A stretch of DNA of 64,000 nucleotides. Origin: a virus. Taxonomy: Duplodnaviria; Caudoviricetes. The stretch covers positions 564-64,563 of the IMG/VR virus record IMGVR_UViG_3300044648_000098; one strand, written 5' to 3'. The position numbers and the translations under genes were made by a program. This document shows, in pieces, positions 1 through 64,000 of the stretch. The notes under the pieces were generated by a model. It was not told the origin of the DNA. It ran no database searches and saw nothing but the letters and a program-made list of their open reading frames with translations. The stretch's first letter is position 1, and every line of letters begins with the position of its first letter.

Positions 1-327
1 CTCGATCGCGTCCACCTCATGGCCGGCAATGCCCACGACGAGGGTGTAGAACTCGCTCTTCGCGCCATGGGTGGCTTTGAACAGCACACCGTCCACGTTG
101 CGGGCTCGGCCATAGATGCGCGAGCGAGGTCCGTCAGCCGTGATGGTCATCACGAGGCGGTCCTCGAGCGTCGCGTTGTAGGCGTCGCGCGCTTTGCGGG
201 CGGCCTTCCGCCCTTGGTAGGACGAGACGACAGCCGCCGCCGCCATCGCCACGATGGCAACGATGACGGCATTGGCGCCGATGTAGGCTCCGATGGCCTG
301 GACAATGAGGGGGATTGCTTGGGGCAC
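1..327 (-). CDS. Tail tip / host-specificity protein, N-terminal part (truncated by window start)
   Basis: Not in ORF track. GTG at 327 opens MPQAIPLIVQAIGAYIG...PRSRIYGRARNVDG...GIAGHEVDAIE, open to base 1; typical J-like N-terminus directly after the NlpC/P60-like gene. Confidence 0.85.
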   Translation of the reverse strand, partial: MPQAIPLIVQAIGAYIGANAVIVAIVAMAAAAVVSSYQGRKAARKARDAYNATLEDRLVMTITADGPRSRIYGRARNVDGVLFKATHGAKSEFYTLVVGIAGHEVDAIE

Positions 328-336
328 GATTCGCCT

Positions 337-747
337 TTACTTTTCGACTCGCCAGACGCGGAGAGCGCACTCGGGTGGGAAAGGGGTCAGACCGGCCTCG
401 GCCGGCGCGTGCCAAGCAGCGCCGGTCCACACCGCGAAGCACTCGACTCCGGCGCTGCGCACGATCCCTACGTCGCCCGGCTGGGCCATGAGCGGCGGCA
501 CTTCAGGGCCGAGGTGCTCGATGGCGAGCGCCTCCATGCCCCCTGCCCGCTTGAGCACCCGAGCCGCACCGATGGGGGTGCCGTAGGTGCCGCGCATGCC
601 TGCGGCCGGATCCACGCCGGTGCATGCCTCGACGCAGTCAGCGGCGAACAGCACGCAGTCATGGGAGCCCCAGGTGAACGGGCGGTCCATGCGCTCCGCC
701 AGGCAGGCAGCCAAGCGGCTCTGCCAATCACGAACTCGGAGGGCCAT
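337..747 (-). CDS. Tail assembly protein, NlpC/P60-like (DUF6950-like)
   Basis: FTWGSHDCVLFAADCVEA motif, AQPGDVG motif, tail-tip position. Confidence 0.8.
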   Translation of the reverse strand: MALRVRDWQSRLAACLAERMDRPFTWGSHDCVLFAADCVEACTGVDPAAGMRGTYGTPIGAARVLKRAGGMEALAIEHLGPEVPPLMAQPGDVGIVRSAGVECFAVWTGAAWHAPAEAGLTPFPPECALRVWRVEK

Positions 748-749
748 AA

Positions 750-1334
750 CTACTGTCGGAAGAACACTGCGGCCGGCCACACGTCCTGGTGGTTGGCCTG
801 GCTCACGACGAAACGCAGCGACGTGTCCCCGGGGAAGGCCCTTCGCTGGTCACCGTCGGTGTAGCGAAATGGCTTGGGTCGGCTGAACGTCGAACCGCGA
901 TGCTCGGCCGTCACTGAGACGGTGCAGGTCGACCCGCCGGAGTCGTCGCTCTGGTGCGAGATCGGCATCTGGTCCAGCGTGCCGGTCCAGACGAGAGGCG
1001 CATCCAGCACGGCATGCGTCACGATGTCCAGCACGGCGAGCCGCAGCGAGCACGCCTTGTTGCGGATCGGCTCGGCCAGCGCAATGGCGAGCACCTCGGT
1101 AGGGATGCCGCTCAGCATGAAGCGCAGGCCGCCGCCGTTCGCGCCGGGGCCATCGGTCACGCGCTCCACGCCGCCCAGGATGCCGGTCCCGATGTACGAG
1201 TTGCCACCATAGGTGATGTCCACACCGGAAGACGCAAACCGCAGCGGCGCTGTGAGCTGCATCTCGAGCAGGAGCACAAGCGAGGCCGCCGGGTCATTCA
1301 AGGCCGCAAGCGCGGCCGGGGAAACGGTCCTCAT
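750..1334 (-). CDS. Minor tail / baseplate hub protein
   Basis: Start MRTVSPAA overlaps the upstream stop (ATGA); RYTDGDQRRAFPGD motif; synteny. Confidence 0.75.
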   Translation of the reverse strand: MRTVSPAALAALNDPAASLVLLLEMQLTAPLRFASSGVDITYGGNSYIGTGILGGVERVTDGPGANGGGLRFMLSGIPTEVLAIALAEPIRNKACSLRLAVLDIVTHAVLDAPLVWTGTLDQMPISHQSDDSGGSTCTVSVTAEHRGSTFSRPKPFRYTDGDQRRAFPGDTSLRFVVSQANHQDVWPAAVFFRQ

Positions 1335-1927
1335 GACCAGTCCTCCTCGAAGTCGAGCGGAATGCCTTCCATGTAGCCAGGCATGTGCGTAGAAGCGTTG
1401 ACCATCGAGCGGCAGACGAACGTGGTCTTCGGTCGATCCCAGACCACCGCCGTGCCGGCCGCGATGACGCCGCGGATGCGGTTCACTAGCGGCACGACCA
1501 GCACGCCCGAGCCGTTCGCGGTGCAGTCCTGCGCCACTTGCAAGAGGTGCCCGCCGCACCCGATGAAGTCCCCCATGTAGAGCGTGGCGCCCGCCGTGGT
1601 CAGCACGGACAGCGTCGCGTTGCCGCGCGCCGTCGTGGTCTGCACGGTCGGCGAGCCGCGCATGCTGCCGGTCGGGACAAGCCGCGTCGGATGACCGGCG
1701 CGCACCTTGTTGACCGCGCCGGCCATCAGGTTTGCGAAGGCGTCCATCTGGCCTGCCGCGTAGCTGATCTGCGGTGACAGCGTGCAGCTGAAGATCCACC
1801 GCTCGGCGACGTACTCGATGGCCTGCGTGCGGCCATTGAACGGGCTCTTGAACTGGGCTCCAGCTTTCTGAAGCCCCCACGAGGCAGCCACCGGCTTGAA
1901 GGAAGCCGGAAGATCGTACGTAGCCAT
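1331..1927 (-). CDS. Distal tail protein
   Basis: FKSPFNGRTQ motif; immediately after tape measure. Confidence 0.7.
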   Translation of the reverse strand: MATYDLPASFKPVAASWGLQKAGAQFKSPFNGRTQAIEYVAERWIFSCTLSPQISYAAGQMDAFANLMAGAVNKVRAGHPTRLVPTGSMRGSPTVQTTTARGNATLSVLTTAGATLYMGDFIGCGGHLLQVAQDCTANGSGVLVVPLVNRIRGVIAAGTAVVWDRPKTTFVCRSMVNASTHMPGYMEGIPLDFEEDWS

Positions 1928-1928
1928 G

Positions 1929-4514
1929 TCAGACCCCCACCTTGGCGAGCTTGCGGTCGGTGCGTGCCTCGGAGGCCTGCACTGCCATCTGGATAGCGGT
2001 CAGCACTTCGTTGCGAGACGGGCCCGCCGCGACGTTGATGTGGTTGACCGTAGAGGGGCCGGAGGCCATCGGCGAGACGCTGCCGCCCTGGCCGCCCGTC
2101 ATGAGGTACTGCTTGGATCCGACGTTCAGGAGCTCGGGGCCTCGCTCGTTCACCTGGTACATGGCGCCGGCTGAGACCGGGCCGCCGATTGCGCGACCAC
2201 CGGAGACGCCCATGTCAGCGAGCAGAGCGGCGTCGCCGCCGGCCGCTCCGCCGTCGCCGGTACTGGCGCCGTTTCCGATCATCCTGAGAATCCCCGAGAT
2301 GGCGGCCCGCGCCTGGATGCGGATCAGGTCGGCAATGATCGAATTCGCCAGGTCCTTGAAGTTCATCTTCCCGGTCATCGCGAAGCTGACCAGCGCGTCC
2401 TCCATGGTCTTGAAACCCTTGGTGAACACGCCCTCCATCTGCTCCGCGACGTTTGAGCTCTGGTCCAGGTAGTTCTGGATCGCCGTTGCAGCGCCGTTCG
2501 ACCAGTCGGCCTCCTCCTGCGAGATGGCCTCGTAGTGTTCGGTCCACAGAGCAAGCTCCTTCGCCTGCGTGGTGGTGATGAGCGCCAGCCGCTCGCGCAG
2601 CTGCGCCTCGGTGATCTCATTGCGGCGACGCTCTCCCTGCGCCTCGTCGCGCTGACCTTGGTAGCGGTCCTCGATCTCGCTGCGCTGGCGGGCCAGTGCC
2701 TTGTCCCGGTCGCCCCGGCCGAACACCTCGCGTTCGCGCTGGAACTGCTTGGCGACCGTGTCGATGTAGGCCTGCGCGGCGATGCGCGCCTCGACGTAGC
2801 CCAGGGCCGTGCGCTTTGCTGCCGCCTCCTGCTCGATCGACATCACCTTCGCAGACGTTGCTGCCTGCTTCTGGAGGATGTCGATGCGTGCCAGGTTGTC
2901 GGCGACCTTGTCATCGTCGTCGGCACCCTTCTGGCCGCGCCGTGCTCGCGCCGCGATCGTCTCGTTCTCGGCCTGAAGCGCCTTCACCTGCGCTGCCGTG
3001 TTGAGCTCCAGGAAGATCAGCTTCTCGGCGTAGTAGGCGCGCTCGTTGATGAGCCCCGCGCTGCGCGTCGCCTCCAGCACCCGCTCTGCGTCGGCGTAGC
3101 TGTTCGTGAGCATGTCCAGCTGCCGCTGGATCGGGCCAAGGTCGTTCTTGGCCGGGTCGACGATCGACGCCTTGTCGGCCTTCGTCTTCTTCAGGAACTT
3201 CTCGCGCAGGCGCTCCTCGTCGGCGGCCGTGAAGAGATCGCCCTGGAGTTCCTTCTGCTTCTTGAGTTCGGCGGTGAACTTCTCCTCCGCCGTGGCGTAG
3301 TCCTTGAGGAACTCCTTGCGGGCGGCGAGAGCTTGCTGCTCGCGTGCGAGCGCTGCCGACACCGATGCGACGGTGCGCCCGCTGATGTCGCGCTGCCGGC
3401 CGCCGGACGGCGTCGCGCCTTCCTTCGCTGACACGTCGATGCCGCGAATGCGCTTGATCTCGGCCTCGTACTTCCGGGCCGCGTCGGTGAGTTCCTGGAA
3501 CTCCCGCAACGTGTTCTTGGCGAAGATGCTGTCCGGCTGCGATGCGAGAACGGTCTGAGCGCGCTTCACCGCGCCGGCCATGCGGTCGAGCTCTTCGCGC
3601 GTGGCTTGGAGGCGAGCCGTGGCCCATCCCTCGCCCAGCGAGTCGAAGTAGCCCTGCAACAGGCCGCCGCTCTTCTGCACCCGGCTGTTGACGCCGTCGA
3701 GCCCGACCGACAACTGGCTGGCCCAGCCGGCCATCGCCGACGAGGTGCCGGTGAGCTTGTCCAGCGTGCCGATCAGCTGGATGATGGAGTTGCTGACCCG
3801 CGTAACCGACCCGCCGACCGTTGCCGGCATCTTCTCGAACTCGGCCGTCAGCGATGCGCCGGAAGCTTGAAGCGCCCGAAAGAGCTTCTCCGCCGTGATC
3901 TCGCCGGCAGTGCCGAGTTCGCGCAGTTTCCCCACCGGCACGCCCATGCCGTCGGCGATGGCTTGCGCCAGGCGCGGCGCCTGTCCAAGGATGGAGATCA
4001 GCTCGTCGCCGCGCAGGGCTCCCTCGCCGAACGCCTGTCCGAGCTGCATGAGTGCGGCTTGCGCGCTTGTCGCGCTCGTGCCGCTGATGACCAGCGCCTT
4101 GTTGATCGACTCGGTGACGCCGATGAGGTCGCGCTGGGAAACGCCAAGTGTCTCCGTCGAGCGAGCGAGTGCCGTGTAGAGGCCGGTCGTCTGCTCAAGG
4201 TCTGCCCGGGTGTTCTGTGAAACATCGAACAGCGCGCGCTGCACTTCTGCTAGCTGGCGCGAGCCTTTCGTCACAAGCGACAGCCGCGACGTCATGTTCG
4301 TGTAGGCGTCGGCCGTCTGGATCGCTTGCTTGGCAAGCGCCGCCACGGCGCCCACGCTGACGACAGCGCCCAAGCCCTTCACCGCGGAGGAAAGGTTGAC
4401 GGCAGAGACTTGCGCCTCCCTCCCCTTCACCGCGAACCCGTCCAGGTCCTTGCCCGCGCGCTTCACGGCGCTGCTGTCCACGCCGAGTACCAGCGTGGTC
4501 ACATCTTGGGTCAT
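1929..4514 (-). CDS. Tail tape measure protein
   Basis: Ala-rich helical ~860 aa; tape-measure N domain (ADAYTNMTSRL, QLGQAFGEGALRGDEL); lambda-like C-terminus and GGRAIGGPV/VNERGPE motifs; start MTQDV at 4514. Confidence 0.95.
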   Translation of the reverse strand: MTQDVTTLVLGVDSSAVKRAGKDLDGFAVKGREAQVSAVNLSSAVKGLGAVVSVGAVAALAKQAIQTADAYTNMTSRLSLVTKGSRQLAEVQRALFDVSQNTRADLEQTTGLYTALARSTETLGVSQRDLIGVTESINKALVISGTSATSAQAALMQLGQAFGEGALRGDELISILGQAPRLAQAIADGMGVPVGKLRELGTAGEITAEKLFRALQASGASLTAEFEKMPATVGGSVTRVSNSIIQLIGTLDKLTGTSSAMAGWASQLSVGLDGVNSRVQKSGGLLQGYFDSLGEGWATARLQATREELDRMAGAVKRAQTVLASQPDSIFAKNTLREFQELTDAARKYEAEIKRIRGIDVSAKEGATPSGGRQRDISGRTVASVSAALAREQQALAARKEFLKDYATAEEKFTAELKKQKELQGDLFTAADEERLREKFLKKTKADKASIVDPAKNDLGPIQRQLDMLTNSYADAERVLEATRSAGLINERAYYAEKLIFLELNTAAQVKALQAENETIAARARRGQKGADDDDKVADNLARIDILQKQAATSAKVMSIEQEAAAKRTALGYVEARIAAQAYIDTVAKQFQREREVFGRGDRDKALARQRSEIEDRYQGQRDEAQGERRRNEITEAQLRERLALITTTQAKELALWTEHYEAISQEEADWSNGAATAIQNYLDQSSNVAEQMEGVFTKGFKTMEDALVSFAMTGKMNFKDLANSIIADLIRIQARAAISGILRMIGNGASTGDGGAAGGDAALLADMGVSGGRAIGGPVSAGAMYQVNERGPELLNVGSKQYLMTGGQGGSVSPMASGPSTVNHINVAAGPSRNEVLTAIQMAVQASEARTDRKLAKVGV

Positions 4515-4837
4515 GTGGGTTTCCTCATCAGGGAGAGCGCTTCGCCCTCCATCACCCGAATGCAGGTGAGCACCTCGGCCCACTCGCTGCGGGCAATGCC
4601 CAACATGCGGAGAACCTCGGTCAGGGCCGTGTAGTCGAGCCCGTAGGGGCCCGCCGGGCCGACGCGCCACTGCGTCTGCATGGCTGCAAACACCGCCGTG
4701 GGCGTCACGTTGTCAGCCCACGGAACGATCGGGGGGCCGCTCGCCTCCTCCATCGTCAGACCCCAGAAGTCGCACTCCTCTTGCGTGGGTGCTTTCCTGG
4801 GGTCGTAGAAGTGGCGAGCGACCTCGATCAGTTTTTT
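4511..4837 (-). CDS. Tail assembly chaperone GT, C-terminal frameshifted part (DUF1799-like)
   Basis: TQWRVGPAGPYGLDY motif; reached by -1 slip at A AAA AAC (4831-4837). Confidence 0.8.
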   Translation of the reverse strand, partial: KKLIEVARHFYDPRKAPTQEECDFWGLTMEEASGPPIVPWADNVTPTAVFAAMQTQWRVGPAGPYGLDYTALTEVLRMLGIARSEWAEVLTCIRVMEGEALSLMRKPT

Positions 4838-5148
4838 CGCTTGGCTTCCGCGTAGGCGTTGAGGTAGCCGTCCAGCACCGACCTGGCCGCGAGCGGGTAG
4901 TTCTCGCAAAGCAGGACAACCGCCTCGCGCGAGAACTCCTGGTCGGGGCCGGACCACCCGACGAGGAGGTCCATCAGCAGGTCCTCGTCGGGCTTTTCGC
5001 CCTTGGCGAGTTCCTCGACGTAGGCCGCCAGTTCGGAGCGCGTGCGGTGCCGGAATTCGCAGACCACCGGCGCCGGCTCGCCTCCCGTGACCGGGATCAG
5101 CACGGTGTGCTTGAACGTCGGTCCCGGGGTGAGGGTCAGCGCGGCCAT
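4828..5148 (-). CDS. Tail assembly chaperone G
   Basis: PTFK..V.IP motif, ends AKRKN-stop over the slippery site; lies between tail tube and tape measure. Confidence 0.85.
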   Translation of the reverse strand: MAALTLTPGPTFKHTVLIPVTGGEPAPVVCEFRHRTRSELAAYVEELAKGEKPDEDLLMDLLVGWSGPDQEFSREAVVLLCENYPLAARSVLDGYLNAYAEAKRKN

Positions 5149-5798
5149 CAGGAGGCGTACCGCACAGGTTCGGCCAGCAGCGACAGGGTCAGCTCACAGG
5201 CCATGATCTCGTTCACCGTCAGCGTCGGCGTCTTGTTGAGCGAGATGTAGGCGTTGTAAAGCAGGATCGAGCCGCTCGGCAGCGTGATCCGCACGGCGCG
5301 CGGCAGGCGGTCATCGTTGGCCGTGGAGGCCAGGATGTAGCCGGGCAGCGTCGGATCGTCCGCGATGCTGAAGGTCAGGCCGGAGGGGCTCTTGCTGGTC
5401 GGGATCCGCTTCTGCGCGTCGGCCTCCAGGAACTGGTAGTCGACGAACTGCTGCTCGCCACCCGAGGACGAGGAAGACAGGATCTGCGACAGCTGGGTCC
5501 AGCCGGTGATGGCGCGGACCGTGCCGACGCCGCCACCCGACGGGTAGATGGTTGTCAGCGTGGTGTCGATGCCTTCGAGCGGGACCGAGTTGGTCGCCAC
5601 GGTGCCGGCGCGCACGACCTTGTTGGTGAGGCGCGACCAGCCGGAGGTCACTTCGATGAAGGAGCCAGAGGTCACGCCGTGCGAGGCCTCCAGGGTGGCG
5701 ACGCCGGGGTTGGCGTTGGTGATGGCGGACATGGCCTTCGCAGTGGCATAGCCGGAAGCGATGGCGACGAGGGAGCCGTTGGGGACGGAAACGCTCAT
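5148..5798 (-). CDS. Major tail (tube) protein
   Basis: SSSGGEQQF..YQFLE, ADDPTLP motifs of Phage_tail_3-like tube proteins. Confidence 0.9.
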   Translation of the reverse strand: MSVSVPNGSLVAIASGYATAKAMSAITNANPGVATLEASHGVTSGSFIEVTSGWSRLTNKVVRAGTVATNSVPLEGIDTTLTTIYPSGGGVGTVRAITGWTQLSQILSSSSSGGEQQFVDYQFLEADAQKRIPTSKSPSGLTFSIADDPTLPGYILASTANDDRLPRAVRITLPSGSILLYNAYISLNKTPTLTVNEIMACELTLSLLAEPVRYAS

Positions 5799-5827
5799 TG
5801 GGAGGGCCTTTCGGGGTTTCGGAAACG

Positions 5828-5850
5828 AAAAAGCCGCCCGGAGGCGGCTT
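5828..5850 (-). terminator. Intrinsic terminator-like hairpin
   Basis: AAGCCGCC-tccg-GGCGGCTT then TTTCGTTTC on the minus strand. Confidence 0.65.
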
Positions 5851-5882
5851 GGTGGAGATGCCCCGGAGGGCGAGAGGTGGGA

Positions 5883-6299
5883 TCAGGTGAGGACGGTGTC
5901 GCACCGGTAGGTGCAGCTCACGGGGACGTAGTAGCTGTCCGCCTCGTTGCGGCCGGTGCCGGCGCTGAAGGGGGACGTGAGCACGACACGCGCGCCGCCT
6001 TGCACCAGGTGCGCGGTGAGCGGGAAGGCAGCGTCCAGGGAAGCGGCGATCGCCTCGGCCTTGGCCGCGCCGGTGTTCGGCGGCAGCACCAGGGACACCT
6101 GGCACACGCCGGTGCGGCCACGGTGGCGGCCGTCCATGAACTGGTTTTCGGTGTCGGCCTTGAGGATCGTCACGCGGGCGTAGGGGATGGCCTGGGCTGT
6201 GGTGATGTTCTCGAAGACCAGCGGGAGGGGTGGCGACTGGATGGCCGCCCATGCGTTGAGCCGCGTCTCGAAGGCGGCCCGGATCAGTGCGTCGCTCAT
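5883..6299 (-). CDS. Tail terminator protein (DUF4128-like)
   Basis: IRAAFETRL..W, FEN, G..QVSL motifs; synteny. Confidence 0.8.
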   Translation of the reverse strand: MSDALIRAAFETRLNAWAAIQSPPLPLVFENITTAQAIPYARVTILKADTENQFMDGRHRGRTGVCQVSLVLPPNTGAAKAEAIAASLDAAFPLTAHLVQGGARVVLTSPFSAGTGRNEADSYYVPVSCTYRCDTVLT

Positions 6300-6682
6300 G
6301 CTGTTGCCTTTCTCACGGCGCTGGCGAGTTCGGAGGCGGCCAGCTTGACCATCCCGTACGGCGCCTGTTTGCTCCAGCCGTTCTCGAGCTTGCCCGCATA
6401 AGCGAGCCCGTTCGATAGGTACACGATGCCGCCGACAGGCTGCTGCATGGCTTGGTTGGCCTGCTGCATGCCGCGTGTCTGCGACGCAAGCTGCGTCACC
6501 GTGATGTCGGGCGAGCCGTAGGAGATATTCCAGTTGGAACGGAAGCGTCCGGTGTCCACGGGCGAGCGGCGAACCACACTCACGAACAGCTGGAGGGTTA
6601 CCGCACGCACGACCGTTTCGAGCTTGGCCGATGACTTGGCGGCCAGCCGGTCCAGCGGGATGGTCCAGCGGTTCTGGCTCAT
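6296..6682 (-). CDS. HK97 gp10-like tail completion protein
   Basis: SPVDTGRFRSNW and LENGWSKQAPYGMV motifs. Confidence 0.85.
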   Translation of the reverse strand: MSQNRWTIPLDRLAAKSSAKLETVVRAVTLQLFVSVVRRSPVDTGRFRSNWNISYGSPDITVTQLASQTRGMQQANQAMQQPVGGIVYLSNGLAYAGKLENGWSKQAPYGMVKLAASELASAVRKATA

Positions 6683-7032
6683 CCGCGCACCTGGAGCTCG
6701 GTCATCACGTTCGTTCCGGCTGGCGAGAGCTGCTTCGCTGCAACCACGCGGAGCGCCTTGCCCATCCAGGTGAACACGTCGTCGGGCTTCGGCACGGCGC
6801 CGGCGGCCATGTAGACCCGCTTGTCGCCAGCCTGGATCCGCGTGCCGTCGATCACCTCGTCGTCGTAGTCGATGACCACGCAGGTGACGGGCACGGTGAC
6901 CTCGGACACTGGGGCCGTGCCGGTGGTGGGGTCGTAGGCGCCGGTCGTCACCATGGTGAGCCGCCCTTCCCCGCCCATCTCACGGAACACCTCGGCGACT
7001 TCGGTTGCGAGTTCTGCGTAGTCGAAGCTCAT
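6679..7032 (-). CDS. Head closure / stopper protein
   Basis: GAYDPTTG and IDGTRIQAGD motifs. Confidence 0.75.
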   Translation of the reverse strand: MSFDYAELATEVAEVFREMGGEGRLTMVTTGAYDPTTGTAPVSEVTVPVTCVVIDYDDEVIDGTRIQAGDKRVYMAAGAVPKPDDVFTWMGKALRVVAAKQLSPAGTNVMTELQVRG

Positions 7033-7172
7033 TGCGGGTCGTCCTCTTCGTCGAAGGTCATGGCATCGGGGTGCGGCACGTCGTCATGGACGACAAGCTG
7101 CGAGCCGTCATCAAGCTGCTGGGCCGGCAGCCACCGGCCGCACACGACACAGTGGTAGCCGAGCCCGCTCAC
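7029..7172 (-). CDS. 47-aa putative zinc-binding microprotein
   Basis: Not in ORF track. GTG start and TGA stop overlap both neighbours; MSGLGYHCVVCGRWLP...VVHDDVPHP. Confidence 0.65.
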   Translation of the reverse strand: MSGLGYHCVVCGRWLPAQQLDDGSQLVVHDDVPHPDAMTFDEEDDPQ

Positions 7173-7675
7173 GACCGGACCACCATGGCCGAGTTGCCCG
7201 AGCCGCCCGCCTTCAGGAAGGGCCCGAGCAGGCTGTCCACCGCAGGGAACCGCCGGCCGGGCCGGCTACCCTCCGCGTACTTGATTTCGATCGGCCCCAC
7301 CTTCACGCCGACCTTCTGCGGCCCGGCGTCCGGGTTGAGTTCGCCAGTGAGCACGCGCAGGGCGAGCTCAGCGCACGCTTCGGCCACCTCGAGCGGCACC
7401 GTGGTGCTCGGCAGGCTGTAGCCGTCCACGCACACGTCGTAGCGCGGCCAGTCCAGGCGCTGCGTCGAGGACACCCGCTGACCCTTCCAGGCCTGCCGGT
7501 AGACCCGGGTCATGTAGTCGGTCGCCTTGCGCAGCGCCCGCTCTTTGGCCTCCACGGTCGTGAGGTGCAGCCAGTCGACGTTGCCTCGCGCCGTGTGGTA
7601 CGTGAGCGCATCCTGCACGCTCATGTAGCTGTCTGCCGCCGGCAAGCCGGCCCCGGTTTCGACGATCAGTGCCAT
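7169..7675 (-). CDS. Head-tail adaptor (DnaT_2-like annotated family)
   Basis: MALIVETGAGLPAADSY and QRLDWPR motifs. Confidence 0.8.
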   Translation of the reverse strand: MALIVETGAGLPAADSYMSVQDALTYHTARGNVDWLHLTTVEAKERALRKATDYMTRVYRQAWKGQRVSSTQRLDWPRYDVCVDGYSLPSTTVPLEVAEACAELALRVLTGELNPDAGPQKVGVKVGPIEIKYAEGSRPGRRFPAVDSLLGPFLKAGGSGNSAMVVRS

Positions 7676-7684
7676 GGCGATCCT

Positions 7685-9421
7685 TTAGACAGGGAAGCAG
7701 TCGGACGGGAGCCCGACCATGAACTGGTTAAACGGGCCGGTGGCCGCCCGGAAGTCCGAGCCGAACATGATTCGGGTCAGGTCGCGGTTCGGCGCGGCAA
7801 GCGGGCTGCTGAAGTAGCCGCCGCCGCCACTTCCAGCGTCGGCGATCGACTGGTGGTGCGCGACGCGGTACACGCGCGGCGAGGTGGAGGTCAGTTCCAC
7901 GATCAGGATCGACCCGTCACGCCAGTAGGTGTTTCCGGTGCCAGACTCGTACGTGATGACCGCCCAGCCAGGGCGATTGAAGTTCGTGCAGCTGAAGTGC
8001 ATGCCGTTGGTCGAGCCGGCATAGGCATTCAGGTTCGGGGAGGTGAAGACGTGCGTCGTGCCATCGCTGAGGCGCTTCATGTAGGTCGGCCCGTCGCCGA
8101 CATCCATGAATGGCGAGTAGCTCGAACTGATGTAGACCTCATTGCCGGCCTTGTCGTAGCCGAGGTCCCCGTGCTGGTTGGAGTTGTCCAGCTGCGTGAA
8201 GGATCCGGTGAGCACGCCCCCGTGGTAGGCGCGCGTTCCGTCCGCCGTGCTCAGCGGCCTGGCCGCTGCCGCAGAGATCGTCAGGCCTGAGCTGTAGTTG
8301 TTCCACCCGACGATCGCGAACTGGCCGCTCTGGCTCATGCCAGTCCAGTTCGGCTTGTTCGTCGTCGCGACCGAGGAGGTGATCGTGTCCGCCACGCGGT
8401 CATACGTCATCAGCCCGACCATCGACCCGCCGGCCGTCGTCGCCAGGAAGCACCAGTAGCGGCCATCGTTGGACGGCCTGCCCTCGCCGCTCATGAGGAA
8501 CGCCGCCGCGGTGCTGATGTTGCTCGGCACGCGGCCGGCGAACGTGAACAGCGGCGAACTCTCGCCCGTCGTGATGTCCAGTTCGTAGTAGGTCAGGCCG
8601 CCGAAGTCGGCCGTGTACCAGAGCTTGTTCGCGTCGGTCGGGTGCCAGATCGGGTCGCAGTCGGACCCCCGAATTCCAGGCATGCGTCCGCTGGTGTGGC
8701 CCGGCACGTTGATGTGCTCGAACGTGTCGGCGTTGTAGAGGTGCCAGTGGCTGTTGGACGCCAAGGCGATGAACCGCGACTCGTCGGCGTTCCACATTTG
8801 GCGCTTCGAGTAGTCATTGCGCACATGACCCTGCGGACCGTCCGGGTCGGTGAAGTCGTTCACGTTGGTGGCGAGGTACACCTTCGTGCCGAACACCTGG
8901 TCGGTGTACTTGAAGTCCGAAAGCCCGGTGGACTTCACCGTCGGCTTGGCTTGAGTGGGCCGAGCGTAGAGGGTCGTCGAGTTGTCGAGCGTGAAGCCCT
9001 CGGCATAGAACGCATCGAAGTCGGTGCTGAACGCGCCCGCCGGTGCGACGTTGTTCGTCACGGCCTGGGCGCTCAGCGGCGCGGCCGAGTTGCCCGCGGC
9101 GTCCTTCACGCAGCCACTCGGTACGGTCACCGTGATCGTGTCGGTGCTGGCATAGGCGGCATTCACCACCACCTCGACGGTCGATCCGACCACGGTCTGG
9201 GTGGACACGGTGCGCGTCGCTCCGCCGACCGTGATGGAGCCGGTGAGCGTGGCCGACAGCGCCTCGCTGTAGGTCAGCACGATCTTGGTCGGCGCGGCGT
9301 TCGCCACTGCTGCCGACACGAAGGCCGGCTCCGTCACGTCGCCGGCGCCAGGCACCGGCACGCTGGGCCCGCGCCGGCCGCCGCTGCGGGCGCTGGCAGT
9401 GATGGAGATCATGCGGCTCAT
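7685..9421 (-). CDS. Virion accessory protein: Ig-like (SwmB-like) domain plus probable beta-propeller
   Basis: KIVLTYSEALS...VKDAAGN Ig-like segment; repeated blade-like motifs (WNADESR, WHPTDANKL, PSNDGRY, PNRDLTRIMFGSDF). Confidence 0.6.
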   Translation of the reverse strand: MSRMISITASARSGGRRGPSVPVPGAGDVTEPAFVSAAVANAAPTKIVLTYSEALSATLTGSITVGGATRTVSTQTVVGSTVEVVVNAAYASTDTITVTVPSGCVKDAAGNSAAPLSAQAVTNNVAPAGAFSTDFDAFYAEGFTLDNSTTLYARPTQAKPTVKSTGLSDFKYTDQVFGTKVYLATNVNDFTDPDGPQGHVRNDYSKRQMWNADESRFIALASNSHWHLYNADTFEHINVPGHTSGRMPGIRGSDCDPIWHPTDANKLWYTADFGGLTYYELDITTGESSPLFTFAGRVPSNISTAAAFLMSGEGRPSNDGRYWCFLATTAGGSMVGLMTYDRVADTITSSVATTNKPNWTGMSQSGQFAIVGWNNYSSGLTISAAAARPLSTADGTRAYHGGVLTGSFTQLDNSNQHGDLGYDKAGNEVYISSSYSPFMDVGDGPTYMKRLSDGTTHVFTSPNLNAYAGSTNGMHFSCTNFNRPGWAVITYESGTGNTYWRDGSILIVELTSTSPRVYRVAHHQSIADAGSGGGGYFSSPLAAPNRDLTRIMFGSDFRAATGPFNQFMVGLPSDCFPV

Positions 9422-10176
9422 ACGTTGACCCCCTTCACCACGTACCCGATGAACGAATACTGGGTATTCACGCCGTCCCGCCCGATGATCGGGTCGTAGT
9501 CCCCGATGGCGGTCACGGCCTTGCCTACCACCGCCATGCGGTTCGTGCTGGCGTCGCCGACCTGGAAGAGGATCGGCCAGCCGGCGTCCGCGACGAAGTT
9601 CGGCGCGCTCTCGTAGTGAGTGATGCACGCGATGACGTAGTCGTGGCTGTAGGTCGTCGTCGCGTTGTCCACGATCGGCGCCAGGCTGGACGTGTACTCG
9701 GTGGTTGCCTTGCGCGTGCCTCCGTCGTCCCACAGGCCGGCGTCGTGCACCTGCCCCATGTTCACGGCGATGATCCCGCGGTAGGAGCCGGCCGGCACCC
9801 CGATGGTCAGGGTTGCCGCCGAACCAGCCGCGAGCGTGTGCCACCCCTGGCAGACCATGTACGTCGACCCGGCGGCGCCGATGTTGTGCGCGGTCGTCAG
9901 GTGCGGCGTGTAGGTGTTCACCGAGGTGGTCGTGTCCGCGAAGGACCCGGTCGTGCTGTCCTGCACCGTGGGCACCACCGGCGTGCCGACCCCGTCGTAC
10001 CCCGAGCCCCAAACCAGGATCAGGTCGCCCGCCACCACGCCGGTGAGCGTGGTGGTGGTTCGGGTCGCATCGCTGTTGGATGCGCCGTTCGCCTGGAGTA
10101 CGGACGGGGCCGTGGCCGAGCCGGAGGGCGGCGGGGCAACGTAGACAGACGCCAGGGCGCCAAGGAATCCGCTCAT
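9418..10176 (-). CDS. Virion accessory beta-rich protein
   Basis: Thr/Gly-rich, GVVAGDLILV motif; translationally coupled in the fibre cassette. Confidence 0.55.
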   Translation of the reverse strand: MSGFLGALASVYVAPPPSGSATAPSVLQANGASNSDATRTTTTLTGVVAGDLILVWGSGYDGVGTPVVPTVQDSTTGSFADTTTSVNTYTPHLTTAHNIGAAGSTYMVCQGWHTLAAGSAATLTIGVPAGSYRGIIAVNMGQVHDAGLWDDGGTRKATTEYTSSLAPIVDNATTTYSHDYVIACITHYESAPNFVADAGWPILFQVGDASTNRMAVVGKAVTAIGDYDPIIGRDGVNTQYSFIGYVVKGVNV

Positions 10177-10186
10177 GACGCTACCT

Positions 10187-11935
10187 TCAGGACAGGCCGG
10201 TGCCGTTGATGAGCCATTCCGTCGTCGACACCTTCACCGCCGTGGCGATTCCGTTGGCGGCGAGGGTGCGCGAGCCCGTGGTCCCCGCGCCGGCCAGGCG
10301 CATGGTGTCCGTGGTGATCGCAATGGTGATGACGCCGCCGCCGTTCTGGTTGATGAACGTCAGGGCTGTGCCCACAGGGAACGCCACCGAGGCGTTGGCA
10401 GGGATGGTGAAGACCCGGGCGGTGGTGTCAGCGCTCGGGTGGAGGATGTGCTTGCCGCTGTCGGCCAGGACGCAGGTGTACGCCGCGCTCTGCGAGTTCT
10501 GTGGCATGCCGCGGAAGCCGCAGTCGGTGGCCGCCGCGCCCGTGCCTTGCAGGGTCGTGGCGAAGGACGCCGCGGTGGTCTGGCCCGTGCCGCCGTTGGC
10601 AACCGGCAGGGCCGTGCCAGAGTACGACAGCGCCAGGGTGCCGGAGGCGGTCACCGGCGAGCCGGCCACGGACAGGAAGGCGGGCGCCGTGAGGCCGACG
10701 CTGGTCACCGTGCCGGAGCCACCGCCACCTCCTGCGACCGCGTTCCACACCGCAGCGCCAGCGGCGTTGCTCTCGCACCAGTACAGCGCATTGCCGGTGG
10801 CGTCGCCCCACAGCGAGCCAGGCCCGTAGCCGTCGGCCACGTCGTCGCCCACGCCGGGTGCGGCCGTCGCGGTGAAGTTGTTCAGGAAGGGCCCGTCGCC
10901 GAACACCTCGTAGCCGGTCCCGGTGTAGCGGAAGACCATGTTCAGCCGACCGCTCGCGGCGATCGGGCAGCTGGTCCGCGCGCCTTGGGTCACCTGGCTG
11001 AAGGCGCTCGGGAAGGTCAGGATGTGCGGCGCCGTGTCGGTGTTCGTCACTGCCACCTGGAACCAGGTGTTGGCCGCGGGCGTCGCGCTGAAGGTGAAGG
11101 TCGAATCGGCGGCGATGCTCTTGGTGTTCAGCGCGGCCGTCACGTCGATGGCGAGCGCGGCCATGGCGCTGGCCGTGGTGATGTTCGCGCCGGCGAAGGT
11201 GGACACGCCGGTGAAGCTCGGGCTGGCCGCGTTGGCCTTGGTGGCGACCGCTGCCGCCACGAATGCCGTGGTGGCGATCTGCGTCGTGCTGGTGCCAGCC
11301 GTGGCGGTTGGGGCGGTCGGCGTGCCGGAGAACGAAGGGCTCGCCAGGTCGGCCTTGCCGCCCAGGGCCGAGTTCACCGCCGTGGCGGACGGCGCGACGG
11401 TCGCGCTGGCCGAAAGCGAGTTTTGCACCTTCGCGTCGATGGCGGCCTGCGCCGCGTTCGCGCTCGGCGCCACCGTGGTGCTCGCCGACATGCTGTTCTG
11501 CACCTTCGCGTTGATCGCGCCGCTCAGCGAGGCGATCTGGCTGTCGATGCCGGCCACGGCCGAGGCCTGGGCGGCAGTCATGACGCCAGCCGCCGAACCA
11601 GTCGCCGCTGGCAGGACCGCGTCCGCGCCGCTGCTGCTCGCCACCGTCACCGTGGTGCTCGATGCGGTCACGCTCAGGTCGGTCGAGCCGCTGCCACCGG
11701 CGTCAACGGCGACGTTCCCGGCCCCATCCGGCGCCACGCCGTTCACTGTGCGCACGTACTGCGGGTGCGGGTTCGCTGCGCCGTTGTGAGCCGCCACGGC
11801 CGCCGAGGCCGCCGAGCTCGCCGCGGCGTTCGCCTCGGTGACGGTGGGCACCGACAGATCAGCGCGGATTTGAGCCAGCTCGGTCGGGCTCGCGGCTGCC
11901 GGCGTGCCGCCAGAGGTTTGCAGTTGAATCGTCAT
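10187..11935 (-). CDS. Fibre protein
   Basis: KADLASPSFSGTPTAPTATAGTSTTQIATTAFV fibre repeat, LPVANGGTG motif, C-terminal TIPANASVAFPVGT knob. Confidence 0.85.
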   Translation of the reverse strand: MTIQLQTSGGTPAAASPTELAQIRADLSVPTVTEANAAASSAASAAVAAHNGAANPHPQYVRTVNGVAPDGAGNVAVDAGGSGSTDLSVTASSTTVTVASSSGADAVLPAATGSAAGVMTAAQASAVAGIDSQIASLSGAINAKVQNSMSASTTVAPSANAAQAAIDAKVQNSLSASATVAPSATAVNSALGGKADLASPSFSGTPTAPTATAGTSTTQIATTAFVAAAVATKANAASPSFTGVSTFAGANITTASAMAALAIDVTAALNTKSIAADSTFTFSATPAANTWFQVAVTNTDTAPHILTFPSAFSQVTQGARTSCPIAASGRLNMVFRYTGTGYEVFGDGPFLNNFTATAAPGVGDDVADGYGPGSLWGDATGNALYWCESNAAGAAVWNAVAGGGGGSGTVTSVGLTAPAFLSVAGSPVTASGTLALSYSGTALPVANGGTGQTTAASFATTLQGTGAAATDCGFRGMPQNSQSAAYTCVLADSGKHILHPSADTTARVFTIPANASVAFPVGTALTFINQNGGGVITIAITTDTMRLAGAGTTGSRTLAANGIATAVKVSTTEWLINGTGLS

Positions 11936-12034
11936 GATGTCGGGGCCCGCTCAAGGGGATGCAGGAACGCTCCCGCCCGCCCGGGGTGCCGGGGCGCGGT
12001 GCAGTGGGGTGGGTTGGCGCCTTGGGCGCCGGGT

Positions 12035-12763
12035 TCAGCGGATGCGCTGGTAGGCCGCGGCAGCAGCCGTCGCCATGACCTCGTAGCCGGCGTCGCCCAG
12101 GTGGGTCCAGTCGTCGGCTGAGTTGTGCATGTCGTACATGCCGGAGGCGGAGAACGCCGCCGGGGTCCAGTCGCCCGCCTGGTACATGGCTGCGAACGGC
12201 GGATAGGCCGCGACGTCGCACAGCGCGTCGGCGTAGTCCCGGAAGTCGCGCCGCATCATGTCGTTGCACTGCACGATCGCGGCCATTCGGCTGTCGACCC
12301 AGGACTGGCCCTCCCCTGCCGGCGCGGCGCCTGCGGGGGTGGTCGTCATGGTGATGATGAACAGCCGGGCGCCAGCCGCCTCGGCCGCAGCGCGTCGCGC
12401 GGCGCAGTAGTTGCGCCAGGCGGTGATCGCTGCCGTGGCGTTGAACCCGTTGCCCTTGAGCTCGTTGATGAACTCGTGGATGACCAGGACGTTCAGCTTG
12501 GCCGGGTCGAACAGCGGATCCACTGAGGTCGGCGCCGTCACCGTCATGGTGCTGGCGCCGCTGTTGGTGACGATCCCCATGCCGGGGACCGAGCGGTTCG
12601 TGGTCGTGATGCCAAGCCCGGCCAGCGGCGCTTTCGTGTTCGCCACCGCCGGCCACCACTTGGAAGGCGCCGAAGCACCCACGCCAGCCCCGACGCTGTT
12701 GGCGTGGACGATGATCTGCACGTCAGCCGCCGCCAGCTTGAATCGAGGGTAGCGCGGGATCAT
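12035..12763 (-). CDS. SGNH/GDSL-family esterase
   Basis: Block I VHANSVGAG, block III HEFINE, block V DWTHLGDAGY (DxxH). Confidence 0.75.
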   Translation of the reverse strand: MIPRYPRFKLAAADVQIIVHANSVGAGVGASAPSKWWPAVANTKAPLAGLGITTTNRSVPGMGIVTNSGASTMTVTAPTSVDPLFDPAKLNVLVIHEFINELKGNGFNATAAITAWRNYCAARRAAAEAAGARLFIITMTTTPAGAAPAGEGQSWVDSRMAAIVQCNDMMRRDFRDYADALCDVAAYPPFAAMYQAGDWTPAAFSASGMYDMHNSADDWTHLGDAGYEVMATAAAAAYQRIR

Positions 12764-14487
12764 GCGAGCCCCATGTGGCGCGGTTGGCAGATGCGCCGCG
12801 CCGTCGTCGAGAACACCGTGAACCAATGCGCCGACAGCGCCCCGGTGGACGAAGCGGCGAACGTGTGCCGAAGCGTGTAGGTCGCCCAGTCGTCCGTCGT
12901 GGTCTCGAGGTAGACCGCCGTGCCCTCCCGGCGAATGCGCACCCGGGTCGACGGACTCGGGCTCAGCGTCGTCAGCGTGGCACTGAAGGTGGCCGAGTTG
13001 CTGGCGTGGGTCACCGTGCCGCCGCTGCCGACCTGGGTGCAGAAGTCCATCTGCGAGAACGGCGTGCCCGTCGCCCCGCCAGAGTTGAACCCCATCATCG
13101 TGCTGGTCGACGTGGCCGCTGGGAACTGGCACTCAATCCAGCCGTCGCCGGCCAGGGTCGTCCCCGCCCATCCGCGCGCCGGGTACTGCCCCGTGCCGTC
13201 GGTCGTCGCCTCGTAGATCTCATTGCCGAGCGAGGCCAGGAAGTCGGTGCCGGCGAAGGTCACCGCGTTCGCCGTCACCGCGCCGCCGCTCGATGACGTC
13301 GTGATGTTGAGGACCGAGGCATAGGTGCCGGTCCCGGTCGCGTTGACAGCGGCCACCCGGAAGTCGTAGGCCGTCGCCTCCGCGAGCCCCGTCACCGTTG
13401 CTGCCGTCGACGTGCTCGTGCCATCGGCGAAGGTCGTCGGGCTGGCGAAGGACGTGCCGGCCGCGGCGTACTGGATGACGTAGTCGGTGATCGAGCCGCC
13501 GCCGGCCACCGGAGCAGACCAGGACAACGGCACGGAGGTGGCAGAAGGCGTTCCGGCCGCCAGGCTCACCACGTTGCCCGGCAGGGCCAGCGTGGCGGAG
13601 GTGGACTGGTTCAGGAGCGTGGCCGCCGTGCCGGTTCCGGTCGTGTTCGTCGCCGTGATCTGGTAGTCGTAGGCCGTGCTCGAGGTCAAGCCCGTGACCG
13701 TGGTGGTCAGGCCAGTGAGCCCGGTCAGCTGCGGCGACGGGAACGAGCCGGAGCCGTTCACTCGGTACGCGATGCTGTAGGTGTAGACCGCGGGCGAGCC
13801 CGTCGTCGGCGCGGTCCAGTTCAGGGTCTGGGTCGTGGTGCCCACGGCGCCGGCGGTGAAGGACGCAGGCGCGCCAGGCAGGACCGGGGTCACCGGAGCG
13901 GCGGCCACGATGGCCTGCGACCACTGGAAGCGCGCACCGTCGCCGTCGTGCCACGCGTCGAAGCGGTTGCGCACGCCGGCGGTGTTCTTGTAGCCGAAGC
14001 TGGTGGCCCACTCGTCCGCACCGATCACCGTCGGCACGTTCGAGCCGTTGGCGATGAGCGTGATGGTGGCAGCGGCCCCGAGCGTGGAGCCGCTGACGGT
14101 CAGCGTCGTGGCGCCAGACACCGTGAGCGGCTGGTACTGCCGCAGTGTCGAGTCCAGCACCAGGCTGGTCCCGGCCGGAGACGTGGCCGGGACCCCGCCG
14201 GAGCCTCCGCCAGCGGGGGCGAGCGCGGCGATGGCCGCAGCGACCTTGGCCGGCGTCATCAGCTTCGTGTCGTCGGTGCCGGCGGCAGCCTCCTGCGTGG
14301 AGGCAACGGCAGGCACCACGGCAGCGGCGAGGTTCGGCACCTGCGCCAGCACGGCGGCGGCCGACGCGTCCACCACGGCGGACACTTCGGCGGCCGTCGG
14401 CACGCCGAGGTCAGCGCGCACGGTCGCCAGTTGCTGCGTCGACGCGGGGGCGGTCGTGCCGTCAGGAAGTTGGACGTTGAGGGTCAT
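12760..14487 (-). CDS. Fibre/adhesin with two fibronectin type III domains
   Basis: LNWTAP..TVTGLTSSTAYDYQITATN and LSWSAP..TVTGLAEATAYDFRVAAVN; AST.EA.AGTDDTKLMTPAK fibre motif. Confidence 0.8.
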   Translation of the reverse strand: MTLNVQLPDGTTAPASTQQLATVRADLGVPTAAEVSAVVDASAAAVLAQVPNLAAAVVPAVASTQEAAAGTDDTKLMTPAKVAAAIAALAPAGGGSGGVPATSPAGTSLVLDSTLRQYQPLTVSGATTLTVSGSTLGAAATITLIANGSNVPTVIGADEWATSFGYKNTAGVRNRFDAWHDGDGARFQWSQAIVAAAPVTPVLPGAPASFTAGAVGTTTQTLNWTAPTTGSPAVYTYSIAYRVNGSGSFPSPQLTGLTGLTTTVTGLTSSTAYDYQITATNTTGTGTAATLLNQSTSATLALPGNVVSLAAGTPSATSVPLSWSAPVAGGGSITDYVIQYAAAGTSFASPTTFADGTSTSTAATVTGLAEATAYDFRVAAVNATGTGTYASVLNITTSSSGGAVTANAVTFAGTDFLASLGNEIYEATTDGTGQYPARGWAGTTLAGDGWIECQFPAATSTSTMMGFNSGGATGTPFSQMDFCTQVGSGGTVTHASNSATFSATLTTLSPSPSTRVRIRREGTAVYLETTTDDWATYTLRHTFAASSTGALSAHWFTVFSTTARRICQPRHMGLA

Positions 14488-14942
14488 GCGAGCACCACGT
14501 GCTGGTTGTTGAAGAGGAATGCGCGGGTGTTGAACAGCACCGAGCTCGTGGGGAAGGTGGTCGGCTCCGGCTCCTCGACGACCAGGTAGCTGGCGTCGAG
14601 CAGGAGCGCGTCCGGGCCCAGCAGCAGGCCGCCGGGCGGGAAGTTCGGGAGCGTCGGCTCGATCGTCTCGATGTCGTCCAGCGCCGGGCCGAACACCTCG
14701 ATGCGGACCCGCTGCTCTTTCTGAAGCCCGCCGGTGCGGATCGCACGCGCGCCGAGCTCGAAGTGCCAGTCAGGCTCACCGCCACCCACCCACAGCGTGA
14801 GGACGCCCGCAAGCAGGGTCGCCTTCACGAGCGTCAGGCCGGATTGCGAGGCGCTGATGGCGACCTGGTTGATGGTCCCGAAGGTGGAGAAGTCGAAGCG
14901 GTGCTCGACGATCTCCGCGGGGGATTTGGTGATGGTGTCCAT
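14484..14942 (-). CDS. Putative fibre adaptor protein
   Basis: TKSPAEIVEHRFDFS resembles the KDP.E..DY.FDW N-terminus of phage fibre adaptors. Confidence 0.5.
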   Translation of the reverse strand: MDTITKSPAEIVEHRFDFSTFGTINQVAISASQSGLTLVKATLLAGVLTLWVGGGEPDWHFELGARAIRTGGLQKEQRVRIEVFGPALDDIETIEPTLPNFPPGGLLLGPDALLLDASYLVVEEPEPTTFPTSSVLFNTRAFLFNNQHVVLA

Positions 14943-14955
14943 GCGCTTGCCGCCC

Positions 14956-15150
14956 TCAGCCCGCCAGGGTCCAACCCAGGCGGAAGTGGTCGTGCACGCA
15001 GCTCGGGTGCACGTCGAGCGTCTCGCCGTCCTTGGTCATGCTGACCAGGGCGGGCGCGTCGGCGTGGGCCTCGGGCGTGGAGTCGGAAGCGGTAGAGGCG
15101 GCCATGGCGGCAGCCTTCGCGGCGCGTTGTTCTTTGGTGAGTCCGGCCAT
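14956..15150 (-). CDS. Small post-capsid protein
   Basis: GGAGG RBS; DVHP..V..H..LGW motif; directly after MCP. Confidence 0.65.
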   Translation of the reverse strand: MAGLTKEQRAAKAAAMAASTASDSTPEAHADAPALVSMTKDGETLDVHPSCVHDHFRLGWTLAG

Positions 15151-15206
15151 GTGACCTCCAGGAGAAAGCCGGAGCCCGAAGGCCCCGGCTATTCAGTGCT
15201 CGACGA

Positions 15207-16337
15207 TCAGCCGAGGACGAGGGCGACGTGCTCTTCCTGCACGACCTTGAAGCCCCAGGCGAGGTGCAGTTCCCAGGTGACCTGACCGTACTGCGCGATC
15301 TGGATCAGCAGGTAGGTCATGCCCGTGCTGTCGCTGATGAGCTCGCGGGTGATGGTCGGGTTTTCCGGGAACAGCGGGGGACGCATGATCCCGACGACAG
15401 CCGAGCGCTCGAACGCGAGGTTCGGCGTGTAGCTGTTGCCCACGGTCAGCGCGTTGGCGGTCGGGATGACCATGCGCGCGCCCGGGCGGTTCAGGACGAT
15501 GGTGCCGGGGGCAGCCACGCCAGTGCCGACCACGTACTTGTTGGCCGAGTCGGCCGCGAAGGTCACGACGTCGCCCGACAGCACGGTGCCGGTGCCAGTC
15601 ACGAGCGCCACATTGCGGCCACCGGCGGCGGTCGAGCCCGAGGTCACGTAGCTGGCGCCCGTGCCCTTGACGTGCTGGACGATGCCGGCGCTCTCCGTGA
15701 TGGAGAAGCCGAACTGGCGCATCAGGTTGCCGCTGCGGCGCTCTTCATCGCTGCCGGCCTGGTAGGCCTGCTGGATGATGCCGAGCTTGCGGGCGGCCAG
15801 GCCTGCCGACGTGTCGATGCAGAACTGGAGGTCGGACGCCGGAGCGCCGTTGTCCACCAGCACCTTGCGGGCCTCGGCGATGATGTCGATGTTGCTGGCG
15901 AACGGGTTCGTGCCGGCGGTGCCGACAGCGCGCGAGGCGCCCTGCTTGATCGCGGCGCAGGCGTCGGCCTCGGCCAGGTTGCGGAGGGTCCGCATGCCTT
16001 GCTGGACCAGCTGGCGGGTCCACTCGGCCGCATCGGCGCCGTTCTCGAGCGAGCGGATCTGCTCGCCGGTCAGGTGCCAGTCGACCTTCTTCGACGCGGT
16101 GATCTGCACGCTCACGCCGTCGGCGTTGGCATCCGAACCGGTCGCGGCCACGTTGCCGGGGGTGAAGTCCGACGCGGCGCGCACCGGGGCCACCGGCACC
16201 TTGACGGTGTCGCCCTTGGCGACGCCCTTGTCATCGAAGCTGGTGTTGATGGCGCGGATGACGCCGAAGGGCTCGTTGGAGACTTCCTGCGCGGCGCTGA
16301 ACAGCGTCGGCAGCAGCGGGGTGAAGACGTTTGCCAT
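15207..16337 (-). CDS. Major capsid protein (P22-coat-like, HK97 fold)
   Basis: 376 aa after scaffold; C-terminal ELHLAWGFKVV...VALVLG. Confidence 0.9.
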   Translation of the reverse strand: MANVFTPLLPTLFSAAQEVSNEPFGVIRAINTSFDDKGVAKGDTVKVPVAPVRAASDFTPGNVAATGSDANADGVSVQITASKKVDWHLTGEQIRSLENGADAAEWTRQLVQQGMRTLRNLAEADACAAIKQGASRAVGTAGTNPFASNIDIIAEARKVLVDNGAPASDLQFCIDTSAGLAARKLGIIQQAYQAGSDEERRSGNLMRQFGFSITESAGIVQHVKGTGASYVTSGSTAAGGRNVALVTGTGTVLSGDVVTFAADSANKYVVGTGVAAPGTIVLNRPGARMVIPTANALTVGNSYTPNLAFERSAVVGIMRPPLFPENPTITRELISDSTGMTYLLIQIAQYGQVTWELHLAWGFKVVQEEHVALVLG

Positions 16338-16356
16338 GATTGGGCTTTCTGAAATG

Positions 16357-16379
16357 AAAAAGCCCGCTCAAGGCGGGCT
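16357..16379 (-). terminator. Intrinsic terminator-like hairpin
   Basis: AGCCCGC-cttga-GCGGGCT then TTTTCATTTC. Confidence 0.6.
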
Positions 16380-16404
16380 CTGGGGTGGGGGAAAAGGGAA
16401 GGGA

Positions 16405-17184
16405 TCAGTCGACGACCTGAACCTTCTTCGCCATGGCGGCGGCGCGGTCGGCCGGCTTCATGGCGGAGAACTGTTCGCGGGTCATGGAGTTGCCACCAGC
16501 GGCACCGCCGCCGTTCGCCCCGCCGCCGGACGCACCAGAGCCCTTGAGGATGTGTTCCTTGTGGGGGTACTGGGACACCAGGACGTCGAGCGCCTCGTCG
16601 AAGTCGGCAAGCTCGCCGGCACGGGAGGGGCTGTAGATCTTGTTGCCGGACGAGTCGTAGGCCACGATGCGGCCTTCCTCGACCTTGAACGCCGATCCGA
16701 ACTTCGCTTGCACGAGGTCCGCGGGCACGGCGAAACGCTCCTGGATGAGCTTGGACCGGGTGAAGCTGCCGCCGATCTTCTCGGTGAAAAGCTCGTTCTT
16801 CAGCTTGTCGCGCTCACCGGTCAGCTCTTGCAGCTGGGTGGTGTGCGCACGGCTGGCGGCCTGCAGCTTGTCTTCATAGGCTTGCACCGCGGCGGCGCGC
16901 ACCTCTTCGACCTTGCCGGCGTCGACCAGCTTCTTGTCGTCGATGTTCTTGACCGTCTGCAGCGCCTTGCGGGCCACTTCCGGATCCAGATCCTCGAACG
17001 ACTTCAGCTTCGTCTCGGCTTCCTCGAACTTGCGGCGGAACGTGGTGTTTTCGCCGGTCAGTTGACCGATCTTCTCGAAGGCTTTCGCCCCGTCGAATTC
17101 GATCTCGCGGCCGTCGTCCTTCACGTACACCGGGGCGCCATTGCGCACGACCACGGCGCCTTTGTCATCAAACAGGAGTTTCAT
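16405..17184 (-). CDS. Capsid scaffolding protein (DUF6651-like)
   Basis: PVYVKDDGREIEFD, KKLVDAGKVE, ELADFDEAL motifs. Confidence 0.85.
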   Translation of the reverse strand: MKLLFDDKGAVVVRNGAPVYVKDDGREIEFDGAKAFEKIGQLTGENTTFRRKFEEAETKLKSFEDLDPEVARKALQTVKNIDDKKLVDAGKVEEVRAAAVQAYEDKLQAASRAHTTQLQELTGERDKLKNELFTEKIGGSFTRSKLIQERFAVPADLVQAKFGSAFKVEEGRIVAYDSSGNKIYSPSRAGELADFDEALDVLVSQYPHKEHILKGSGASGGGANGGGAAGGNSMTREQFSAMKPADRAAAMAKKVQVVD

Positions 17185-17269
17185 AGCTGGTTGCGAGCTT
17201 TCTGCTCAAGAGGTTGTGGGCTTCCTGCCCAGATCCCTGCGCGCGGCTTGCTGCTTGTGCGTCAGGAAC

Positions 17270-17333
17270 GAAAAAGCCGCCCGTGTTGCCAGGGGCGGCT
17301 CGGAAACGAAAAAGCCGCCTCAGTGGGCGGCTT
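17270..17333 (-). terminator. Two tandem terminator-like hairpins
   Basis: AAGCCGCC..GGCGGCTTTTTCG and AGCCGCCC..GGGCGGCTTTTTCG on the minus strand. Confidence 0.65.
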
Positions 17334-17350
17334 CTGTGTGTTGGTGGGGC

Positions 17351-17671
17351 TTACCCAGCGTCGCTCTGATCGAGCTCTCCAGGGTCCGGCACATCGATGT
17401 GGCGGGCTGGGAGCTCGCTCACGACGACCTTGCCGCGACCCTCGTAGAAGAAGCGAGGCACTTCGTTTACGGGCGAAAACGACGCGACCTGCTTCAACAC
17501 TGGCACATCGATCGGATCGAGAGCTTCGACCTGCAGCGCGCCGTCGATCAAGCTAACGTTTTGCACCCTGAAGCGCGGCGCGTCCGGGTCGCTGTTGTCA
17601 GAAACCCAGTAGTCGCACACGGCGAGCCCGCTGCTGAACTGGGTCCGCTGTACCTCAAGGAGAACACTCAC
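17351..17671 (-). CDS. Hypothetical protein
   Basis: GTG start overlapping the upstream stop; normal coding composition. Confidence 0.55.
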   Translation of the reverse strand: MSVLLEVQRTQFSSGLAVCDYWVSDNSDPDAPRFRVQNVSLIDGALQVEALDPIDVPVLKQVASFSPVNEVPRFFYEGRGKVVVSELPARHIDVPDPGELDQSDAG

Positions 17672-17904
17672 AGCACCACCACCCTTTCGCCCCGCAGGAG
17701 GCAGTTCACGCACAGCCATGCCCTCGAGCCGCCGGTGGCGCGCCCGTTCTTGAACAGCACGCCCTGCCGGGCCTCGATGAGCTCGCGGCTGCCGCAGCGG
17801 CACTGGAGCATGCTGGCCGGCTTCGGCGCCTCGCGCACCCGCTGCCGCACCGCCTCCTTGGCGGAGGGTGCAGCCTTGGGAACGAGCTTCAGGGGCGGAG
17901 CCAT
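17668..17904 (-). CDS. Small zinc-ribbon protein
   Basis: CRCG...CVNC. Confidence 0.65.
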   Translation of the reverse strand: MAPPLKLVPKAAPSAKEAVRQRVREAPKPASMLQCRCGSRELIEARQGVLFKNGRATGGSRAWLCVNCLLRGERVVVL

Positions 17905-17929
17905 CCGGCGATCATACAAATCCGGGCGT

Positions 17930-19042
17930 TCAGGCGGCCACCGCCTCGCGCCGCCGGGCGTCTTGGGCGCGCATCTCGTCGAGGGTGAGGAGCGAGCCCT
18001 TGTCGTTGAAGAAGCGATCGAACGGCTTGCCGGCCCGGAACTCCTTGGCCCGGGTGGGCCCCAGCACCTCGTTCTGGCGCGCGGCCGACTGCTTCTTCAG
18101 CCACTCGGGGAAGTTCACGTCGGCGGGCACCTGGCCGTCCATGCTTGAGCGCGTGCCCGGGTCCAGGTCGTCCATCGGGATGCCAAGCTCGCGGAGCGAC
18201 TTCAGCACCAGGTTCGACGTCGACCGACAGCCCCAGTGCGCCATGCCCGGGCCGCCCAGCCATGCGTTCTTGTGCCCGATCGGGCGATGCGTGTCGGCGG
18301 TGTACTGCTTGCCGTCTCGAATCTGGCAGGTGGGGCTCGTGCGGCCATCCAGCGTGCTGCACCAGGTGATCGCCTTCACCATGTCCAGGTTGGCGTCCAC
18401 CAGGGCCTGCCGCGTCGTGGCGGCCGTGTGGCTCACCGCGGTGCGGACGACGGCTTCGGCGTTGCGTCGGTCAATCTGGATCAGGCCGTCCTCGTAGCCC
18501 TTGGCGCGCGTGCCGCGGATGCGCTGCACGATCTGCGCGGTGGTCTGGTTCTCGGTGTAGCCAATGCGGATGGCGTCGCGGATGCGGACCATGCGGTCGG
18601 CTTCCATGCTCTGGGCCCACTCGCTCAGCAGCCGCCCCTGGAAGGGCCGGCTCATGGCCGCGGCGTAGACCTGGGTCACGCTGATGGCGTTCAACGGCAC
18701 CACGGCGACCACCTGCGGCGGGATCGTGCTGCGGAACAGGTCCAGCTGGAAGCCCGCCTCGTACTCGGTGAACTCGCGCAGCACCGTCGTGAGCTCGCGC
18801 TCGACCGACTGGTACGCCTGCACGTTCAAGGCACGCACGGACGCCAGCAGCTGGTCCAGGCGCTGAACCGTGAAGGACTCAGCCGGCAGCCGCTCGAGCG
18901 CGGCATTGAGCTGCGCGAACAGGTCCGGGTCCGTCCGGTTCAGGAGCGCCATGATGCGCCGCACCACCCCGTTGCTGTACTTCTGCAAGTCCAGCTGGTG
19001 GCCGATCTGGCCGTCGAGGAGGCGTTCGTTGACCGTTGGCAT
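17930..19042 (-). CDS. Minor head morphogenesis protein (SPP1 gp7 / Mu F family)
   Basis: STLDGRTSPTCQIRDG and HWGCRS motifs. Confidence 0.9.
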   Translation of the reverse strand: MPTVNERLLDGQIGHQLDLQKYSNGVVRRIMALLNRTDPDLFAQLNAALERLPAESFTVQRLDQLLASVRALNVQAYQSVERELTTVLREFTEYEAGFQLDLFRSTIPPQVVAVVPLNAISVTQVYAAAMSRPFQGRLLSEWAQSMEADRMVRIRDAIRIGYTENQTTAQIVQRIRGTRAKGYEDGLIQIDRRNAEAVVRTAVSHTAATTRQALVDANLDMVKAITWCSTLDGRTSPTCQIRDGKQYTADTHRPIGHKNAWLGGPGMAHWGCRSTSNLVLKSLRELGIPMDDLDPGTRSSMDGQVPADVNFPEWLKKQSAARQNEVLGPTRAKEFRAGKPFDRFFNDKGSLLTLDEMRAQDARRREAVAA

Positions 19043-19326
19043 CAGGATGCTTTCTTGCTGACGCGCACCTCGCCGCGCAGCTCGTACACCGCAAGCTCAC
19101 CATCCGAGCCGAGCCGGTAGGGCTGCTCGAGCGCGAGCACCACGCCGGCCACCTCGTCAGCCATGGTGCAGTGAGGGACCAGCCGTCCGTCCACGCGCAC
19201 TTCAAGCATGCGGCCCGCCGCCATCCAGTTGGCATAGCCAGGGTCGGCCGGGTCACAGGCGTATCGCTTGAGCCCCAACCGTTCCGCCCTGGCTTCGGCC
19301 TCCAGGGCCCGCATGATCTTGCTCAT
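19042..19326 (-). CDS. Hypothetical protein
   Basis: MSKIMRAL start coupled to portal stop. Confidence 0.55.
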   Translation of the reverse strand: MSKIMRALEAEARAERLGLKRYACDPADPGYANWMAAGRMLEVRVDGRLVPHCTMADEVAGVVLALEQPYRLGSDGELAVYELRGEVRVSKKAS

Positions 19327-20771
19327 TCGGCACCTCCGGCAGCCGGCGGGAAGCCTTCGCCCCCTCCGCCCATGGCGCCCAGCTTCGGCCCCTCCGCCTC
19401 GATGTCGGCCATCTCCTTGTCGGCGTCGACCCCCTGCCGGGCAATCTCGCCCCGTTGCAGGTTGTCGAGCAGCGTCAGGTGGCTGATCGCTCCGGCCTGC
19501 CATGCACCCACCAGCGCGGTGAGTTCCTGGGCGGCCATGCCGGACGGCAGGTAGTCGGTATTCAGCGCCACGCGCGCCTCGGGCGCAACCCCGGCCCACA
19601 TGGCGCAGTAGTTCAGCGCCCGCGTCAGCAGCGCGCTCACGGCGTTGGCAAGGCTGCTCAGCACGCTGTTCTCGCCTGCACGGTGAATGGCCGCCGTCTC
19701 GGCCGCCTCCACCTGGCGCTTGTCGCCGGCCAGCATGCGAGCGCCGAGCGCGGCCATCATCTCTTCCTTCTCGACCAGGCGGGCGGCCAGTTGCTTCAGG
19801 CCCTCGCCCTTGAACTCGAGGAACTCGGCCTTGGCGTCAGGATTGGCGAAGCCCTTCACCACCGTGGAGCCCAGAGCGAACTTCTCCGTGGCCTGGAACT
19901 CGTGCCCGAAGACCAACGGGGTCGGCAGGCCGGTGAAGTGCAGCCCGTGCTCGTAGTCGGCCGTCGTGCGGTAGTGCGACAGGTTCACGTCGGCAAGGTC
20001 CTTGATCGGCGGCTTCGCCACGCCCGGCTCCAGGCCCATCGGGCCGCAGATCTCGAACGGGATGAAGTTCATGGGCTTGCCGCCCATCATCGGGCTGACC
20101 TGGCTCGTGAGAACCCATGCGTCCTGATCGGCGCCCGTGGCGGCCTTTACCTTCTCCCAGGTCTCGACGGTGTAGGTGCCGCCAACGAGGCGCAGCACGC
20201 GCCACACCGGCACCACCTTCGTCTCGAAGCCGTCGACGTCCTCCTCGCGGGCCTCCTTGAGCACCACGAGGCTCAGCTGGTTGCGGTTGTTGATCCGCTC
20301 CACCCGCCAGTTGATGATCGCCTCGGCCTTGTAGATCCGCACGTAGGGGCGCCCGCCCGCGGCCTTTTCCTCGGCCTGGGTGCGAATCCCATCCATGGGC
20401 GGGTAGTCGGCCAGCAGGCCCACGCGCCCGACTTGCAGCACCTCCTCCACCACGCGCTCGGCGAAGGTCAGGAGGGGCGTGCCAGAGGTGTCCACGTCCT
20501 CGAGCAGGTACTCGACCGCCGCCAGCACCTCCACAGCGGGCGGGCGGCGGAAGACGAGGCCGCTCAGGCCGTCCACCGTCCGGCCGGTGGCGCCGTAGAA
20601 CAGCGCCCGGCCCTTGAATGCCTGGTACTCGGCCTCCGTCTGCTCGCTCAGCTTGGGCAGGTAGCGCGCGCCCTTGGCGTGCACGGCATCCTGGCCCTCG
20701 GCCGCGTCGCGGCACTTCTCCCACATGGGAAGCGCTGCAAGGTATTCCGGGTGGCAAGTGTCAACGCCCAT
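19323..20771 (-). CDS. Portal protein (DUF4055-like)
   Basis: YLPKL, LADVNLSHYRTTADYEHGLHFTGLP motifs; after terL. Confidence 0.9.
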   Translation of the reverse strand: MGVDTCHPEYLAALPMWEKCRDAAEGQDAVHAKGARYLPKLSEQTEAEYQAFKGRALFYGATGRTVDGLSGLVFRRPPAVEVLAAVEYLLEDVDTSGTPLLTFAERVVEEVLQVGRVGLLADYPPMDGIRTQAEEKAAGGRPYVRIYKAEAIINWRVERINNRNQLSLVVLKEAREEDVDGFETKVVPVWRVLRLVGGTYTVETWEKVKAATGADQDAWVLTSQVSPMMGGKPMNFIPFEICGPMGLEPGVAKPPIKDLADVNLSHYRTTADYEHGLHFTGLPTPLVFGHEFQATEKFALGSTVVKGFANPDAKAEFLEFKGEGLKQLAARLVEKEEMMAALGARMLAGDKRQVEAAETAAIHRAGENSVLSSLANAVSALLTRALNYCAMWAGVAPEARVALNTDYLPSGMAAQELTALVGAWQAGAISHLTLLDNLQRGEIARQGVDADKEMADIEAEGPKLGAMGGGGEGFPPAAGGAE

Positions 20772-20772
20772 C

Positions 20773-22095
20773 TCAGTGTCCTGTCATTTGCGCCGAGGTC
20801 ATGCCCTGCCTGCTGGGCCACTCGACATCCACGCAATAGCCGATGGCCGTTGTGATGTGCTGGTACTTGTTCGACTGGTCCTCTTGGAACGTCGACCCCT
20901 CTTTGAGCTGCACCGTGGACAGCCCCTTGTCGCACCACCGCGCCGTTACCGGATTCACGAATAGCGAACGTGTCTGGTCAGCCGTGCAGATCTTGGCCCG
21001 CACCGCGTTCTGGCGGTCCTTAATCGCGGGCGCCGCCGGCTTCACCTTTCGGGTGTACGTCCACCCGTTGGCGCGCAGCACGCCCTCGATGTCGGTGTAG
21101 TCCGATGCGTGGCCGTGCTTCTCGCCGGCGCGCCCGGCCGGGTCGCCGTAGATCAGCACATGCCGGTTCTGGTGAGCCTTGAATTTCTCGACGAACTCCA
21201 CCGCCGACTGCTTGGACACCGCGCTGGTCAGCACGATCTCATCCAGCAGCAGAAGGTCGTTCTGGTTTCGCCGCACCCCCACCGCTGAAGACAGCGGCGT
21301 GAAGTTCTGGTCGTGCATCCACAGCAGCTGCTCGTGCGGTTCGATTCGCGCGCTGGTGTGGTTGGCCGTGCCGTAGTCCTCGTAAATCCGCCCCGTGGCG
21401 CCCTCGAAGCCGGCCTCGTACTCCTGGCGGTACTGCTTGGCCGACATCTGCCGCTTGGCCGCCGCGATGGTGGCCGCAGGCAAGATCTCCGCGCTCTTCC
21501 AGTGGTACAGGCCCCACTCTGGGTCGTTCGCCGTCTCGGCGTACTTCGCCATGTCGTAGTAGTGATTCAGGCCATCGGGCACCCCGATGAGCCAGCACCA
21601 CGCGCGGTAGTTCGGCCGCGTCGGGTTGAACGTGTCCAGCGCAGGCCGGATGTTCGCCTCCCAGGCCTCGCCCTTCACGTCGGCGATCTCGTCGATCACG
21701 CCGCCCGTCCACAGCACACCCTCGATCCGCTCCGGCCGGTCCAGGCCGATCAGGTGAATCTCCGTCCCGTTGTTCAGGAAGATGATGAGGTCCGTCTCGG
21801 ACGGTGCCTTGACTTGCAGGCTGGCGAAGCACAGTTGCTTCATGTCCGCCCAATAGATCTTCTTCACCTGGTCGCGCGTCGGCGCCGCGATGAAGTAGCG
21901 CTCGCCCGGGTTCTTCATCGCCTGCTTGGCGACGAACCGCTTGGCCCGCTCCGTCTTGCCCGACCGGCGCCCGGACGGCACCACCGGGAAGCGTACCCCA
22001 TTGCCCACCGCCTCGATCAGCGCACGCTGCACCGGGTGCTCGATGAGCGGGTACCAGCGCGCCGCCTCTCGCTTGGTGATGAGGGAAAGCGCCAT
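20773..22095 (-). CDS. terL: Terminase large subunit
   Basis: Walker A GRRSGKT, Walker B VIDE, YRQEYEA, nuclease-domain YGDPAG. Confidence 0.95.
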   Translation of the reverse strand: MALSLITKREAARWYPLIEHPVQRALIEAVGNGVRFPVVPSGRRSGKTERAKRFVAKQAMKNPGERYFIAAPTRDQVKKIYWADMKQLCFASLQVKAPSETDLIIFLNNGTEIHLIGLDRPERIEGVLWTGGVIDEIADVKGEAWEANIRPALDTFNPTRPNYRAWCWLIGVPDGLNHYYDMAKYAETANDPEWGLYHWKSAEILPAATIAAAKRQMSAKQYRQEYEAGFEGATGRIYEDYGTANHTSARIEPHEQLLWMHDQNFTPLSSAVGVRRNQNDLLLLDEIVLTSAVSKQSAVEFVEKFKAHQNRHVLIYGDPAGRAGEKHGHASDYTDIEGVLRANGWTYTRKVKPAAPAIKDRQNAVRAKICTADQTRSLFVNPVTARWCDKGLSTVQLKEGSTFQEDQSNKYQHITTAIGYCVDVEWPSRQGMTSAQMTGH

Positions 22096-22096
22096 A

Positions 22097-22729
22097 TCAG
22101 TCCGGGAGGTTGGCGGCGATCTCCGCGAGTACGTCAGCCGCCGACACCGAGGTGTTCGCGCCCGCCGTGGTTTCGAGTCCGTACGCCTCGCGCTCCAGAC
22201 CCACCAGCACCTTGATGCTGTCGGCCAGCGCCTTCATCGTCTTGGTCCGCTCCGGCAGGCTGATGACCGCCCGGTACACGTCATTCAGCTTGTCCACGCC
22301 CTTGTCGTTCTCGGAGCGCAGCAGTTCGCCGAGGCCCTCGAGCCCCGGCACGTTCGCCGTCTGCTCTTCCAGCTCAGCCAGCAGCGTCATGCACAGCCGG
22401 CGGGCCCTGGCGATGTCGACGCGGTGGTTGCTGCGCACCTCGGCAATCACCTGGGCGTTCGCCTCGATGATGACCCGCTCGGTCACTGCGGTTGCCGCGG
22501 CAACTGACTTGGCAACTTCACGCTTGGCAACCAGGGCGTCCGCCCTCGCCTGCACCTTCGCTTTCAGGTCGCGTTCCCAGCCTTCTGCCTTGGCGCGCTT
22601 CTGGATCGCGGTATGGGAGATGCCAGCCGTGGCGGCGATCTCTCGCACCGAGAGAACCCCTGCCCTGTAGTCGCGCTCGATGCGCTCCCAATCCGCGGCG
22701 GTGCGCGCTGGCTTCGTGTCCTTGGTCAT
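22097..22729 (-). CDS. terS: Terminase small subunit
   Basis: DWERIERDYRAGVLSVREIA HTH, LEREAYGL; precedes terL. Confidence 0.85.
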   Translation of the reverse strand: MTKDTKPARTAADWERIERDYRAGVLSVREIAATAGISHTAIQKRAKAEGWERDLKAKVQARADALVAKREVAKSVAAATAVTERVIIEANAQVIAEVRSNHRVDIARARRLCMTLLAELEEQTANVPGLEGLGELLRSENDKGVDKLNDVYRAVISLPERTKTMKALADSIKVLVGLEREAYGLETTAGANTSVSAADVLAEIAANLPD

Positions 22730-22912
22730 GGTGTCCCGCCTCCCGCGGTGGGGTTGCTCCCCTTACAGGCTCACGCCTTGCGGCGCAGGGGAGCCGCTGG
22801 AGCGCCCTTGCCCGATCAGCACGAACGGGGCGCGTCTTGTCGTCGTGAGGAATACCCGCCGCTTACCCCCGGCGGGGCCGCTTCGGACTGCGGGGCATGA
22901 GGGGAATCGCTC

Positions 22913-22988
22913 TGGAGCGGCGCGAGGGAATCGAACCCTTCTCTGCTCAGCTTGGAAGGCTGGCGGGTGAGCCCGTCACCTGCACCGC
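22913..22988 (-). tRNA. tRNA-Gly(TCC), non-canonical D arm
   Basis: GCGGTGC/GCGCCGC acceptor stem, CTTCCAA anticodon loop, GGTTCGATTCC T arm, T73 plus encoded CCA. Confidence 0.8.
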
Positions 22989-23098
22989 GTGTTCTTCGGA
23001 TCTCGATGTAGCCTGCGAGCAGCAGGTACGCCACCAGCAGGACTGCGCCCACCAGGGCGTTGAGGACTGCTTCTGCCAGGCTCATCGAGCCCCTTTCG

Positions 23099-23478
23099 TT
23101 TGGTACTGGTTACGCCATCCAGTGGTATTTCACCCGCTGCCGGATTCGCCCATCCCGGGCGGTACGGCCAAATTGTCTGTCGCCGCCACCGCCGTCGAGC
23201 CGAGGGGCGGTGTCACGGGCTGGGCCCTAGAACGGCGACGATGGTGGCCGGGCGCTGATCTCCGGCTTGCGTGGGGATTACCGGGTTATTGCTCCACGCT
23301 ACATAGGACGCCATAGCGATTGCTCGCCGCACCGCTCCATTCGCGCAGTCAGCACCTGCGCATTCACCATCACGGCTGCGGGACGGGCGCACCGGCCGGG
23401 AACTCCCAACCGACCGACCCGCATGCGTGATGGCCCGGGCCTTTCAGCCCAGCTGCCCCTCTACGCTCGGGGTGGCGT
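23099..23478 (-). ncRNA. Cluster of abutting structured RNA elements
   Basis: Consecutive closed stems visible by eye (CATCACG/CGTGATG; GATGGTG/CACCATC; GTCGCCG/CGGCGAC; TTTGG/CCAAA); no convincing ORF on the late strand. Confidence 0.65.
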
Positions 23479-23481
23479 TTC

Positions 23482-23658
23482 CTATCGCGGCTGGGGCTCC
23501 TGCCGCTCGTACCCCGGCTGGATGGCCTCGGCCTCCTCACGGGTGTGGAACTGCATCGTGCCCTTGGTGACAGCGCCTGACTGCCACTCGGTCTGCACCT
23601 CGACCTTGAACAAGCCGAAGCGCTCGTAGACCGGGCTGAGCACCGCGATGATCTTCAT
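23482..23658 (-). CDS. Small hypothetical protein
   Basis: GAGG RBS, MKIIAVLSP start. Confidence 0.55.
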   Translation of the reverse strand: MKIIAVLSPVYERFGLFKVEVQTEWQSGAVTKGTMQFHTREEAEAIQPGYERQEPQPR

Positions 23659-23665
23659 GGCAGCC

Positions 23666-23812
23666 TCAGCGGCGCGGCTGGGCCGGCGCGCCGTTCGCGC
23701 GCTTGGCGTTGTCCAGCGCCTCGACCTCTCGGCCGTGCAGCGCAACGTGCTTCATCGTCATGGAGTCGTACGTGACCCAGACGCCATTGATCCATCGGGC
23801 GAGGTAGCGCAT
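23666..23812 (-). CDS. Small hypothetical protein
   Basis: GGAG RBS, MRYLARWING start. Confidence 0.5.
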   Translation of the reverse strand: MRYLARWINGVWVTYDSMTMKHVALHGREVEALDNAKRANGAPAQPRR

Positions 23813-24051
23813 GGGGCAGAACTCCGAATGGGTGGCCGGCAAAGCCCTTCGACTGCGGACAAGCCGCTTGCGTTGTGCGAGAAGGTGCCGGCCATTGAAC
23901 TGGTGGTCGCCCGTGCCGCGGAGGCACCTATGCCCTGAAGGGCTCAGCGTCTGGCGCTGTTGACCGGTGGGACCGGTGGGCAAATTCCTTCGGCGGAACG
24001 CATCAATACCGAAGGTCGTCTATCACAGACTCCGCGCGAGTCTACTACAGA

Positions 24052-24660
24052 TTACTCGTGGTTCCGAAGTTTTTTCGCCATGTTCGCCTCGGCTGTGGTA
24101 GTGGCTCGCTCCATGAGGGCGAGGATGAGGCGGGCGAAGCCGCGCTCGGCGTCGTCGCGGCCGATCTCGGCGCCACGGTGCCCGGTCCCCTTGCAGCGCT
24201 TGCACAGCACCTTCGGGCCCTCGTGGCCGCGCCCGCCGCCGCCATTGAAGCCGCGGCCGTCGCACGGGCGGCAGTTCGGGTCAAGGTACACCTCAAGGCA
24301 CCTGCCGGCGATCTTCGCCACGTCGTCGGGGCTCGCGTTCAGGCCCTGCGCGGTCGCCTGCTTGGCGGCCAGGTTGCCCACCATCGCCTTGGCGAGGCGC
24401 AGGGAGTTGCCGAGGTGGGACAGGATGAGCACTCGGGCCGTGCCGTCGTCGGCCGCGGCGCGGTGGTGGTCGGCCGCGATGCTGTCGTACTCGGCGCTCA
24501 GGCGGCGCAGGGTCGCGCCCAGGGTGTCCCCGCACCAGCCGGCGGCGATGATGATGTCGACCGCGCCGCTCGTGAGCGTGGACACCTTCAGGTTCGTGGC
24601 GTCGATGGCGGAGGCGTACCGCTCGCCGGTGGTGGGCTTCTCGTCGTAGGTCGTGCTCAT
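24052..24660 (-). CDS. Putative late-gene antiterminator (Q-like)
   Basis: Last gene of early-right operon; CRPCDGRG and CKRCKGTG zinc finger as in lambda Q. Confidence 0.65.
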   Translation of the reverse strand: MSTTYDEKPTTGERYASAIDATNLKVSTLTSGAVDIIIAAGWCGDTLGATLRRLSAEYDSIAADHHRAAADDGTARVLILSHLGNSLRLAKAMVGNLAAKQATAQGLNASPDDVAKIAGRCLEVYLDPNCRPCDGRGFNGGGGRGHEGPKVLCKRCKGTGHRGAEIGRDDAERGFARLILALMERATTTAEANMAKKLRNHE

Positions 24661-24866
24661 TGCGTTGCTCCCTGACGACCGAGCGCGCGGCGGCGCCGTC
24701 CGATGACGTTGGCTTCTGCGGTGGCAAACCGGCCGCACTCGCGCGGGTACATGGCCGGGTATGTCTTGGCCTTGTTCTTCTCGAAGGGGCACAGGCCGCA
24801 CTCGATCTCGCGGAGGTGGCTATCCTTGAGGTTCCAGTGCTTGCAGTCGATGCAGAGGACGCTCAT
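24657..24866 (-). CDS. Small Cys-rich protein
   Basis: CIDCKHW...C...C; coupled ORF. Confidence 0.6.
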   Translation of the reverse strand: MSVLCIDCKHWNLKDSHLREIECGLCPFEKNKAKTYPAMYPRECGRFATAEANVIGRRRRALGRQGATQ

Positions 24867-25047
24867 GCGTCGTCCCCCGAGAAGCCAAGCGCGACGGCGA
24901 GGCCGTCACCGATGTGGATGAGAGCCAAAACGGCCGCCGCGGCCAGGAGGTAGGGCGCCCCGTAGAACGCCCCTGTCAGTGCCAGCCCGAAAGATGCCCA
25001 CTTCGTCATCACGACCCCCGAGGTGCGCGCCGTTGCAGCGCGATACC

Positions 25048-25320
25048 TCAATTCTTCACAGTGGGCGTTTTCAGGTGTTCGGCCGCTGAAACTAACGCAT
25101 CCGTGGCCTGCCGGAGGCGCGCGTTGAAGTAGCGGCGCAGCAGGTACTGGCGCACGAAACTGACCAGCGTGAAGCAAAGCCCGATGCGGATGTCGGCGCT
25201 AAGGGGGATGTGCACCCCTTCCATCGGGAAGATCACGATCTGCGCGCCGAGGGCGACGAAGTAGCCGATGAGGATGTTGACGGAGGCCTCGATGATGGAG
25301 CCCATGCGGGTCTGGCTCAT
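25048..25320 (-). CDS. Small membrane protein (DUF7220-like)
   Basis: SQTRMGSIIEASVNILIGY...RQYLLRRYFN. Confidence 0.7.
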   Translation of the reverse strand: MSQTRMGSIIEASVNILIGYFVALGAQIVIFPMEGVHIPLSADIRIGLCFTLVSFVRQYLLRRYFNARLRQATDALVSAAEHLKTPTVKN

Positions 25321-25940
25321 GCGGCCTCCACCCGGTACTCCACAACGCTGCTCCACTGCATCCATCCGGCGGGGCCACGCATCTCGCTTCCATCGATCCG
25401 CTTGGCCGTCACGAGACGCTCGGGCTCGACAGCTGGACGACCATAGCCACCCCACCTGATCCAGCCGTCGTCATTGGCCGCCGCGTCCTCGGCCGCCTGG
25501 GCGGGCGTGTCGGCGATGGTGTAGTGGTGCGGATTCTTGTCGGCGTAGCGGGCGCGGATCTGAGGCATGAGCGCCTCGAAGGAGGCTCGCAGCTTCGCCA
25601 GCTCGGGCGATCGGCTCGGCGGCCGGTCGTCGATCAGCCCGCCGGAATGCTTGGCCTCGATGAGGATGTTCAGGCAGCACAGCGCGTTCGCCAGGTGGGG
25701 CGTCCCGTCGACCGGGTCGATCTCCTCCCCTTCCCACCACGCATCGACATGGCGGTCGAGCGCTGACCGGTAGATCGACGCCCGGGCTCCAGCCGCCCGG
25801 TAGTTCCAGGCCCCGTACTTCACATTGCCCAGGAAGTGCGCGATCGCCTGGTATGCCTTCACGATTGGCGACACCAGATGCAACGGCAGCTTGTTGGTCG
25901 CGATCGCGTCCTTTGGGTTCGTGTCCTTGGTTTCGCTCAT
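25317..25940 (-). CDS. dATP/dGTP diphosphohydrolase (DUF5664 family)
   Basis: NPKDAIATNKLPLHL, KYGAWNYR, GEEIDPVDGTPHLANALCCL. Confidence 0.85.
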   Translation of the reverse strand: MSETKDTNPKDAIATNKLPLHLVSPIVKAYQAIAHFLGNVKYGAWNYRAAGARASIYRSALDRHVDAWWEGEEIDPVDGTPHLANALCCLNILIEAKHSGGLIDDRPPSRSPELAKLRASFEALMPQIRARYADKNPHHYTIADTPAQAAEDAAANDDGWIRWGGYGRPAVEPERLVTAKRIDGSEMRGPAGWMQWSSVVEYRVEAA

Positions 25941-26398
25941 GGCAGCACCCGGTAGGCGACGATGTCGTATGGAAGTGGAAACGCTCCGGTAGCCCAGGCG
26001 ATCACCTCCGGCTTGTTGAATCTGAAGGCCTCGCCGTTCCGACACCGAACCTCAACTCGCGTCCCGGCCGCCACAGGTTGAATGCCTCCATCGAATTCGA
26101 TCCACTCCCGCTCGGGCGGGGATGGTTCCTGAGCGGCGCACGATTCTGCGGCCGCCTCGATGGCCTCCCGATAGACATTCGTTCCTGCGTTGACCTCGGT
26201 CGTGATGGTCTGCGTCACCGGCGCGCTCACCGCCTTCGCGGCAGGGTGCGCCATGTCGCGTGCGTCGAAGCACTCGCCCTTGAACTCGGTTGCGGGCCGG
26301 CGCATCAGCGCGGGCGGCTTGGCCTTCGCCGCGGCGGGCATGCCGTCGGCGATCATCTGGGCGTTGGGCAGCCAGCCCATGCGGCAGTTGTGGGTCAT
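25937..26398 (-). CDS. Hypothetical protein with WIEFDGG...DIVAYR C-terminal domain
   Basis: Common small phage domain motif. Confidence 0.6.
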   Translation of the reverse strand: MTHNCRMGWLPNAQMIADGMPAAAKAKPPALMRRPATEFKGECFDARDMAHPAAKAVSAPVTQTITTEVNAGTNVYREAIEAAAESCAAQEPSPPEREWIEFDGGIQPVAAGTRVEVRCRNGEAFRFNKPEVIAWATGAFPLPYDIVAYRVLP

Positions 26399-26417
26399 CG
26401 TTTTGTCCTTCCGTGGT

Positions 26418-26708
26418 TCAGGTGGTGAGGGGTTGAGCGGGAGAGGTCCGGCGCGGCAGGCCGGCCCACATCAGCGTTTCGTCGGCGCCTTCCTGGCCGC
26501 GTAGCGGGCGCAGGTTGCGGTCCTCGATGCAGCCGCCGCGGCACTGGACGATGGCGCCGGATTCATCCCGCCCATAGAGTGGCGAGCCGGCCGACAGCAC
26601 AAGCCAGACGCCGGGCGACACGGCCTCCTCCACGTGCACGATGCGGTCGCGGTTCTGTTCGTGCTGGCTCCAGACGATTCGGGCGATGTCGCCCACGACG
26701 CAGTTCAT
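26418..26708 (-). CDS. Hypothetical protein
   Basis: MNCVVGDIARIV...LRPLRG..GADETL motif common in betaproteobacterial phages. Confidence 0.6.
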   Translation of the reverse strand: MNCVVGDIARIVWSQHEQNRDRIVHVEEAVSPGVWLVLSAGSPLYGRDESGAIVQCRGGCIEDRNLRPLRGQEGADETLMWAGLPRRTSPAQPLTT

Positions 26709-27097
26709 ACGGTTGCCTCCGTTCGGGTTGCGGGTTGGTGTGCTTCGTGCACTTCGATTTCGACGAAGAGCGAGCCACCCGGCAGGACGTGGCTTCGCTC
26801 GAAGGTGAACCGGTCGACCTGGCTGTCGTCGTGCCAGACGCCGGCCTTGGTCAGCGCGTCCTCCATCGCCTTCACGAGGTTGGAGAGGTCGCGCCGGCGG
26901 TTGTCGGGGTGGAACACCGTGACGTGGTACGCGATGCGGGCGCGGCCGAAGCCATCGCCTTCCATGTGCCGGGCTACGATGCGCGCCACCTCGGCGTGGT
27001 ACTGGCGGCCCTTGCTGCTCAGCACGCGGCGGCCGTTGACCGTCGCATAGAGGTTGTTCGTCGATGGCGGGTGCGGGAGGGTGAGGGTCAGACGCAT
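26705..27097 (-). CDS. rusA: RusA-family Holliday junction resolvase
   Basis: PPSTNNLY and PDNRRRDLSNLVKAMEDALTKAGVWHDDSQV. Confidence 0.92.
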   Translation of the reverse strand: MRLTLTLPHPPSTNNLYATVNGRRVLSSKGRQYHAEVARIVARHMEGDGFGRARIAYHVTVFHPDNRRRDLSNLVKAMEDALTKAGVWHDDSQVDRFTFERSHVLPGGSLFVEIEVHEAHQPATRTEATV

Positions 27098-27561
27098 GCG
27101 ACCTCCTCGCCGGCCGGCATCCTCTTCGCCTCGCTGTGCATGCGTAGCTGCGTGGCGACCACAGCGTCGGCCATCTCCCGAGCGGTGAAGCCGAGCAGGC
27201 ACGCCTCGTAGATTTCCATGACGGCGCGCACCGCGGTGAGGCCCGGCGCGTCGAGCCGCATGCCCTGCCCTGCCTCGTACCGGAGATTCGCGCGGACGAG
27301 CGCCTGCTGGGCACCCTTGAGCACCGGCAGCACCTCGGACGGGACCAGCTTGCCGCCGACCACCATGGTGTCGACGATGTTCACGGCGCAGGACAGGTCG
27401 CTCCACTCATCCGGGCCGGGCAAGCTGCCGAACTGCATGGCGTTGATCGCCGAGTAGCAGCGGCCGAGCATCAGCTCGCGGCCTGCCGCCTCGACCTTGG
27501 TCAAGCGCATCAGGGGGTTGGCGTGCACCGGCCTTGGCCGGTAGGTTGATCGCTTTCTCAC
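27088..27561 (-). CDS. Hypothetical protein
   Basis: RKRSTYRPRPV..NP N-terminus; coupled ORF. Confidence 0.6.
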   Translation of the reverse strand: MRKRSTYRPRPVHANPLMRLTKVEAAGRELMLGRCYSAINAMQFGSLPGPDEWSDLSCAVNIVDTMVVGGKLVPSEVLPVLKGAQQALVRANLRYEAGQGMRLDAPGLTAVRAVMEIYEACLLGFTAREMADAVVATQLRMHSEAKRMPAGEEVACV

Positions 27562-27565
27562 TTCC

Positions 27566-28045
27566 TCATCCTTTCGCAACAAGTGCCAGCGTGGCCGCCA
27601 GCAGCTCTTCCTCGGTTCCGTACTTCGCCTCGAACCGGGCCTTCCACGGATGGCGGCTGACCTTGCCGAACTGCGCGCCGTTCTGGTGGTGGCCCGGGTC
27701 GCAGAGGCAGATCGTGTGCATGTGGCCGATCCGCTGGCCGCCGCGCAGAAGGTGGTGGACCGCTCCTGGCGTGCCTGGGTGTCCGTCGATCAGGCAGGCG
27801 ATGCACCCGATGGCGGTGATTGCGTCCATCCATTCGCGCTCGGCGGCGTTGGGGGTCCGCTTCCCAGGCTTGCATGCCTCCGGCTTCGGCACCGGCACGC
27901 TCAGCCGGGCCCGGCCGTCATCAATGCGCAGGATCTGGCCGCGCTGCTCGCGCTTCGGCGCTGTGAAGTCGTGCACCTGCTTTGGCGGGCGGGGCGGCGC
28001 GGCGCGCTGGAAGCCCTTGCCTGGTTTCATCGGCGAGCGCTTCAT
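27566..28045 (-). CDS. Ref-like / DUF968 HNH-type nuclease
   Basis: GCIAC...VHH...HTICLC..HHQ. Confidence 0.75.
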   Translation of the reverse strand: MKRSPMKPGKGFQRAAPPRPPKQVHDFTAPKREQRGQILRIDDGRARLSVPVPKPEACKPGKRTPNAAEREWMDAITAIGCIACLIDGHPGTPGAVHHLLRGGQRIGHMHTICLCDPGHHQNGAQFGKVSRHPWKARFEAKYGTEEELLAATLALVAKG

Positions 28046-28545
28046 GCTTCGCTCCAGTCCAGCGTGGCGCCGTTGCGCCAGTTGCGGTGCCGCGGCTCGC
28101 CTTCGTACGGGCTCGCGCCGAGCAGCGTGCACAGAGCCGCGTAGTTCTCCCAGGTCAATCCTTCGTGCCCGCTCGTCTTGACGAAGCGCGGCATCTGGGC
28201 GGGCAGCATGTCAGCGTCGTCGTCAACGATCGCGTAGCACTCGACGTCAGGGTGACGGTCCAGCCAGTGCTGGATCTCCCCGCCGCGCGGGCCGCAGATG
28301 TACGGCGTGCGGTCGATGATCGGCAGGCCCAGTGCGTCGCCAGCGGCCTTCGCTTCATTGCTCAGGCGCCACGCCGAGGACAGCACCACCTGGACGCCCG
28401 CCGAGTCGCACAGCCTTTGCAGCAGGCGGATGGCCACCTGGTCGAAGGCGCCGATCTGCGAAAACTCGTGGGGAAAGCCTCCGAACGCAACGCAGGTGCG
28501 TGTGCTGTTCAGCACCCCGTCGATGTCGAGAAACAGGATCTTCAT
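28042..28545 (-). CDS. HAD phosphatase (Swiss-Army-Knife RNA-repair-like HAD)
   Basis: FLDIDGVLN, VVLSSAWR, RGGEIQHWL, YAIVDDD. Confidence 0.85.
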   Translation of the reverse strand: MKILFLDIDGVLNSTRTCVAFGGFPHEFSQIGAFDQVAIRLLQRLCDSAGVQVVLSSAWRLSNEAKAAGDALGLPIIDRTPYICGPRGGEIQHWLDRHPDVECYAIVDDDADMLPAQMPRFVKTSGHEGLTWENYAALCTLLGASPYEGEPRHRNWRNGATLDWSEA

Positions 28546-28747
28546 GCGGCAACTCCCCAGAGGTCTTGCTGCCGCGGGTCCGTCTCGCGTTCCGACGCCG
28601 CGGCCGATCGCCGCGACAGGATGCGGTGAACCTTCGGCAACTCGATGCCGGCGAGCTTGGCGCAGCGCGGCCCGAAGAAGAACGACGCCCTGCCCTTGTG
28701 GATCGTGACCGCCGAAACGCTGAGGGGCCTGTTGCACCGGACGCACT

Positions 28748-29206
28748 TCATGCCGCCTCCCCCTCGCGCGCCTTGAACTTGACGCCGTGCTCGACCGCAA
28801 AGGCGCCCAGCCAGTCGATGAATGCGGCGGCCAGCTTCACGCTGAAGTCCCTGGACTGCGTGCCCAGCAGGACCACCTCGCCGCGCAGGCCGCGCCCCAT
28901 TCGGATCTCGCCGAACTTCGCCCACTCGTCGCGGAGGTCGACGTCGTCGCGTGTGTCGATCTTGAAAGCGCTGATGAGAATCCGCTTGGCGTCCTCGGGG
29001 TCCGTGAGTTCGCCGCCGAGCTGCTCGGCGATCTGGCCGATCAGGCTGTGGAAGTGGGCGTTCTGTGCCGTGCGGCGCGTCTCGGGCTTCAGGCTCAGGA
29101 CGAGGCGCCTGCCATCGGTCAGCAGCGGCTTGGCGAACTCCCACACGCGCAGCACCTCGGCGTGCGCTTGGCGGAGGTTGTAGAGCGGGATGCGCAGGCT
29201 GTCCAC
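28748..29206 (-). CDS. ninB: NinB/Orf-like recombination protein
   Basis: RRTAQNAHFHSLIGQIA...FIDWLGAFAVEHGVKF. Confidence 0.8.
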   Translation of the reverse strand: MDSLRIPLYNLRQAHAEVLRVWEFAKPLLTDGRRLVLSLKPETRRTAQNAHFHSLIGQIAEQLGGELTDPEDAKRILISAFKIDTRDDVDLRDEWAKFGEIRMGRGLRGEVVLLGTQSRDFSVKLAAAFIDWLGAFAVEHGVKFKAREGEAA

Positions 29207-29208
29207 GG

Positions 29209-29589
29209 TCAGGCCTCTTGCGGCTCGCGCTTGAACACTTCGGCCATCCGGCCCACCCACTTGGTGCGAAGGTTCGGCCGAGTGGCGATAAGGGTGGCGG
29301 TCTTGACCTCGCGCGGCTTCTTGGGGCTGCTCTCGGCCTTCTCCCAATGCCGGCACGGCGCATCGGGCATGGGCTCGTCAAGCGGCTGAATGGCCCACAC
29401 CGGCTGCGGCTTGCCGCCGGCCGTGATCCACGACGAAACGTAGATCACGCCCTCGCGGTGAAGCATCTGCGTGTGTCGCGGGACCACCTCGCGCGTGCAG
29501 CTGATCGCCTTGGAAATTGCGCCGTCGGTGGCCGGACCCTTCCGCAGGAGCGCCACCGTGCGGGCCATGAGTTCAATTGCTGAGGCCAT
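29209..29589 (-). CDS. Winged-helix DNA-binding protein
   Basis: HTH-like pattern then LHREGVIYVSSW. Confidence 0.5.
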   Translation of the reverse strand: MASAIELMARTVALLRKGPATDGAISKAISCTREVVPRHTQMLHREGVIYVSSWITAGGKPQPVWAIQPLDEPMPDAPCRHWEKAESSPKKPREVKTATLIATRPNLRTKWVGRMAEVFKREPQEA

Positions 29590-30014
29590 CCGCCCCTCCA
29601 TCGTGTTCGGCCGCGGAACCGTCCGCGCGCCACTTGCAGCCATAGCAACCCGCATCACCCTGCCCCAGCTCGGTGTGCGTGTAGTTGCAGTCCTTGGTCA
29701 TCGGGTCGGGAATGCGGGTGAACCGCTTCTTGCCGAGGTTCGCGTCGATGAGAAACCAGCCGTCCGCCACGACACGCGAGGCGCGGAGCGGTGCGCGGTT
29801 GTGGCATCCGTAGCTCATGCCGCTTCCTTCTCCGCCTGGCGCGCCGCGCGCTTCGCCACACAGCCGGCGCAACGCCACCGGATCGGGTCCGGTCCACCGG
29901 CGCCGCCGGTCATCGATTTGCCGAGGTTGCAGCCCATGCACATGCGGGTGATGGCGTGGCCGACACCGGCGAAGCGGAACTCTGGCTTGGCCGGCTGGTT
30001 CTTGGGGTCATCGA

Positions 30015-30395
30015 TCACGATGCGGCCCCCTTATTGCCAGTGGTGGCCGCTGCGACGAGGTCACGGGCGAATGCGCGCAGACCTTCGGGGTCAAAGCCGT
30101 GGGTTGTCAGTCCGCGGTCATCCACCACACCGAATCCAAATGACTCGTGCTCGACGGCCAACCGCTCGATCACCTCATCCGTCAGCACCTTGGCTGCTGG
30201 CTCGAGAGGCGCCGCGATGGCCGCGAGGAACGGCTCCACATCAAGCCAGTCTTGCCCCTTGAGTGCGAGGCTCAGGAAGAATCGCAGGCGTTCCAGCGGC
30301 TCTTCGTTCAACGGCTCGAGTTCGTCGAATCGCTCCTTCGCTGTTGGCGTTTGGCCCGCGCGCTGCGCCGGGAACCACATGGGCATGTCAGCCAT
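30015..30395 (-). CDS. Mosaic hypothetical protein
   Basis: EPLERLRFFLSLA module plus VLTDE linker. Confidence 0.6.
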   Translation of the reverse strand: MADMPMWFPAQRAGQTPTAKERFDELEPLNEEPLERLRFFLSLALKGQDWLDVEPFLAAIAAPLEPAAKVLTDEVIERLAVEHESFGFGVVDDRGLTTHGFDPEGLRAFARDLVAAATTGNKGAAS

Positions 30396-31455
30396 TGGTT
30401 GCCTCCGACTTCCGGCGAGCCAGGATGAGCACGTCGACTGATGCATCGAACTCGCGCGCCGTCCGTTCGGCGGCGATGCTCTGAACCAGCATCTGCTCGA
30501 TGGCATTGCCGGTGGCGTAGCGTCTGAGAGTGCGATACCGCTCCGCGTCCTTCGCATCCGCCAGCGCGGCACGGGCGCTGTCCATCTCGGCCTTGTATTG
30601 CGGGTCGGCGACCTCACGCTCTGCCTGCACGACACGGCGAGGCCGTTTGCCGCAACCGCCAGCCGCTGCAAGGACGGCGCGAGCGAACTCCACTCGACCG
30701 AAGTGCGGGTCTTTCGGGTCTCCCTTCCAAGGGACCAGTGCCTCGATCTGCTCATCCGTCAGCACCTGACCGGAGCCCGTCGCCTGTTCCTTGGCGTACG
30801 CATAGACATCGCCGCACTGAGCGAGACAGTCGCATCCGTTCCCGCACCACTTCTCGTCGGAGACCGTCGCCTGAATCTCTGCAAGGAATGGCGCGGCACG
30901 CTCAATCTCTGCCGCGCGTTCCGCCTTGCCTTCGGGTGTCTGAGCCCGCTCGTAGGCTCGCTGGGCGGCCTCGATCACATGACGCTCGGCAACACCTACA
31001 TGGAACGTCCCATTGCCCACCTTGGCCGGCTTGGTCAGCTTGACTGTCGCCTGTTGCGCAGAAGGCGGGGCGGTGTAGAGCTTGGTGCCCGCCGGAAGCG
31101 CGTAGCCTGCGGCTGTGCGCGTGATGCAAGTTCCTTTGCCATAGCACGGGAGCAGTTCGCCGATCGTCGCCATCACCACCGGCTCACCGCTGCCCTGCGG
31201 TGTGTTCAGCCAAGCCCCATGCTTGACGCCGTCCTTCCAGGCGCGCACGACCTCTGGCGGCGCGTCGGCCGGGATGGTGGATGGCTGCGGCTGTTGGGCG
31301 ATGGCTTCGTGGAGTGCTCGAACGGGCCCGAAAAGCGACCGCGCACGAACCGCATCGTCCTTCTCATCACACGGATGAACCTCGACCGAATCAAGCGCTT
31401 CGCGAACTACCGCGCGGGCTGCGACGATGATCTCGTGCATGGATGCGCCGCTCAT
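30388..31455 (-). CDS. Mosaic Ead/Ea22-like protein
   Basis: LPAGTKLYTAPP, VLTDEQI, KDAERYRTLR modules joined by QQAT linkers. Confidence 0.7.
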   Translation of the reverse strand: MSGASMHEIIVAARAVVREALDSVEVHPCDEKDDAVRARSLFGPVRALHEAIAQQPQPSTIPADAPPEVVRAWKDGVKHGAWLNTPQGSGEPVVMATIGELLPCYGKGTCITRTAAGYALPAGTKLYTAPPSAQQATVKLTKPAKVGNGTFHVGVAERHVIEAAQRAYERAQTPEGKAERAAEIERAAPFLAEIQATVSDEKWCGNGCDCLAQCGDVYAYAKEQATGSGQVLTDEQIEALVPWKGDPKDPHFGRVEFARAVLAAAGGCGKRPRRVVQAEREVADPQYKAEMDSARAALADAKDAERYRTLRRYATGNAIEQMLVQSIAAERTAREFDASVDVLILARRKSEATNG

Positions 31456-31850
31456 TTCACCAACCCCGCGATTTCCTTCAGCAGCCAGACCTTCGGCGAG
31501 ACCCAGACCAGCAAGTCGAAGTTCAGCACGCCGATGAGCGCGGCCAGGAAGCCACCGCCGATGCCAAGAAACATCACAAGGACGTTGCTGTCGGACCGCT
31601 TGCGGTTCCGCTCGTGGTCCCAGCAGCTCGTGTTCCACGGCTTCACGTAGGCGAAGCGCGCCAGCGCCAGCGCGGCCACGGAAGCGACAAGCCACGCGAT
31701 CGTGACGTACACCGTCTGAGCCCGCCCATACGCCACATAGCTCTGCGCGATGTCTGGCAGTTGCGCCATGGCGAAGTCGCCACCGGCGCGGGCCGCCTCT
31801 TGGATTGCGGTCAGGATCTCGACCAGCTTGGATTGCAGTTGTTCGTTCAT
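31452..31850 (-). CDS. Membrane protein
   Basis: FAMAQLPDIAQSY, two TM segments, SPKVWLL. Confidence 0.65.
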   Translation of the reverse strand: MNEQLQSKLVEILTAIQEAARAGGDFAMAQLPDIAQSYVAYGRAQTVYVTIAWLVASVAALALARFAYVKPWNTSCWDHERNRKRSDSNVLVMFLGIGGGFLAALIGVLNFDLLVWVSPKVWLLKEIAGLVK

Positions 31851-32063
31851 GCTCAGTTCCCGTGATTGATGACCAGAAGGCAGATGACCGCGATGAGTGC
31901 TGCGTCGGAGACGGACGGCGTGCCAACGACAAGCACGGCCCACGCGGCGGTGATGAAGGCGTCCGCACTCACAGCCAGAACACCAGCGAAGATGAGGACC
32001 GCGGCGGCGCACGCGGCGACCCCCACGGTGGCGATTGCTGTTCCGACGTTCATGGTTCGTTCC

Positions 32064-32384
32064 TCAAAATGCCGCGCCTTGCGCGTAGTGCCAAACCGAC
32101 TGGGAGCGCCGCGCGTCGCGACCGACCGATGCGAATGAACTGGGCCGGGCCGGCGCGTGCCGCTTGCCAGATGACCGGAACACGCGGTTCTGCCGCATGC
32201 CCTCGCTCACGAACCAACCGCGCTTGGTCCACTCGCACATCCAGGCCGCCACCGTCAGCTTCGAGCCCGGCACCCGGCCGAACATGAACTGGATGGATTC
32301 GGCGGTCATGCCGCTGTCTGCCCGCTCGAGGACGGCAAGCACCGCCTCGCGGTAGTCCTTCGGGGTGAGGTAGTCGTGCCTCAT
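32064..32384 (-). CDS. Putative winged-helix protein
   Basis: MRHDYL start coupled to upstream ORF. Confidence 0.45.
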   Translation of the reverse strand: MRHDYLTPKDYREAVLAVLERADSGMTAESIQFMFGRVPGSKLTVAAWMCEWTKRGWFVSEGMRQNRVFRSSGKRHAPARPSSFASVGRDARRSQSVWHYAQGAAF

Positions 32385-32556
32385 GCTGCTTCCAGTTCCT
32401 TGGTGGGTTGAAGAGGGAGAAAGAACATCACCGTCTCGGCGCCAGGCGTGCACAGGCGCTCGGCCGGCCGCACGCGGTCCGTCGGGTCAACGTGGTGCGC
32501 GCACTTTTCGCGGCGAGCGCAGAAGCCGCCCAGGCAGGGCTTGATGGGCTGCGGGC

Positions 32557-33345
32557 TCATGTCGCCGCCCTCCGGGCTGTCGGCCGGTACGTCGGCCACT
32601 GGAAGTCGACCCAGCGGCATGTCTCGCCAAGGCGGTCATAGGTCCGCTCGCCGACGTACTTCTTGAACCCCTCGAGGTCTTGGTTCGTCAGCAGCAGCAC
32701 AGGGCGCACTTCCCGATACCGGCGGTCCAGCACGTCGAAGATGACGTTCTGCTCGCCGTCGGTGCCGTACTGCGCGCCCACCTCGTCGATCGCCAAGAGG
32801 TCCAGGCGCTCGAAGTAGGCGAGCACCTCCGACTCACTGCGTGGCGAATCCTTGCGCCAGGTCTCGCGCACCGCGCGGATCAGGTCCATGCAAGTGAGGT
32901 AGCGCACGTCCGGCGACAGCACGGCCTGGAGAATCGCGGTGGCGAGGTGGCTCTTGCCCGTGCCAGGCTGGCCGGACAGGATCAGCCCCTGGCCCTTGCG
33001 GCGGTAGTGGTCGAACCGCTCGGCATAGTCCCGCGCGATGGTCACCGCGCGCCGCTGCATGTCGGTGGTGGACTCGAAGTTGTCGAAGGACCGCCCGATG
33101 AACCTGGCGGGGATGCGCGCGCTTGAGAGCATCGCCCGGTGGCGGCGCTCGGCGCGCTCCTCGTCAGCCTTGCGTGCCGCAGTCTCTTCCGCCTCGCGCT
33201 GCTCCGCCACACAGGCCGGGCACTTGGACCAGACTTTGATGCTGAGCTGCCGGCTCGAGAAGCGGCCATGCTCCGGGCAAGTCGCCTCGCGCTCGGCGAA
33301 CGAGAACGCGGCGCGCGGGATCACGCTATCAGTTGAAGAAGCCAT
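32557..33345 (-). CDS. DnaC/IstB-like helicase loader ATPase
   Basis: CPEHG/CPAC zinc site, GQPGTGKSHLA, LLAIDEVG, DRRY, TN. Confidence 0.92.
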   Translation of the reverse strand: MASSTDSVIPRAAFSFAEREATCPEHGRFSSRQLSIKVWSKCPACVAEQREAEETAARKADEERAERRHRAMLSSARIPARFIGRSFDNFESTTDMQRRAVTIARDYAERFDHYRRKGQGLILSGQPGTGKSHLATAILQAVLSPDVRYLTCMDLIRAVRETWRKDSPRSESEVLAYFERLDLLAIDEVGAQYGTDGEQNVIFDVLDRRYREVRPVLLLTNQDLEGFKKYVGERTYDRLGETCRWVDFQWPTYRPTARRAAT

Positions 33346-34129
33346 CTTCGTTCACTCCTTTGCGGTAGTCCTTCTTGGCGAATCCCGTGTGCCCGCCGTT
33401 GGACCGTGGCGCCGCCTTAGGGGCGAACAGCCCCTGGTAGCCGTTGGCGATCGAGTTGTCGATGACGTCCTTGGGCAGGTGACCGTCGGCCATGAAGGCG
33501 ACGAGCTTGGCGAGTTGCAGCTTTGCCGCCTCTGGCGTCACCGGCTTGCGGCGCTTCGAGCGATCCGCGCACCAGCGCGCCCAGTCTTCGGCCGACACGC
33601 ATTCAGGCAACTCGACAGAGGAAGGGTCGAAGGGGGCAGCGCGCTTCGGCGCGTCATCTCCTGAGCGAAGCGAAGGAGATATCTCTTCTCTTCTCTTCTC
33701 TTCTCTAGGTACGGTTTCGGTAACGGTCTGGGTAACGGTCTGAGCGTTAGCGTCAGCGTTACCTTTGCCCTTGCTCTTGCTCTTGGCGACCCTTTTGGCC
33801 GTCTGCGCACGCTCCTTGGCGCTCTCCGAGGTGTGGGAATCGAACTTCACCACTCGGATGCCGCACTCGGATTCGATGAGCCAGCCGACCGATACCACCG
33901 CTGCAACGAAGCCGGCGTTACCACCCGCCCCGAAAAGGCACTCTTCGAGCGTTAGCGAAGTAACGCCGAGAGCGTTACCGTCCGTCGTGTGGTTGTCGAA
34001 CCAGCGCCAGAGCACAAAGAGGCGGCCGACGACCTCGAGGCGGTTTGCCCCGGTCTTACCCGCAATGGCAAGGACCTCCGGCTTCTCTGGAAGCGCGTGG
34101 GTCATCTTGAGCCAGTCGCCAGCCATCAC
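33329..34129 (-). CDS. Replication initiator (O-like)
   Basis: MAGDWLKM...KPEV N-domain, REEKRREE linker, SIANGYQGLF; upstream of loader. Confidence 0.85.
   Translation of the reverse strand: MMAGDWLKMTHALPEKPEVLAIAGKTGANRLEVVGRLFVLWRWFDNHTTDGNALGVTSLTLEECLFGAGGNAGFVAAVVSVGWLIESECGIRVVKFDSHTSESAKERAQTAKRVAKSKSKGKGNADANAQTVTQTVTETVPREEKRREEISPSLRSGDDAPKRAAPFDPSSVELPECVSAEDWARWCADRSKRRKPVTPEAAKLQLAKLVAFMADGHLPKDVIDNSIANGYQGLFAPKAAPRSNGGHTGFAKKDYRKGVNEDGFFN
33682..33763. repeat. Probable origin iterons inside the initiator gene
   Basis: GGTAACGGTCTG x2 plus related GCGTTA[CG]C copies next to a (TCTCT)n tract. Confidence 0.6.
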
Positions 34130-35577
34130 GCCACCTCCAGCGAGCGCAGGCGGCGATCAATGCGCCCGCCTATCCATCCCGCACACGGCACCGCCCAAGA
34201 GTTGCCGAGGGCCTTGTAGCGCGGGCCGTCCGGGCACTCATCGGCGGGCCGGCCGCGCCATTCGATGCGGGTGTAGCCCTGCTTGAACCCCTGGAGGAGT
34301 TCGCATTCCTCGGGCATGAGCCGGCGCACGGCCGAGCCGACAAGCGCAGCTTGGTGCCCGCCGCCGTTCGTGTGGCTGTTGGCATGCCCCATTGCTCGCT
34401 GCGTACCTGCGATCTCGCCAACCCCGAACCCGTTCTGGCCGCTTGCCTTGCAGTCAAAGGCGATGGCGGGCGCATGCGCCCCGGCCGCGAGCGGGTGGCA
34501 AGGGTCACCGGGCTTCGGCTGGCTGCGATTTGTCTTGCTGGTGACCTGGGTGGTGTCGAATGCGATGAGCTCACTGTCAGCTTGGTGACCCGGGCTGTTG
34601 GTCTGCCCCCCGCCACGACTTGAGCGCGCAACCATCGTCGCCGCGACTTCTGGGACGTAGGCGTGCTGGGTGATGAACGTCTCGCTCTCGAAGTCCATGC
34701 GCCCACAGGCGCCGCCATGAGCCGACAGAGCCGAAGCGATGTCACGCGGGCCGCTCGTTTGGTTTCCGCCGAAGGCAACGAGCTTCGACTCCTGGCCGGC
34801 GTTGTCTCCCTTGGCGTGCGAGGTCAGCGTCCCGGCGAGAGGGATGTCGTCGCTGCTGTAGCCGCCGCGCTTTCGAGCGCCTCCCGCAACTGTGCCGGCA
34901 ACGCTTTGCTTCGAGCTGCGGCTCGGCGGAGAATCCCGGCGCACGCCTTCCCACTCAAAAAGTACCTCTGCGGGATCGAACCCGTCTCGAGCACTTGCGA
35001 CAACGAACACACGGCGGCGGCGTTGGGCCAGGCCGAAATATTGGGCGTCCAGGGTCCGCCATGCGATTGCTCGCCGGGGGCCATACACACAACCAGCGTC
35101 CTCCCACCTTTTCCCTGGCGGGACGAGCGGCTCATCTTCTCCGGCAAGCCCTGCCAGAAAGCACCCGAATGCGTTGTCTTTCGTGGAGAGGACGCCGGGG
35201 ACGTTCTCCCAGAGGATGATGGCGGCGGGCTTTCCAGCTCGCGCTCGAACATGGTCAATTGCATCGGCGAGTTCCACGAACTTGAGGGTGAGGTTTCCCC
35301 GGGCGTCGCTCAGCGACTCACGAAGGCCAGCAACGCTGAAGGCTTGGCAAGGTGTGCCGCCGCACAGCACATCGGGCGCGGCCACTTCACCGGTCAGCAC
35401 ACGGCGAGCGATGGTCGTCATGTCGCCGAGGTTCGGCACGTCGGGGTAGTGGTGGGCGAGCACGGCGCAGGGAAAGGGCTCGATCTCCGCTAGCCAAGCA
35501 GCGCGCCAGCCGAGCGGCTTGAACGCGACCGAAGCGGCCTCGATGCCGGAGCAGACCGAACCGAAGGTGATACTCAC
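34126..35577 (-). CDS. C5-cytosine DNA methyltransferase
   Basis: SVCSGIEA, GGTPCQAFS, WENVPG, AQRRRRVF, RRLMPEECELLQGF, RYKALGNS. Confidence 0.95.
   Translation of the reverse strand: MSITFGSVCSGIEAASVAFKPLGWRAAWLAEIEPFPCAVLAHHYPDVPNLGDMTTIARRVLTGEVAAPDVLCGGTPCQAFSVAGLRESLSDARGNLTLKFVELADAIDHVRARAGKPAAIILWENVPGVLSTKDNAFGCFLAGLAGEDEPLVPPGKRWEDAGCVYGPRRAIAWRTLDAQYFGLAQRRRRVFVVASARDGFDPAEVLFEWEGVRRDSPPSRSSKQSVAGTVAGGARKRGGYSSDDIPLAGTLTSHAKGDNAGQESKLVAFGGNQTSGPRDIASALSAHGGACGRMDFESETFITQHAYVPEVAATMVARSSRGGGQTNSPGHQADSELIAFDTTQVTSKTNRSQPKPGDPCHPLAAGAHAPAIAFDCKASGQNGFGVGEIAGTQRAMGHANSHTNGGGHQAALVGSAVRRLMPEECELLQGFKQGYTRIEWRGRPADECPDGPRYKALGNSWAVPCAGWIGGRIDRRLRSLEVA
34824..35264 (-). CDS. Nested alternative-frame ORF inside the C5 methylase
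   Basis: 146-codon open frame ending SLSQVLETGSIPQRYFLSGKACAGILRRA, a motif I recognise from overlapping ORFs of phage C5 MTases. Confidence 0.6.
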   Translation of the reverse strand: MQLTMFERELESPPPSSSGRTSPASSPRKTTHSGAFWQGLPEKMSRSSRQGKGGRTLVVCMAPGEQSHGGPWTPNISAWPNAAAVCSLSQVLETGSIPQRYFLSGKACAGILRRAAARSKALPAQLREALESAAATAATTSLSPGR

Positions 35578-36083
35578 GCTGCAACCTCCGCCCGCACCGG
35601 CACGAACGCCGACAGGTTCTTGTCGATCCACGCGACGTGCGCGAGCGCCTCCTCGCGGCTCAGGATGGCAATCGCCCGACCGAAGCGCTCGAGCACAATG
35701 CGGCCGTCGCTCGTGATTGCTGAACTGAATGGGGCGGCCTCGTTGTGCTGGCCCAAGGCGAACACGCTCGAGCACATGGAGGCGGCCACCACGGACTGGC
35801 GCACGGGGATATCGCTGTCGTCCTCTCGCTCCTCGGGCCGGAGGTCGATGTGCACGCCGAGCGAGTAGGTGACGATGTGCTTGCCGTGGCGATTGCCCTT
35901 GCCCTTCACCAGGAGCCCGGCTTCAAGGGCGCGGCCGAGGACCGAGGCGAAGATGCGCGGGCTGACGTCGATGGCCTGTCCGAGATCCTGTGCCGGCACC
36001 GCGGCGCCAGCGGCAAGGCTCTGGAGGTACTGGATGGCCTTGTAGCCAGCCGTGCCAGGGATGGGGGAGTAGTCGCTGCTCAT
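35574..36083 (-). CDS. Winged-helix hypothetical protein
   Basis: HTH-like N-terminus; FSSAITSDG C-terminal motif. Confidence 0.55.
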   Translation of the reverse strand: MSSDYSPIPGTAGYKAIQYLQSLAAGAAVPAQDLGQAIDVSPRIFASVLGRALEAGLLVKGKGNRHGKHIVTYSLGVHIDLRPEEREDDSDIPVRQSVVAASMCSSVFALGQHNEAAPFSSAITSDGRIVLERFGRAIAILSREEALAHVAWIDKNLSAFVPVRAEVAA

Positions 36084-36087
36084 AGCT

Positions 36088-36957
36088 TCACTCCCCGCAG
36101 TAGCACGGGACGGCTTCTTGATTGGGATCGAACATGTCGCGCTGTTCAGCGGCAAAGGCCTCGATCTGTGCGTAGCTCGGGCCGTCCTTGGTGAAGCGCG
36201 CGCCACGGCCGGTAGCGCCAGGGACCATTGACCCGTCCTCGGCCCTGACCCACCACGCGATCGAATACTTGCCCTCACGCGCGATGGACAGACGCTGAGC
36301 CGGCGGCTTGTTGAAGCAATAGACGCAATTGCCTTCGGTGGTCCGGCCGGCAGCGTTCGTCGACAGGCCGAGAGTGAACGGCTGCTGCTTCCAGAACGCA
36401 TTCACCTCCTGCACGCCCACACCAGCATCAGCGAGCGGCATGCACATCGTCTCGTCTTTGGACTCGGTGCTGTGCCCGCGCGCGCGGATCTTCGCGACGC
36501 GGCGATGTTCGTCGGCTCGGATGCCGATGAACTGGTCCCACTCGGCCCAGCCGAGCGTCCGCAGGTAGCGGTGCATCGGGCGGATCTTCAGCTCGGACGT
36601 GCAGAAGCGCGTCACCGGATTGGGCAGGTACGACCGCTTGCGAATGATCGCCTCGAAGGGCTCGCCGGATCGTGAGGCACCTGCAAAGTCGACGAGCTTG
36701 TAGCCGAGATCGTCGTTGCGGTACTCGACCCAGGTGATTGGAACCGCCCAGTGAGCAGCACACTCGGCCACGAACAGCAGCGTCTCCTCGGCCTCCAGCC
36801 CTGTGTTTGCGAAGCAGACGGCGGTGTCGGCCGGCAAGCCGCTGTTGGCTTGCAGGACGCGCCAGAGCATGTAGGCGCTGGTCCGTCCACCACTGAAGCT
36901 GATTGCCGTCGGGCCGTCGATCTTGAATGGATCTCGGCCAGTGGCCGTCGCCCTCAT
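36088..36957 (-). CDS. PAPS-reductase-like (adenine nucleotide alpha-hydrolase) protein
   Basis: SFSGGRTSAYML PP-loop, FANTG, RFCTSELK, IGIRADE, GNCVYCF, terminal CYCG. Confidence 0.88.
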   Translation of the reverse strand: MRATATGRDPFKIDGPTAISFSGGRTSAYMLWRVLQANSGLPADTAVCFANTGLEAEETLLFVAECAAHWAVPITWVEYRNDDLGYKLVDFAGASRSGEPFEAIIRKRSYLPNPVTRFCTSELKIRPMHRYLRTLGWAEWDQFIGIRADEHRRVAKIRARGHSTESKDETMCMPLADAGVGVQEVNAFWKQQPFTLGLSTNAAGRTTEGNCVYCFNKPPAQRLSIAREGKYSIAWWVRAEDGSMVPGATGRGARFTKDGPSYAQIEAFAAEQRDMFDPNQEAVPCYCGE

Positions 36958-37250
36958 GCCGGCACCTCTTCACCCATCGGCACGGTGTCGGCCCACTCAG
37001 CAACCTGATTGGAATGGACGCTCTGTGGCCAGATCCTCGCCTCAGCGAACTCGCCCATCTTGTCGGCGTCTGGGTAGTGCTTCCTCGCCAATTCGGCGAC
37101 GCGGGCCTCGAACTCCGCAAGCATCAAAGGTTGCTGCTCGGGAGGGAACTCCGTGACATCCAGGCCGATGATGGTCGGTTGGAAGTCCAGCGGCTTGAGC
37201 TCGTCCAGGCGGCGGCGGAGTTTGTAGAGGTGGGTGCTGAGGGTGGACAT
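36954..37250 (-). CDS. Hypothetical protein
   Basis: AAGGA RBS, coupled ORF. Confidence 0.55.
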   Translation of the reverse strand: MSTLSTHLYKLRRRLDELKPLDFQPTIIGLDVTEFPPEQQPLMLAEFEARVAELARKHYPDADKMGEFAEARIWPQSVHSNQVAEWADTVPMGEEVPA

Positions 37251-37270
37251 GGCGGTTCCTTCGAGGTGGG

Positions 37271-37657
37271 TCACTCGCCGGCCTTGGAGGTGGCGGCGAT
37301 CAGCCGCTCCATCCGCTGGGATGAGGCGAGGAGTTGGGAGCGGAGTTCGTTGGACTGGCGGAGCAGTTCGGCAAGCTCGTCGCGCGGGTCAGTCGGGGTC
37401 GGGTCGGAGTAGCCGATGTCCGTGGCCAGGAACTCCATGACGCCGTGGAAGCCCTTGCCGTGGCCCATGCGCATGAGGAGGACCAATTGCTCAGGGCTCA
37501 GGCGCTCGGGCTTGTCCTCGTTCAGGCAGGCGAGGAGGTGGCGCTGTGCGGCCTCCATCGTCTTTTCCGGCCAGAGCTTGTGGCCCACTTGCTTGCTCCC
37601 GCCGCAGGCCTTCACGCAGGCGATCAGCGCCTCGTTGATGGACTCGAACTTATCCAT
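37271..37657 (-). CDS. CII-like regulator
   Basis: ALIACVKACGGSKQVG..LWPEK...ERLSPEQ; position after cro. Confidence 0.65.
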   Translation of the reverse strand: MDKFESINEALIACVKACGGSKQVGHKLWPEKTMEAAQRHLLACLNEDKPERLSPEQLVLLMRMGHGKGFHGVMEFLATDIGYSDPTPTDPRDELAELLRQSNELRSQLLASSQRMERLIAATSKAGE

Positions 37658-37958
37658 GGCGACCCCCCTTCAGGCCGGGGCGTTCCTCACGGTTCCCAAA
37701 ACCAAACTGCGTTTGGGAAGCGTTGGGAATGACAGCGACCGGGCAAAAAAAACACACTTGAGCCATCGCAACTTCACGAGGAATCAAGGTGGACAAGAAG
37801 CAGCAGCCCGACGAATCAACGAAGGCCTGGGCACAGCGCCAAGTGCGCGAGATGCTCGAGCGCTGCATGCGCGGTGAGGAGCAGCGGGTGAAGGCCGACG
37901 CCGCAGCGGTGGCAGCGGCAAAACGCCGGCTGGGGCTGAAGTGATCGGCTCGCATGGC

Positions 37959-38231
37959 TCAGCCCTCGTGCGTGGCCGGCACCTTGGGGGCACCGTCTTG
38001 GCCGATGAGGTCGGGCCAGATTTCAAACCAGTCGTCGGGGCGCAGATCCCAGCGCATCACGGCGCCGCCGGTGGCCTCTTCGATCGCATACGCGAACTTC
38101 GGGGAGGGCTTGCGGTTGGCGTACCGGTGACGCCACTGGCGGATCTGGATGTCGCTCTTGACGCCGATCTTTTCTCGGAGTTGCGACACCGTCAGCGCAC
38201 CCGGCGAAGTGAGGTAGTTGTGCAGGTCCAT
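37959..38231 (-). CDS. cro: Cro-like (YdaS) HTH repressor
   Basis: AIEEATGGAVMRWDLRPDDWFEIWPDL; divergent from cI. Confidence 0.85.
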   Translation of the reverse strand: MDLHNYLTSPGALTVSQLREKIGVKSDIQIRQWRHRYANRKPSPKFAYAIEEATGGAVMRWDLRPDDWFEIWPDLIGQDGAPKVPATHEG

Positions 38232-38240
38232 GGGCACAAC

Positions 38241-38316
38241 TGTAGCACCCGCTACAGGCAAGGTGCGATTGCAACTTCCTATGGCTGTAGCTTTAGCAAT
38301 AGGAGCGGGCGCTACT
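38241..38316. promoter_or_regulatory. OR operators and pR
   Basis: Palindrome TGTAGC-N4-GCTACA at 38241-38256, variant at 38301-38316; extended -10 TGcTACAGT 7 nt before the cro ATG (near-leaderless). Confidence 0.75.
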
Positions 38317-38324
38317 CTACGAGC

Positions 38325-39200
38325 ATGAACATGGAAGCACTTCAGAAATATCGGCGCGAGCGCTTGGCAGAGGCGGCCAAGAAGGCCGGCTCGAACACGG
38401 CGCTGGGTAAGCTGCTCGGGTACTTCGACGGCGCCTACATCGGCCAGATGCTGCGGGGCGACCGGCCCATCACTGAAGACACGGTCTTCAAGCTAGAGGC
38501 CAAGACCGGGTTCCGCGGGTGGTTCACCCTTATGGGGGAGTCCGCAGGGTACGCCCCTACAGGCTCAGAGGATGAGCCAGTAAAAAGTGCAGCAGATTTA
38601 ACCCCGGGAGGTGTCGAGCTGACGTACTCTGGACGGCCACAATATCTAGGGGTGGCTCCAGTGAACGGCATTGCACGAGTGAACGAAGAGGGGTTCTTCC
38701 AGGCGGAACACTTCCAGGCGAGGCAAGGGGGCTGGGTGCCGAGCTTCAGCGCGAATCCGGGGACGTATGCGCTGCTGGTCAAAGGGGACGGGCTCGCGCC
38801 TGTCTATGAAAGCGGGCAGTACCTGCTCATCGAGCCAGGTGCCGCGGTTCATCCTGGCGAGCGCGTGCTGCTCACCTTCAAAGACGGCCGCCAGGCGATC
38901 CGCCGGCTCCTCTTTCAGCGCCCTGACGAGGTATCCGTCACGAGCGTGACGAAGGTGGAGCCGCAGACCATTGAGGTTCGGGACATCGCAGCAATGGACC
39001 CCATCTTTGGCGTTATCGAGGCGAGCCGGTGGATGGCCGAGCTTCCTGGGGTCAAGCGTGGCGACGAAGCAGCCACGGGACAGCATGACGCCTCGGAGCT
39101 GCCGCCGGCCGCAGCGCCCCGCCCGAGCCGCTACGTCAAGAGCCAGAACATGGGTGCAGCTGCGAGGGCCAAGCCTGTCAGCAAGAAGAGGTCTGCATGA
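38325..39200 (+). CDS. cI: CI-like repressor: HTH plus S24 domain with degenerate active site
   Basis: N-terminal HTH (YIGQMLRGDRPITE); YALLVKGDGLAP and QAIRRL where GDSM and VKRL are expected. Confidence 0.85.
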   Translation: MNMEALQKYRRERLAEAAKKAGSNTALGKLLGYFDGAYIGQMLRGDRPITEDTVFKLEAKTGFRGWFTLMGESAGYAPTGSEDEPVKSAADLTPGGVELTYSGRPQYLGVAPVNGIARVNEEGFFQAEHFQARQGGWVPSFSANPGTYALLVKGDGLAPVYESGQYLLIEPGAAVHPGERVLLTFKDGRQAIRRLLFQRPDEVSVTSVTKVEPQTIEVRDIAAMDPIFGVIEASRWMAELPGVKRGDEAATGQHDASELPPAAAPRPSRYVKSQNMGAAARAKPVSKKRSA

Positions 39201-39454
39201 GGCATCTGCAGCTCGTCACCCAGTCCGTCTCGCGCGATGCAGAGGAGTGCGCCGCCACGCTCTTGGACCGCATCCGCCGTGGCGACATCCAGGGTCTCGC
39301 CTTCGTGGCCTTGATGCCGAGGCGGCGCTACTTCACCGGCGTGTGCGGCGAGTGCACCGAGGACCCGACCGGCGTGCGCGGGGCAATCCTCGCGCTCGAT
39401 GATGAGATGCGCGAGCTGGTGCACGGTGCCGGCTTTGACGACACGACTTTTTAA
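39197..39454 (+). CDS. Hypothetical protein co-transcribed with cI
   Basis: ATGA coupling; RGDIQGLAFVAL motif. Confidence 0.7.
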   Translation: MRHLQLVTQSVSRDAEECAATLLDRIRRGDIQGLAFVALMPRRRYFTGVCGECTEDPTGVRGAILALDDEMRELVHGAGFDDTTF

Positions 39455-39465
39455 CGAGAGGACCC

Positions 39466-39864
39466 ATGCGAGCCATCACCCTGACCCTTGCCGTCGCTGC
39501 GATCGTCGCCGGCTGCGCCACGCAACCTCCTCCGCCCCCGCCGGCCCAGATCACCACGCTGCCACCGACGTGCATCACACCGCGGCACTGCGAGGCCATG
39601 TGGTTGAAGGCACAGGACGCGGCCGGGCGCGTGACCGGCATGCGGCTGCGGCTGTCCGGGCCCGATCGGCTCGAGACGTTCGCTCCCACCACGCAGGGGC
39701 GACTGGGTGCAGTGGTGACGAAGGCCCCGCAGGCTGACGGCGCTTACCAAGTGCGCGCCGAGTTCAGGTGCTATCACGACAACGGCCGCGGCTGCGCGAA
39801 CCAGATCATCACGGCAACGAACCTGTTCAACACCATCGTCGGGCCAAGCGAGCCGCGCCAGTAG
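39466..39864 (+). CDS. Lipoprotein (immunity-region moron)
   Basis: Lipobox IVAG-C, GAGAGG RBS, four further Cys. Confidence 0.75.
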   Translation: MRAITLTLAVAAIVAGCATQPPPPPPAQITTLPPTCITPRHCEAMWLKAQDAAGRVTGMRLRLSGPDRLETFAPTTQGRLGAVVTKAPQADGAYQVRAEFRCYHDNGRGCANQIITATNLFNTIVGPSEPRQ

Positions 39865-39882
39865 CCTACTGTGCGCTCAGCC

Positions 39883-39908
39883 AAGCCCGCCACGTGCGGG
39901 CTTTTTTT
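39883..39908 (+). terminator. Intrinsic terminator of the cI operon
   Basis: AAGCCCGC-cacgt-GCGGGCTT then T tract. Confidence 0.8.
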
Positions 39909-39919
39909 ATGCACCAACC

Positions 39920-40025
39920 TGTAGCATCTGCTCCTTAAATCTATCGCGTCCCGACGCGCGATAGAAAAAACTCTGTTTGCCTGTTGCGGTTGCCACTTGC
40001 ACAAGGCTGTAGCGCCCGCTACATT
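39920..40025 (+). promoter_or_regulatory. OL operators and pL
   Basis: TTGCAC-N17-TACATT (39997-40025) overlapped by TGTAGCgcccGCTACA (40008-40023); variant operator at 39920-39935. Confidence 0.8.
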
Positions 40026-40061
40026 TCTCTCAACGCATCAACGAATGCAAGGAGAGAGCAG

Positions 40062-40457
40062 ATGGACACCGCAACGCAAGTCGCCGACCTGGCGCGCATC
40101 GAGGCCTACCGCGCGACCCTCCGCGCAATCGACTGGTCCTACCAGTATTCCGATGACTACACCGAGCACCGCAAGCATGCGGCGCTGATCGAGCAGGCCA
40201 AGGCCGAGCAGAAGGTCATCGACTCGGATAAGGCGATCTGGAATGAGGTGGCCGCCGCTCGCATTAAGCGCGCGATGGCCGAGCCGGCCGCAGAAGCGCC
40301 GGTCCTCCACGACGTGTGGGTCCGCGGCGTCGGCGGTGTCTACGCCAAGTTCCAGATCACGGCCCCGCCGTCCCAAGCGCTCACCGAAGGCATCCACGCC
40401 GCACGAATCAAGTTCCCCGGTCAGTCGGTGAACGTCAGCGTGAAGGAAGTGCGGTGA
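40062..40457 (+). CDS. First early-left protein (hypothetical)
   Basis: AAGGAG RBS; DWSYQYSDD motif. Confidence 0.7.
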   Translation: MDTATQVADLARIEAYRATLRAIDWSYQYSDDYTEHRKHAALIEQAKAEQKVIDSDKAIWNEVAAARIKRAMAEPAAEAPVLHDVWVRGVGGVYAKFQITAPPSQALTEGIHAARIKFPGQSVNVSVKEVR

Positions 40458-40674
40458 GCGCCGGGAAGCACACGCCGGTGCGGCGTCACGTAGAGCGCGT
40501 GAAGATCGGTAGCAACACGTATGCGGTTGTCTTCTGTGCTGACGGCTCTGTGTCTCGCGTCACGTACACGAACGCCGTGCTCGGCCGCAAGCCGCTGCGT
40601 CAAGACCTGCCACTTGCGCAACAAGCCATCGCGCTCGCCCGCGCCGCTATCGCCAAAGCCACTGGGAGCGCGAC

Positions 40675-40899
40675 ATGAGCGCCGTCTGGTGGTCCGTGGA
40701 GTCCGCCACCGGCTACCTCGGCGAGGCCCCGCGCGACGGCCTGGAGTGGACCCGGCACGGATACCTCAACCGCCCCGGCCTGTGGCGTGTCGCCATCACC
40801 GGATGGGGCGACGCCAACGGCCACCCGGCCGTCATCGACGACTTCGGCAACTTGGTGCAGGTGGAAGCCCCGGCACCGCAACTCGGGAGCATGTCATGA
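40675..40899 (+). CDS. Hypothetical protein
   Basis: Coupled ORF, VIDDFGNLVQV motif. Confidence 0.55.
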   Translation: MSAVWWSVESATGYLGEAPRDGLEWTRHGYLNRPGLWRVAITGWGDANGHPAVIDDFGNLVQVEAPAPQLGSMS

Positions 40900-41090
40900 A
40901 CCTCTTCCAACGCAGCGGCTCGGGCGTCGACCTGGAGCCACTCATCAACGACGACATGGGTCTGCCGCTCGTGCAGATGCGGCATGCCACCGACAAGCCG
41001 CGCATGAAGCCGGTCACGTTGCGCGAGCCGAAGGCATGGCAGTGCGGCCAAGGCCGCGGCCCCTTCGTGACCTACAGCGAGGAGCCGACG

Positions 41091-41618
41091 ATGTCCCCGG
41101 TCTACCGCCGCTTCATCACCTGCCTCGTGGTCATCCTGCTGGTGGTGTTCGCCATCAACATCTTCGCCACGGCGCAGGCCCAGACGGTCGGCCTGCACGT
41201 CGCCAGCGTGCATGTGCCCAGCCGCGACGGCTACGACAACGCCAACGTCGGCGCCTTCTACCGCCACGACAACGGCCTGATGGCGGGCGTGTACCGCAAC
41301 TCGCTGGGCCGCACCTCGGTTTATGGCGCCTACCAGTTCCCGGTCGGGCCGATCGACGTGGCTGTCGGGGTGGTCAGTGGCTACAAGCAGCGGTGCTGGA
41401 CAGAGCAACGCTCAAAGACCGAAGTCTTCAAGGGCGGCGCGGTCGTCACGAAGACATGGGACGAGCAGCAGTGCAAGGGCACCGGCCGGCACGAGTGGAT
41501 GCCGATGGTTGTGCCCTCTTACCGCTTCGGCAGCGTCCTCGGTGTCCACCCGCGCGTGTCCCTCGCCCTTGGCGAGCGCAGCACCGCCATTCACCTCAGC
41601 ATCGAAAGGGATCTGTGA
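41091..41618 (+). CDS. Secreted PagP-like beta-barrel protein
   Basis: GAGGAG RBS, signal peptide ending AQA, HVASVH, NVG, AGVYRNSLGRTSVY, GVVSGY. Confidence 0.6.
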   Translation: MSPVYRRFITCLVVILLVVFAINIFATAQAQTVGLHVASVHVPSRDGYDNANVGAFYRHDNGLMAGVYRNSLGRTSVYGAYQFPVGPIDVAVGVVSGYKQRCWTEQRSKTEVFKGGAVVTKTWDEQQCKGTGRHEWMPMVVPSYRFGSVLGVHPRVSLALGERSTAIHLSIERDL

Positions 41619-41954
41619 TGGAACTCGAACACGAACCGTCCTACGTGGACCACGGCCTGCGCCGCGTCTTCTGGTGGTCCTACATCGCAGTGGTCACCGT
41701 GGCCGCCGCCTCGTTCGCCGCCTACGTTAAGTGGGGGAGCGCGCTGTGATCGTCCACCTGCTGCGCCTGATCCGCGCATGGCTCATCGACTGGACCGTGC
41801 GACAGGACAACGAAGAACTGATGGACCGCTCGCTGGATGGCACCGCCTCCGACGCCTGGGCGTGCCACCTCATGAACGACATCAACCGCCGCCGCGATCG
41901 GGCTGACGGCCTGCGCACCTCGGCGCGCTGAACCACAACACGGAACGAGAGAGC

Positions 41955-42773
41955 ATGAACGCAACCACCTCCCACGAGACTCTGGAACTGGTCGACGCCA
42001 GCCCGGCGCCGAACCGGCCGCCAGCGCTGCAACAGCCCGGCGCGGTCATCGCACAGCAGACGCCACGTGACCTTCTCGCGCTGGCCGTGCACCAAGGCGC
42101 AGCCGTCGAGACGCTCGAGCGGCTCTGGGCCCTTCAGGTGCAGTTCGAGGAGCGCGAGGCGAAGAAGGCATGCGTCGCCGCGATGGCTGCGTTCAAGACC
42201 GAGCCGCTGACCATCTTCAAGCGCAAGGAGGTCGGCTACAAGACAAAGGACGGCGACTTCGTCGGCTACAAGCACGCCGAACTCAGCGACGTGACCGACG
42301 CAGTCGTGCCAGCCATGGCGAAGCACGGGCTCAGCCACCGATGGGACGTGGTGCAGGAACCGAATCGCATCGTCGTGACGTGCATCGTGACGCACAAGGC
42401 GGGGCACTCCATGCAGGTGACGATGGACGCGGCGCCGGACAACTCCGGCAAGAAGAACGCGATCCAGCAGATCGCATCTGCCGTCACCTACCTCCAGCGC
42501 TACACGCTTCTCGCTGTCACTGGCATGTCGACCAGCGGGAACGACGACGACGGCAACAGCGCCGGCAATGGTGAAGGCGCCGGCAACCCGCCGCCCCCGC
42601 CTTCTCCTGACACACCGGCCGCATACCCGCAGGAACGCTTCGAGAAGAACCTGCCGACCTGGCGCAAGACCATCGCCGATGGCGTCAAGACTGCCGACCA
42701 AATCATCGCCTTCGTCGAGAGCAAGTCGCCGCTCACCGACGCCCAGAAGGCCGCCATTCGCAAACCGGAGTAA
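41955..42773 (+). CDS. erf: ERF-family single-strand annealing protein
   Basis: YKHAELSDV, KHGLS, QQIASAVTYLQRYTLLAVTG, DDDG. Confidence 0.88.
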   Translation: MNATTSHETLELVDASPAPNRPPALQQPGAVIAQQTPRDLLALAVHQGAAVETLERLWALQVQFEEREAKKACVAAMAAFKTEPLTIFKRKEVGYKTKDGDFVGYKHAELSDVTDAVVPAMAKHGLSHRWDVVQEPNRIVVTCIVTHKAGHSMQVTMDAAPDNSGKKNAIQQIASAVTYLQRYTLLAVTGMSTSGNDDDGNSAGNGEGAGNPPPPPSPDTPAAYPQERFEKNLPTWRKTIADGVKTADQIIAFVESKSPLTDAQKAAIRKPE

Positions 42774-42775
42774 GC

Positions 42776-44530
42776 ATGCAGACCCACCAACTCGTTCAAG
42801 GCTCGGCCCCGTGGCACGCGCACCGTCGCAACCACTTCAACGCGAGCGACGCGCCGGCCATGATGGGCGTGTCGCCCTACAAGACCCGCAGCGAGCTCAT
42901 CCGCGAACTCGCCACCGGCGTCGGCGCTGAGGTCAGCCCGGCAACGCAGCGAATCTTCGATGACGGCCACCGCTATGAGGCGCTCGCCCGCCCGCTGGCA
43001 GAGGCGATCGTCGGCGAAGACCTCTACCCCGTGGTCGGGACGAAGGGCAAGCTGTCCGCCTCGTTCGACGGAATCACCATGCTGGAGGACAGCGCCTTCG
43101 AGCACAAGAGCTTGAACGACGAGCTCCGCACCGCGATGGTCGACGGCTGCACCGGCGCGGACCTCCCGATGGTCTACCAGGTGCAGATGGAACAGCAGTG
43201 CATGGTGTCGGGCGCCGACCGCGTTCTGTTCATGGCGTCGAAGTGGGACGGCGACACGCTGGTGGAAGAGCGTCACTGCTGGTACTCGCCGAACCCCGAG
43301 CTGGCCGCCCGCATCGATCTGGGCTGGGAACAACTGGAGGCCGACGTCGCCGCCTACGTGCCCGAGGCGTTCGCAGAGCGCGTGACGGCCGCAACGCAGG
43401 ACCACCTGCCCTCGCCCTCGGTGCAACTCACCGGCGCCCTGGCGGTGGTGTCCAACCTCGCCCCGTTCGGCACCGCGCTGCGCGCCTTCGTGGACAAAAT
43501 CCCGAAGAAGCCCAGCACCGACCAGGAGTTCGCCGACACCGAGGCGGCGTGCAAGCGGCTGAAGGATGCCGAGGAGCGACTCCAGGCGGCCGAGGACACC
43601 GCGCTGGCCGGCATGGCAGACGTCGAGACAATGCGCCGCACCGTGGCCGAGCTGCGCGACCTCGCGCGCACCACCCGCCTTGCATCGGAGAAGTTGGTCA
43701 AGGCACGCAAGGAACAGATCCGGGTCGAGGAGGTGCAGCGCGGGCACGCCGCGGTGGCCGAGCACCTCGCCGGCCTGCACAAGCGCCTGGGCGGCGCCTA
43801 CATCAACGGGATGCAGCGGGGCGACTTCGCTGCCGCCATCAAGGGCCTGAAGTCACTGGACAGCCTGCGCAACGCGATCGACACCGAGATTGCCGCCGCG
43901 AAGATCGAGGCCAACCAGGCCGCAGACCGGATCGACGCGAACCTCAAGGCCATCGCCGCAGCCGGCGCGGCCCACCTGTTCAACGACCAGCGCACCCTGG
44001 TGCTCAAGGCACCGGACGACCTGGCGGCGGTGATCGCCCAGCGGCTGGCCGCCGAGCAGCAGCGCGTCGAGGCTGAGCGCGAGCGCATCCGGCAACAGGA
44101 AGCCGCCCGTCTGGAGCGCGAGGCCAAGATCAAGGCCGAGGCCGAAGAGCGCGCAGCGGCCGAGGCTGCGCGCCTTGCGGAGCGCAAGCGCCTGGACGAG
44201 GAATCCACCGCTCAGCGCGCCGCAGCAGCCGAAGCCGAAGCACAGCGCGCACCCGAGCCCGCGATGGCGCTCGCCATGCCGCCGGCCGCCGCCTCCACCT
44301 CCGTGCCGGTGCGCAGCGAGCCGCCCGCGGAACCCGGCCGAGTCATCACCACCGGCCAGGTCTGCAAGTGGCTCGGCTTCGACATCACCGGCGCCGTCGG
44401 CTTCTTCAAGAGCCTGGGCATTGAGCCCCAGGCCGAAGGCGGCAAGGGCACGTTCTGGCACGAGTCAGACCTCTCTGCAATCCGCGACGCGCTGATCGTG
44501 CGCCTCGCCAACCTGAAAGCACCGCAATGA
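42776..44530 (+). CDS. YqaJ/lambda-exonuclease-family protein with coiled-coil tail
   Basis: QGSAPWHAHR..ASDA..MMGVSPYKTR, LSASFDG, FEHK, YQVQMEQQ. Confidence 0.9.
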   Translation: MQTHQLVQGSAPWHAHRRNHFNASDAPAMMGVSPYKTRSELIRELATGVGAEVSPATQRIFDDGHRYEALARPLAEAIVGEDLYPVVGTKGKLSASFDGITMLEDSAFEHKSLNDELRTAMVDGCTGADLPMVYQVQMEQQCMVSGADRVLFMASKWDGDTLVEERHCWYSPNPELAARIDLGWEQLEADVAAYVPEAFAERVTAATQDHLPSPSVQLTGALAVVSNLAPFGTALRAFVDKIPKKPSTDQEFADTEAACKRLKDAEERLQAAEDTALAGMADVETMRRTVAELRDLARTTRLASEKLVKARKEQIRVEEVQRGHAAVAEHLAGLHKRLGGAYINGMQRGDFAAAIKGLKSLDSLRNAIDTEIAAAKIEANQAADRIDANLKAIAAAGAAHLFNDQRTLVLKAPDDLAAVIAQRLAAEQQRVEAERERIRQQEAARLEREAKIKAEAEERAAAEAARLAERKRLDEESTAQRAAAAEAEAQRAPEPAMALAMPPAAASTSVPVRSEPPAEPGRVITTGQVCKWLGFDITGAVGFFKSLGIEPQAEGGKGTFWHESDLSAIRDALIVRLANLKAPQ

Positions 44531-44676
44531 GCGACCTGTTCAGCGACCACGGCCTGTTCGACGGCTGGCCGATTGCAACCGCATGCACCGGATGGCTTGC
44601 CGCGTTCGTCATCACCTTCGGCCGGGTTATCGGCATCCCCTTCGCCCACCTGGGCGTGACCATCGGCTTCTTCTGA

Positions 44677-45141
44677 ATGGACGCGCACATGTTCACTGCT
44701 GCACAGAGTCGTGGCTTCGCCGCCGTCGGCCTTCACCAGCCGAAGTTTGACAGCAACGTCGGCAGCGTGCTCAGGGCGGCGCACTGCTACGGGGCCGCCA
44801 TCGTCGCGCAGACAGGGCGGCGCTACAGCGGCGCCTCGACCGACACCACCCGGGCCTATCGGCACCTGCCGCTGCTCAACGTCGACGACCTGTTCGCCGT
44901 GGTCCCGCACGACTGCGTGCCGGTGGCCGTTGATCTTCTGCCGGACGCGCGGGACATCACCACCTACACGCACCCGGAGCGGGCGTTCTACATCTTTGGC
45001 CCGGAGGACGGGACGCTTGGCCCCGCCATCACGAGCCGCTGCCGTGACCGCATCTTCATCCCGACGGCCTTCTGCATGAACCTCGCCACCGCCGTGAGCG
45101 TCGTGCTCTACGACCGGCACCTCAAGCAATCACGCGGCTGA
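44677..45141 (+). CDS. SpoU/TrmH-family RNA 2'-O-methyltransferase
   Basis: [45 protein letters not shown] motifs. Confidence 0.88.
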
Positions 45142-45161
45142 CCGCGCACACGAGAAACACC

Positions 45162-45701
45162 ATGGCAAGCATCAACAAAGTCATCCTGATCGGCAACCTC
45201 GGCCGCGAGCCGGAGGTGCGCTACACCGCCAACGGCGCGGCCATCTGCAACGTCACGATCGCCACCTCGCGCAACTGGAAGGACAAGACCTCCGGCGAGA
45301 AGATGGAAGAAACCGAGTGGCACCGCGTCGTCTTTTACGACCGCCTGGCCGAGATCGCCGGCGAGTACATGAAGAAGGGCAAGCCGGTGTACGTCGAGGG
45401 CCGCCTCAAGACCCGCAAGTGGACCGACAAGGACGGCGCCGAGAAGTACACGACGGAAATCATCGCCGACAACATGCAGCTGCTCGGCGGGCGCGATGAC
45501 GGCGGCGACCGCCAGGAGCGCGCGCCGGCCGCCCGGCGCACCGCAGCGCCCGCGCCTCGCGCGCAGGGCGGTGGCGGAGGCTCGTCCAGCAAGTCGAGCA
45601 CCGGCTTCGACGACATGGACGACGACATCCCCTTCGCCTCGGCCCACGTCGACGACGAGCCGAACCGCACGAGCGCCCGCCGCATGCGCCGCTACGGCTG
45701 A
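45162..45701 (+). CDS. ssb: Single-stranded DNA-binding protein
   Basis: [14 protein letters not shown]...TEWHRVVF...DDDIPF. Confidence 0.97.
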
Positions 45702-45827
45702 ACCAGTTTCGGGCAGCAATCGGACGACATCCCGCGGGGGCTCTCTCCCTCCTCTCCCCTTCTCCGCGATCGACATTCCGGCCGGCCCTTCGGGGTGCCC
45801 CTTTTCCATAACCCACAGGAGATTCAC

Positions 45828-46367
45828 ATGCTGAACATCAACGAAGACGACCTGAAGCGGGACATCGTGCACCGCGCTGCCGACCAACTCGTGGACGACG
45901 AACACCTGTCGACGCTGGTCGCGAAAGAGGTCAAGTCCCGGGTCGACAAGCTCTTCATCGACCGCGCCGAGGCGCAGATCTCCGCCGCGATCGACGAGGC
46001 GATCAAAGGCGGCTTCGAGCGTGAGTACCAACGCGTCAACTCCTGGGGCGAGGCCGAGGGCGAGAAGACGAGCATCAAGAAGAGGCTCGACGAGTTGGTC
46101 AACGGCTACTGGAACGTCAGTGTCGACAAGTACGGCAAGCCGGCCACCGGCGGGTACGACCGCGCGATGACCCGGGCCGAATGGCTCATGACTCAGATCT
46201 GCGCCAAGGACTTCAGCGACGCCATGAAGCAGAGCGCGACGGACATGACCGGCGCTCTGAAGGACGGCATGCGCAACCAGATGGCGAAGTTCATGGACGA
46301 CCTTCTGGGCAGCCTCTTCCACGTGAAGAGCTTGCAGGACCAGGGCAAGGTCGAGAAGCCCTACTGA
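45828..46367 (+). CDS. Hypothetical protein
   Basis: AGGAG RBS, helical composition. Confidence 0.7.
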   Translation: MLNINEDDLKRDIVHRAADQLVDDEHLSTLVAKEVKSRVDKLFIDRAEAQISAAIDEAIKGGFEREYQRVNSWGEAEGEKTSIKKRLDELVNGYWNVSVDKYGKPATGGYDRAMTRAEWLMTQICAKDFSDAMKQSATDMTGALKDGMRNQMAKFMDDLLGSLFHVKSLQDQGKVEKPY

Positions 46368-46548
46368 GCCACCTTCCAACCAACGGAGTCCCGCATGGAC
46401 CGCAAAGACGTTGCCCTCGCCGCTGTTGTCGTCGTGCTCATGTTCTTGTTCCTGGGCGACCCGGACTTGTTCGACGTGCTGCGTGACGCCGCCATGCGGG
46501 CCTTCTCCCAACCTGGCGCTTGATCGCCGACACCCAGGAATCTTCATC

Positions 46549-46806
46549 ATGACCACGCAAGCCCTCTCCGACCTCACCGCCCGCGCCACGCGCGTGATCG
46601 CCATCCAGCTGTGCATGGAGCCTGGCGACGTGAAGCCCGAGTCGAACCTCGAGGCCGATCTGCACATGGACTCGCTCGACGCGGTCGAGGTGGTGATGGC
46701 GCTCGAAGACGAGTTCGCTGTCGAGCTGCCCGACGCCGAGTGCGAGCAACTGGCGACGGTGGCGGATCTGTTCGCGCTGCTGGCGAAGCACGGCGCGACG
46801 GCCTGA
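46549..46806 (+). CDS. acpP: Acyl carrier protein
   Basis: DLHMDSLDAVEVVMALEDEFAVELPD with the phosphopantetheine Ser; acidic, 85 aa. Confidence 0.9.
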   Translation: MTTQALSDLTARATRVIAIQLCMEPGDVKPESNLEADLHMDSLDAVEVVMALEDEFAVELPDAECEQLATVADLFALLAKHGATA

Positions 46807-46830
46807 CGCCACCACTACGGAGAGAACCTG

Positions 46831-47145
46831 ATGAGCACCCTGAAGCCCTTCTACGTGACGCTGACCTACTCGGCTGTCGTCATGGCGGCAAGCGAGCGCG
46901 ATGCCGAGCGCGCGGCCGAACGCGACGCATTCGAGATCGTGTCGGACCAGGGCGATCCCGCGCTTGACTCGGTGGTGGAGGTAAAGAGCCTCGCGCACCT
47001 CAAGCGGCTCGACTCCGCATGGGAGCCTGACTGCTGCGCGAACGGCGGAGACAAGCCACGCCTGCGCGACGTGTTGCCCGAGGAAGACCCGGCCGAGCGG
47101 GACACCAAGACGGTGGACATGTTCGCTGCTGGAGGTGCCGCATGA
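46831..47145 (+). CDS. Hypothetical protein
   Basis: GGAG RBS; RDTKTVDMF tail. Confidence 0.6.
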   Translation: MSTLKPFYVTLTYSAVVMAASERDAERAAERDAFEIVSDQGDPALDSVVEVKSLAHLKRLDSAWEPDCCANGGDKPRLRDVLPEEDPAERDTKTVDMFAAGGAA

Positions 47146-47408
47146 CCCCCGACAAGCAGGCCGCCCCCAGCGAGTGGGTGGAGCGGGCGATGGAGGTGGC
47201 AGACGATCTGGCGGTTGTAGCTCGCGCAGACGAAGACCAGCGCCCAGCAATGGAGGTCCTCCGCGCCCACCTCGAGTCCCGACAGGCCCTGGTGAAGCAG
47301 TTGGCCGAGGCTTGCAAGGTGGCGTTCGACCAGACGTGCTCTGTTGGGCGGCCCAAGGATTGGGAACAGCTTCGCGCCGCCCTGGCGGCCTATCAGGAGA
47401 AGACATGA
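47142..47408 (+). CDS. Mosaic hypothetical protein
   Basis: Shares EWVERA/KQLAEA/QEKT blocks with next gene. Confidence 0.65.
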   Translation: MTPDKQAAPSEWVERAMEVADDLAVVARADEDQRPAMEVLRAHLESRQALVKQLAEACKVAFDQTCSVGRPKDWEQLRAALAAYQEKT

Positions 47409-47941
47409 AAACCTACCCTGACATTGACCCTGAAACGCTCGGGACGCACTACGAAAAGCACATCGTGGCGATGACCGTTGAACGCCTGGAGAGCAAGGCC
47501 GATATCGCCACGCAACTTGCCTTGCGGGATCAGGAGATTGAACGTCTGCGCGACACCATCGCACTCATCGGTACCGAGCCGGTGGCGGACGGGGACTACT
47601 ACAGCGAAGAGGCTGCCGACATCGAGCAGTCGCGCGCCCGTGCCGCCGACGCCGCGACCGGCGAGTGGGTGGAGCGGGCGGTTTTCCTCGCTGATGAGTA
47701 TGTCGACGCTGCGCTCGGCCATCACCTGGGCCACCGCCAGCAAACAGCTCGCCGCGCCCTCCGCTCCCACCTCGAAGCCAAGGAACGGGAGCACCTTGCG
47801 ACCAAGGCCCTGTTGAAGCAGTTGGCCGAGGCATTGAAGTACGCACGCCGAATGGTCAAGCCTTCCGAGTGTGACTCTGCCTACATCGACGCCGCCCTGG
47901 CGGCCCAGCAACGGTACGTTGCGCTTCAGGAGAAGACATGA
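47405..47941 (+). CDS. Mosaic hypothetical protein
   Basis: HIVAMTVERLESKADIA.QLA.RD module plus shared blocks. Confidence 0.65.
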   Translation: MKTYPDIDPETLGTHYEKHIVAMTVERLESKADIATQLALRDQEIERLRDTIALIGTEPVADGDYYSEEAADIEQSRARAADAATGEWVERAVFLADEYVDAALGHHLGHRQQTARRALRSHLEAKEREHLATKALLKQLAEALKYARRMVKPSECDSAYIDAALAAQQRYVALQEKT

Positions 47942-48270
47942 GCATGACCGCCGAACGCGCTGCGTATTTTCTGCGCCGCTTTAAGCACGACGAGAAGATG
48001 CTGGGCCCGAATGAGCAGGCTGCGCTTGACTTCGCTATTGCCGCCCTCGCCACGCAACGGCAAGCCGAGCCGGTGGCCTCTGCCGCCGACGAGGTGACGG
48101 ATGCGCAGCGAATGTCTTGGTGTAGCGAGCATTTGGTTGGTGTCTTTCAAGATGTCAGCGAAATGTTCTGCATCACATACCTCAGTTCAGATGGCATTGA
48201 GCAAACAACAGAGCGCTTCAACACGCTGCGCCAAGCCATCGACGCAGCCATGCAAAAGGACACCAAATGA
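47938..48270 (+). CDS. Mosaic hypothetical protein
   Basis: DAQRMSW...TLRQAIDAAM. Confidence 0.6.
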   Translation: MSMTAERAAYFLRRFKHDEKMLGPNEQAALDFAIAALATQRQAEPVASAADEVTDAQRMSWCSEHLVGVFQDVSEMFCITYLSSDGIEQTTERFNTLRQAIDAAMQKDTK

Positions 48271-49352
48271 CCACACCGAAAGAACTGGCGGACAAGGCGA
48301 AGCGGCAGGCCGACGACTGCGCTCGCGGCCCCGAGTGGCCCCTTTGCTCGCCTCAGAACCTGCACGCCACCATCGACCAACTGCAAGCGATGGCCGAGGC
48401 GCGGCAGGGCGAGCCGGTGGCGGACGACCTCGCCGCGAAGCTCTACAAAGCCGAGGGCCAGGTGGCCCGGCTCGCTAACGATCTGGCCGCGTCGCGCAAA
48501 TGCGTCAGCCGGTGGATCGAATACGGCGTCCGGATCACCGAAGCCCTGGGCCACAAGGTGATGTACCCGGACCACCATGTGCGCGAAATCACCGAACTCG
48601 TCGCCGCTCGCACCGCTCCGCAGCAACATGCGACTGGAAGCGGGGAGCCGGTGGCGTCAGTGCTCGGGTTGACTCGCGACGTGAGCGGCATGTGCGTCGT
48701 CACCGTCAACGGCCGTGAAGCGATCCGCGATAACGGCGACATCATCAACCACTACACAGCGATCAGAGAGTTCGCCCCGCCCTCTGCGCAACAGGCGACG
48801 GAAGCTGTTGATCCCGAGAATGATCCCCCGGCATGCGAGCCGTCCGACTGGTCACCTCCTGCCGGGTGGGGTGGTGACGGGTCAGTGGCCGCAATGGCTC
48901 GCCGGGCCGCACAACAGGCGACGGGCTCCGGTCAGGTGCTGACGGATGTGCAGATCATGGGGATCGCGTTCGACGAGCGGTTTCTTGACGGCCCGGACTA
49001 CATCATTTCCGTGGTGCGCAAAGCCCTCGCAGCGGCCACCCAGGCGCAGACCTTCGCCGGGTTCAAGGTGGTTGTGGACCCGAGCATGGAAGCCGACACC
49101 ATCAAGCTGGTTCCTTTGGAGCCACACCGCATCAAAGTGTGGGGGCCTTGCTCCGTATGCCGCCACGACCGCATCCCAGGGGAGGGGTGCGCGCGACCCG
49201 AGTGCCCAGACGCCGCCCCCACTACGGGCAAGCGCGAGCCGCTGACGCAACAAGACATCGACGGCATCCTGCACGCGAGCCGGGAAGCTGATGAAGGACC
49301 GACAGCGTTGATCCGCCGTGTCGAGCGTGCAATCACCGGGGAGCAGCGATGA
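48267..49352 (+). CDS. Mosaic Ead/Ea22-like protein
   Basis: Multiple modules joined by GEPVA/QQAT/VLTD linkers. Confidence 0.7.
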   Translation: MTTPKELADKAKRQADDCARGPEWPLCSPQNLHATIDQLQAMAEARQGEPVADDLAAKLYKAEGQVARLANDLAASRKCVSRWIEYGVRITEALGHKVMYPDHHVREITELVAARTAPQQHATGSGEPVASVLGLTRDVSGMCVVTVNGREAIRDNGDIINHYTAIREFAPPSAQQATEAVDPENDPPACEPSDWSPPAGWGGDGSVAAMARRAAQQATGSGQVLTDVQIMGIAFDERFLDGPDYIISVVRKALAAATQAQTFAGFKVVVDPSMEADTIKLVPLEPHRIKVWGPCSVCRHDRIPGEGCARPECPDAAPTTGKREPLTQQDIDGILHASREADEGPTALIRRVERAITGEQR

Positions 49353-49532
49353 GCCTTCAAGCAATGGTGCGTAGTAGCTGGGCGCAAGCTGCCCTCAAGC
49401 ACGGTCTATGCAAGAACGGGGAAACACCGGAGGAGTACGCCGACAGGCGTATCAACGAACTGACACCGGCCGAACTCTTGGAGCGCGTCAGCAACGCCCT
49501 GGAAGAGATCGAAGCTCAGAAAGGAACCTGAC

Positions 49533-49880
49533 ATGCAAACCAACCAAACTCCGGAAGCGCTGGCGCAGGCGATCAAAGACGCCGTAGGCGAGTACGCGAA
49601 CCTGATCCGCATGGGCCACGTCGCTGACGCCATCCCGGTACTGAGCAAACTCATCGCTGACACCGACCGCCTGCGCGACATGGCGGCCAGCGGGGCGAAG
49701 GATGCGGAGCGGCTGGACTGGCTTGAGGCTCGCCGCCTGGAAGGCATCGCCAAGGGCTACAAGTGGGACAGCTGGAGTTACGACACCGACCGCCCGGTAC
49801 GTGACCAACTGGAATCCGCCATCACGGCAACGAACCAACTCGGCGCCGCCATCGCCGCAACGAAGCGAGGTGGGGCATGA
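49533..49880 (+). CDS. Hypothetical protein
   Basis: AKDAERLDWLE motif. Confidence 0.6.
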   Translation: MQTNQTPEALAQAIKDAVGEYANLIRMGHVADAIPVLSKLIADTDRLRDMAASGAKDAERLDWLEARRLEGIAKGYKWDSWSYDTDRPVRDQLESAITATNQLGAAIAATKRGGA

Positions 49881-50055
49881 CCCCCGCCTTCGAGCAGTTC
49901 GCCCGCAGCAAGGGCTGGCCGACCTGGCGCAAGCCTGACGGGAAGACGTACATCGACACGCGCGTGCAGTTCGCGTGGGCCGTCTGGGAGTACCTCGGCG
50001 AGAACGATGCGCCCGCCGCGCCGCAACAGCCGGCTTCCTTGGGTGGGGGGGTGTG

Positions 50056-51072
50056 ATGACTGTGCGAATCCTTCAAGGCGACTGCCGCGAGGTCCTGGCA
50101 TCCATGCCGGAGTCCTCCGTCCATTGCTGCGTCACCTCGCCTCCGTACTTCGGCCTGCGGGACTATGGCAACGCTGCCCAGATCGGCCTGGAGCAGACCC
50201 CGGCCGAGTACGTCGAGCAGATCGTCGCCGTGTTCCGCGAAGTGCGGCGCGTGTTGCGAGACGACGGCACGCTGTGGCTGAACCTGGGCGACAGCTACTG
50301 CAGCACCGACAAGTGGGGCGGCGGGGGCAACGTAGGGAAGAACACCGTTGCGCCAGACGGATCTGTCCCGGCCTGGGCGGTGCGGCAGAGGAGGGCGCAC
50401 TTCGAGGGGATCAAGCCGAAAGACCTGATCGGCATCCCTTGGCGCGTCGCCTTCGCGCTTCAGGCCGACGGCTGGTATCTGCGCCAAGACATCATCTGGG
50501 CAAAACCGAACCCCATGCCGGAGAGCGTGACAGACCGGTGCACCAAGGCGCACGAGTACGTGTTCCTGCTGAGCAAGTCGGATCGGTACTTCTACGATCT
50601 ACACGCCATGCAAGAGCCGGCAACCGATAGCACGGCTGCGCGCTTGGCTCAAGACTTGGAAGGACAGCGAGGAAGCAATCGCGTCCCCGGCAAAACCAAC
50701 GGCGCGATGAAGGCCGTCAAGGGCCGATCGGTCCGTCCTGGCGTTGACACAAACGGCGGCGGCCAAGGTGGCGGGACCATGAGCTACCCAGCCCTCACGC
50801 GAAATAAGCGCAGTGTCTGGACTATCGCCACGCAACCATTCAGCGAGGCGCACTTCGCCACGATGGCGCCGGACCTCGCGGCCACCTGCATCAAAGCTGG
50901 CTGCCCGTTCGGGGGCGTCGTGCTCGACCCATTCGGCGGGGCCGGAACCACCGGCCTGGTCGCCGATGGCCTGCAACGCGACGCGGTGCTGATTGAACTC
51001 AATCCCGAGTACATCGACATCGCTCAACGGCGAATCCGCAACGACGCGCCGCTGTTCGCCGAGGTCGCATGA
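50056..51072 (+). CDS. N4-C/N6-A DNA methyltransferase (beta class)
   Basis: VTSPPY, WLNLGDSY, HFATM, VLDPFGGAGTT, IELNPEY. Confidence 0.95.
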   Translation: MTVRILQGDCREVLASMPESSVHCCVTSPPYFGLRDYGNAAQIGLEQTPAEYVEQIVAVFREVRRVLRDDGTLWLNLGDSYCSTDKWGGGGNVGKNTVAPDGSVPAWAVRQRRAHFEGIKPKDLIGIPWRVAFALQADGWYLRQDIIWAKPNPMPESVTDRCTKAHEYVFLLSKSDRYFYDLHAMQEPATDSTAARLAQDLEGQRGSNRVPGKTNGAMKAVKGRSVRPGVDTNGGGQGGGTMSYPALTRNKRSVWTIATQPFSEAHFATMAPDLAATCIKAGCPFGGVVLDPFGGAGTTGLVADGLQRDAVLIELNPEYIDIAQRRIRNDAPLFAEVA

Positions 51073-51202
51073 CCCGCCCCCGCCCGCAAGAGGAACAGGA
51101 CTGGCGGTCCGAGCGAGATGAAGACGCCGCAGACCGCGACGTCCCAGTGGACGAATACCCCGGCAGCGATGAGCTGGCCTGGTTGAACAAGGGAGCAAGG
51201 AA

Positions 51203-51577
51203 ATGAGCAAGAGCAACACGAACGACCGGGAACTGCTGGAGCTTGCGGCGCAGGCGGCGGGCATCAAGTGCGAGTGGCGCGATGGGTGCTTCTGTTACGC
51301 CTCAACGCCATATGACGTCGCTTGGAACCCGCTCACCTACTCGGCGCATGCGCTCGAGCTGGCGGTGAAACTGGGCATTGACATTTCGTTCGGATGCCGT
51401 GTCCGGCCGAAGCGAGATGAACCGTACGTCGCGGTCGATGTCGACGCGGCCGGTGCGTGGATGGATCTACAGAACGAGCCATTCAACGGCGACCCGCTCG
51501 CCGCCACCCGCCGAGCCATCGTCCGAGCCGCCGCCGCCATCGGCCGCACCGCCCCTGCCGACAGGACTCAAGCATGA
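51203..51577 (+). CDS. Conserved phage hypothetical protein
   Basis: DRELLELAA.AAG, WNPL, ATRRAIVRAAAAIG. Confidence 0.7.
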   Translation: MSKSNTNDRELLELAAQAAGIKCEWRDGCFCYASTPYDVAWNPLTYSAHALELAVKLGIDISFGCRVRPKRDEPYVAVDVDAAGAWMDLQNEPFNGDPLAATRRAIVRAAAAIGRTAPADRTQA

Positions 51578-51804
51578 CCGACGAACTGAAGCCGTGCCCG
51601 TGGTGCGGCGCCGGCGATACCCAGCTGCACGAGAACGGGCGGATGTGGACCGGCCAGGGCAAGAGCGAGCCAACGAGCGTGTCCGTGCGGCACTGGTGCC
51701 AGCCGACGCCGGGCCAGCCGTCACGAATGATCGAGCGCATCGGCCGCGACCGCGAATCGGCAATTGAAGCCTGGAACTGCCGCACCGCCCCTGCCGGCGG
51801 CTGA
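51574..51804 (+). CDS. Lar-family restriction-alleviation-like protein
   Basis: ELKPCPWCG...AIEAWN. Confidence 0.7.
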   Translation: MTDELKPCPWCGAGDTQLHENGRMWTGQGKSEPTSVSVRHWCQPTPGQPSRMIERIGRDRESAIEAWNCRTAPAGG

Positions 51805-51820
51805 GAGACTGGAGAAACGA

Positions 51821-52432
51821 ATGAGCATCAAGGAACGACCGATCCTGTTCGCCGGCAGCATGGTGCAAGCCCTGCTGGCCGGAGCGAAGACCCAGACGCG
51901 GCGGGTCGTGAAGCCGCAGCCGCATGACTCCGTCGACGACCATATCGGGGCCATCGAGGTCGGCACCTATCACCCGACCGTCGTTCGCCGAGGGCAGGAG
52001 GAGCCTGGTCCGGCAGAGTTCGGCGCGTACTCGGTGGACGGCCGGAACACATGGCGGTGCCCATACGGCCAGCCCGGCGACCGCCTATGGGTGCGGGAGA
52101 CGTTCCGCGGGCCGCTGAACGATGGCAGCTTCGGCTATCGCGCGACGCACGACGGCATGTTCACGTGGGAGTCCTACACCTGGAAGCCGAGCATCCACAT
52201 GCCCCGGGCGGCCGGCCGCATCACCCTGGAGGTGACCGGCGTCCGCGTCGAGCGGTTGCAGGACATCAGCCGCGGCGACGCAATGGCCGAGGGCTGCCCG
52301 TTCCCGAACATGCGCGTCGGCGCCGATCCGCGCAAGTGGTACGAGGCCCTGTGGGGGGCGATCAACGGCGCGGACAGTTGGGACGCGAACCCGTGGGTGT
52401 GGGTCGTGGAGTTCAAGAGGATCACGCCATGA
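51821..52432 (+). CDS. ASCH/PUA-like conserved phage protein
   Basis: KERPILF..MV.ALL.G.KTQTRR, GDRLWVRET, WKPSIHMPR, NPWVWVVEF. Confidence 0.8.
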   Translation: MSIKERPILFAGSMVQALLAGAKTQTRRVVKPQPHDSVDDHIGAIEVGTYHPTVVRRGQEEPGPAEFGAYSVDGRNTWRCPYGQPGDRLWVRETFRGPLNDGSFGYRATHDGMFTWESYTWKPSIHMPRAAGRITLEVTGVRVERLQDISRGDAMAEGCPFPNMRVGADPRKWYEALWGAINGADSWDANPWVWVVEFKRITP

Positions 52433-52833
52433 AATACAAGACCGCAGAACTTGAGGGCGCGCTGCTGGACCAAGCGGTGGCGCTGGCCGAGGGTTGGGAG
52501 CATGACCGACCGCAGGATCTCCAGATGAAGCATGCCGGCATCGTGCCTGGATGTTCGTACAGCCGAGGATTCAGCCGAGCGATCATCGCCCCCAAGCCGA
52601 CCGGCCGCATGCAGTTCGGCGCGGCGCCCTACTGGTCGCCCTCGACTATGTGGCACATCGGCGGGCCGATCATCCAGCGCGAGCGGATCAGCGTCGAGTG
52701 CGAGCACCCTGACTGCTGGTACGCGGAGGAGCGCTACACGAAGGCGTCCGGTCGCGGCCCAACGCCCCTCATAGCCGCCATGCGCGCGTCCGTTGCTTCC
52801 AAGTTCGGAGAGGAGGTGGAACTGCCATGCTGA
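52429..52833 (+). CDS. DUF2591 / NinX-like protein
   Basis: ELEGALLDQAVA, SPST.W..GGPII, GPTPLIAAMR. Confidence 0.75.
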   Translation: MKYKTAELEGALLDQAVALAEGWEHDRPQDLQMKHAGIVPGCSYSRGFSRAIIAPKPTGRMQFGAAPYWSPSTMWHIGGPIIQRERISVECEHPDCWYAEERYTKASGRGPTPLIAAMRASVASKFGEEVELPC

Positions 52834-53096
52834 CCCCCGCCGAACTCGCCGCCGCGCTCCGCGTGAGCGAGCGCACGGTCGCCCGAATGGTCGCCGATGG
52901 GTGCCCCAGTATGCTGGTCGGCTCCCGAAGGCGCTTCGACCTGCCAACCGTCACCGCCTGGACCCAAGAACGAGCCGACTCATGCCCATCCGAAAAGACG
53001 CCGAAGGCCGCTACCACGCCGAGGTCTGCGTCAACAACCGCCGCCTTCACCGACGCCTGCCGGAAGGTTCAACTGCGGGTGATGCCAAGCGCCTAG
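52827..53096 (+). CDS. xis: Excisionase-like HTH protein
   Basis: MLTPAELAAALRVSERTV; directly upstream of and overlapping int. Confidence 0.75.
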   Translation: MLTPAELAAALRVSERTVARMVADGCPSMLVGSRRRFDLPTVTAWTQERADSCPSEKTPKAATTPRSASTTAAFTDACRKVQLRVMPSA

Positions 53097-53947
53097 AGGC
53101 AGAGCTGCGCCGCGCGCTGCACGCGGTCAAGGACCAGCCCAAGCGAGCCCCGGTCGTCCCTGGCGACCCGCTGCTCAGCGAACTCATGGCGGACTACACC
53201 GAGCGGCATTGCCTCACCCTGCGCAGCCCCGAGACGGCACAGTTTCACGGCTACCGCATCGGCCGGTGGCTCGAGGGGAAACGGGCGTCGGAGACGCGGC
53301 AGGTAGCCGGCGCCATCCGGGACGACCTGCTGAAGGCGTACGCGCCTGCGACGGTCAACCGAAGCCTTGGGGCGCTCAAGAAGGCGCTGTCGATGGCCTG
53401 GGAGCAGGACAAGACTTCGGTCGACTACAGCGGGCTCATCAAGCGCATCCCGGAGAACAACCAGCGGACCACGTACCTGAGCCTGGCCGAGGTGCGCGCC
53501 CTGACCGACCACGCGAGCGATGCCGTCAAGGCGGCGGTGTGGATCGCCCTCTACACCGGGTGTAGGCGCGGGGAAGTCTGCAAGCTGCAAGCCGAGGACA
53601 TTGGACGGGACACCATCCGCATCCAGGCCGGGAACACCAAGACCCTGCGCTACCGCGAAGTGCCGATCGTCCCGCCCCTGCGGCCCTGGCTGGAGCAGGT
53701 CCCGCTGCCGATCAACTTCGAGGGCCTGAAGACCGGGTTCCGGCGTGCGCGCGAGGCAGCCGGCATGGAGCATGTCAACTTCCACGACCTGCGCCGCTCG
53801 TGCGCAACGATCCTCATCCAGTCCGGCGCCGAGCTCCACGTCGTGAGCAAGATCCTCGGACACTCCAGCACGAAGGTGACAGAGTCGCGGTACGCGTTCC
53901 TCGATCAAGGTCAGATGGGGGACGCGATGAAGAAGGCGTTCGGGTGA
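52982..53947 (+). CDS. int: Tyrosine integrase
   Basis: TGCRRGE, NTKT, FHDLRRS, ILGHSS, RY catalytic set. Confidence 0.95.
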   Translation: MPIRKDAEGRYHAEVCVNNRRLHRRLPEGSTAGDAKRLEAELRRALHAVKDQPKRAPVVPGDPLLSELMADYTERHCLTLRSPETAQFHGYRIGRWLEGKRASETRQVAGAIRDDLLKAYAPATVNRSLGALKKALSMAWEQDKTSVDYSGLIKRIPENNQRTTYLSLAEVRALTDHASDAVKAAVWIALYTGCRRGEVCKLQAEDIGRDTIRIQAGNTKTLRYREVPIVPPLRPWLEQVPLPINFEGLKTGFRRAREAAGMEHVNFHDLRRSCATILIQSGAELHVVSKILGHSSTKVTESRYAFLDQGQMGDAMKKAFG

Positions 53948-54187
53948 ATTACACCGAGGCTTTACACCAGTGCGAAGCGGGAATAAAAAAAGGACTTAGC
54001 GTTTCGGCTAAGTCCTTGATTTACAAGCTGAATGCTTGGTGGGTGGTACAGGGATTGAACCTGTGACCCCTGCCGTGTGAACGCAAGTGACAGCCATTGG
54101 CGATCACCGCTCCAGAGGGAAGCGAAGGCCATTGGCAGCGGAAAACAGCCCCTGGCGGCCAGCGGATTACACCGAAATCTTCACCGG
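53948..54187. other. attP region: core, arm-type repeats and IHF site
   Basis: Core 54037-54081 is the reverse complement of a tRNA-Val(CAC) 3' half; ATTACACCGA at 53948 and 54166, each followed by a degenerate copy; AATCAA-N4-TTA at 54009-54021 (minus strand). Confidence 0.85.
53985..54017 (-). terminator. Terminator hairpin placed downstream of the restored tRNA
   Basis: AAGGACTTAGC/GCTAAGTCCTT followed by T tract on the minus strand. Confidence 0.75.
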
Positions 54188-54194
54188 TGAAGCG

Positions 54195-54210
54195 CTGGAT
54201 AGAATCCCAG
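54195..54210 (+). promoter_or_regulatory. Candidate LexA (SOS) box over a -10 element
   Basis: CTGgatagaatccCAG (CTG-N10-CAG) containing TAGAAT, 1 nt before ATG 54212. Confidence 0.5.
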
Positions 54211-54211
54211 C

Positions 54212-54553
54212 ATGCTCGTCGAAGTCGTCGAACTCCGCGCCACCGGGATGAAGCTCACGCCCGAGGAAGTCGCCGCCGCCACCCGCCACACCGGGAACCT
54301 GACCATCACCGCCGACGGCGTGGCCTACCTGCACGCCGGGGAGCACTACGCCCGCGACCACATCATCCAGCCCATGATCGAGGTGATGGTGGGTCCGATG
54401 AAGGGCGACGACTTCATGTTGCGCGGCCGGCAGTACGTGGCCTACGGGAAGACATCAGCGATGAACCCGCAGGCCTGGTGGTGCCGGAACCTGCGCGGCG
54501 ACCACATCCCGGCGACCGTGCAGCATCTGCCGCGCCTCGGGCAAACTATTTAG
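54212..54553 (+). CDS. Hypothetical protein, possibly SOS-regulated
   Basis: 113 aa, FMLRG...QAWWCR motif. Confidence 0.7.
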   Translation: MLVEVVELRATGMKLTPEEVAAATRHTGNLTITADGVAYLHAGEHYARDHIIQPMIEVMVGPMKGDDFMLRGRQYVAYGKTSAMNPQAWWCRNLRGDHIPATVQHLPRLGQTI

Positions 54554-54573
54554 CCCGTGTTACACAATAACTC

Positions 54574-54602
54574 TTGCGTCCATGTTTTCGCTGTATTACA
54601 TT
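54574..54602 (+). promoter_or_regulatory. Sigma70-like promoter of moron operon
   Basis: TTGCGT-N17-TACATT in AT-rich spacer. Confidence 0.6.
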
Positions 54603-54649
54603 GAATACATGGACGGCACGGTGCCGGACAGCAAAGCGGAAGGTCCTCC

Positions 54650-54928
54650 ATGAACACCACTACCACCGTCGAATACCAGGGGCAGCACCTGACGCTCACC
54701 GACATCGACCCACCCAAGAACAATGGCGCCCCCTCGCCATCTAACGCCAGCCTCTACCTCGTGTTCGTCTCGCGGTACACCGACAACGGCGGCCGGGCGT
54801 CCCAACGGTACGTTGTCTGTGGCACATCAAGCGAGGACGCCGCGGCCCGCCTGGACGACTCTCGCAAGCCCGATGGCGCCAGCGTAACGGTCGTCCCCAT
54901 GGACACCTCGGTGCATCAACTCTATTGA
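54650..54928 (+). CDS. Hypothetical protein
   Basis: GGAAGG RBS after promoter. Confidence 0.6.
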   Translation: MNTTTTVEYQGQHLTLTDIDPPKNNGAPSPSNASLYLVFVSRYTDNGGRASQRYVVCGTSSEDAAARLDDSRKPDGASVTVVPMDTSVHQLY

Positions 54929-54937
54929 AAGCCAGTC

Positions 54938-55099
54938 ATGCTCACCTGGATTGAACGTATCGTCGACGCCAACACGCGCGAAGAGCTTCAGGCTCTGTCG
55001 CTGGAACTGATCGGCCACGGCGACGTTGAGGACGATCTGGACGAGGCGCGCGAAACGCTCGCGGACTATGCGCGGCTCGCAGGGGTGCTCGATGAGTGA
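54938..55099 (+). CDS. Small acidic protein
   Basis: Not in ORF track; MLTWIERIVDAN..., 53 aa, overlaps next start. Confidence 0.55.
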   Translation: MLTWIERIVDANTREELQALSLELIGHGDVEDDLDEARETLADYARLAGVLDE

Positions 55100-55313
55100 C
55101 GCCAGCGCACCGAAGCGCCCTCGCGGCCGGCCAAAGGGCTCAGGCACGGGCCCAATGCTGCCGCCAGAGGAGCGCACTAAGCCGCGCAGCGTGCGCCTCA
55201 ACGACGCGCGCTGGGAGCGGCTGAAGGCGCTCGGTTCCGAATGGCTGGCCGAGGTGATCGACGCGGCGGAAATGCCTGCGTCGACTCACTCGGGCGGCGA
55301 CTCGCAGGCGTAG
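55092..55313 (+). CDS. AT-hook plus ribbon-helix-helix regulator
   Basis: KRPRGRPKG and SVRLNDARWERLKALGSEWL..VID. Confidence 0.7.
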   Translation: MSDASAPKRPRGRPKGSGTGPMLPPEERTKPRSVRLNDARWERLKALGSEWLAEVIDAAEMPASTHSGGDSQA

Positions 55314-55477
55314 ATCTCGGCCGCCTCCTCGGGCGACAGGTCGCAAGCCTCTTCCCAGAGGTGCCCCGACACGATCTCGGCAATCTCCGCCGGGGACTTG
55401 CCCGGCATCAGCCGGCCGAGCGCCATGGTGGCGCGGTCCAGCCATTCGGCGCGGTCGCAGTGTGGCGTCAGCCCCAT
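55286..55477 (-). CDS. Small hypothetical protein
   Basis: GGAGG RBS; LSPEEAAEIY motif. Confidence 0.5.
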   Translation of the reverse strand: MGLTPHCDRAEWLDRATMALGRLMPGKSPAEIAEIVSGHLWEEACDLSPEEAAEIYACESPPE

Positions 55478-56319
55478 AGGCGCCTCCGGCGGCCGAGCCA
55501 CACGACGACGCTTCCGAGCGCCAGAAGCGCGCCGGCGCCCGGCTCAGGGATAGGCGCGCTGACATCGATGTAGGTCCCGGCGTTCATCCAACCCGTCATG
55601 GCGTTCGCCGTGGTGTTGGTGATGGACAGGACGAACAGTCCACCATCGCCCAGCGTGTACCTGAACACGTCCGACAGGTTTCCGCCGAACGCGCTGGTCA
55701 GGGAGGCGAACAGGCTCGCGCTCACGCGGTTGCCCACATCGGCCATCGTCAGGCTGGCGAAGGATGCCGCCGTGTCGAGGGTGAAGCTCGTCACCGTGTC
55801 GAGCGCGAGCCCGTCGAGCACGCTCAGCGTGCAGAGCGTGGCGAACGACATCGTCTCGCCGGCGCCGAGCGAGAAGCCGCGGCGCCACTCGGTGGTCACC
55901 TTGACCTCCGACCCGTTGCGCGGCTTCGCCTTCGCGGTCGAGGTGATGCTGGAGTAGTAGACATTCCCCATCCCTGACCCCGCATAGTCCAGTTCAGGCA
56001 CTCGCGCGATGATCTCGCCAAGCGTGGTGGGCACGCTCCCGTAGTTGTGCATGCTCGGGCCGCTGCGCCACTCATCCCAGGTGGCGGAGCCGGCGCCGTC
56101 CAGGCCCGCCTGATCTCGCGCCTGGACACCCGCCGCGCGCATGCTTGGAGTGGTCCAGTCACCGTTCAGGTTATGCGGGCCGTCCAAGGCCGGGGACCCG
56201 ACTCGCAGCGGAGGAAGCCCCCCTTGAAGCACGAGCTGGGCGGTGTAGTCGGTGGCGTGAGCGAGGGCCGCCCAGCCGAACAGGAGCGCAGCAGCTGCGC
56301 CCTTTGCGATGCGTTTCAT
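55468..56319 (-). CDS. PEP-CTERM sorting-domain surface protein
   Basis: Signal peptide ending ALAHA; C-terminal PIPEPGAGALLALGSVVVWLGRRRR. Confidence 0.9.
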   Translation of the reverse strand: MKRIAKGAAAALLFGWAALAHATDYTAQLVLQGGLPPLRVGSPALDGPHNLNGDWTTPSMRAAGVQARDQAGLDGAGSATWDEWRSGPSMHNYGSVPTTLGEIIARVPELDYAGSGMGNVYYSSITSTAKAKPRNGSEVKVTTEWRRGFSLGAGETMSFATLCTLSVLDGLALDTVTSFTLDTAASFASLTMADVGNRVSASLFASLTSAFGGNLSDVFRYTLGDGGLFVLSITNTTANAMTGWMNAGTYIDVSAPIPEPGAGALLALGSVVVWLGRRRRLWG

Positions 56320-56487
56320 GCTCTCACCCTTGTGCCCCGGTCATGCGCCAGGGTCATTGAGGATGGTAAGCAGCACCCGACCGCAACGTGTCCCCCCATC
56401 TCGGGGGCTCAACGAATACACAAATTTGCTTGTACCGTTTCGCGTTTTTGTTTATGATGCATTCATCGCAACGACACGGAGGGCACG

Positions 56488-56661
56488 GTGAAGATAAGCG
56501 AGTTCAAGCGATGGCTTGAAGCGCAGGGGGTGACGTTCAAGGAGGGCTCAAGCCACTGGAAGCTGTACCACCAGGGCAGGCAGTCAGTCCTCCCGAGACA
56601 CCCCAGCAAGGAGCTAAAGGAAGGCACCCGCCGCGCTGTCCTGAAGCAACTAGGTCTCTAA
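56488..56661 (+). CDS. hicA: HicA mRNA interferase toxin
   Basis: Not in ORF track; GGAGG RBS, MKISEFKRWLEAQGVTFKEGSSHWKL...LPRHPSKEL...KQLGL. Confidence 0.92.
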   Translation: MKISEFKRWLEAQGVTFKEGSSHWKLYHQGRQSVLPRHPSKELKEGTRRAVLKQLGL

Positions 56662-56733
56662 CCAGAACGGGCCCGGCGGGGGCCCTTTTGGACATGAGGC
56701 CGGGCACCGTGCCCACACAGAAAGGAAACTGCA

Positions 56734-57153
56734 ATGCAACGCTATCCAGCCCGATTCGAGGCGGCCCCGGAGGGCGGCTTCACCGTGACCTTCCGGGATA
56801 TCCCCGAAGCCATCACGCAAGGTGACGACATCGACGAGGCGCGCGCCGAGGCCGTCGACGCGCTTGTCACCGCCATGGACTTCTACTTCGAGGACCGCCG
56901 CCCGGTGCCCGCCCCTTCGGCGGCCAAGGACGGCGAAGAACTCGTCGCGCTTCCGGTGTCGGTGGCCGCGAAGGTCCTGCTCTTGAACGAGATGCTGGCG
57001 ACGAAGACTCGCCCGATCGAACTCGCCAAGGCCATGGCCGTCCGCCCGCAGGAGGTCACCCGGCTGCTCGACCTTCATCACGCCACGAAGATCGACACGC
57101 TGGCGCAGGCGTTCGAGGCCATCGGCCGGCGGTTGGAAGTCACGGTTTCGTGA
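56734..57153 (+). CDS. hicB: HicB antitoxin
   Basis: VTFRDIPEAITQGD, AKVLLLNEM, QEVTRLLDLHHATKIDT. Confidence 0.95.
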   Translation: MQRYPARFEAAPEGGFTVTFRDIPEAITQGDDIDEARAEAVDALVTAMDFYFEDRRPVPAPSAAKDGEELVALPVSVAAKVLLLNEMLATKTRPIELAKAMAVRPQEVTRLLDLHHATKIDTLAQAFEAIGRRLEVTVS

Positions 57154-57276
57154 CGCGCAGCACCTCGAGCAGCGCTCGCCACCAGAACCGGCTGAAGCAA
57201 GCGGCGGCGGCGAGCGCCACCAGGAACACGGCAGGCACGAAGGCGACGGCCATGAGCGCGGCAACGATGGTGCGGC

Positions 57277-58503
57277 TCATACCGCGTAGACCTCTTTCGC
57301 TGCGACCTTGCCTCCTCCGCCCTTGATGCGGTCGCGGATCTCGTCGATCGACAGGACGCGCCGGCCGACGTCGCCATAGGTGCGACTGCGGAGCACGACG
57401 GTGATCGCCTTGCGGGCCCTGTAGCCAGCGTCGTGCGCCCACTTGTCGTTGGACGCCAGATGGTTCCATGACTCGATGGTCACGCTCGGGTGGTCCTTCG
57501 ACACGAACCCGTGGTGGACGTGCCCGATGTCGATGTAGTGGAAGTCCGTCTCGCCGAAGTCCTTGCGGAAGTCGGAGGTCATCACGCCCACGAGGCGCGC
57601 CGGCGGGCACTTGTCGCTGTGGTGAACCATGACCAGCGTCTTGCCCATGCGGTACGGGATGAACACGCTGTCGTTGTCGAGCACGTGCACCCGCCCGGTG
57701 TGGCCGTAGGCCACGGTGAGCAGTTCACGCATCCAGAAGTCATTGATGCGGCTGTGGTTGCCCTGGTTGATGATGACGTCGACGTGGCGGGCCTTCTCCA
57801 GCGCTTTGTCTACGATCGAGCGCATGGTGCGGCTGTAGACGCGCAGCATCTTCGGGTGCCGGCCGTCGGCGTCAAGCGCATGCCCGCTTGCGGCCGTGGT
57901 GGCCGCGAGGTTGTCGTAGTGGGTGGCGTCGCCGAGGTCGTTGATGACGATCCGCTCACATGCTGGCATCTCGTCGATCAGCAGGCCGATGGCCCCGCAC
58001 AGCTCGCGCTCGGCAATGCGGAGGTCGAAGTTCTCGCCCGTCTCGGCAGCGTGGGCCAGCATGCCGATGTGGGCGTCGCCGATCTGGATCCAGGGAATGA
58101 TGTCGGTCTGGAAGTCCAGCGGCGCCGGCGGCGGCGTGATCGGCTGGACGTCACCGACGAACTCGGCGATGGCCTGCTGCATTGCCTCGAGCTGAGCCTC
58201 TGCTGCCAGATGCGCCTTCACCCACTGGCCGGTTGGCTTCCCGTCCTTGTTGTAGTAGGTGCTGACGCCCTTTGCGACGTGGGTCGGCGGCACCGGCCGC
58301 GTCCAGTCGTGGTCGGGGCTGTACCCACGCAGCGCAGCCTTCGCCTTCGCCGCCTCGACTCCCTTGCGCACTGAAGTGAAGTTGACGCCGAGCACACGCG
58401 CGGCGGCGCGCATCGACCCGTGCTTGATGACCGCGTCGATGTAGCGGCACTGGGTCTCGGAGGCGAACTGCTTCAGGTTCTCGTCCACGGTGGCAGGCGT
58501 CAT
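57277..58503 (-). CDS. Calcineurin-like metallophosphoesterase with N-terminal HTH
   Basis: GDAHIG, LGDATH, QGNHS, GHVHH motifs. Confidence 0.85.
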   Translation of the reverse strand: MTPATVDENLKQFASETQCRYIDAVIKHGSMRAAARVLGVNFTSVRKGVEAAKAKAALRGYSPDHDWTRPVPPTHVAKGVSTYYNKDGKPTGQWVKAHLAAEAQLEAMQQAIAEFVGDVQPITPPPAPLDFQTDIIPWIQIGDAHIGMLAHAAETGENFDLRIAERELCGAIGLLIDEMPACERIVINDLGDATHYDNLAATTAASGHALDADGRHPKMLRVYSRTMRSIVDKALEKARHVDVIINQGNHSRINDFWMRELLTVAYGHTGRVHVLDNDSVFIPYRMGKTLVMVHHSDKCPPARLVGVMTSDFRKDFGETDFHYIDIGHVHHGFVSKDHPSVTIESWNHLASNDKWAHDAGYRARKAITVVLRSRTYGDVGRRVLSIDEIRDRIKGGGGKVAAKEVYAV

Positions 58504-58775
58504 GTGGGGTGTCCTTCGCGGATGAAAGCCGGCTGCATGACCTTGAGCGGGCAGAGTTTCGTGACCATCGCCCGCGGGATCGCGGTGCGCGGGCCGATGA
58601 AGTCGGGATGCCAGGCGGCGGTGAGGATGAAGGCCTCGGGCGTCTCCGCGAGGATGTAGCCCACCTGGTGCACGATGACCGGCTGGTAGGTGTGGTCCGT
58701 GGTGTGGACCCAGCCGGTCTCGAGGTCGAGCTCGTGCGCGTCCTCCCACTCGATGTAGACCAGCGGGGGGATCAT
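58500..58775 (-). CDS. Conserved small phage protein
   Basis: VYIEWEDAH...VGY...IPRAMV. Confidence 0.7.
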   Translation of the reverse strand: MIPPLVYIEWEDAHELDLETGWVHTTDHTYQPVIVHQVGYILAETPEAFILTAAWHPDFIGPRTAIPRAMVTKLCPLKVMQPAFIREGHPT

Positions 58776-59317
58776 TCGGCGCCCCTGGTCAGCGCGTCAT
58801 AGGACCGCTCGCAGGCGAGGCCGGCGATTCGGGCGGCGTCGGCGTGGGCAGCAAGCTGTCCAGCAGCCTCACCAATCCGGGCGAGCAGCGCGTCGGCTGG
58901 CAAATCGGCGGCGGGCTCGGCTGCCGGGCCGCCTTGGGGAGCGGCGGGATCGCCGGCGGCGGCACGACGGGCGGCGTCGGCGGCGACACGCTGGCGCAGC
59001 CGGCGCAGAGCATCAGCAGCAGCGCCGGCATCAGCGCGGGCGGCCTCGAGTTGGCGAGTGGCTTCATCTTCGGCTTCCTTCTGTGCTTGGATGCGGCGCT
59101 GTTCCTCGCGCCGGTAATTCTCGGAGGCGAGGCGCGCGGTGCGCTCGGCGTCGGCGCGGTGCTTGGCGAAGGCTGCGTCGAGCTTGGCGTGGGCGCTCTG
59201 GGCGCGGGCCAGGCGGACGGTCTGCACGGTGGCCGCGGCGGCGAAGGCCAGGGCCGCAGCGATGGCCGCGTAGGCGATCAGCTTCTGGGCGGTTGATGCG
59301 ACGCTGAAGGGGTTCAT
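58772..59317 (-). CDS. Rz: i-spanin (Rz-like)
   Basis: N-terminal TM, coiled coil, AGLACERSYDAL end. Confidence 0.85.
   Translation of the reverse strand: MNPFSVASTAQKLIAYAAIAAALAFAAAATVQTVRLARAQSAHAKLDAAFAKHRADAERTARLASENYRREEQRRIQAQKEAEDEATRQLEAARADAGAAADALRRLRQRVAADAARRAAAGDPAAPQGGPAAEPAADLPADALLARIGEAAGQLAAHADAARIAGLACERSYDALTRGAE
58789..59067 (-). CDS. Rz1: o-spanin (Rz1-like) lipoprotein embedded in Rz
   Basis: LLLMLCAG-C lipobox, Pro-rich, alternate frame within Rz. Confidence 0.8.
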   Translation of the reverse strand: MKPLANSRPPALMPALLLMLCAGCASVSPPTPPVVPPPAIPPLPKAARQPSPPPICQPTRCSPGLVRLLDSLLPTPTPPESPASPASGPMTR

Positions 59318-59484
59318 GGGGAGGGCCTCTCGGTGAAGGCTTGGGCCGCCAGGAAGGCGGCGATGGTCGCCACCATCACCGTCGAGTAGACGCCGTCGCC
59401 GATCTTCCCGAAGGCGACCAGCAGGGAGGCGGAGAGCATCGACACCAGCGCGGCGATCGCCTTGAGTTCAATGAGCTTTTCCAT
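59314..59484 (-). CDS. Small two-TM protein in lysis cassette
   Basis: Two hydrophobic helices between endolysin and Rz. Confidence 0.55.
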   Translation of the reverse strand: MEKLIELKAIAALVSMLSASLLVAFGKIGDGVYSTVMVATIAAFLAAQAFTERPSP

Positions 59485-59539
59485 TCGGGCTCCATCTGTG
59501 GCGCGGGTATCGGTCGGATATCCGCGCCACGGGTTGCGA

Positions 59540-60049
59540 TCACTGAGCGGCCATGCACTTCTCGTAGCGGCTGAGCTGCCGCTGCCAGACGCCCCAACAG
59601 CGCTTGTTGCCGGGGGTCGAGCAGTCGTAGCCGGCCGCTCGCTTCCAGAGCAGGAGCGCACGGCACGCGCCGCGGTAGTCGGCCTCCATCAGCCGGGCGC
59701 GCATGCTGGACTTGCGCCAGTTGCCGACCCCGTACTGCCCGACGAAGTCCATGTAGAGGTCGAACTCCTCCTGATGGAGCTTCACGCCGGGGATGCTTGC
59801 GCGGAACTTGCGCTCGTCGGCGCTCATCAGGTTGCGGGCCAGGATGGCGCCACGCTCGCGCGTGATGGGCGGGTCGGTCATCCGGACCGGCGTGCCGGCC
59901 TCGTAGCGGGTGGAGCCGTGCCCGATCGTGGGCACGTCCCCTCGGGTGGGTATGACGGGCGCGGCCGTGAACCCCTCGTGCGCCTGCCAGGCCGCGAAGC
60001 CCACGGCGCTCAGCGACAGCAGGGCGGCGGCGATGCGGGCCTTACTCAT
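59540..60049 (-). CDS. GH24 lysozyme, probable SAR endolysin
   Basis: Weakly hydrophobic N-terminal helix then HEG...GDVPTIGHGST. Confidence 0.92.
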   Translation of the reverse strand: MSKARIAAALLSLSAVGFAAWQAHEGFTAAPVIPTRGDVPTIGHGSTRYEAGTPVRMTDPPITRERGAILARNLMSADERKFRASIPGVKLHQEEFDLYMDFVGQYGVGNWRKSSMRARLMEADYRGACRALLLWKRAAGYDCSTPGNKRCWGVWQRQLSRYEKCMAAQ

Positions 60050-60308
60050 CGCTGTACTCGCCTTCGTGAAGGTCCGACAGCCCTGCGTTGAGGCGGCGCA
60101 ATCGCACCGCGTGCAGGTGCTCTGCGCGCCGATCTGCCTTGCGCTTGTAGTACCAATTCACCAGCAGGCCGACAGCGGCGACGACGATGCCGAAGACGAC
60201 CGCGAACTCGTTGGAGAGGAACCAGCCGAGTGCGGCCGAGCCAGCCCCGGCATAGGTCGACTTGGATGCGACCGCCGCGACAGAGGCTTCAATGGCTTCG
60301 TTTTTCAT
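60042..60308 (-). CDS. Holin (HP1-like)
   Basis: SKSTYAGA, TM segment, VNWYYKRK; overlaps endolysin start. Confidence 0.8.
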   Translation of the reverse strand: MKNEAIEASVAAVASKSTYAGAGSAALGWFLSNEFAVVFGIVVAAVGLLVNWYYKRKADRRAEHLHAVRLRRLNAGLSDLHEGEYSDE

Positions 60309-60333
60309 GAAAGGCGCTTTCATTTCGGGCAAG

Positions 60334-60357
60334 AAAAAGCCCGCACAGCGGCGGGCT
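60334..60357 (-). terminator. Terminator between tail and lysis genes
   Basis: AGCCCGC-cgctgt-GCGGGCT then T tract. Confidence 0.7.
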
Positions 60358-60381
60358 CGGTGGTTGGGTTGGTGACGCCTG

Positions 60382-60966
60382 TCAGGCCGGTGGCGCGATG
60401 GCGTCGAGTTGAGCGATAGCGGCCTCAGCCGCAGCGGTGATGGCGGCGGCGTCACCCGCCAGAGCAGCAGCCGAGACAGCGGCCTTGCCACCGATGCGCG
60501 CTGCCTCGATGGCAGGGCTGAGCACGGCGTTCCAGAGGTCCGCCCGGGCGATGACGGCCGCGGCCACGTCCACAGCGGTGCAGCCCGTGGCCGCCGCCTC
60601 GCTGTGGATGTGTGGGGCAGCAGCGCCAGGATCAGCCGCCAGTGCCCGAGCCTCGGCCAGCTTCATCATGTAGACGGCCTGTTGTCCCGGCACCTCGGTG
60701 ATGAACCGTCGGCGTGCTACCCCAGCCGCTTCGTCCACTTGCAATAGCGCCTGACAGAGAGCGACTTCCGTTGGCACCGGAGCATCGCCGATCACGTCTG
60801 GTTCCCACTCGTTTCCGGCCCAACGCAGAGCCCGCACGTTGCGGTCGAACCACTTGGCGATGAGCACCTGTCCGTGGTTCACCTGCTGCTCAGCAATCCG
60901 CTGAGAGCACTCAATGCGCGTAACCACTGCGCCCGTCGACTCATCCACGATCGTGAATCGGTTCAT
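60382..60966 (-). CDS. Tail-fibre-associated / chaperone-like protein
   Basis: VDEAAG.AR.RFIT..PGQ.AVY..K..EA and IEAARIGGK motifs. Confidence 0.7.
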   Translation of the reverse strand: MNRFTIVDESTGAVVTRIECSQRIAEQQVNHGQVLIAKWFDRNVRALRWAGNEWEPDVIGDAPVPTEVALCQALLQVDEAAGVARRRFITEVPGQQAVYMMKLAEARALAADPGAAAPHIHSEAAATGCTAVDVAAAVIARADLWNAVLSPAIEAARIGGKAAVSAAALAGDAAAITAAAEAAIAQLDAIAPPA

Positions 60967-63900
60967 AGCTTGATGACCTCCACGAGCAGCAGCATGTCAG
61001 ACCATGTCGTGCCATTGCTGCCGCTGTTGCTGTTGCCCTCCAACCCTATCGTGACCGTTTTAGGGGCCGTGACCGTGATGGAACCTCGCATGCTTGACGT
61101 AAGACTCGTGGTCGTTCCGAACCGCGACAGCGCGACGTCAAAACGAATGCCGTCAACCACCATGAACAGCGATGTAAGTCCAGAAGGGAAGGAACCAGGC
61201 ACTGCCGGGCTCTGCGTTACCGTCGCGTGCAGAATGATCCGACACGTGTGATCCACCGTGTAGTTCACAGTCGCGAGGACGTTGAACTTGCCCACGTAGA
61301 ACTGATCTGGCGGATTCACTTGAATGATTTCCGTCGCTGCCTCGGGAATGATCTGACCGGTGTCGATGTCTGCGACCTTGGACAGCGGGCCGAAGCGGAC
61401 GTTGCTCACTGACGTGCCAGGCGAGTAGAACGAGGCGTCGAAGTAGAGCGGCGCGGTGATCTTGGCTGCGACGGCGCGGAGCAAGCCGCCGTTCCTCGTG
61501 TAGCGGACGGTCGCACCGTCATAGCTGACGGTCAGGGTATCGCCGACAGCCCAGCTGCCCAGAACAGCGGAACCGACGCCGCCCTCGTACGCTTGCAGCA
61601 CTCCATCGCTTCGCTTGTAGATTGCGAAATCGATGGAGGCATAGCTTCCGTCCGTCCATGGGTCGGTGTTCAGACCAAGCATCCAGTCGCCTGGAGCGCT
61701 CGTCACCACCCCCGATGCGTAGGCGCCGCCGATGTAGCCGTCAGCGCTGTAGCAGTCGGAGTCCCATGCGCTCGCACCGGTTGCAGCCTTGGTGAGCGTG
61801 TTTCCGCTGACCGAGCAGGTGCCGCGCGCCACGAGCCGCACGTCTACCGTCGCGTTCAGGTCGCCGGTGTACTTGTAGTCCGCCAGCGTGCGCGGCACGG
61901 CACCGGTGCCGCTCACGATGAGCTGGCTGCTTTGGATCGAGAACGCGACCTCGCACCAGGCGTTGGTGTCGCTGTCGATCGACCCCGAGTAGGCCTCATA
62001 CCCGTTGCCCTCGCCGCATCCGCCGATGCCGACCAGGATGTAGGCGGAGCGGAACTTGAACTGCGGGCTGCCGAAGACGCCAGCGGATGCGCCGCAGCGC
62101 TTCATGGCTTCGTACAGAACAGGCGTCAGCCGGTTCGTCGCGGGCTCGTCGTTCGAATAGACCACGACGACACTGTCAGGCCCGCTTGCGTTGAGCGCCG
62201 TCGCCATGTCGAGCATGACCGCGGCGCCGCCGCTCAGCGTGTTGTACCAGCCGACAAACGTGATGGCAGCGTCAGACCGACGGATGCGCACCACCGTGTA
62301 CATCGGATTCGGCCCATAGAACAAGCCGCCGGTCTCCCCGTTGTAAAGCCCCGCAACGCCCGGCGCTTGCGTGTCCGAATACCCCCGCGAGAGCACGCGG
62401 AACAACACCGGCCGCCCCACGATGCTCGACCAGTTCACCGCGTCCGTGGCGGTGACTGTCACCGCCACGCTTGCAGGTGCCACCGACTGGTTCGCGCTTG
62501 TGTCGTAGTGCTTGGCCCACACCGTGTATGAACCGACGGACGGGGAGAGCCAGGTGTACGACGTGGCCTTGCCGCTGAACAGCAAAGAGCTCGACACCCA
62601 GGTTGCACCGACGCGCAGCTCGGTCGTCGCGTAGTCCGCCTCCGTGTTTCCGTTCCAGGTGAGCCGCACGCCCGAGTTGACGACGGCGGCCGACAGCCCG
62701 GTCACGTTGGCAGGCGGCGCCGTTTTGCCGACCACCCGCGTGAACTGGTGCAAGCTCCACCGCCCGCGGACGTTGAGCAGGTTGCGGGCTCGCAGCCGGA
62801 ACAGGTAGATGGAGCCGTCCTGCAAGCCGCTCAGGTAAACCTGGGTGGCATCGCCAGGCGCGTCCATGCTCTCCCACTCTTCCAGGTCGATCCGACGCCA
62901 CTGCACCTCGACGTGTCCACCTTCGGCAACTGCGGCCTCTTGCAGTGGGTTCCATGACACCAGAACACGGGACAACACCGTGCCGTCGGACTGCACAAGG
63001 AGGTGCTCTGTCCCGCTGGCGAGCGTGACACCCGTCACCTGCTCCACCACCCAGGGTTTCGTGAAGGTCGTGTTCGGCGCCGCGTCCAGCACGCTCAGGC
63101 CGCTGGCCGGGTCGTAGATGCTGGCGGCCGTTTCCTTCAAGGTCAGGATCACGCCACCCTGCAGGGAGAACTCCGTGCCGAGCACCTCGAATTCCTTGGC
63201 GTCGAAGCCGAAGGCCGGTAGCGTCACCCGCACGACGTCGAACGCCTCCAGCGGGTAGGCCATCATGTTGCACGGCAAGCGCAGGGTCAGGCCATCGCGT
63301 GCGTCCCGCATGAGGACGCTGCACACGTGCTGGGCGTGGATCACGTCGGTGACCGCGGCGAGCGAGATCTCGCGCACCAGCTCCTGGCCGTCGTCGGCGA
63401 TGTAGGCGGCGCTCCGCACCTCGGGCGTCGGCGCGTAAACGTAGACCACCGCCTTTTCGGCGTCGGTCGTCGCGCTGGGGTACTTGCCCTTGTTTGCGAT
63501 GCTCGGGCGGTAGACGTTGACCACGTCGGAGCGCGGCGGGTCCTTGACCACCACGATGTCGTCCGCGCCAGAGAGCCAGTCCTCAGTGATGGTCGCCACA
63601 GGGTTGCGCCACGCGCCTGCAACCATCGTCAGGAGGCCGCCGGCGAAGCACCACTTGCCGGCCATTGCCTCGACGATCTCATCCATCCACACGTCGGGGT
63701 TGCCATCGAGCCGGCAGACCGTCCCGCAGGTGTAAAGGGGCATCGACGCGCTCGGGCCCGCAGCGGTCTGGAACACGGTCGCCACGTCGCAGGCGTTCGC
63801 CGCCGCGATGACGGCCGCGACGTTCAGTTCGGAAGGAAGGACGTCGCCGCCGTGCTTGTACAGCGCCCAGTCACGAGCACACAGAGCCGGGTTCTCGGTC

Positions 63901-64000
63901 CACTGCGTCGCGCCGGTGCGCGGGTCGTACACCTTGGCGCCACGGACCACCGCGGTTACGCTCGGCACGCCGGCCGGGAACACGTCCTGGCTATAGGTGA
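60963..64000 (-). CDS. Tail tip / host-specificity protein (J-like), middle and C-terminal part
   Basis: Open from window end; VRGAKVYDPR, NPALCARDW, FN3 domains, ILEI-like domain. Confidence 0.9.
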   Translation of the reverse strand, partial: TYSQDVFPAGVPSVTAVVRGAKVYDPRTGATQWTENPALCARDWALYKHGGDVLPSELNVAAVIAAANACDVATVFQTAAGPSASMPLYTCGTVCRLDGNPDVWMDEIVEAMAGKWCFAGGLLTMVAGAWRNPVATITEDWLSGADDIVVVKDPPRSDVVNVYRPSIANKGKYPSATTDAEKAVVYVYAPTPEVRSAAYIADDGQELVREISLAAVTDVIHAQHVCSVLMRDARDGLTLRLPCNMMAYPLEAFDVVRVTLPAFGFDAKEFEVLGTEFSLQGGVILTLKETAASIYDPASGLSVLDAAPNTTFTKPWVVEQVTGVTLASGTEHLLVQSDGTVLSRVLVSWNPLQEAAVAEGGHVEVQWRRIDLEEWESMDAPGDATQVYLSGLQDGSIYLFRLRARNLLNVRGRWSLHQFTRVVGKTAPPANVTGLSAAVVNSGVRLTWNGNTEADYATTELRVGATWVSSSLLFSGKATSYTWLSPSVGSYTVWAKHYDTSANQSVAPASVAVTVTATDAVNWSSIVGRPVLFRVLSRGYSDTQAPGVAGLYNGETGGLFYGPNPMYTVVRIRRSDAAITFVGWYNTLSGGAAVMLDMATALNASGPDSVVVVYSNDEPATNRLTPVLYEAMKRCGASAGVFGSPQFKFRSAYILVGIGGCGEGNGYEAYSGSIDSDTNAWCEVAFSIQSSQLIVSGTGAVPRTLADYKYTGDLNATVDVRLVARGTCSVSGNTLTKAATGASAWDSDCYSADGYIGGAYASGVVTSAPGDWMLGLNTDPWTDGSYASIDFAIYKRSDGVLQAYEGGVGSAVLGSWAVGDTLTVSYDGATVRYTRNGGLLRAVAAKITAPLYFDASFYSPGTSVSNVRFGPLSKVADIDTGQIIPEAATEIIQVNPPDQFYVGKFNVLATVNYTVDHTCRIILHATVTQSPAVPGSFPSGLTSLFMVVDGIRFDVALSRFGTTTSLTSSMRGSITVTAPKTVTIGLEGNSNSGSNGTTWSDMLLLVEVIKL

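What the first reader, a model, noticed from the sequence alone, without database searches (positions are those of the whole stretch)
23240..23371. tRNA-shaped RNA whose D-loop/T-loop contact is replaced by a 7-bp kissing loop
Seen on the minus strand: closing stem GATGGTG/CACCATC (7 bp, acceptor-like); AAT linker; hairpin GCGCAG-[GTGCTGA]-CTGCGC in the D-arm position; two internal hairpins (AGCGGT/ATCGCT and GCGTGG/CCACGC); and hairpin GCCGG-[AGATCAGCGC]-CCGGC stacked directly on the 3' closing strand like a T arm. Loop GTGCTGA is complementary to TCAGCGC in the other loop (6 Watson-Crick pairs plus 1 G-U). The 5' GATG is shared with the 3' strand of the upstream hairpin, so the two folds partly compete. 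Inference: an L-shaped tRNA-mimic scaffold carrying a variable middle cargo, possibly an RNase P substrate. I recall similar text in other proteobacterial prophages but cannot name a family.
Basis: partly seen in the sequence, partly recalled or inferred. Interest (0 to 1): 0.75.

Follow-up and report, generated by a model that had tools for sequence, protein, structure and literature searches.

The report
Widespread phage RNA with kissing loops
This stretch is one copy of a common but unnamed small folded RNA of bacterial viruses: a nearly invariant two-hairpin frame whose loops pair with each other, carrying a different insert in almost every virus.

Summary
Window 23240-23371 (minus strand) is one member of a large family of phage elements that no library here names. 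Rfam 15 gave no match.

The frame is about 55 nt and nearly invariant: a 7-bp closing stem, an AAU linker, a 5-6-bp hairpin with loop (G)GCUGA, then AA, then a 5-bp hairpin with loop AGAUCAGCR joined directly to the 3' closing strand. It encloses an insert of 10-173 nt that falls into 77 sequence clusters among 118 copies.

The exact 25-nt 3' half occurs in at least 120 IMG/VR contigs and 33 bacterial species genomes. The frame matches 121 GenBank phage records.

All three stems covary. The loop-loop pairing shows four independent compensatory events.

The element lies on the strand of nearby tRNAs (19 of 118 loci, none opposite). It usually sits at the start of the late operon.

The tRNA-mimic reading is only partly supported. 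There is no T-loop or D-loop signature, and a 3-nt linker can hardly span a coaxial kissing helix. Pairing between molecules is as likely as pairing within one. Function is unknown.

The parts
23365..23371 (-). 5' strand of the closing stem (GATGGTG)
   Evidence: Read. In the family the outer three pairs covary (for example UA 44 / GC 33 / AU 9 at one pair) and the inner GGUG/CACC is nearly invariant.
23362..23364 (-). AAU linker between the closing stem and hairpin 1
   Evidence: Nearly invariant in alignment A2. A few copies have 4 nt or other letters.
23343..23361 (-). Hairpin 1: 6-bp stem GCGCAG/CTGCGC with 7-nt loop GTGCTGA (the usual family form is a 5-bp stem with loop GGCTGA)
   Evidence: Four of 5 stem pairs show changes on both sides across the family, and 99% of cells are paired.
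23269..23342 (-). 74-nt insert ('cargo') with two hairpins, shared only with Pararheinheimera phage KLER1-1
   Evidence: 79% identity to KLER1-1 over the element, with compensatory changes in the inner hairpin. Elsewhere the insert is unrelated: 10-173 nt, 77 clusters among 118.
23267..23268 (-). AA before hairpin 4
   Evidence: Invariant in A2, but part of the pattern used to collect most rows.
23247..23266 (-). Hairpin 4: stem GCCGG/CCGGC with 10-nt loop AGATCAGCGC (usual form 9 nt), joined to the 3' closing strand without a spacer
   Evidence: The stem covaries in copies found without fixing it: GCAGG/CCTGC in KLER1-1 and L112:237-363, GCCAG/CTGGC in L048:393-502. Loop bases 23258-23252 pair with loop 1 bases 23355-23349.
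23240..23246 (-). 3' strand of the closing stem (CACCATC)
   Evidence: The covariance model R1 scores window 23233-23378(-) at 73.7 bits, E 2.7e-16, and this is the only copy in the window.
23366..23434 (-). Upstream hairpin whose 3' strand overlaps the 5' closing strand (alternative pairing)
   Evidence: Seen in the minimum-energy fold of the 396-nt gap. A comparable upstream complement exists in part of the family: a 12-of-12 match in 8 of 69 copies, and about 10 more with 7-9-nt matches in or near the same register (my reading of the list).
23086..23481 (-). 396-nt gap without a convincing gene that holds the element, upstream of a tRNA-like gene and the terminase genes
   Evidence: ORF list and family scans. 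The only ORFs over the element are short. The family's inserts differ in length by non-multiples of three.
22913..22988 (-). tRNA-Gly(UCC)-like gene about 250 nt downstream on the same strand (context)
   Evidence: ARAGORN call. Rfam gives only a sub-threshold tRNA-clan match: 25.1 bits, E 0.024.

Best explanation
The stretch is a gene, or a module of a leader transcript, for a small structured RNA of a large and so far unnamed family. The family is carried by phages and prophages of Gamma- and Betaproteobacteria.

Shown:
- The frame is a closing stem, an AAU linker, hairpin 1 with loop (G)GCUGA, the insert, AA, and hairpin 4 with loop AGAUCAGCR abutting the 3' closing strand.
- All three stems and the loop-loop helix are maintained by compensatory change.
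- The insert is replaced wholesale between phages.
- The element lies on the strand of adjacent tRNAs and of downstream terminators. It is typically found between Q-type antiterminator genes and lysis or terminase genes, or inside tRNA arrays.

Inferred:
- It is transcribed with the late leader or the tRNA array and trimmed to a stable RNA by the enzymes that separate tRNAs. The closing stem stacked on hairpin 4 gives an acceptor/T-like helix of 12 bp or more.
- The conserved frame is the working core. The insert is a tolerated or displayed expansion.
- The two loops pair either between two molecules (head-to-tail dimer or chain) or only in a conformer in which the closing stem is open. The 3-nt linker can hardly reach across a stacked hairpin-kiss-hairpin helix.
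- The biological role is not known. My best guess is a self-associating scaffold RNA that engages a conserved host component, because the primary sequence of the frame is kept across host classes.
For: Family size:
- It occurs in 33 species-representative genomes, Enterobacterales to Burkholderiales. All 33 have the 5' half.
- The frame matches 121 GenBank phage records.
- One insert type is present in 107 of 5426 complete E. coli genomes.

Structure:
- On 63 diverse copies, 94.5% of cells are paired against 88.4% in shuffles. Eleven pairs change on both sides, and 0 of 500 shuffles reach that.
- On 106 copies, 95.0% are paired, 15 pairs change on both sides, and slid controls give 25-51% paired.

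Loop-loop pairing, four independent compensated events:
- Joint loss of the central U:A pair (GCGA with UCGC) in L048:393-502.
- U-A to C-G through U.G intermediates in L138/L144/L145.
- C-G to A-U in L153.
- G-C to C-G in L158.
- In addition, 6-7-bp extended forms occur in the window and 6 other copies.

Strand and context:
- 19 of 118 loci have a tRNA within 1 kb on the same strand and none on the opposite strand. Five are within 20 nt, one of them inside the insert.
- 37 of 100 unique copies have a terminator-like hairpin with a T-run within 110 nt downstream.
- In KLER1-1 the element runs against its neighbours and is followed by two same-strand terminators.
- Downstream ORFs are enriched for terminase large subunit, endolysin and holin. 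Upstream ORFs are enriched for Q-like antiterminators.

Not a known family: no Rfam match at the curated thresholds, and none for the element up to E 10 other than weak partial chance matches.
Against: - Transcription, processing and stability are all inferred.
- Folding energy of the window copy is not better than shuffles.
- G-U cells outnumber A-C cells only 25 to 14 in the helices, so base-pair asymmetry supports the strand only weakly.
- Several lineages carry an uncompensated mismatch in the loop-loop helix: UCUGC in 5 sequences of one lineage, UCAAC in 4, GGCUCA in 2, UAAGC in 1, GACUGA in 2.
- Most copies were collected with a pattern that fixes hairpin 4 and its loop. Conservation of that half is therefore partly by construction.
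- The argument for pairing between molecules is geometric reasoning, not a computation or measurement.
- No antisense target for the window's insert was found in its own genome: the best match was 14 nt, and 6 of 200 shuffles did as well.
- No function is demonstrated.
Confidence: 0.55

Rival explanations
1. A monomeric, L-shaped tRNA mimic in which an intramolecular 5-7-bp kiss replaces the D-loop/T-loop contact. RNase P cuts it at the 5' end of the closing stem, and it carries a variable cargo in place of the anticodon arm.
For: - The order of the parts is tRNA-like: closing stem, short linker, hairpin, variable middle, then a 5-bp hairpin with no spacer to the 3' strand.
- The three pairs outside the near-invariant GGUG/CACC covary, and the 8th and 9th pairs are much weaker.
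- Copies sit in tRNA arrays at tRNA-like spacing of 2-9 nt.
- After the maximal stem, 10 of 72 copies read NCCA and 10 more read CCA at once.
- E. coli RNase P is known to cut hairpin-like phage RNAs that lack a T loop (passages read in PMC5499578, and PMC11143913).
Against: - ARAGORN and the Rfam tRNA-clan models do not report the element, even at E up to 10.
- There is no canonical T-loop or D-loop signature in the two loops.
- Maximal stem length is 7 bp in only 25 of 72 copies.
- The flanks are A/C-rich, so the CCA excess is weak evidence. The window copy has no CCA.
- Geometry (inference): loop 1 is fully or almost fully paired, as in coaxial kissing complexes. The base of hairpin 1 would then lie about 39-48 A from the base of hairpin 4, and only AAU bridges that distance.
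- In ROOL and GOLLD, loop pairings first read from covariation as tertiary contacts proved to be between molecules (passages in 10.1101/2024.12.08.627333).
Confidence: 0.2
2. A cis-acting switch in the late-operon leader. The upstream hairpin and the closing stem compete for the same bases, and the choice controls termination, processing or stability of the late transcript.
For: - The alternative pairing is seen in the window and in part of the family.
- The position is typical: between Q-like antiterminators and lysis or terminase genes, often just before a terminator.
Against: - The upstream competitor is absent from most copies: a 12-of-12 match in 8 of 69, about 18 of 69 by a looser reading.
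- The element also lies inside tRNA arrays of lytic phages, for example ZC03.
- In KLER1-1 it is a separate unit running against its neighbours, with its own terminators.
- A leader switch does not explain the invariant complementary loops.
Confidence: 0.15
3. A DNA-level element, not an RNA: a small mobile element with inverted ends, or a recombination site read as folded single-stranded DNA.
For: - The two halves of the frame are imperfect inverted repeats.
- The frame is nearly identical in unrelated phage types, which suggests horizontal spread.
Against: - The variable bases flanking the conserved core are reverse complements of each other, not direct repeats, so they look like a stem rather than a target-site duplication.
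- The element is strictly co-oriented with tRNAs, 19 to 0, and with downstream terminators.
- No recombinase or transposase is a regular neighbour.
Confidence: 0.04
4. A new self-cleaving ribozyme whose core is the conserved frame and whose insert is a variable peripheral stem.
For: - It has a conserved core with a variable-length optional domain, a pseudoknot-like loop pairing, and conserved unpaired A-rich linkers.
- It is phage-borne and sits next to tRNAs.
Against: - There is no match to any ribozyme family in Rfam.
- The order of helices does not fit the hammerhead or HDV-like folds (my inspection, not a computation).
- Nothing points to a cleavage site.
Confidence: 0.03

Closest known systems
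Phage T4 RNAC and RNAD (small stable RNAs of the T4 tRNA region)
   Same: They are small RNAs transcribed from a phage tRNA region, and their biological roles are unknown (passage read in PMC3014915).
   Different: No sequence or model comparison was made here. That they have tRNA-like ends is recalled, not checked. The present family has a fixed two-hairpin frame with pairing loops and a hypervariable insert, and it also occurs far from tRNAs in late leaders.
Hairpin-like RNase P substrates of phages: P1/P7 C4 RNA, P4 CI RNA, phi80 M3 RNA
   Same: They are phage small RNAs without a T loop that bacterial RNase P processes (passages in PMC5499578 and PMC11143913). The present element offers a comparable stacked helix and, in some copies, a 3' NCCA.
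   Different: No Rfam family gave a match over the element apart from weak partial chance matches, so the C4 model did not either. The phi80 genome holds no copy of this family. Those RNAs act as antisense regulators with defined targets, whereas no target was found for the window's insert.
phi29 prohead RNA (pRNA)
   Same: It is a phage RNA whose loops pair between identical molecules to build multimers (abstract of PMC4201828, seen in the listing). The present frame also has two mutually complementary, covarying loops that are hard to pair within one folded molecule.
   Different: There is no Rfam match to pRNA. It occurs in Proteobacteria phages of many types, some well studied (HK620). A packaging role is not indicated. 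The position varies between late leader and tRNA arrays.
GOLLD and ROOL RNAs
   Same: They are phage- or prophage-associated and linked to tRNA arrays, and their function is unknown. Kissing loops first found by covariation turned out to be bridges between molecules in RNA-only assemblies (passages and a reference title in 10.1101/2024.12.08.627333).
   Different: Those are RNAs of several hundred nucleotides with conserved ornate folds. This one has a conserved core of about 55 nt and a non-conserved insert. There is no Rfam match.
StxS-type leader RNAs of lambdoid prophages
   Same: In HK620-type prophages the element lies between the annotated pR'/qut and the late terminator tQ. A short transcript made in lysogens would therefore contain it, as described for the Shiga-toxin phage late promoter (abstract of PMC7547250, listing).
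   Different: StxS is an Hfq-type base-pairing sRNA of one phage group (recalled). This family is defined by a structured frame and is also found in lytic phages.

Membership tests
tRNA / tRNA clan (Rfam CL00001) | Recognised by tRNA gene finders and covariance models | tested here: not met
   ARAGORN reports only 22913-22988 in the window. cmscan up to E 10 over 22600-23800 gives no tRNA-clan match on the element. In L003-L005 only the neighbouring true tRNAs match.
tRNA / tRNA clan (Rfam CL00001) | 7-bp acceptor stem stacked on a 5-bp T stem without a spacer | tested here: inconclusive
   The 5-bp hairpin abuts the 3' strand in all copies. Seven pairs are well supported, but the maximal stem is 7 bp in 25, 8 bp in 23, 9 bp in 10 and other lengths in 14 of 72 copies.
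tRNA / tRNA clan (Rfam CL00001) | Canonical T-loop and D-loop nucleotides, and an anticodon arm | tested here: not met
   The loops are (G)GCUGA and AGAUCAGCR. The middle is hypervariable: 10-173 nt, with no shared motif among 77 clusters.
tRNA / tRNA clan (Rfam CL00001) | 3' NCCA after the acceptor stem | tested here: not met
   The window reads GTCG after the stem. In the family, NCCA follows the maximal stem in 10 of 72 copies and CCA follows at once in 10 more, in A/C-rich flanks.
RNase P hairpin-like substrates (C4 / CI / M3 type) | Cleavage by RNase P at the 5' end of the helix | not testable with these tools
The stacked helix of 12 bp or more is present.
C4 antisense RNA family (Rfam) | Match to the family's covariance model | tested here: not met
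   No family matched in the window at the curated threshold, and the E up to 10 list holds no C4 match.
phi29-type pRNA | Two loops of one RNA that are mutually complementary and covary | tested here: met
   Four compensated events, plus extended 6-7-bp forms.
phi29-type pRNA | The pairing is between molecules; the RNA binds the portal and is needed for packaging; it matches the Rfam model | tested here: not met
   There is no Rfam match. Pairing in trans and portal binding are not testable here. The variable genomic position argues against a packaging part.
GOLLD / ROOL | Match to the Rfam models; large conserved ornate fold | tested here: not met
   There is no match. The conserved part is only about 55 nt.
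Protein-coding gene (as annotated in KLER1-1, gp76, opposite strand) | An open frame kept across homologues | tested here: not met
   The window has no single ORF spanning the part that corresponds to gp76. Inserts differ in length by non-multiples of 3. PHROGs and Pfam find nothing for the neighbouring short ORFs.

The most novel reading that the evidence does not exclude
The frame is a natural self-assembling RNA brick. This would be an RNA-only quaternary assembly, in the manner of pRNA, ROOL and GOLLD but with a core of about 55 nt. It would be made by very many phages of Proteobacteria from their late leaders and tRNA arrays. The competing upstream hairpin would gate assembly by holding the closing stem open or shut.
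Probability: 0.3. Interest if true: 0.9.

Novelty: categorically new. Interest (0 to 1): 0.8.

Why it matters
If this holds, a structured RNA present in hundreds of sequenced phages and prophages has gone unannotated. The hosts include E. coli, Klebsiella, Salmonella, Pseudomonas and many Betaproteobacteria. In GenBank the element sits under "none" or under short hypothetical proteins.

Its frame is kept letter for letter across phage types that share no genes. That points to a conserved host partner or to an RNA-RNA function.

It would add a small and experimentally easy case to two open questions: what the orphan stable RNAs of phage tRNA regions do, and how common RNA-only assemblies are.

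The frame is also a ready-made natural scaffold that tolerates inserts of 10 to more than 170 nt.

It would also improve annotation, because several records call spurious ORFs over it.

Tried and rejected
- **Insert patterns.** Patterns built from the window/KLER1-1 insert found nothing in IMG/VR. That insert type is rare, and I moved to the frame.
- **Plasmids.** No match.
- **Blast of the KLER1-1 copy.** It gave only short chance-level hits, such as P1 plp.
- **Antisense regulator of its own phage.** The longest complement of the window's insert elsewhere in the window is 14 nt, and 6 of 200 shuffles did as well. Not supported.
- **phi80 M3 RNA as the same thing.** The phi80 record has no match to model R1. 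The 1976 paper is not held.
- **Pas sRNAs and P22 sncRNAs.** I read passages and found nothing that matches this frame.
- **Literal frame sequences in papers.** No paper contains them.
- **Keyword searches.** Searches found no description of the family.
- **The catalogue of 10,006 candidate structured RNAs from IMG/VR (PMC10690425).** I saw only main-text passages. It may list this motif in its supplements, which I could not see, so "not in print" rests on those searches only.
- **Hammerhead and HDV-like folds.** Rejected by inspection of the helix order.
- **Protein-coding reading.** Rejected (see the membership test).
- **Relatives search.** I used 'handles' instead.
- **Rejected search term.** One search failed on a term with an apostrophe. 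I sent different searches afterwards.
- **Not attempted.** No structure or complex prediction was run, because the tools take proteins.
- **First hand-in.** One search was turned back because one field (the confidence of the best explanation) was missing.
Full report
**What is in the window.**

- a 7-bp closing stem and an AAT linker;
- a 6-bp hairpin with a 7-nt loop;
- a 74-nt middle part;
- AA, then a 5-bp hairpin with a 10-nt loop that abuts the 3' closing strand.

The two loops are complementary over 7 positions. The stretch lies in a 396-nt gap (23086-23481) between two short unassigned ORFs. Downstream on the same strand lie a tRNA-Gly(UCC)-like gene (22913-22988), the small and large terminase subunits, and the portal gene.

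The window is nearly the whole of a 64.5-kb virus record with terminal repeats.

By energy alone the fold is unremarkable: z = -1.24, and the opposite strand folds about as well. In the fold of the whole gap, an upstream hairpin takes 6 bases of the 5' closing strand.

**It belongs to a large family.**

- A sensitive blastn of the gap against GenBank phages hit only Pararheinheimera phage KLER1-1. Identity was 79% over just the element, with compensatory changes in the closing stem, both frame hairpins and an insert hairpin.
- Blastn of the 132 nt at a loose threshold then showed the 3' hairpin in unannotated DNA of HK620, Klebsiella and Salmonella phages, and the N4-like Pseudomonas phage ZC03.
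- Reading those places showed the same frame around unrelated middles.
- It also occurs in 33 species-representative bacterial genomes. These include Enterobacterales, Halomonas, Moraxellaceae and many Burkholderiales, plus a few bins of other phyla that may be mis-binned. All 33 carry the 5' half.
- A short-insert copy matches 121 GenBank phage records: Klebsiella 57, Escherichia 30, and others. The features under the matches are "none", "hypothetical protein" or, in a few, an unannotated record.
- The HK620 version is in 107 of 5426 complete E. coli genomes, and the 15 listed rows have no annotated feature there.

**Anatomy of the family.**

Of the 123 loci then in hand (120 from IMG/VR plus three GenBank phages), 118 gave a parsable element, and 100 of those are unique. 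Three of the other five are cut by a contig end. Two have a divergent 5' half that the covariance model found later.

- The 5' half is letter-identical in 80 of the 118.
- Inserts run from 10 to 173 nt, median 72.
- They fall into 77 clusters with no shared 6-mer of note.
- Some inserts are themselves nested modules. One holds an ARAGORN-called tRNA-Pro (L048), and another holds a T-arm-like stretch (L108).

**Secondary structure.**

On 63 diverse copies (one per insert cluster with an insert of 95 nt or less, plus the window and KLER1-1):
- the three stems and the loop helix give 94.5% paired cells against 88.4% in column shuffles;
- 11 pairs change on both sides, which 0 of 500 shuffles reach;
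- slid controls give 25-52% paired.

The three pairs outside the conserved GGUG/CACC switch freely among UA, GC and AU. Hairpin 1 shows double changes at 4 of 5 pairs.

I built a covariance model (R1). It scores the window copy at 73.7 bits (E 2.7e-16) and finds no second copy in the window. It also found extra, more divergent copies in other loci.

On 106 model-aligned copies, 95.0% of cells are paired and 15 pairs have double changes. These include 3 in hairpin 4, which the search pattern had fixed in most rows. That alignment is fitted to the nested stems but not to the loop-loop pairs.

**The loop-loop pairing.**

Scans that forced a change at each of three central loop-4 positions returned only 21, 5 and 7 loci. 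One of these, L160, is cut before loop 1.

Four lineages carry a matching change in loop 1:

| Lineage | Change |
|---|---|
| L138/L144/L145 | GCCGA with UCGGC; sister lineages hold the U.G intermediate |
| L153 | GAUGA with UCAUC |
| L158 | GCUCA with UGAGC |
| L048:393-502 | central U:A pair lost from both loops (GCGA with UCGC) |

Seven copies, the window among them, have a 7-nt loop 1 that lengthens the helix to 6-7 bp.

Single changes that keep a wobble pair are common: UCGGC in 11 sequences, UUAGC in 4, UCAGU in 1.

Several lineages argue the other way, with an uncompensated internal or terminal mismatch:
- UCUGC: 5 sequences of one lineage, which also has a closing-stem mismatch;
- UCAAC: 4 sequences;
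- GGCUCA: 2 sequences;
- UAAGC: 1 sequence;
- GACUGA: 2 sequences.

In the 118 copies with the standard loop 4, the loop-1 pentamer is altered only in L018 and L119, plus L023 where it sits in an enlarged loop.

**Strand and context.**

- A tRNA lies within 1 kb on the same strand in 19 of 118 loci and on the opposite strand in none.
- In five loci the tRNA is within 20 nt, once inside the insert.
- By a crude rule of my own, 37 of 100 unique copies have a hairpin plus T-run within 110 nt downstream.
- In HK620 the element lies between the annotated pR'/qut and the late terminator tQ.
- In KLER1-1 it runs against all its neighbours and is followed by two same-strand terminators. There it looks like an independent small gene, and the hypothetical gp76 drawn over it on the other strand is probably spurious.

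I took the longest same-strand ORF near each of the 77 cluster representatives, chosen mechanically, and scanned them against PHROGs:
- The 67 downstream ORFs most often hit terminase large subunit (7, 3 and 2 members in three families), endolysin (6, 5, 5 and 4, in overlapping families), holin (3), ParB-like nucleases and DNA methyltransferases.
- The 56 upstream ORFs most often hit Q-like antiterminators (4, 2, 2, 2 and 2).

The usual site is therefore the head of the late operon, which fits the window. G-U cells outnumber A-C cells only 25 to 14, so the strand call rests mainly on context.

**What it is not.**

- Rfam 15 finds nothing in the window at the curated thresholds.
- Up to E 10 it finds nothing for the element other than weak partial chance matches (ssNA-helicase; rydB in the HK620 copy).
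- In three other carriers it finds only true tRNAs.
- ARAGORN does not call the element.
- It is not coding: no frame is kept.
- phi80, whose M3 RNA is a classic non-tRNA substrate of RNase P, has no copy.

**How it most likely works.**

Shown: a conserved folded frame, pairing loops, co-orientation with tRNAs and terminators, and wholesale turnover of the insert.

Inferred:
1. It is made as part of the late leader or a tRNA array and is cut out like its tRNA neighbours. The closing stem stacked on hairpin 4 offers a helix of 12 bp or more, and 20 of 72 copies have CCA within 4 nt of the stem end. That excess is weak, because the flanks are A/C-rich.
2. The frame is the working part. Its letters, not only its pairs, are kept across phages of Gamma- and Betaproteobacteria that share no genes, which suggests a conserved host partner or an RNA-RNA function. 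The insert may be a tolerated expansion that only needs to fold on itself. That would also explain compensatory change inside the window/KLER1-1 insert.
3. The loops probably do not kiss inside a molecule whose closing stem is shut.
   - Loop 1 has 5 of 6 bases (in the window 7 of 7) in the helix, as in coaxial kissing complexes.
   - The stacked hairpin 4, kiss and hairpin 1 would then be 15-18 bp, about 39-48 A at 2.8 A per pair.
   - The closing stem is fused to one end, and only AAU leads to the other end.
   - This is reasoning from standard A-form geometry, not a computation.
   - It leaves two options. One is pairing between molecules: a head-to-tail dimer closes neatly on paper. The other is pairing in a conformer where the upstream hairpin holds the closing strand. 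Such a competitor exists in the window and, by a 12-of-12 match, in 8 of 69 copies, and about 18 of 69 by a looser reading.
   - There is a precedent. In ROOL and GOLLD, loop pairings first inferred from covariation proved to be bridges between molecules.

**Novelty and limits.**

I found no name for this family in Rfam, in GenBank annotation or in the searchable literature. It may sit unnamed in the supplement of a catalogue of 10,006 candidate viral RNAs, which I could not open.

Three limits apply:
- Most copies were gathered with a pattern that fixes the 3' half, so the diversity of that half is under-sampled.
- Rows are related, so cell counts overstate the number of independent events. 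I therefore count lineages for the loop pairs.

Function remains a guess.

Noticed in passing
window 22913-22988 (-), inside ORF 22816-23085 (-): A tRNA-Gly(UCC)-like gene with a 7-bp acceptor stem, a good T arm and an encoded CCA, but an odd D arm. ARAGORN calls it, while Rfam gives only a sub-threshold tRNA-clan hit. It overlaps an 89-aa ORF whose first ~35 residues look like a small membrane peptide, so the ORF's 3' half is probably not coding. Another carrier (L025) has a tRNA-Gly(UCC) 3 nt after its element.
   Followed up: partly
window 23395-23405 (-) and L001:2974-2984 (+): An 11-nt block (CGGTTGGGAGT) about 25-35 nt upstream of the element is identical in the window and in KLER1-1, although the rest of the upstream flank differs. 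In the window it sits in the loop region of the upstream hairpin. Its meaning is unknown.
   Followed up: no
L003:1330-1435, L005:1310-1400, L015 and L112 downstream of their elements: Enterobacterial late leaders carry a second frame-plus-variable-middle module (GGTAAGAGCAYT ... AGTGCTCTTWCC) directly upstream of the element. In L015 and L112 the two module types alternate in tandem, like units of an array.
   Followed up: partly
L048:518-749, L055, L117, L108: Some inserts are nested. A shared outer layer encloses a further variable core, which in L048 is an ARAGORN-called tRNA-Pro and in L108 contains a T-arm-like stretch.
   Followed up: no
L001:2951-3172 (KLER1-1 gp76, OM654378): The annotated hypothetical protein gp76 lies on the strand opposite the element and covers it. 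With same-strand terminators right after the element, this CDS is probably a mis-annotation.
   Followed up: partly
window 25317-26045 (-): This ORF carries the N-terminal domain of dATP/dGTP diphosphohydrolases (PF18909, E 9.8e-22; also phrog_801). The domain is recalled to accompany modified-base (2-aminoadenine) DNA pathways in phages. I did not look for the partner genes.
   Followed up: no
L152, L155, L156 (two copies each); L048 (two copies): Where a phage has two copies, their loops sometimes differ. In L048 one copy has the standard loops and the other has the shortened, mutually matching pair. In L152/L155/L156 one copy has a loop 4 that no longer matches. This could bear on whether copies pair with each other.
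   Followed up: no
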